Below are positions 1-22,642 of a stretch of 22,642 bases of DNA, one piece after another. Origin of the DNA: Tortispora ganteri (taxonomy: Eukaryota); NCBI GenBank assembly GCA_003707115.1, contig PPNB01000021.1:124001-146642 (forward strand), written 5' to 3'. Numbering within the stretch: the stretch's first letter is position 1; each line of letters opens with the position of its first letter. The translations under genes and the position numbers were made by a program. Below the pieces are notes generated by a model. The model did not search any database and was not told the DNA's origin. It saw only the letters and a program-made list of their open reading frames with translations.

Positions 1-1
1 C

Positions 2-1474
2 GCAGAGCAGACTCCGGATCGCGCAAAGATTTTTATGAAGTGCCGCGTCACATCTATTTTGAAAGAAGGTAACAAAATTATTGGTGTTGAGTATGAAGAT
101 GCTCAAGGTGAGAAGAAACGCGACTACGGCCCCGTTGTCCTTGCCACCGGAGGTTACGCCGCCGATTTCACCGAAACCTCCTTCATCAAAAAATATCGTC
201 CTGAAATTTTTGATTTGCCCTCGACAAACGGCACGCATGCTACTGGTGACGGCCAGAAAATGGTGCTCGCTATTGGCGGCAACGGCGTAGATCTCGAGAA
301 GATCCAGGTTCACCCTACTGGACTTGTCGACCCACGCGATCCCGACAACAAATGGAAGTTTTTGGCCGCTGAGGCCCTACGTGGAGAGGGCGGTTTGCTT
401 TTGAATGGCAATGGAGAGCGCTTCTGTGACGAACTTGGTCGTCGTGACTACGTATCCGGTGAAATGTTCAAAAACAAGTTCCCTATCCGACTCGTCCTCA
501 ACGGCAAGGCATCTAATGTGCTCGACTTCCATACCAAGCACTATGCTGGCCGTGGACTTATGAAGAAAATGACGGGGGAAGAGCTTGCTAAAGATATCGG
601 TATCCCTGCGTCTAAACTCCAAAAGGTATTTGAGGAGTACAACGAGATTGCTGACGGCAAAAAGAAGGATCCCTTCGGCAAGAAGTTCTTCGCAAATGGT
701 CCTGTCACTATTGACGACGACAACTTTTATGTAGCTCTCGTCACGCCTGTACTGCATTTCACAATGGGTGGTGTTGAAATTAATGACAAAGCGGAGGTAC
801 TGAACCACGACAAGGAGCCATTTGAAGGTCTGTTTGCCTGTGGTGAACTCGCAGGTGGTGTACACGGAGCCAACCGTCTTGGTGGATCGTCGCTTTTAGG
901 TTGTGTAGTCTACGGACGTGTTGCAGCTGACTCTGCCAGCAAGTACCTCTTCCAGAAAGTGCTCAAGGAAGATAGCGGTGCTTCTGGCGCTGCTAGCCGT
1001 CTGGGTCAGATCAGTCTGCACATCGATCCGTCGCAGCCCGGTCGCATTGTAGTCGACTGGAGTAATAAAGGCGGCAATGACGACGACAATAATGGCGGAA
1101 ACGCTCCACCTGCTGCCGGCGGTCAAGGCGCGTCGATCGCTTCATCGTCGTCTTCTGGGTCGTCATCCTCTTCGGCCGCTCCACCCGCAGCGAAACCCAA
1201 AGCATTCAGTATCCCCGATAAGGAGTACTCAATGGAAGACGTAGCTAAGCATAATAAGAAAGACGACTGCTGGGTTGTGGTAAAGGGTGTGGTTATGGAC
1301 GTGACTAAGTTCCTTCCTGACCATCCTGGCGGTGAGAATGCTATTGTGAACTTCGCTGGTCGCGACGCCACCGAGGAATTCGAGATGCTGCACGAAGACC
1401 GTGTTATCCCGAAATATGCCGGTTACGCTGTCATCGGCAAGCTTGCAGGATCTGAGCCTTCTCTCGAGCTGTAA
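2..1474 (+). CDS. OSM1: FAD-dependent fumarate reductase (Osm1/Frd1 family) with C-terminal cytochrome b5 heme domain; 5'-truncated by the window edge
   Basis: Frame is open from base 2 (AEQTPDRAKIF-MKCRV). Flavoprotein motifs QVHPTG, EALRGEGG, LHFTMGG and GGVHGANRLGGSSL are present, followed by a G/N/S/A-rich linker and a cytochrome b5 signature (HNKKDDCWVVV, FLPDHPGG, GRDATEEF..LH). Confidence 0.93.
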   Translation, partial: AEQTPDRAKIFMKCRVTSILKEGNKIIGVEYEDAQGEKKRDYGPVVLATGGYAADFTETSFIKKYRPEIFDLPSTNGTHATGDGQKMVLAIGGNGVDLEKIQVHPTGLVDPRDPDNKWKFLAAEALRGEGGLLLNGNGERFCDELGRRDYVSGEMFKNKFPIRLVLNGKASNVLDFHTKHYAGRGLMKKMTGEELAKDIGIPASKLQKVFEEYNEIADGKKKDPFGKKFFANGPVTIDDDNFYVALVTPVLHFTMGGVEINDKAEVLNHDKEPFEGLFACGELAGGVHGANRLGGSSLLGCVVYGRVAADSASKYLFQKVLKEDSGASGAASRLGQISLHIDPSQPGRIVVDWSNKGGNDDDNNGGNAPPAAGGQGASIASSSSSGSSSSSAAPPAAKPKAFSIPDKEYSMEDVAKHNKKDDCWVVVKGVVMDVTKFLPDHPGGENAIVNFAGRDATEEFEMLHEDRVIPKYAGYAVIGKLAGSEPSLEL

Positions 1475-1597
1475 AAAAAAGAGCAGGAGCAAATGCAGTT
1501 CAAAATTTTAGTTTACAGTAATACCAATATATACGGCTATTATAGTTGTTCAGTGAGTTACCCGGTTCAATATAATAAACCTTGAGCTCCCAACTTT

Positions 1598-1660
1598 AAA
1601 ATGAAGAAGAAAAAAAAAAATTTTGAGTTTCCAACCCACCGACAACTTCTTCTTCATTTT
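1598..1660. repeat. 14-bp perfect inverted repeat upstream of SSB
   Basis: AAAATGAAGAAGAA (1598-1611) and TTCTTCTTCATTTT (1647-1660), with a 35-nt spacer. Confidence 0.8.
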
Positions 1661-1735
1661 TTTTTTTGCAAGAACAGTCGCCCTTCTTACCCTTTCTTTT
1701 CTTATCTTTATACTCCTTAAAATAAAAATTTCATA

Positions 1736-3577
1736 ATGTCTGAAGCTTACGACGGTGCTATTGGTATCGATTTAGGTACCACCTACTCCTGCGTAGCTGT
1801 CTACGAGTCTGCTGTTGAGATCATTGCTAATGAACAAGGTAACCGTGTTACTCCTTCATTCGTATCTTTCACTGCCGAAGAGCGTCTTATTGGTGATGCC
1901 GCTAAGAACCAGGCCGCCATGAATCCGGCGAACACTGTTTTTGATGCTAAGCGCCTCATTGGCCGTCGTTTCGATGACCCCACTGTCAAGAAAGATGCCG
2001 AGACCTGGCCTTTCAAGGTTGTTGACGGAGGTAACAACACTCCTCTCATCGAGGTTGAATATCTCGGCGAAACCAAACGTTTCAGCCCTCAAGAGATTTC
2101 GGCTATGGTTTTGAGCAAGATGCGCGAAATTGCCGAGACTAAACTCGGAAAGTCTGTCGCCAAGGCCGTCATCACCGTCCCTGCCTACTTCAACGACGCC
2201 CAGCGTCAGGCCACCAAGGACGCCGGTCAAATCGCGGGTCTTGATGTCCTCCGTATTATTAACGAGCCCACTGCTGCCGCTATTGCCTATGGACTCGGTG
2301 CCGGTAAATCTAAGGAGGAAAAGCACGTCCTCATCTTCGATCTCGGTGGTGGTACATTCGATGTCTCTCTCCTTTCAATCCAGGGCGGTATCTTCACCGT
2401 CAAAGCCACCAATGGTGATACCCATCTCGGTGGACAAGATTTCGATACCAACCTCCTCAACCAGCTTAAAGCTGACTTCAAGAAGAAGACTGGTGTTGAT
2501 ATTTCCGATGATGCCCGTGCTCTACGTCGTCTCCGCACCGCTTGCGAGCGCGCTAAGCGCACTCTTTCCTCTGCCACCTCTGCTCTCATTGAAATTGATT
2601 CTCTTGCTGGTGGCGAGGACTTTTCTTCTACCGTTTCTCGCGCTCGTTTCGAAGACTTGAACTCAACTGTGTTCAAAAACACCCTTGAACCTGTCGCTAA
2701 GGTTCTTAAGGATGCCGACATCGACAAGTCTAAGGTTGACGAGGTCGTTCTTGTCGGTGGATCTACTCGTATTCCAAAGGTCCAGAAACTTCTCTCTGAT
2801 TTCTTCGACGGCAAGCAACTCGAGAAGAGTATCAACCCTGACGAGGCTGTTGCCTACGGTGCCGCTGTACAGGGTGCTGTCCTTACCAACAAGGCTACTG
2901 GCGAGGCCACTGAAGACCTGTTGCTTCTTGATGTCGTTCCTCTTTCTCTTGGTGTTGCCATGGAGGGAAACATTTTTGCTCCTGTCATCCCGCGTAACAC
3001 TACTGTTCCTACTATCAAAAAGCGCACTTTTACCACTGTTGGCGACTATCAGACCACTGTCCAGTTTCCTGTCTACCAAGGTGAGCGTGTTAACTGCAGC
3101 GAGAACACCCTTCTTGGTGAGTTCGACCTTACCGGTATCCCACCCATGCGCGCTGGCGAACCCGTTCTTGAGGCCACCTTCGAGGTCGATGCTAATGGTA
3201 TTTTGAAGGTCACTGCCACAGAAAAGAGTTCTGGACGCAGTTCCAACATTACTATTTCGAACTCTGTTGGTCGTCTGTCAACTGCTGAGATTGAGAAGAT
3301 GATCTCCGATGCTGAGAAGTTCAAGACCCAGGACGCTGCCTTCTCCAAGAAGCACGAAGCCAAGCAGCAACTTGAAGCCTACATTTCCCAGGTCGAAGGA
3401 CTCACTACTGACCCTGGTGTAGCTATGAAGATGAAGACTGCTGCCCGCAATCGCATTGAGGAGTCGCTATCTGACGCCATGGCCGCCCTTGAGGTCGAAG
3501 ACTCTTCTGCTGACGACTACTTCAAAGCCCAGGTCGCTCTTAAGCGTGTTGTCACCAAAGCTATGAACACTCGTTAA
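1736..3577 (+). CDS. SSB1: Ribosome-associated Hsp70 chaperone, Ssb type
   Basis: 613 aa; [23 protein letters not shown] and [14 protein letters not shown] motifs. Lacks EEVD and ends [12 protein letters not shown], typical of Ssb. Strong codon bias. Confidence 0.97.
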
Positions 3578-3912
3578 ACAGTTCGCTAATGGCTAAAGCG
3601 ATCGCTTATGGCCACTTTCTTGCTAAGGGATATACCAAAAGGGGGGAATGATTTTGATTTGTTATTGAAGGATACAAAATGTTAAAAAAAGTGAACAAGA
3701 ATGTTTTCATTTTTGCGGAAACGCATGAATATATCATTACTGCTTTTACGATATACGCCTAGAAGTTATATGGCATAATATTATATATTAGATCAAAGAG
3801 AACACCGGATAGACCTTGTTTTTTTTATTTATATATGTACATAAGTAAATACAACCCGTTTAGTGGATCATTACGGAAAGCACGCGAATATGGCCTAGTG
3901 TAGATAGCTTGT

Positions 3913-4638
3913 TTAGAGCCTGGTCCAGGCGACTAGACTGATGAGCAGCGACAGGAGACACGCTTTTGGGGTCAACTGCACGGCTGCTGATATTGGGGTA
4001 GTAGCGACTGGTGGCGCAATGGTAGTGACGGCGACCGGCGTAGTAGTAGCGATTGTCGTGACATATGATAGATGTGTTTCAGAAGAAGCGCAATAGACCG
4101 GGGTACATGACTTAACATGTGTGGTAGTCGTGACTGGTTGAGTAACAATAGGATCGACAGGGCAGCAAGGGAGTGGGTAGTTAGGTTGCGGGCAGACAGA
4201 GTCTGGACCAATAACTTGATCGCGCTTTTCGGGGGTTTCGAGAAAAGAAACAGGAGATCCCGGGTTCTGAGATTTAGGACCAATATTGTTACAATTGAAC
4301 TCAGTGTAGCAGTAGTTAAGACAAGCAGCATCGTCTTTGGTGCAGGATGTGACGCAGTGATCTTGATTTATACTGCAGATCTGAAAGGGAATAGTTTGAG
4401 TATATAAAGAGAGGTTAGGAGTTGCTCCATCAGAACATTTACAATTGTACTGGAGGTTATGCGGAGTGCAGAAGTTGGTAGTGACGTCAAGACCTAGATC
4501 AAGGCAGAATGCCTTGCAAGTTAATGATTGTGTAGAACACCATTCAACGCGCTCACTTAGATCAGATACTTGCAAGACTAACTGTACATGTGAATCATCA
4601 TGAATAAATGGTTTGAGTTCAGGAGCCTTAACCATCAT
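3913..4638 (-). CDS. Cys-rich fungal cell-surface protein (DUF7707-like domain), Thr/Pro-rich stalk, putative GPI signal
   Basis: Cys pattern WC..Q...C...C ... N.C....L.Y.C.C..G..PN.S.Y.QTIPF.IC......CV..C. Followed by a T/P/V-rich region and a C-terminal SAA plus hydrophobic tail (ACLLSLLISLVAW). The N-terminus lacks an obvious signal peptide, so the start is uncertain. Confidence 0.7.
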   Translation of the reverse strand: MMVKAPELKPFIHDDSHVQLVLQVSDLSERVEWCSTQSLTCKAFCLDLGLDVTTNFCTPHNLQYNCKCSDGATPNLSLYTQTIPFQICSINQDHCVTSCTKDDAACLNYCYTEFNCNNIGPKSQNPGSPVSFLETPEKRDQVIGPDSVCPQPNYPLPCCPVDPIVTQPVTTTTHVKSCTPVYCASSETHLSYVTTIATTTPVAVTTIAPPVATTPISAAVQLTPKACLLSLLISLVAWTRL

Positions 4639-4988
4639 TGCTTTAAGAAACGCACATGTGTCTTAGCTGGTGCATGTTATATAGAGGCAAGACCCTGGAT
4701 GGTGTTCAAGTAAACAGGGTAGAGGGCCAGCATTGACTATGCAGCTAGTTATTAGTAAGTACAGATCAATTCATTTATTATATTGAAGATTTTATCGCAA
4801 ATTGACAAAGTGTTTTAGTTGAGTGTGGTATCTGATATAGCGGTAGAAGGTGGAAGTGTAGAGGTTATGAAAGGTATGTTGGATACACAAAAGAAACCTT
4901 TCGACAATTATTAGGCATTGTACAAAAATACCTTTACCGCATTTATCTGCGAAACGGTAATAACCCCTGTTAGTGACGAAACTTTGCA

Positions 4989-5816
4989 ATGTCTGGAATC
5001 TTGCAGGTTTTGTCAAGACTAGCGCGAGCGTCGTCTAAGAAAGAGCCACGCGAACCGACATCGACTATAGATGAATCGACAGATTCCGATACACAGGAGT
5101 CTACTACACCGGTATTACCATTGAAATTTGATGAGAAATTACAGATAATTGAGAGAAAATCATATGAAACTAATAAAACGACTCTAAAACGACCACAGTT
5201 CTTACTGAAATCGCCACCAGATACTATAGTATCTGCATTTGAACAGGGACTCGCAACTACAGCACCAGACCCACTAACTGATGAACTTTACTCATCTCGC
5301 CATTGGGTTATCTCGAGATCAGAGAAACATTTGCTTAATATTGAACGTGAACGTATTGTTTTCGATATCCACAAACTCCGCTCACAGCTAGAAGGTCTTA
5401 CTAGCGATGATTGGCGTAGATTCGTTAATTCTATGCAACCTGAAACGCATCCCGACGACTATGAGAAGGTTCAAAAGACTTTAATACGCAATACTTCTGC
5501 CTCTATTGCTCATTATGACTCATATAAATACAAGGAACAGCAGCTTAAAGAGCAATTGAGGCAGCAGACAGAGCAACGCCAGCTAGTTGACCAACAAACT
5601 AAACGGCACCGTATACGGCAACAAAAGAGCAAACCATCATTGCCAAACAGACCATTTGTGACATTCTACAAAAACAAATCTTTATTTGTACCAATGAACG
5701 ACAGAAAACGCCGTCGCGGAAGACATCAGTACGCTTTTGGCCATCCTGTCGCTGTACCCGAGCATTTCACAGAGTTCTCGCTACCTGACAGTTTACGCGA
5801 ACAACAGAACGACTAG
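4989..5816 (+). CDS. SAS4: SAS histone acetyltransferase complex subunit Sas4-like
   Basis: DPLTDELYSSRH...SEKHLLNIERER...L...LEGL...DW resembles the SAS4 domain. The C-terminal FVTFY...AFGHPV...EFSLP resembles fungal Sas4 tails. Confidence 0.8.
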   Translation: MSGILQVLSRLARASSKKEPREPTSTIDESTDSDTQESTTPVLPLKFDEKLQIIERKSYETNKTTLKRPQFLLKSPPDTIVSAFEQGLATTAPDPLTDELYSSRHWVISRSEKHLLNIERERIVFDIHKLRSQLEGLTSDDWRRFVNSMQPETHPDDYEKVQKTLIRNTSASIAHYDSYKYKEQQLKEQLRQQTEQRQLVDQQTKRHRIRQQKSKPSLPNRPFVTFYKNKSLFVPMNDRKRRRGRHQYAFGHPVAVPEHFTEFSLPDSLREQQND

Positions 5817-5999
5817 ATTATTTTAAAATGACTACTGCTTACTATAATGAATTGCTGTTTTACTATTTTATATATTTTGCAGCAAATTACACTGGCACCA
5901 ACATATTGAAGCACTTAGTCTCTCCCAAATCATCAACAACACCATCATCTGCTTACCTAACTTTACCCACCCCACTTCGAAAAAGCAACTTGCACGGCG

Positions 6000-8900
6000 A
6001 TGAGCCGGTTCATTGACGGATTATCCGTCGCTAACCAGACTGTATTTGTGGATTTTGACTTTCAAAACTGTTCGCTCACTGGATGGACAGAAATATCCGT
6101 GGTACCGTCTACACATACCCTCGACACCATCTCCCTCGACTGTCGTCAGATAAATATCCATTCTGTTTCAATAAATGGCCAGGACGCAAACTACACTTAC
6201 AACAATCCATGTAGATATTTGCATCTAAGCAAACATTCTACCGTATTTCAACATCATTTCCTCAGGAACGCCTTAGCCTCCGTATGTGGCGATGACCCGG
6301 GAAAAGAGCTCTCTATAAAAGTGCCCAGGGGCCTCGTAACAGCCCGCTCTACACCAGCAGCGCCTCGCACCCTCGATACACGATCCTCCCGTCACTCACC
6401 AGACCCTGATGCTGGCTCTTCACATTTCGAACCGTTGCTTATCCGCATAGAGTACTCTCTTGTTAATCCACTCGATGGTATCTCCTTTGCACAGTGCACC
6501 GATACCTCCCCCAACGCATATCCTCATGTATATACCACTAACGACCCCATCGCTTGCTCTACATCACTATGGACCCCATGTATAGATGGAATATGGGAAC
6601 GCTGCACATGGGAGCTAAAGTTCTCTATCCCCAGAACTGTGGCTGACATATTCAAACCAACCACATCCTCTTCGACACCTTCTTCTCCAGGCTCTCCGAG
6701 CTCTCTAGACTCAACTATGCACATCAATACAGAATATGAGCCTTTAATTGACAAGCAGGATCCGTCATCTATGCGGCCTACAAGCACACAACACCAGAAA
6801 ACGGGTAAAGCACCCAACCCTACCGATTCCGAAAGCCTCGAAATGAGTATTATATGTTCCGGCGATATAGTCGAAGAGTATGCCCATCCAACTGACTATA
6901 GAAAGAAAGTCATTTCATGTATAGTTGGATCGGCAGTGGGTGCACAACATATTGCTTTTGCCATTGGTCCGTTTCAGAAATTCGATCTTTCACAGCTGGA
7001 GGATAAGGAGGATGTAGGCGAGAACTCTGAAGAAACCGACATCAATGCATATTTTCTTCCTGGGAACGAAAATTTAGTTAAGAATACGTGTCTTTTTGTG
7101 CCAGAAGCTATGCGCTTTATTAGTGACAATTACGGCTCGTACCCTTTCACTGATTTTAAGCTGTGTTTTGTTCGTGATGCCGTTAATGACTGCGTTGCTG
7201 CCACTGGCCTCGCTCTTTGCAGTGAAAGAATCTTGTTTCCGCAAGACGTAATTGATCCTATATACCAGAGAACAAAGCAAATAACAACTGCTGTTGCCAG
7301 TCAATGGTGTGGCATCAATATCATTCCTAAGAACTGGGGCGACTACTGGATAACTATTGGAATTAGCTCATTTATTGCTAGTGCCTTCATGAGACAGTTG
7401 ACTGGTAAAAATGAACATCGATTTCGCTTGCGCAAAGAATCAGACAAAATGCTAGAACTTGATATAGGCAAACCGCCGTTAGCATACCCTAATTTTAATC
7501 GTCCTTTGTTAGCAAAATCGCTCGAATTCATGCAGTTAAAAGCCCCGGCAGTACTACACATTTTGGACCGAAGAATGACAAAGATAAGTGGCTCTTATAA
7601 CTTGTCTCGAGTTATACCGAAACTGTTTCTACAAGGAATGTCCGGTGAGCTGTTCAACGGTATGCTGAGTACGGGCCATTTTGCACGGACCTGCGAGCGG
7701 GTCGCTCATATGAAGCTCGATGCATTTTTCAAAAGCTGGGTTTATAATTCAGGATACCCTATTTTTCGCGTTACTCAGAGATTCAATAAAAAAAAGATGT
7801 TTGTCGAAATGGGTATACGGCAGGTGCAGCTCTCGGAAGTGCCTCCTCCAACAATCGACGAGGAAGAATTTGTCGAGGACTCTCGTAACCACTTGAAAGG
7901 GTTTGCGGGGGTTCCAATTCAGCCCGTCTTTCCAGGACCCATGACTATACGTATCCACGAAGCCGATGGTACTCCTTATGAGCATATCGTTGATATCAGG
8001 GAAGGGTTCACAAAACTTGATATTCAGTACAATACAAAATACAAGCGCCTGAAACGTGTTAAGAAACAACGTGATAAACAGGTGCAAGCCAATATTGAGA
8101 ATTCAGATGAAGTTCAGGTTGCAACTGAAGTTTTGTTGCACTCTCTTGGCGATGTACTACAGACTGACGAAGATATAGAGGAGTGGAAGCTTCATGACTG
8201 GACAAAAGAAGATGAAGACCGGATGAACAGTGAAGCGTTTGAGTGGATCCGTTTAGACGCAGACTTTGAATGGATTGGAAGAATTTATATTAGTCAACCT
8301 GATTACATGTTTCTGTCGCAATTGCAACAGGACCGTGATGTTATAGCTCACTACGAAGCCGTTCAATATTTTGCTAATCGAGCTAGCCGGAATTCTGGAG
8401 AAAGTGGTCGCATATATTCTTCAATCCTTGTCAGGACATTGATGGATATGCGATACTATTACGGTGTACGCATGGAAGCAGCTTCTGCATTAGCAAAATA
8501 CGCAACGTCCAATTTGGATTATATTGGATCATTCCATTTAATGAAAGCTTACAAAACACTGTATTGTTTTGATAATTCGACTATCCCACGCGAGAATGAT
8601 TTTTCTAATTTTGCGTCATATTTTGTGCAGAAAGCTATTATTCAAGCATTGTCTACAGTTCGCGACGAGAATGGCGATACTCCCCTCAACATTAAGAAAT
8701 TCTTGCTGGATCTCTTGAAATACAACGAGAACTTTAATAACCCATATTCTGACTGCTATTTTATTGGTGAACTGATTGTAAATATTTGCAATGCTGCGAA
8801 ATCTCCTAACAGTTCTAATTCATTAATATCGAACTCGAAAGATAAGAGCAAAGAGTCTATCAAGAGTAAAGGTACTGATGAGATGACCAATGGTAACGAT

Positions 8901-10040
8901 ATAGCCATGAACGATTTCGCTATGGATTTCGAGTTTGATTTCCCAGACAGTAACGAACATCGGGAATTTCTTGAGAATTTTGTTCAACTTATTGAGAAGA
9001 ATTTGCGTATGGATCGATGGTCGCCGTCTTATGGGAATATCGTGACCATACTGGGATTGCAAGCCAAAGAGGCTTTGCAGATGGACGGTATGATTGCAAC
9101 TGATCTTAAAGAACTTCTAGATTACTGTCGTCCAAACGTAGAGTCAGTTGTGCGTCGACAAGCCTTGAGAAGCTTACTTACTTTAGGAGGTATTAGAATA
9201 CCTGGTGTCATACGTTACGTGTTCGCGACTATGGCATTAGACAACTCTGGGTTTGTTCGACAGTCGGCAATGGATGCTCTGCATAGAGCAACTGGACATA
9301 TTGCGCTGAAGGGCAGTATAGACGCGCAGAAAGCTGTTGATAGAGATCTTGTTATGATTATTGAGGAGAGAGCTGATATAGCTATTGGCACACGTCGAGA
9401 GAACCTAGCACGTGCCGGTATAGCTGGAGCATTGGCTATGGTGCGGAGAGAGCTTGGTGAGTTACCGTTTCTACAGGAACAAGTGTGGGATATGTTGCAA
9501 AGTGGGCTACTAGGGCTAAAGCTTGAATGCCAGTTGCTTGATCTAAGTGCAGCATTGTACCCTGCGAAGGACTCGCTTATGGTTAAATTGCGCGTTCCTA
9601 GTGAACTACGTCTTGTTGCGACGAGACGTGAGCGGGGACTGATTGTTATTAAGCGAGAATCTCGACTGAATGATATAACCGAGAAACAAAAGTCGGATGA
9701 ACACACGGATATGACGAAGAAAACGAAGAAATCCACGAACAAACTAAACGTGGGGAAGAAAAGTTCGCCAAAGAAGGCCAGTGGAGCTCGGACATCGAAT
9801 GGTGGTCTGTCGAAACTAGTGAAACTGAAAATTCCAAAACATTTTCTACTAGAAGAGGAGGAATACGGAGCTGGCGGTATGTTTGATGTTGACGGTGCAG
9901 ATGATTTGGAACTTAGCGATGCTCCTGAGAGTCCAGGAGTTGTTAAAGTCGAGCCTGCGTCTACTACGGCCACTGCGGGAGCCGAGCCGAGTGTTGTATC
10001 ATCTGCGCCGAAAATCAAGATCAAACTGAAAGGGTTTTAG
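6000..10040 (+). CDS. TAF2: TFIID subunit 2 (aminopeptidase-like fold)
   Basis: 1346 aa; WTPCIDGIWERCTWEL, IAFAIGPF, YGSYPF, FNKKKMFVEMGIRQ, GPMTIRIHEADGTPYEH, FEWIRLDADFEW and QLQQDRDVIAH are characteristic of fungal Taf2. Confidence 0.95.
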   Translation: MSRFIDGLSVANQTVFVDFDFQNCSLTGWTEISVVPSTHTLDTISLDCRQINIHSVSINGQDANYTYNNPCRYLHLSKHSTVFQHHFLRNALASVCGDDPGKELSIKVPRGLVTARSTPAAPRTLDTRSSRHSPDPDAGSSHFEPLLIRIEYSLVNPLDGISFAQCTDTSPNAYPHVYTTNDPIACSTSLWTPCIDGIWERCTWELKFSIPRTVADIFKPTTSSSTPSSPGSPSSLDSTMHINTEYEPLIDKQDPSSMRPTSTQHQKTGKAPNPTDSESLEMSIICSGDIVEEYAHPTDYRKKVISCIVGSAVGAQHIAFAIGPFQKFDLSQLEDKEDVGENSEETDINAYFLPGNENLVKNTCLFVPEAMRFISDNYGSYPFTDFKLCFVRDAVNDCVAATGLALCSERILFPQDVIDPIYQRTKQITTAVASQWCGINIIPKNWGDYWITIGISSFIASAFMRQLTGKNEHRFRLRKESDKMLELDIGKPPLAYPNFNRPLLAKSLEFMQLKAPAVLHILDRRMTKISGSYNLSRVIPKLFLQGMSGELFNGMLSTGHFARTCERVAHMKLDAFFKSWVYNSGYPIFRVTQRFNKKKMFVEMGIRQVQLSEVPPPTIDEEEFVEDSRNHLKGFAGVPIQPVFPGPMTIRIHEADGTPYEHIVDIREGFTKLDIQYNTKYKRLKRVKKQRDKQVQANIENSDEVQVATEVLLHSLGDVLQTDEDIEEWKLHDWTKEDEDRMNSEAFEWIRLDADFEWIGRIYISQPDYMFLSQLQQDRDVIAHYEAVQYFANRASRNSGESGRIYSSILVRTLMDMRYYYGVRMEAASALAKYATSNLDYIGSFHLMKAYKTLYCFDNSTIPRENDFSNFASYFVQKAIIQALSTVRDENGDTPLNIKKFLLDLLKYNENFNNPYSDCYFIGELIVNICNAAKSPNSSNSLISNSKDKSKESIKSKGTDEMTNGNDIAMNDFAMDFEFDFPDSNEHREFLENFVQLIEKNLRMDRWSPSYGNIVTILGLQAKEALQMDGMIATDLKELLDYCRPNVESVVRRQALRSLLTLGGIRIPGVIRYVFATMALDNSGFVRQSAMDALHRATGHIALKGSIDAQKAVDRDLVMIIEERADIAIGTRRENLARAGIAGALAMVRRELGELPFLQEQVWDMLQSGLLGLKLECQLLDLSAALYPAKDSLMVKLRVPSELRLVATRRERGLIVIKRESRLNDITEKQKSDEHTDMTKKTKKSTNKLNVGKKSSPKKASGARTSNGGLSKLVKLKIPKHFLLEEEEYGAGGMFDVDGADDLELSDAPESPGVVKVEPASTTATAGAEPSVVSSAPKIKIKLKGF

Positions 10041-10082
10041 TTGAGATTAGCAGATTAGTAGTAGTAATAACGATGTGAATGT

Positions 10083-10292
10083 TTAAATTTGACGAGATGA
10101 GTGGGATATGCCAATACGGTCAGACTTTGAGCGGGTATCCCTTGCGGAGCGATTAAGGTCATGATCGTGCGTTGGTGTAACTACAGCAAGTGGTTTTACA
10201 TCTTGTGTAATATTTGCACGAGCCTTATTGTCATCATAGGCGAGTACATCAGCAGTTGTTAATTGGATGGCGGTGGGGTCGCGTCTGAGCAT
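10083..10292 (-). CDS. CDC26: Anaphase-promoting complex subunit Cdc26/Hcn1
   Basis: 69 aa; the N-terminal MLRRDPTAIQLTTADVLAY matches the Cdc26 motif MLRRxPTxIxL..xD...Y. Confidence 0.85.
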   Translation of the reverse strand: MLRRDPTAIQLTTADVLAYDDNKARANITQDVKPLAVVTPTHDHDLNRSARDTRSKSDRIGISHSSRQI

Positions 10293-10390
10293 GATATGTG
10301 AAGGAAGTAAAGGGGTGAGGGTTGGATTTTATTGTAGTTTTAATATTTTGGGATTTGGTCTAGTTACTTTGGCGAAAACCAAAAATTAAG

Positions 10391-10735
10391 ATGGAAGGAT
10401 TGATTTTGGACCAGGCGATGATAGAGGAAGTAGCGAAATATTGTCCTGATCAGTTTTTGAATTTACATAAATGTATTGGTGAAAGTAAAGCTTCCGGTAA
10501 ACCTGTGAATTGTTGGAATCAACAATCGCAATTATCATCATGCGTAAAGAACAAAGTACCAAGTTTTAAAAAAATCAAAACTGATTGCGATAAACAATTT
10601 GAATCTTATAAAAATTGTATACAAAAAGATCCAGAATATAAAACTACATGTTTTGATCAACTTCAAGATTTACGTGAATGTTCAGCTAAAAGTCTTGGTC
10701 TTTCAGATTGGCATCAAGCACGACATATTAAATAG
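10391..10735 (+). CDS. MIX14: Mitochondrial intermembrane-space twin-CX9C protein Mix14
   Basis: Four CX9C motifs. ILDQAMIEEVAKYCP.QFL..HKCI, KVPS.K.I...C and LQDLRECS resemble yeast Mix14. Confidence 0.85.
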   Translation: MEGLILDQAMIEEVAKYCPDQFLNLHKCIGESKASGKPVNCWNQQSQLSSCVKNKVPSFKKIKTDCDKQFESYKNCIQKDPEYKTTCFDQLQDLRECSAKSLGLSDWHQARHIK

Positions 10736-10839
10736 ATAATGTATATTTGCTAAAAAGAAAAATCTAACAAAAATAAATGAAATAAAAAGAAAAGAATTAC
10801 ATATAATTAACTCATAATTTATAAAAAAAAGAAAAGTTT

Positions 10840-13800
10840 TTATACATTAAGACGTTCAAATTCAGCAATCATTTGATGTAGGTTCTCGATTTCAGCATCA
10901 AATTGCTCAATCTTTTTCAAATTACTTTCTTGAACTTCTTTCTTCACTTTCGTCTCGTAATCTTTAACACTGATCGCTTTAACAAGATTAGCTTTACCTT
11001 GTTTCGCCTTCTCAACTTTGTTCTCTGCTTTTTTGATTTCTGCCTCAAAATCAACTTTGCCTTTCACCTCAACAAGCACATTGCAGTCCGCATTCACTGT
11101 ATACACTGCACATCCTTCTGGCTGCGTATCATTTTCACTTAAAACAGTAACAGATTCGCACCATTTCACTAAACTCTGAATGCTCGCAATTTGCTGTTGA
11201 ATAATATTAGCAAGCTTAGTGTCGGTACACTGTACAAATATCCGCACATTACTCAAAATACCAAACTGCGAAACAAGAGATCGACAGCCTTTGACTACTG
11301 ACAAAACAAACTCGTAAGCTTTCTCGGACTCGGGATCAAATAACATCTCGTCGTACTCGGGGTAATCGCTCACAACAATAGACGGTGTATTATCGTCCGG
11401 ACGGCGCGGCAATCGCTGCCATAACTCTTCTGTTATGTACGGCATAAACGGATGGATCATCTTAAGACCAGCATCTAAGGCATTATAAAGCGTATTTCGG
11501 GCAGATTTCTTCTGCTCATCTGTACCATCAAGAATAAGGAATTTGCTGTTCTCAATGTAAACATCACAAAGCTCATACAACCAGTAATTGTAAATAGCAG
11601 TAGTACTTTCCAGGAAATCACGCTCATCGAGTGCAGTAGACATGTTCTTAGCGCAAACAGTAAGTTTATGCAACATCCATCTCTCAACAAGGCTCTCTTG
11701 TCCAGTCAGTTTAATACCGCAAGAAGGAGGAACATACCCTTCTCCAAGGCGCATAAGTGCAAATTTAGACGCCTGGTAGATCTTATTACAGAACTTGCGA
11801 TAACCTTCGACACGTAAAATATCAAGATTGATATCACGACCACCAGTAGTGTATGCACAAAGAGCAAATCTCATCGCATCGGTACCGCACTCCGGAATGC
11901 CTTTAGGAAAACTTAGCTTTTGCCCTTCTTTCGCCTTGGCAATCTCTCGTGAATCTAAATTGCCTTTTGTTAGCTGTTCGCCAAGCGCCTCTAATGAAAT
12001 TCCTTTAATCACATCAAGAGGATCAATTACGTTACCCAAAGACTTCGACATCTTGCGGCCTTGAGCATCACGAACAAGCGAATGGCAGAATACTTCGGTA
12101 AACGGAACTTGACCAGTCATTTTGATCCCCAGCATAACCATTCTGGCAACCCAGAAAAAGAGAATATCCCATCCAGTTTCTAAAACATTCATAGGATAAT
12201 AATCTTTCATATCTGACGTCTCAGAAGGCCAACCGAGAGTGGAAAATGGCCATAAACCTGATGAGAACCACGTATCAAGCACATCTTCATCTTGCGATAA
12301 TGTATATTTATAGGATTTAGCCTCTACAAAATCCTTTTGCACAATCGCATCTGCTTCTTCTATTGAGAACGCAGAAATCCACCATTTGCCGTCATTGGGG
12401 TCCTGGTCAATGCCCTCAAAATCGACAAAGTAAACAGGACATCGGTGTCCCCACCATAGTTGTCGAGAAATGCACCAATCCTGAATATTGGAAAGCCAGT
12501 GGTAAAACTCTTGCTCAGAAGCAGAAGGAGTAATAGTAATTTTGCCAGAACGAACAGCTTCCACTGCAGCATCTGCCATATCCTTTTGGCGAACCCACCA
12601 TTGTGGCTTCATGATAGGCTCAATGACGTCTCCTGATTTAGCACACAAGGGAATACTCATAGCGTTATCTTTCTGCTCAATAAAGAGACCCTTTTGTTTG
12701 AGTTGCTCAATAACGGCAATACGCGCATCAAAGCGCTTCATACCATTCCATTCCGGACCACAAGCGCTGTTAAGAGTACCATCGTCATTCAGAATGTTTA
12801 TAAAGTCCAGATTGTGTCGCTTTCCCGTAGCATAATCGTTAGGGTCGTGTGCGGGTGTGATCTTTACCGCACCAGTACCAAATTCCATGTCTACAGCTTC
12901 AGAATCAGTCACAATAGGAAGTTTGCGGTCAACAAACGGATGCACAACATACTTACCGTGAAGGTGCTTATATCGCGGATCGTCAGGGTGGACAGCTACA
13001 GCAGTATCACCAAAAAGCGTTTCCGGACGGGTGGTGGCAACTATAATCTTTTCGTCTGAGCCCTCGACTGGATAAGCAAACGATGTAATCACACCAAACT
13101 CCACTTTGTCAGTGTACCCCGGCACAGAGATCGCAGTACGGCCAGGGATTTCCTTGTTCTCAACTTCCAGGTTGGAAAGTGCCGTGTTCAAGTGAACACA
13201 CCAATTGACTAGACGATTGGCACGGTAAATGATGCCCTCACGGTGAAGAGAGACGAAACATTCACGGACAGCTTTTGACCGTATATCGTCTAGAGTAAAC
13301 GCTTCGCGGGACCAGTCATAGGAGGCTCCAAGACGTTTAAGCTGGTTTTTTATACGGTCATGGTACTCGTTCTTCCACTCCCAGACAAGATTGGTAAACT
13401 CTTCACGTCCAAGGTCGTGGCGAGTTTTCTTTTCTTTCTTCCATAACATTTTCTCGACCACAGATTGTGTTGAAATACCAGCATGATCAAATCCTGGGAT
13501 GAAGAGAGTCGTTTTGCCCTTCATTCTGTTAAATCGAATCAATGTATCCTGTATAGCGACTGTGAGTGCGTGACCAATATGTAGGGCACCAGTTACATTA
13601 GGTGGTGGCGCCGGAATGACAAATGTACCTTTAGTCGAGGCTGACCCGTCAGGCTGTCTCTTAGGCTCAAAGAAACCTTGAGATTCCCACCAGGCATACC
13701 ACGAAGACTCTACGATCTGCGGATTGTAGGCTTTTAGTGCAGGATGATCCAAACTAGGTAATACTTTCTTCTCACCGGGTACAGTAGGATCAACATATTC

Positions 13801-13983
13801 TGGAACTGGTTCCTGAATTTTCTTGACTTTCTTGCCAGACTTATCGCTCGAATCCTGGCGGGCCTTCTCCGCAGCAGCCTTCTTTGCCTGTTTGGCCTCG
13901 TACGCAGCAAGCTTAGCGGCCTTTTTGCGCTCCTTTTCGAGTTCTTTCTCGGTCTTTTGGCGGGGATTTTCGGTGGATGCCAT
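10840..13983 (-). CDS. VAS1: Valyl-tRNA synthetase (cytosolic form from ATG 13983; possible mitochondrial form from upstream non-AUG start)
   Basis: 1047 aa; PPPNVTGALHIGH (HIGH), KMSKS, ATTRPET, GTGAVKITPAHD and DWCISRQLWWGH motifs. Confidence 0.98.
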   Translation of the reverse strand: MASTENPRQKTEKELEKERKKAAKLAAYEAKQAKKAAAEKARQDSSDKSGKKVKKIQEPVPEYVDPTVPGEKKVLPSLDHPALKAYNPQIVESSWYAWWESQGFFEPKRQPDGSASTKGTFVIPAPPPNVTGALHIGHALTVAIQDTLIRFNRMKGKTTLFIPGFDHAGISTQSVVEKMLWKKEKKTRHDLGREEFTNLVWEWKNEYHDRIKNQLKRLGASYDWSREAFTLDDIRSKAVRECFVSLHREGIIYRANRLVNWCVHLNTALSNLEVENKEIPGRTAISVPGYTDKVEFGVITSFAYPVEGSDEKIIVATTRPETLFGDTAVAVHPDDPRYKHLHGKYVVHPFVDRKLPIVTDSEAVDMEFGTGAVKITPAHDPNDYATGKRHNLDFINILNDDGTLNSACGPEWNGMKRFDARIAVIEQLKQKGLFIEQKDNAMSIPLCAKSGDVIEPIMKPQWWVRQKDMADAAVEAVRSGKITITPSASEQEFYHWLSNIQDWCISRQLWWGHRCPVYFVDFEGIDQDPNDGKWWISAFSIEEADAIVQKDFVEAKSYKYTLSQDEDVLDTWFSSGLWPFSTLGWPSETSDMKDYYPMNVLETGWDILFFWVARMVMLGIKMTGQVPFTEVFCHSLVRDAQGRKMSKSLGNVIDPLDVIKGISLEALGEQLTKGNLDSREIAKAKEGQKLSFPKGIPECGTDAMRFALCAYTTGGRDINLDILRVEGYRKFCNKIYQASKFALMRLGEGYVPPSCGIKLTGQESLVERWMLHKLTVCAKNMSTALDERDFLESTTAIYNYWLYELCDVYIENSKFLILDGTDEQKKSARNTLYNALDAGLKMIHPFMPYITEELWQRLPRRPDDNTPSIVVSDYPEYDEMLFDPESEKAYEFVLSVVKGCRSLVSQFGILSNVRIFVQCTDTKLANIIQQQIASIQSLVKWCESVTVLSENDTQPEGCAVYTVNADCNVLVEVKGKVDFEAEIKKAENKVEKAKQGKANLVKAISVKDYETKVKKEVQESNLKKIEQFDAEIENLHQMIAEFERLNV

Positions 13984-14052
13984 GGAGCGCGTTAAAGGAC
14001 AGATAGGTCTAGAAAGAAGCGTGGGACGGAGGAAATAGCGGATCAGTGTCGT
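13984..14052 (-). other. Putative non-AUG-initiated N-terminal mitochondrial presequence of Vas1
   Basis: In-frame, stop-free and ATG-free: ACG ACA CTG ATC CGC TAT TTC CTC CGT CCC ACG CTT CTT TCT AGA CCT ATC TGT CCT TTA ACG CGC TCC, giving (M)TLIRYFLRPTLLSRPICPLTRS-M. Contains 4 Arg and no acidic residues; ACG is preceded by AAA. Confidence 0.65.
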
Positions 14053-14099
14053 TTTGAAATGAACGCTACAATTATTGCGGTAAAAAAAAAAAAGATTAA

Positions 14100-14123
14100 T
14101 CTATTTAAACGCCTTTAAATAGA
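14100..14123. promoter_or_regulatory. 10-bp inverted repeat with TATA-like TATTTAAA on both strands, upstream of VAS1
   Basis: TCTATTTAAA-CGCC-TTTAAATAGA, about 50 nt upstream of the proposed ACG start. Confidence 0.4.
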
Positions 14124-14376
14124 GCTAAACAGATACCCAGGCAAATTATTACCGGCCTATAGTAGTAGACAGTCGTAAGTAAGAAGGATGAGTTTGCAGG
14201 AGAGGGAAAAAGCTAAATAAAAAAATGAGTCCCTGGTTGCGAGAGGAGTCATAGCTGATTTGGCAGGGTAAATAGCGATCGGACCAGCAAACAGACAGAT
14301 AAATGAATAAATGGAAGATGCCACTTAAAAAAAAAAGAAAAAAAAAAGATGATCATAGTCATAGTCTAGTAAATGA

Positions 14377-15393
14377 TTACTCAGCAGTCGCAGAGACAGA
14401 AGTAGCCTGCTCCTGTTCGACAACAGGGCGGAAGTAAGGGTGAGCCATGCTTTCTTTCGCAGTGAGCCTTTCCTGGTGGTCGTAACGAAGCAAGTGATCC
14501 AGGAAGTCTATGGCTTCAGGTGAAATGTAGCGCTCGTTATCAGCATTGACAAATTTCGACCAAGGCTTGCGCGGTGCGTTACCGACGATTTCGTGAGACT
14601 CGCGCTCGAGTTCAATGTCGTACTTGTTGAGGTACTGAACGAGCCCGTCGGTACCCAACACGCGGGCGATCTTTACGAGCTGGTCTGTATTAGAAGAGCC
14701 ATGAAAAAAGGGGTCTTTTCGGAAAATCATTGAAGCGAACATAGCACCGAGCGACCACATATCGATAGAGTAATCATATTCCTGGAAATCGACGAGCAAT
14801 TCTGGTCCTTTGAAGTAGCGTGAGGCGACGCGGACGTTATACTCGGTTCCCGGATGGTAGAATTCCGCTAGACCCCAGTCGATTAATCTGAGTTTCCTGT
14901 TTTTATGATCGATCATTACATTATGAGGTTTGACGTCTCTGTGCATGATTCCGCGGGAGTGGCAGAAATCTAGCGCTTTCAGGACTTCAAAGATGTAGAA
15001 CCGTACCTCATAGTCAGAGAGAGTAGGATAAAGAACACGGAAATCAACATTATCGACATACTCAAATATCAAGCTGGGTGTTTTAGAGACATTATCGCGA
15101 ACCACATCTAGAAGAGCAATAATATTAGGTCCGCCGGATAAATTTTGAAGAATTTTGATCTCGCGCTTGATTTTCTTCTTCTTTACGGGTTTGAGCACTT
15201 TAACGACACATCTACTATGGCTCAAAATGTTTACTCCTTCAAATACTTCTGAATATTTGCCTCTTCCAATCCGTTTAACGACTTCGTAGTTGTCTACTGA
15301 GCCCCAAGATACTGTAAACCCGTCATAATCCCAGTAGGATCGCGGCATCTTGGAGTTCACATCTGCATAAACCCGTGCAATTGACCCTTTCAT
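14377..15393 (-). CDS. CKA1: Casein kinase II catalytic alpha subunit
   Basis: [46 protein letters not shown] and [16 protein letters not shown]1 versus CKA2 orthology cannot be resolved by eye. Confidence 0.97.
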
Positions 15394-15619
15394 TTTCCAG
15401 CTGTAATTTCAAGCAAAAAAAAAACTAAGTCAGAAAAAAGATATAAGTCCCCGACTTTTCTCGCGTGCTCAGTTGCTAAAACTGAGCTCCGTTTAGTCTT
15501 GCTAGTGTGGAAGTAGCGTCTAAGTGGCTTTTGGGCCACTTACTACTTTCTTTTCCAACACTCGTTCAACAGTATCTCGCATAGCAACCATCCTTTTCTT
15601 ACTTCATAACCAAACAACA

Positions 15620-16402
15620 ATGGCCGCTTTCTGCGATCTATGCGTTCCCTGGACAGAACGGCATCGCACTCTACATGTGGTCAGAATGCTAGTGGATCTC
15701 GGATATACAACAATTGCCCTCAACTACACACTTATAGACAATATCGTCTCTGCTACCTGCCCTATCCCCGAGTCTCCGTTCCCTGAGTTCAAGCATATCA
15801 CTTTTCTTCGAAGGCTCACTATTAATATTGATACTCCATCAATTACCAACAATGTAATGCAGTTTATGAAACTCTTTGACATAGTCGCCGTGCGACCGAT
15901 GTCCGAGAAGTCTTTTCAGAACGCCTGTATGGCGCTAGATATCGACATCATATCTTTCGATCCTACTGCCAGACTACCCTTGATCCCGAAACATGCGACT
16001 GTCGCAGCAGCTATAAACAGAGGTGTTTACTTTGAAATATGCTACGGTGCCGGTGTCGGCAATCGCCGCTCCCGCACGCAAACAATAACTAATGCAACTA
16101 CAATAATACGCATTGCACGGTCCAGAGGTCTTATAGTTTCCAGTGATGCAGATGTCGCGGTCGCTTGCCGCTCGCCGCACGACGTGATTAACCTGCTCTG
16201 TGTGTGGGGGTTGGACCACATGCGCGCACGAGAAGCCATTCAAAGAAACCCTTGTCTAGCGGCCAAATCTGGCACGCTCAGGCACACTTCTCATAAACAA
16301 GCCGTGCAGCTAGTTGCCCCTTCAAAGAGACAGGTAAGCGATAAACAAGAGGAAGACAAAATAGATATTTCAGGGTCTGCAAAGAGAAAAAAAACTAGTT
16401 AG
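15620..16402 (+). CDS. RPP1: RNase P/MRP subunit p30
   Basis: The first ATG (AACAATG) gives MAAFCDL. LGYTTIALN, LRRLTI, FDIVAVRP, DIDIISFD, RGVYFEICY, LIVSSDA and RSPHDVINL..VWGL are Rpp1/Rpp30 motifs. Confidence 0.92.
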   Translation: MAAFCDLCVPWTERHRTLHVVRMLVDLGYTTIALNYTLIDNIVSATCPIPESPFPEFKHITFLRRLTINIDTPSITNNVMQFMKLFDIVAVRPMSEKSFQNACMALDIDIISFDPTARLPLIPKHATVAAAINRGVYFEICYGAGVGNRRSRTQTITNATTIIRIARSRGLIVSSDADVAVACRSPHDVINLLCVWGLDHMRAREAIQRNPCLAAKSGTLRHTSHKQAVQLVAPSKRQVSDKQEEDKIDISGSAKRKKTS

Positions 16403-17579
16403 TTTTTTTCGCCGAGTCGACTTTCTTTGGAACGGAAAATGGTGAGATCCCCAGCTTCTCGCTGAACATCTTAATGACAGTCTTTGAAAAATGGTAATAT
16501 GAGTATCCACTATACAGCAGAAGCGAATGTATATACGCGGGCTGAATCTCACGGTTTAGGCCTGACAACTGGGGTATCTGACCGCCCATATAGAACAAAA
16601 TAGCACCAATTAATAGTGGGAAATGTATAGTCAGTCTCGGAAACGGTTGCTTTAGTAGATGAGCTACTGTGATTCTCGTACAAACTCGGCCACATATAAG
16701 CGTAATAATAATAGTGAACGTAAAAAACCTCTTTAAAACAAGAGAATCATTACTGTTGACCCACACGTATACTGCCAGTGCACTAGTGAAAGCTGGCATC
16801 AAATTGACTAGAGCGGGCATCAAGGGCTTTTGTGCGGCTTTTCGAGCTTTCCAAACATTATACGTAGCTTGAGGTATGTGAAAGAAAATCAGTCCAAGGA
16901 TGGTTATAGATATCCATGCCCAGTTGAGCGGGACATTTTTTAACCACAGCGGTAGATCCTTAGTAGTCAGCTCAGACAATGTCATCTTCCATATCTCAGG
17001 ACCGTAATAACCGCATGCAGCCATAGTTAAGCTCACAAATATGAGGCCTTCAGTAGGGGCATTGATGAAACCGAGAAACAGTACGTTAGTATAGTACGTT
17101 TCCCAGGTAGAGACATACATACCTAGACATGTTATAGTGACAATTAGTATACCAAACTTAGTATTTGCCATTCCCATGCAGTATGCCTGACAAAACCCAA
17201 GCAAAGAGCAATTGAGAGCATCGATTCCGTGATCAAAAAGCTCTCCAAGTGCCGAGGAAGAATTAGTGCGTCTGGCCTGTCTGCCATCTATATTGTCCAT
17301 AGTAGAATATACCCAGGTACCTATAGCGCACGAATAGCATATGAATGGATCAGGAGGGCTTGTAAGGTCTTGGTCTGCAAGCATGATCATTATAATGTTG
17401 AACAACACGGCAGAGAAACCGACCAGCGTGACCAGGTTCGGAGCCATAGATAACGGAAGAAGCTGCACTATAGCATTCCAATAATGCGAGAGAATGTACT
17501 TTGAAGTCCATGACTTGTCAACAGAGCTATATTTATACTCATCAAGAGCGTTTATATTGAACAAATCCTCTTCATACAT
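16395..17579 (-). CDS. EPT1: Choline/ethanolamine phosphotransferase (Ept1/Cpt1 family)
   Basis: CDP-alcohol phosphotransferase motif DNIDGRQARRTNSSSALGELFDHGID; YKYSSVDKS; APNLVTL; several transmembrane segments; C-terminal KKTN di-lysine motif. Start placed at ATG 17579, near the homolog N-terminus; an in-frame ATG also exists at 17660. EPT1 versus CPT1 is not resolved. Confidence 0.9.
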   Translation of the reverse strand: MYEEDLFNINALDEYKYSSVDKSWTSKYILSHYWNAIVQLLPLSMAPNLVTLVGFSAVLFNIIMIMLADQDLTSPPDPFICYSCAIGTWVYSTMDNIDGRQARRTNSSSALGELFDHGIDALNCSLLGFCQAYCMGMANTKFGILIVTITCLGMYVSTWETYYTNVLFLGFINAPTEGLIFVSLTMAACGYYGPEIWKMTLSELTTKDLPLWLKNVPLNWAWISITILGLIFFHIPQATYNVWKARKAAQKPLMPALVNLMPAFTSALAVYVWVNSNDSLVLKRFFTFTIIITLICGRVCTRITVAHLLKQPFPRLTIHFPLLIGAILFYMGGQIPQLSGLNREIQPAYIHSLLLYSGYSYYHFSKTVIKMFSEKLGISPFSVPKKVDSAKKTN

Positions 17580-17626
17580 TTGTTCTGTTTTGTTCTGTCG
17601 AAAGTGAAGCGTGTGCAACACTGGGA

Positions 17627-17639
17627 GATTGGACCAATC
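17627..17639. promoter_or_regulatory. Inverted pair of CCAAT boxes upstream of EPT1
   Basis: GATTGG-A-CCAATC palindrome in the 73-nt gap between the USB1 stop and EPT1 ATG 17579. Confidence 0.35.
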
Positions 17640-17652
17640 ACGAGTGGTGAAG

Positions 17653-18321
17653 CTACCCATATGGCGCTTGATGCACGGGACAGGGACCGAAAGGTATAAT
17701 GACAGACTCAGCAGCTATTTTGCAAGAGAGACTTGTACATTGGATATCCATTGGCATGCATGAGAGTGGCGTGGAGTCGCTGTCGGCGACAGCGATCGAG
17801 ACATGAAACTTGGTGTGATCGACCTGGTAGGCTTGTGTGATACCATGACGGTGTAGTGACACCAAAAGATTCTGGAGTAGTACAATGTCACAGCGACGAT
17901 CAATAGGCAAACAACAAAAGTACTTTTTGTGCGATTCATTAGGTAGCCATTGTGTGGTGGCTGCGGTTTGGACGGCGAACGGATCAACGCCGACAAGAGC
18001 GGCCTTGATAGAGGCTATGAATGTGTCCTTGGAGATTCGGGGAATGAAAAATGTCAGCGATAGGCTGATATGCAGGGGCAAGTATACACCAAGATCATTT
18101 GCTACTAGAGATACAGGTGGGGCGATAGATCGCAGGTACGCGTACTGTGTTTTGGTAGGGACCCACTGGATGGAGAGATGTACCGGGAGCATACCTTGTT
18201 GGTGGGGGTGAACGCGATCTTCTGGTACAAATGATTTCTTGCTGAAAAGCAATTGAATTCTTTCTGGAATAGATACTACAGGATCATCATTATCATCTGA
18301 ATCGTAGTGGACTAGAGGCAT
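17653..18321 (-). CDS. USB1: U6 snRNA 2H phosphodiesterase Usb1/Mpn1
   Basis: N-terminal MPLVHYDSDD, R..PH.QG...H, and two 2H motifs, PLHISLS and KFHVSIA. Confidence 0.88.
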   Translation of the reverse strand: MPLVHYDSDDNDDPVVSIPERIQLLFSKKSFVPEDRVHPHQQGMLPVHLSIQWVPTKTQYAYLRSIAPPVSLVANDLGVYLPLHISLSLTFFIPRISKDTFIASIKAALVGVDPFAVQTAATTQWLPNESHKKYFCCLPIDRRCDIVLLQNLLVSLHRHGITQAYQVDHTKFHVSIAVADSDSTPLSCMPMDIQCTSLSCKIAAESVIIPFGPCPVHQAPYG

Positions 18322-18417
18322 TTAAGCAGGTGGACCAAGTGCTGAGTGCAGAGCCTCTTTCGCGAGTGGAAAGAGTGGTTGGGAAAACGTCAAAGTAGCG
18401 AACGTTGAAAGGTCGTT

Positions 18418-19467
18418 TTATAGGTCAACACAGACAGCGCCATCATAGGCGGGCTGTAAAACTTTATATCTGCATTGGATATTATGTTCACGGAATCGGC
18501 GAAGAATTTCAGTGGCAATTTGATCGAAATTTTCGGTGGCGAGAGCGAGAATGGTTGGGCCGGCGCCAGAGAGGCATATACCCAAAAGACCCGGGTGAGT
18601 AGTCGGCGTGACCGACTGCAGGATCTGTTCGAGGCCTGGAATGAGTTTTGCACGGTAAGGCTGGTGCACGCGATCCTGCATTGCACTGTATATGAGTTCA
18701 GGTATAGGTGGCGAGCGAGTTAGCGCAGTAGTTAGGACGGCGAGCCGCTGTAAATTGAAGATCATGTCTTTCTTGGAGTAAGCAGCAGGTAGGACACTAC
18801 GTGCAGTCGCCGTAGATACCTCGAAGTCTGGAATAATAGCAATAGCGTATATTTCGGGTGCCCAGCCAAATTTTATGTGGCTACCGATACCCACGGGTGG
18901 CATTGGTGGGTTCAGGCCAGTGTCAACACCTCCTGCGGGTTCTGGCAGCACTTCGCTGAGTGGGATTTCTATACGTTCTAAGTCCTTTGCATCAAGGTCG
19001 CGCAGGTACGATCCAACAAACCCTCCCATCATTGCAGCAGTCACGTTATCCGGATGGCGTTCGATCATAAGAGTATAATCCATCATGCGTTCTTTAGAGA
19101 GCTTGAGCTCGCCCAGCCAGTTGCCCAGCATGACTCCGGCAACTACAGCCGCACCAGATGATCCTAGACCGCGTCCAAGCGGGATCGGGTTCTTGACATG
19201 TATTTGCGTGCCTATAGGAAACTCTTTCTCATGGCACAACAGGACGTAGTGCGCGGTGCGCGTCATCAGATTCAATGATGCGTCTAATGGTACTTCGTCC
19301 GCACCTTCACCTTCGTAGCTTAAACGGCATTCTAGCGGCCGGCCTTCAGATACACCCGTAACATTAACCATCAGCTCTAAATACATATCCAGGGCCAGTC
19401 CAACAACATCAAATCCAGGTCCAATGTTCGCCGACGAGCACGGCACTTTAATTATACACTTGCGCAT
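18418..19467 (-). CDS. THR1: Homoserine kinase
   Basis: IKVPCSSANIGPGFD, GHMP motif PLGRGLGSSGAA, IERHPDN, DRVHQPYR and CLSGAGPT. Confidence 0.97.
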   Translation of the reverse strand: MRKCIIKVPCSSANIGPGFDVVGLALDMYLELMVNVTGVSEGRPLECRLSYEGEGADEVPLDASLNLMTRTAHYVLLCHEKEFPIGTQIHVKNPIPLGRGLGSSGAAVVAGVMLGNWLGELKLSKERMMDYTLMIERHPDNVTAAMMGGFVGSYLRDLDAKDLERIEIPLSEVLPEPAGGVDTGLNPPMPPVGIGSHIKFGWAPEIYAIAIIPDFEVSTATARSVLPAAYSKKDMIFNLQRLAVLTTALTRSPPIPELIYSAMQDRVHQPYRAKLIPGLEQILQSVTPTTHPGLLGICLSGAGPTILALATENFDQIATEILRRFREHNIQCRYKVLQPAYDGAVCVDL

Positions 19468-19468
19468 C

Positions 19469-19615
19469 CTGTATTGGTGTTGAAAGTAGATTAGTCAGTC
19501 ATCCTTCAATAAACAGCCGCAAAAAAAATAATAGAAAAGGGTAAGGGTTGATGATAAAGCTGGGTAATTCTCCGCGCTAACGCCAAAGCTGACTGAGAGT
19601 ACTTTACTTGCTTAC
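19469..19615 (-). other. Predicted 147-nt spliceosomal intron in the THR1 5'UTR
   Basis: Minus strand: donor GTAAGC (19615-19610), branch GACTAAT (19496-19490), acceptor TACAG ending at 19469, then G-ATG (19467). Confidence 0.6.
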
Positions 19616-19725
19616 TTGTTAGCCTTTACAGCGAAATATTCTCCTTAATTAAGAAGAAAAAAAAACTTTAAAATTTTCTCGCAAGGGGTGATAAAGACAG
19701 CACTAGTCCGCTCCTCGTAGCACCT

Positions 19726-19731
19726 TGACTC
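19726..19731 (+). promoter_or_regulatory. TGACTC (Bas1/Gcn4-type core site) in the divergent THR1/ADE5,7 promoter
   Basis: Exact TGACTC 28 nt upstream of the ADE5,7 ATG. This is the known Bas1/Gcn4 core in S. cerevisiae ADE promoters, but a single 6-mer is weak evidence. Confidence 0.35.
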
Positions 19732-19759
19732 TTCTTTTTTTTATTACTATACTACTGCA

Positions 19760-22105
19760 ATGAATGTACTTGTAATTGGAAACGGTGGCCGTGAGCACGC
19801 TATTTGCTGGAAACTGAGCCAGTCGGCTTTGGTCGAAAAGATCTTCGCTGCGCCAGGCAACGGTGGCACTGCTTCGACCACCAAGACCGCCAATATTGAT
19901 ATATCTGCCTCAGATTTTCCTGCTCTGGTAGATTTTGCCACTAAAAACGACATTGGCTTGGTTGTACCTGGTCCCGAGCAGCCGCTCGTTGACGGTGTGG
20001 AATCCTGCTTCCGCAAAGTAGGCATCCCCGTATTTGGACCATCTGCTACCGCTGCTCAGATGGAAGGCTCGAAAACGTTCTCGAAGGACTTCATGGCGCG
20101 TCACAATATTCCTACAGCAACGTATGCGAACTTCTCTGATTTCGATGCCGCAGTCGCCTACCTCCAGTCTGTAGACCATCGTGTCGTCATAAAAGCCTCT
20201 GGGCTTGCAGCGGGTAAAGGTGTATTGATCCCAGAATCGAAACAGGAAGCCATTGAAGCTCTGCAGCTTATAATGGTGCAGAAGGAGTTTGGATCCGCAG
20301 GATCAGAAGTAGTCATTGAAGAATACCTTGAAGGTGATGAATTGAGTATACTAGCGTTCTCTGACGGCTACACTGTTGTTGACCTGCCTCCCGCGCAAGA
20401 CCATAAGCGTGCTCTCGATGGCGACAAAGGACTCAACACCGGCGGAATGGGCGCATATGCTCCTGCTCCGATCGGAACGCCTGAACTCATTCAGCAGATC
20501 AGACAGACTATATTAAAACCTACCGTCGACGGTATGCGTCACGATGGTTTCCCTATGGTTGGCATGCTATTTGTCGGCATCATGCTGACCGCTTCTGGAC
20601 CCAAAGTCCTTGAATATAATGTACGGTTTGGTGATCCAGAAACCCAGACACTTCTTCCTCTTCTAGAAACGGATCTTTGCCAGATTATGCTTGCTTGTAC
20701 TAGCCACACACTGGACGCCGTAAAGTTTTCTATCCGTTCTGGATATGCAGCCACTGTGGTCATGGCCGCAGGTGGATATCCGGGATCTTACAAAAAAGGA
20801 GACATCATTTCCATCGCTGGCACCTCAACTTTCGCCAATGGCGCCAACATCTTCCATGCAGGAACCTCTGTCAACAGCCACAACGAACTGGTAACCAACG
20901 GAGGCCGTGTAATTGCGGCTTCAGCTGTAGCAGAAACACTAGAAGGTGCAGTTGCTGCTGCATACAAGGGTGTGGATGCTGTATCGTTTGATGGCAAGTA
21001 CAACAGAACCGATATCGCGCATCGTGCATTTCGCGATGCAAATAAAGCGCCTAAAGGACTCACTTACGCTGCTGCGGGTGTGTCTGTAGCTAGAGGCAAC
21101 GAATTGGTTCAAGAAATAAAAGCAATTGTGAAATCTACGAAAAGGCCTGGTACAGATTCAGATATCGGAGGGTTTGGCGGCCTTTTTGATCTTAAAGCCG
21201 CAGGGTTTGTAGACCCGCTTTTAGTTGCCGCTACCGATGGTGTAGGATCTAAGCTCATGCTCGCTACAGCTATGAACAAGCACAGCACCGTTGGAATTGA
21301 TCTCGTGGCCATGAATGTGAATGACCTTGTAGTACAGGGAGCTGAGCCTTTGATGTTTTTGGATTACTTTGCTTGCTCTAAATTAGACATTCAAATAGCT
21401 CGTGACTTTGTTTTTGGAGTTGCTGAGGGCTGTAAAATGGCAGGATGCGCTTTAGTAGGTGGTGAAACATCAGAAATGCCTGGATTATATCATGGGGATG
21501 ACTATGACACTAATGGAACTGCTATTGGTGCAGTATCCAAAGACGCGATTCTGCCGCGATTGGACGCTATGAAAGCCGGTGACGTTCTACTAGGTCTTGG
21601 ATCGGATGGCGTACATTCTAATGGATTCTCATTAGTGCGAAAAATTGTGGAAAGATCAGGACTCTCTTACACATCGGCGGCTCCGTTTGACCCTACAAAG
21701 CTACTGGGAGACGTGCTGTTAGCACCTACTCGCATATATGTCAAACCAGTACTCAAAGCTGTCCAGACAGGAAAGGTTTTGGGACTTTCACATATTACAG
21801 GAGGCGGGCTTTTGGAAAACATTCCGAGAGCCTTGCCTAGCCATCTGGCCGCGGAATTAGATGCCACAAGCTGGCCACGTCTCCCTGTGTTCGACTGGCT
21901 ACAAAAGACCGGTAACGTGCCTGTGGATGATATGTGTCTTACGTTTAATAATGGCATCGGCATGGTATGCATTGTACCTGCAGAAGCAGCTGATGAGCTA
22001 AAATCAACTTTCCAATTAGAAGGCGAGAAAGTGTATACGATTGGAACACTGGTCAACAAGTGCAAGGAATCTGTGATTATCAAAAACAAGTCTATTTGGG
22101 CTTAA
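19760..22105 (+). CDS. ADE5,7: Bifunctional phosphoribosylamine-glycine ligase / AIR synthetase (GARS-AIRS)
   Basis: GNGGREHA, GPEQPL, EGSKTFSKDFM, KASGLAAGKGV, NTGGMGAY and EYNVRFGDPE (GARS), then LTYAAAGV, GGFGG, TDGVGSK, GGETSEMPG and HITGGGL (AIRS). Confidence 0.98.
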   Translation: MNVLVIGNGGREHAICWKLSQSALVEKIFAAPGNGGTASTTKTANIDISASDFPALVDFATKNDIGLVVPGPEQPLVDGVESCFRKVGIPVFGPSATAAQMEGSKTFSKDFMARHNIPTATYANFSDFDAAVAYLQSVDHRVVIKASGLAAGKGVLIPESKQEAIEALQLIMVQKEFGSAGSEVVIEEYLEGDELSILAFSDGYTVVDLPPAQDHKRALDGDKGLNTGGMGAYAPAPIGTPELIQQIRQTILKPTVDGMRHDGFPMVGMLFVGIMLTASGPKVLEYNVRFGDPETQTLLPLLETDLCQIMLACTSHTLDAVKFSIRSGYAATVVMAAGGYPGSYKKGDIISIAGTSTFANGANIFHAGTSVNSHNELVTNGGRVIAASAVAETLEGAVAAAYKGVDAVSFDGKYNRTDIAHRAFRDANKAPKGLTYAAAGVSVARGNELVQEIKAIVKSTKRPGTDSDIGGFGGLFDLKAAGFVDPLLVAATDGVGSKLMLATAMNKHSTVGIDLVAMNVNDLVVQGAEPLMFLDYFACSKLDIQIARDFVFGVAEGCKMAGCALVGGETSEMPGLYHGDDYDTNGTAIGAVSKDAILPRLDAMKAGDVLLGLGSDGVHSNGFSLVRKIVERSGLSYTSAAPFDPTKLLGDVLLAPTRIYVKPVLKAVQTGKVLGLSHITGGGLLENIPRALPSHLAAELDATSWPRLPVFDWLQKTGNVPVDDMCLTFNNGIGMVCIVPAEAADELKSTFQLEGEKVYTIGTLVNKCKESVIIKNKSIWA

Positions 22106-22207
22106 AAACTTGGTATATTATTGTGTATTTAAAAAACAAATATACACGGAATCGCAATTTTCGTTAATAAGTGCACAAAATAATAGACGTAAGGGATGTA
22201 TCAATCA

Positions 22208-22642
22208 CTAGAAGTTTTTGGGTACAGGTTTAATATCAGAAGACCCTTGAACACTAATAGTGGTATCAAATTCCAGCAGAGTTATATACCGACCCAGGAC
22301 AGACACACTACCAATAGCGTGCTCTACTGATACATAACGCAAAGGATACCATAAATTAGCTTCCAGATTAATCTCAAGTTCTGCACTTCCGGAACCACCA
22401 GATAATAGAGAAATCTGGAAATTAATTTTTGCCGTGGTATTTGTACCACCTTCTCCTATCGCTCTCATATCTTTGCACGACATAGCTGAACCACCTAGGT
22501 ATAAGTAACTATCGTGGTAAAACGTCGTCGTAAGTAACCCAGGATTACTTAATATGCTATTCACCGTTATGATATTGCTTACGCCATTAGTTCTTATATA
22601 GAACAAAGTCTCAGATATTATAACTGTAGCATGCGGTACCAG
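22208..22642 (-). CDS. 3' end of a gene with a diverged PA14/GLEYA (flocculin lectin)-like domain; 5'-truncated by the window edge
   Basis: Frame is open to the window edge (LVPHATVIISETLFYIR...). HDSYLYLGGSAMSC resembles Flo DDSAILSVGG..AF.CC, and INLEANLWYPLRYV resembles L.AG.YYPM+IV. Confidence 0.5.
   Translation of the reverse strand: MVPHATVIISETLFYIRTNGVSNIITVNSILSNPGLLTTTFYHDSYLYLGGSAMSCKDMRAIGEGGTNTTAKINFQISLLSGGSGSAELEINLEANLWYPLRYVSVEHAIGSVSVLGRYITLLEFDTTISVQGSSDIKPVPKNF

Follow-up and report, generated by a model that had tools for sequence, protein, structure and literature searches.

In Saccharomyces cerevisiae, the available portions of the literature describe the mitochondrial forms made from the aminoacyl-tRNA synthetase (aaRS) genes ALA1 and GRS1 as products of non-AUG starts, at tandem ACG codons in the former and at UUG in the latter (PMC2909995, PMC6582344). 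The accessible text also reports that the most favourable yeast context for such a start has AAR before the codon ("AARuug"), and that in an ALA1 reporter ACG, CTG, TTG and ATT each reached about 50% of ATG activity (PMC2909995). The same source describes S. cerevisiae VAS1 as making mitochondrial and cytosolic valyl-tRNA synthetase (ValRS) from two in-frame AUGs. These were the known cases invoked by the original prediction for the locus studied here, and its account of them (two AUGs for VAS1, ACG for ALA1, UUG for GRS1) agrees with the accessible parts of both papers (PMC2909995, PMC6582344).

In tomato, initiation-site profiling placed an upstream ACG start on the ValRS gene Solyc09g007540; the ACG-started extension sends GFP to mitochondria, and mutation of the ACG leaves the reporter cytosolic (PMC7605272, from the available text). 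In Cryptococcus, ribosome profiling identified near-cognate mitochondrial isoforms of LeuRS (ACG/AUU) and ArgRS (AUU), and Wallace et al. describe, in the portion of that paper at hand, how weak AUG and near-cognate starts have replaced one another many times in fungal aaRS genes (PMC7049704). In the literature searched, mostly titles and the openings of abstracts, we found no report of a non-AUG-started ValRS in a fungus.

The window analysed here, a stretch of 22,642 nt, carries on its minus strand an ORF (10840..13983; ATG at 13983-13981) for a protein of 1047 aa, the cytosolic form of the enzyme. Judged by its sequence, this ORF is a class I valyl-tRNA synthetase and the orthologue of VAS1. 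Its Pfam matches were tRNA-synt_1 (E = 4.7e-159) and Anticodon_1 (E = 1.7e-28). Over residues 1-400, the protein was 96% identical to the ValRS of T. caseinolytica NRRL Y-17796, which is of equal length and is annotated from the same first Met (P0001; MASTEQPRQK...), and 70-80% identical to other budding-yeast ValRS proteins; the resemblance to fungal ValRS takes in the lysine-rich appended domain at the N-terminus. The yeast that the window belongs to is thus closely related to T. caseinolytica. Fellow genes in the window encode Hsp70, TAF2, a CK2 alpha-like kinase, the RNase P p30 subunit and ADE5,7, a gene content that fits a yeast chromosome.

The upstream neighbour of VAS1 is the casein kinase II alpha-like kinase gene (14377..15393, minus; Pkinase E = 2.5e-62). 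Both genes lie on the same strand, and the kinase stop at 14377 leaves a spacer of 393 bp before the VAS1 ATG, so that the VAS1 promoter can measure at most about 390 bp. Elsewhere in the window, the RNase P p30 ORF (+) and a CDP-alcohol phosphatidyltransferase ORF (-) converge with an 8-nt overlap at 16395-16402. The ATG of the transferase, at 17660, in turn overlaps the end of a same-strand USB1-like (HVSL) ORF by 8 nt (17653-17660), and the true start of the transferase may lie at a later ATG. At 2-1474 (+) we noted an ORF that is open at the 5' end of the window and combines an FAD_binding_2 domain (fumarate-reductase-like) with a C-terminal cytochrome b5 domain.

Upstream of ATG 13983, the VAS1 frame continues through 39 sense codons (14100-13984), none of them ATG, to an in-frame TAG (14101..14103, minus). 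The translation of this extension is INLFFFYRNNCSVHFKTTLIRYFLRPTLLSRPICPLTRS, followed by MASTE. An ATG-less frame of 39 codons closed by the TAG at 14103-14101 is what the original prediction had described, and its coordinates proved correct on the minus strand. The likeliest near-cognate start is an ACG at codon -23 relative to the ATG (14050..14052, minus), in the context ttcAAA-ACG-aca, which is favourable because AAA-ACG fits AAR. The alternative is a CTG at codon -21 (14044..14046, minus; context acgaca-CTG, with A at -3), directly followed by ATC (14043-14041). Both contexts, AAA-ACG at 14052 and ACA-CTG at 14046, are as they had been predicted. The remaining in-frame near-cognates are ATT 14100, ATC 14043, ACG 14022, ATC 14004 and ACG 13992.

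The 22 codons between ACG and ATG (13984..14049, minus) encode TLIRYFLRPTLLSRPICPLTRS, a candidate presequence by its composition and hydrophobic moment. The peptide has four Arg, five Ser/Thr, three Pro and no Asp/Glu, and an Arg stands at -2 from the cytosolic Met, a position at which Arg is linked to the processing peptidase. It matches the anticipated acid-free, Arg-bearing peptide ending in R-S before that Met. Out of frame, the last 23 codons run into stops, two in one frame and one in the other. Farther upstream, the 16 open codons that encode INLFFFYRNNCSVHFK (14053..14100, minus) have a GC content of 0.25-0.35 and a noncoding-like codon score, and a run of 12 T (14082-14093) lies inside the first 17 open codons; the segment 14053..14100 is probably leader or promoter rather than coding.

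Set beside the described systems, the locus resembles ALA1 and GRS1 in that one gene would provide an AUG-started cytosolic form and a mitochondrial form from an upstream near-cognate codon, with a short extension (about 23-25 codons) and an A-rich context from -3 to -1. It differs from both in the enzyme, which here is ValRS, and its one ACG has a CTG and an ATC after it, as opposed to the tandem ACGs of ALA1. Tomato ValRS shares both the enzyme and the codon type, but it is a plant gene of independent origin, documented by profiling and reporters, whereas the yeast case, also in comparison with ALA1, is a prediction from sequence. S. cerevisiae VAS1 is the orthologous gene and has its presequence at the same site, directly before the cytosolic Met; unlike it, the gene in the window lacks an upstream in-frame AUG, and its extension has 22 residues compared with 46 in Saccharomyces. 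The Cryptococcus LeuRS and ArgRS genes are likewise fungal aaRS genes with a near-cognate-started presequence, but they encode other enzymes in another phylum, and Cryptococcus ValRS uses two AUGs.

Could the extension be nothing but a chance open frame in a pyrimidine-rich leader or core promoter? Mitochondrial ValRS would then have a nuclear gene of its own, which could be an old paralogue, as in Schizosaccharomyces pombe, or a lineage-specific duplicate. We consider this combination rather unlikely, and the character of the encoded peptide is one of the points that bear on it. As a reference set, we used the segments that precede the conserved cytosolic Met in the 120 best homologues. In 38 of these proteins the segment was at least 12 residues long; leaving out near-duplicates as well as P0021 and P0054 (no ATG start, or cut) gave 25 AUG-started ValRS presequences. 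These 25 were contrasted with translated intergenic DNA in a home-made composition log-odds score.

With a score of 3.85, TLIRYFLRPTLLSRPICPLTRS falls in the upper third of the real ValRS presequences, whose leave-one-out median was 2.18 and of which 8/25 scored higher (leave-one-out). Its 11-residue hydrophobic moment, 0.72, is at the upper end of the range of the real set (0.30-0.82). An Arg among the last four residues before the cytosolic Met, as seen here at -2, was present in 17 of the 25 real presequences. The segments IRYFL and LIRYF both match the hydrophobic-x-x-hydrophobic-hydrophobic pattern that is linked to Tom20. Two features count against a presequence: the peptide is short, and it contains three prolines.

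How often such a peptide would arise by chance was estimated with three nulls. The empirical one was made up of 22-codon windows in the 2.7 kb of intergenic DNA of the window; among the open ones, 3 of 1034-1055 scored at least 3.85, and 7 of 1055 combined the absence of acidic residues with at least four Arg. In Markov simulations, 1.7% of the open windows matched the score and 1.6% matched the acid-free, Arg-rich composition (at least four Arg), a proportion that fell to 0.27% once the hydrophobic moment of 0.72 was added. The rarity of this character against the window-wide nulls (0.3-1.7%) argues against a chance frame. The harshest null, in which the 66 nt themselves are shuffled, credits the pyrimidine-rich composition to chance, and gave a joint p of 0.010 for an open frame without acidic residues and with at least four Arg, and of 0.038 for an open frame with the observed score.

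An open 22-codon frame occurred in 27% of the intergenic windows, in 21% of the Markov simulations and in 63% of the shuffles of the stretch itself. The open frame by itself is unremarkable, and the unusual part is the character of the peptide. That nearly two thirds of the composition-keeping shuffles stay open, with a joint p for the score of only 0.038, speaks for the chance-frame explanation. So does RPP1. Among 13 genes of the window, the longest open upstream extensions were those of VAS1 (39 codons), RPP1 (32 codons) and the CDP-OH transferase (18 codons). RPP1 (RNase P p30, 15620-16402) served as the control gene, not being expected in mitochondria, and its extension, VAFGPLTTFFSNTRSTVSRIATILFLLHNQTT (15524-15619, +), was taken as chance. 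This extension is open over 32 codons, ATG-less and acid-free, with a score of 2.22, so look-alikes do occur by chance.

Codon usage was also assessed. The last 22 codons of the VAS1 extension scored +1.92 in frame and -8.07 and -2.60 in the two other frames. The in-frame value is above the intergenic mean (-2.42) and below the coding mean (6.95); it was reached by 15% of the open intergenic windows, and 11% of the true coding windows were at or below it. Codon usage is thus not clearly coding, a further point in favour of a chance frame. The first 17 open codons (14100-14050) scored -5.87, a noncoding-like value.

Base composition changes sharply within the extension: GC is 0.47-0.55 across 13970-14059, as in the coding sequence, and 0.25-0.28 across 14060-14149, and the step falls at ACG 14052. 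The 69 nt before the VAS1 ATG have an A content of 0.16, the lowest among 13 window genes, and the base at -3 of this ATG is T, where 9 of the 13 genes have a purine. The low A content and the T at -3 fit coding constraint better than an ordinary leader. A point against a non-AUG start is that we found no hairpin downstream of the ACG (MFE -5.4 kcal/mol, z = +1.04).

Two putative TATA-like elements, TATTTAAA (14121-14114) and TTTAAATA (14109-14102), both based on the TATA consensus, were read in the region 14102..14121 (minus), 57-69 nt upstream of the ACG. Because no more than 30-70 nt separate these elements and the 12-T tract from the ACG, VAS1 transcripts would have a short leader, and a large share of them, or even all, could start downstream of 14052. 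By the same placement of the TATA-like elements, start sites both upstream and downstream of 14052 are conceivable.

An AUG-started presequence might be present but hidden, either in a spliced upstream exon or behind a base-call error or strain-specific T-to-C change that turned ATG 14052 into ACG. This explanation has some appeal, in that a single transition separates ACG from ATG and the resulting M-T-L-I-R-Y-F-L-R would be a typical presequence start. As for ALTERNATIVES at the locus, however, the 393-bp spacer holds three ATGs (14362, 14356 and 14252), all of them out of frame, and the same-strand upstream gene ends just 393 bp away. Between 14420 and 13901, we found no 5' splice site of the forms GTAWGT, GTRNGT, GTAAG, GTATG or GTGAG, and no branch-point motif TACTAAC or CTAAC. 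Lacking splice signals, and with every upstream ATG out of frame, a spliced AUG-bearing upstream exon was rejected as very unlikely.

A base-call error at the ACG is also unlikely, because the ValRS of the sister species T. caseinolytica, equal in length, is likewise annotated from the downstream Met, although this argument is limited by the fact that annotators sometimes skip an upstream ATG (as in Candida maltosa, P0096 vs P0098). Taken as a whole, a hidden AUG is the least probable of the explanations we considered, and highly improbable. The ACG at 14052 may nevertheless descend from an ATG. The out-of-frame ATG at 14252 opens a 31-codon ORF, MTPLATRDSFFYLAFSLSCKLILLTYDCLLL (14157..14252, minus), within the spacer that separates VAS1 from the CK2 alpha-like gene. 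Being out of frame, this ORF is unable to supply the presequence, and it would act as an upstream ORF only if VAS1 transcripts started unusually far upstream.

The number of ValRS genes bears on whether the mitochondrial enzyme has a gene of its own. The accessible parts of the relevant papers attribute two ValRS genes to S. pombe, which lends that arrangement some credit, but they present S. pombe as the exception, the other fungi examined having a single dual-localised ValRS gene (PMC7049704, PMC3245939). The separate mitochondrial gene of S. pombe represents a rival architecture for the same supply problem. Parsimony would place the loss of the old paralogue ahead of the origin of budding yeasts. 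A lineage-specific duplicate is disfavoured by the 120 best matches to residues 1-400, each with an identity of 62% or more, among which there was just one T. caseinolytica protein; T. caseinolytica therefore seems to be without a close duplicate bearing the N-terminal domain.

A diverged ValRS clade around P0135 was considered as a probe for a fungal mitochondrial-type enzyme and was set aside, being judged metazoan. It came from a ValRS tree of 125 sequences, namely 119 of the 150 best representatives (850-1150 aa; 31 were left out for length) and six named references. The N-terminus of P0135 presumably belongs to a vertebrate VARS2, and the one member of its clade that was checked, P0249, was nearest to an arthropod-dominated "mitochondrial ValRS" cluster.

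There is also the possibility that the stretch upstream of the ATG is untranslated, in which case the ATG-started ValRS would enter mitochondria by a cryptic internal signal or by piggy-back import, or mitochondria would import charged tRNA-Val. Translation upstream of the ATG is something that we only infer, which favours this explanation, as does the import of aaRSs without a transit sequence reported for plants (PMC8067559, from the available text). The N-terminus of the ATG-started form, MASTENPRQKTEKELEKERKK..., is however rich in acidic and Lys residues and not presequence-like, and 25 non-redundant relatives place a presequence exactly here, directly before the cytosolic Met. Such a route is, in our estimate, quite improbable, though less so than a hidden AUG.

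We come back, then, to a non-AUG-started presequence, and ask how ValRS is annotated in other yeasts. Among the 120 best matches, an AUG presequence on ValRS was seen in most Saccharomycetaceae and CUG-clade species. In all 16 named species that we take to be early-branching yeasts, by contrast, the annotated ValRS begins at the cytosolic Met and lacks a presequence; the 16 comprise Tortispora, four Lipomyces, Kockiozyma, Limtongia and two Dipodascopsis species, together with Yarrowia, two Geotrichum species, Blastobotrys, Sugiyamaella, Trichomonascus and Nadsonia. Kazachstania africana, Naumovozyma castellii, Naumovozyma dairenensis and Maudiozyma humilis also have no annotated presequence. 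Annotation alone is no proof, since Candida maltosa ValRS appears once with a presequence (P0098) and once without (P0096). It is a tentative idea, and perhaps a doubtful one, that an ATG-less start is a widespread and unannotated route to mitochondrial ValRS in budding yeasts, as opposed to an oddity of Tortispora.

Some individual sequences deserve mention in this connection. P0021, a yeast ValRS from a JGI source, has a gene model that starts with V, and its cytosolic Met is preceded by a presequence-like segment of 15 residues, VLRQVYLNRGIRYRT; the end of this segment resembles the end of the AUG-started P0089 presequence (…ARGLRRYAT). Either the true start of P0021 lies further upstream, or it is another ATG-less case. 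A metagenome scan, with an alignment of 14 ValRS N-terminal domains as the query, matched 10 ValRS loci at 43-64% identity, all from lineages other than Tortispora, and the P0021 contig was not among these 10. L001 is a yeast with an AUG presequence, L002-L005 are filamentous-fungus-like with AUG presequences, and L007-L010 belong to other lineages. At L006 (1549-1821), on a fungal metagenome contig, the open frame of ValRS extends beyond the Met in the upstream direction (…LVRSARASCVHSPLPEQLIA, then MASNS); the 20 open upstream codons shown hold no ATG, and the segment has one Glu. A search for short N-terminal ValRS fragments that could bear the extension gave five matches, none from a close relative.

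Our preferred explanation, which we hold with some confidence but well short of certainty, is that a single VAS1-type gene of this Tortispora-like yeast would serve both the cytosol and the mitochondria, the mitochondrial form arising from a non-AUG start. Most ribosomes would pass over the upstream codons, which are weak, and initiate at ATG 13983, yielding the cytosolic enzyme. A minority would initiate at ACG 14052, with CTG 14046 or ATC 14043 as alternatives, and decode that codon as Met, to give a precursor of 1070 residues with about 22 extra residues, (M)TLIRYFLRPTLLSRPICPLTRS. The predicted presequence TLIRYFLRPTLLSRPICPLTRS would direct mitochondrial import and be removed close to the R-S|M junction. 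Transcripts starting downstream of 14052 would encode the cytosolic form only, and the two forms may owe something to transcripts of different lengths, on the pattern of S. cerevisiae VAS1, whose long and short transcripts were reportedly described by Chatton et al. in 1988.

This proposal is in essence that of the original prediction, in which mitochondrial ValRS was made by leaky non-AUG initiation. The sequence-level expectations tested were all borne out, including the open frame, the presequence-like composition, the hydrophobic moment, the Arg at -2, the AAR context and the GC step at the ACG; the leaky start and its mitochondrial product stand as a probable, partly supported reading of them. 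In adopting this reading, we infer that the mRNA reaches back over the ACG, that ribosomes initiate at this codon, that the encoded peptide drives import and that VAS1 is the sole ValRS gene.

The mechanism itself is not new. It is already established in other aaRS genes, and the novelty of the present case is lowered by the tomato precedent, where an ACG-started mitochondrial ValRS has been shown; the candidate described here is probably a further fungal case. If the proposal is true, it would fill an annotation gap, given that translation in mitochondria depends on a ValRS, which the ATG-based gene models do not show. ValRS would join the fungal aaRS genes with near-cognate starts, and the locus would be a further example of the repeated switches from one of these kinds of start, weak AUG or near-cognate, to the other that the available text of Wallace et al. 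describes (PMC7049704).

In practical terms, one should look for ATG-less presequences on the dual-localised enzymes of non-model yeasts. Should the ValRS genes of the other yeasts annotated from the cytosolic Met also be without an in-frame upstream ATG, the near-cognate ValRS start would be either an ancestral trait of the subphylum or one that has arisen in it repeatedly, and, if the ATG-less route is indeed widespread, hundreds of yeast annotations would lack the mitochondrial ValRS isoform.
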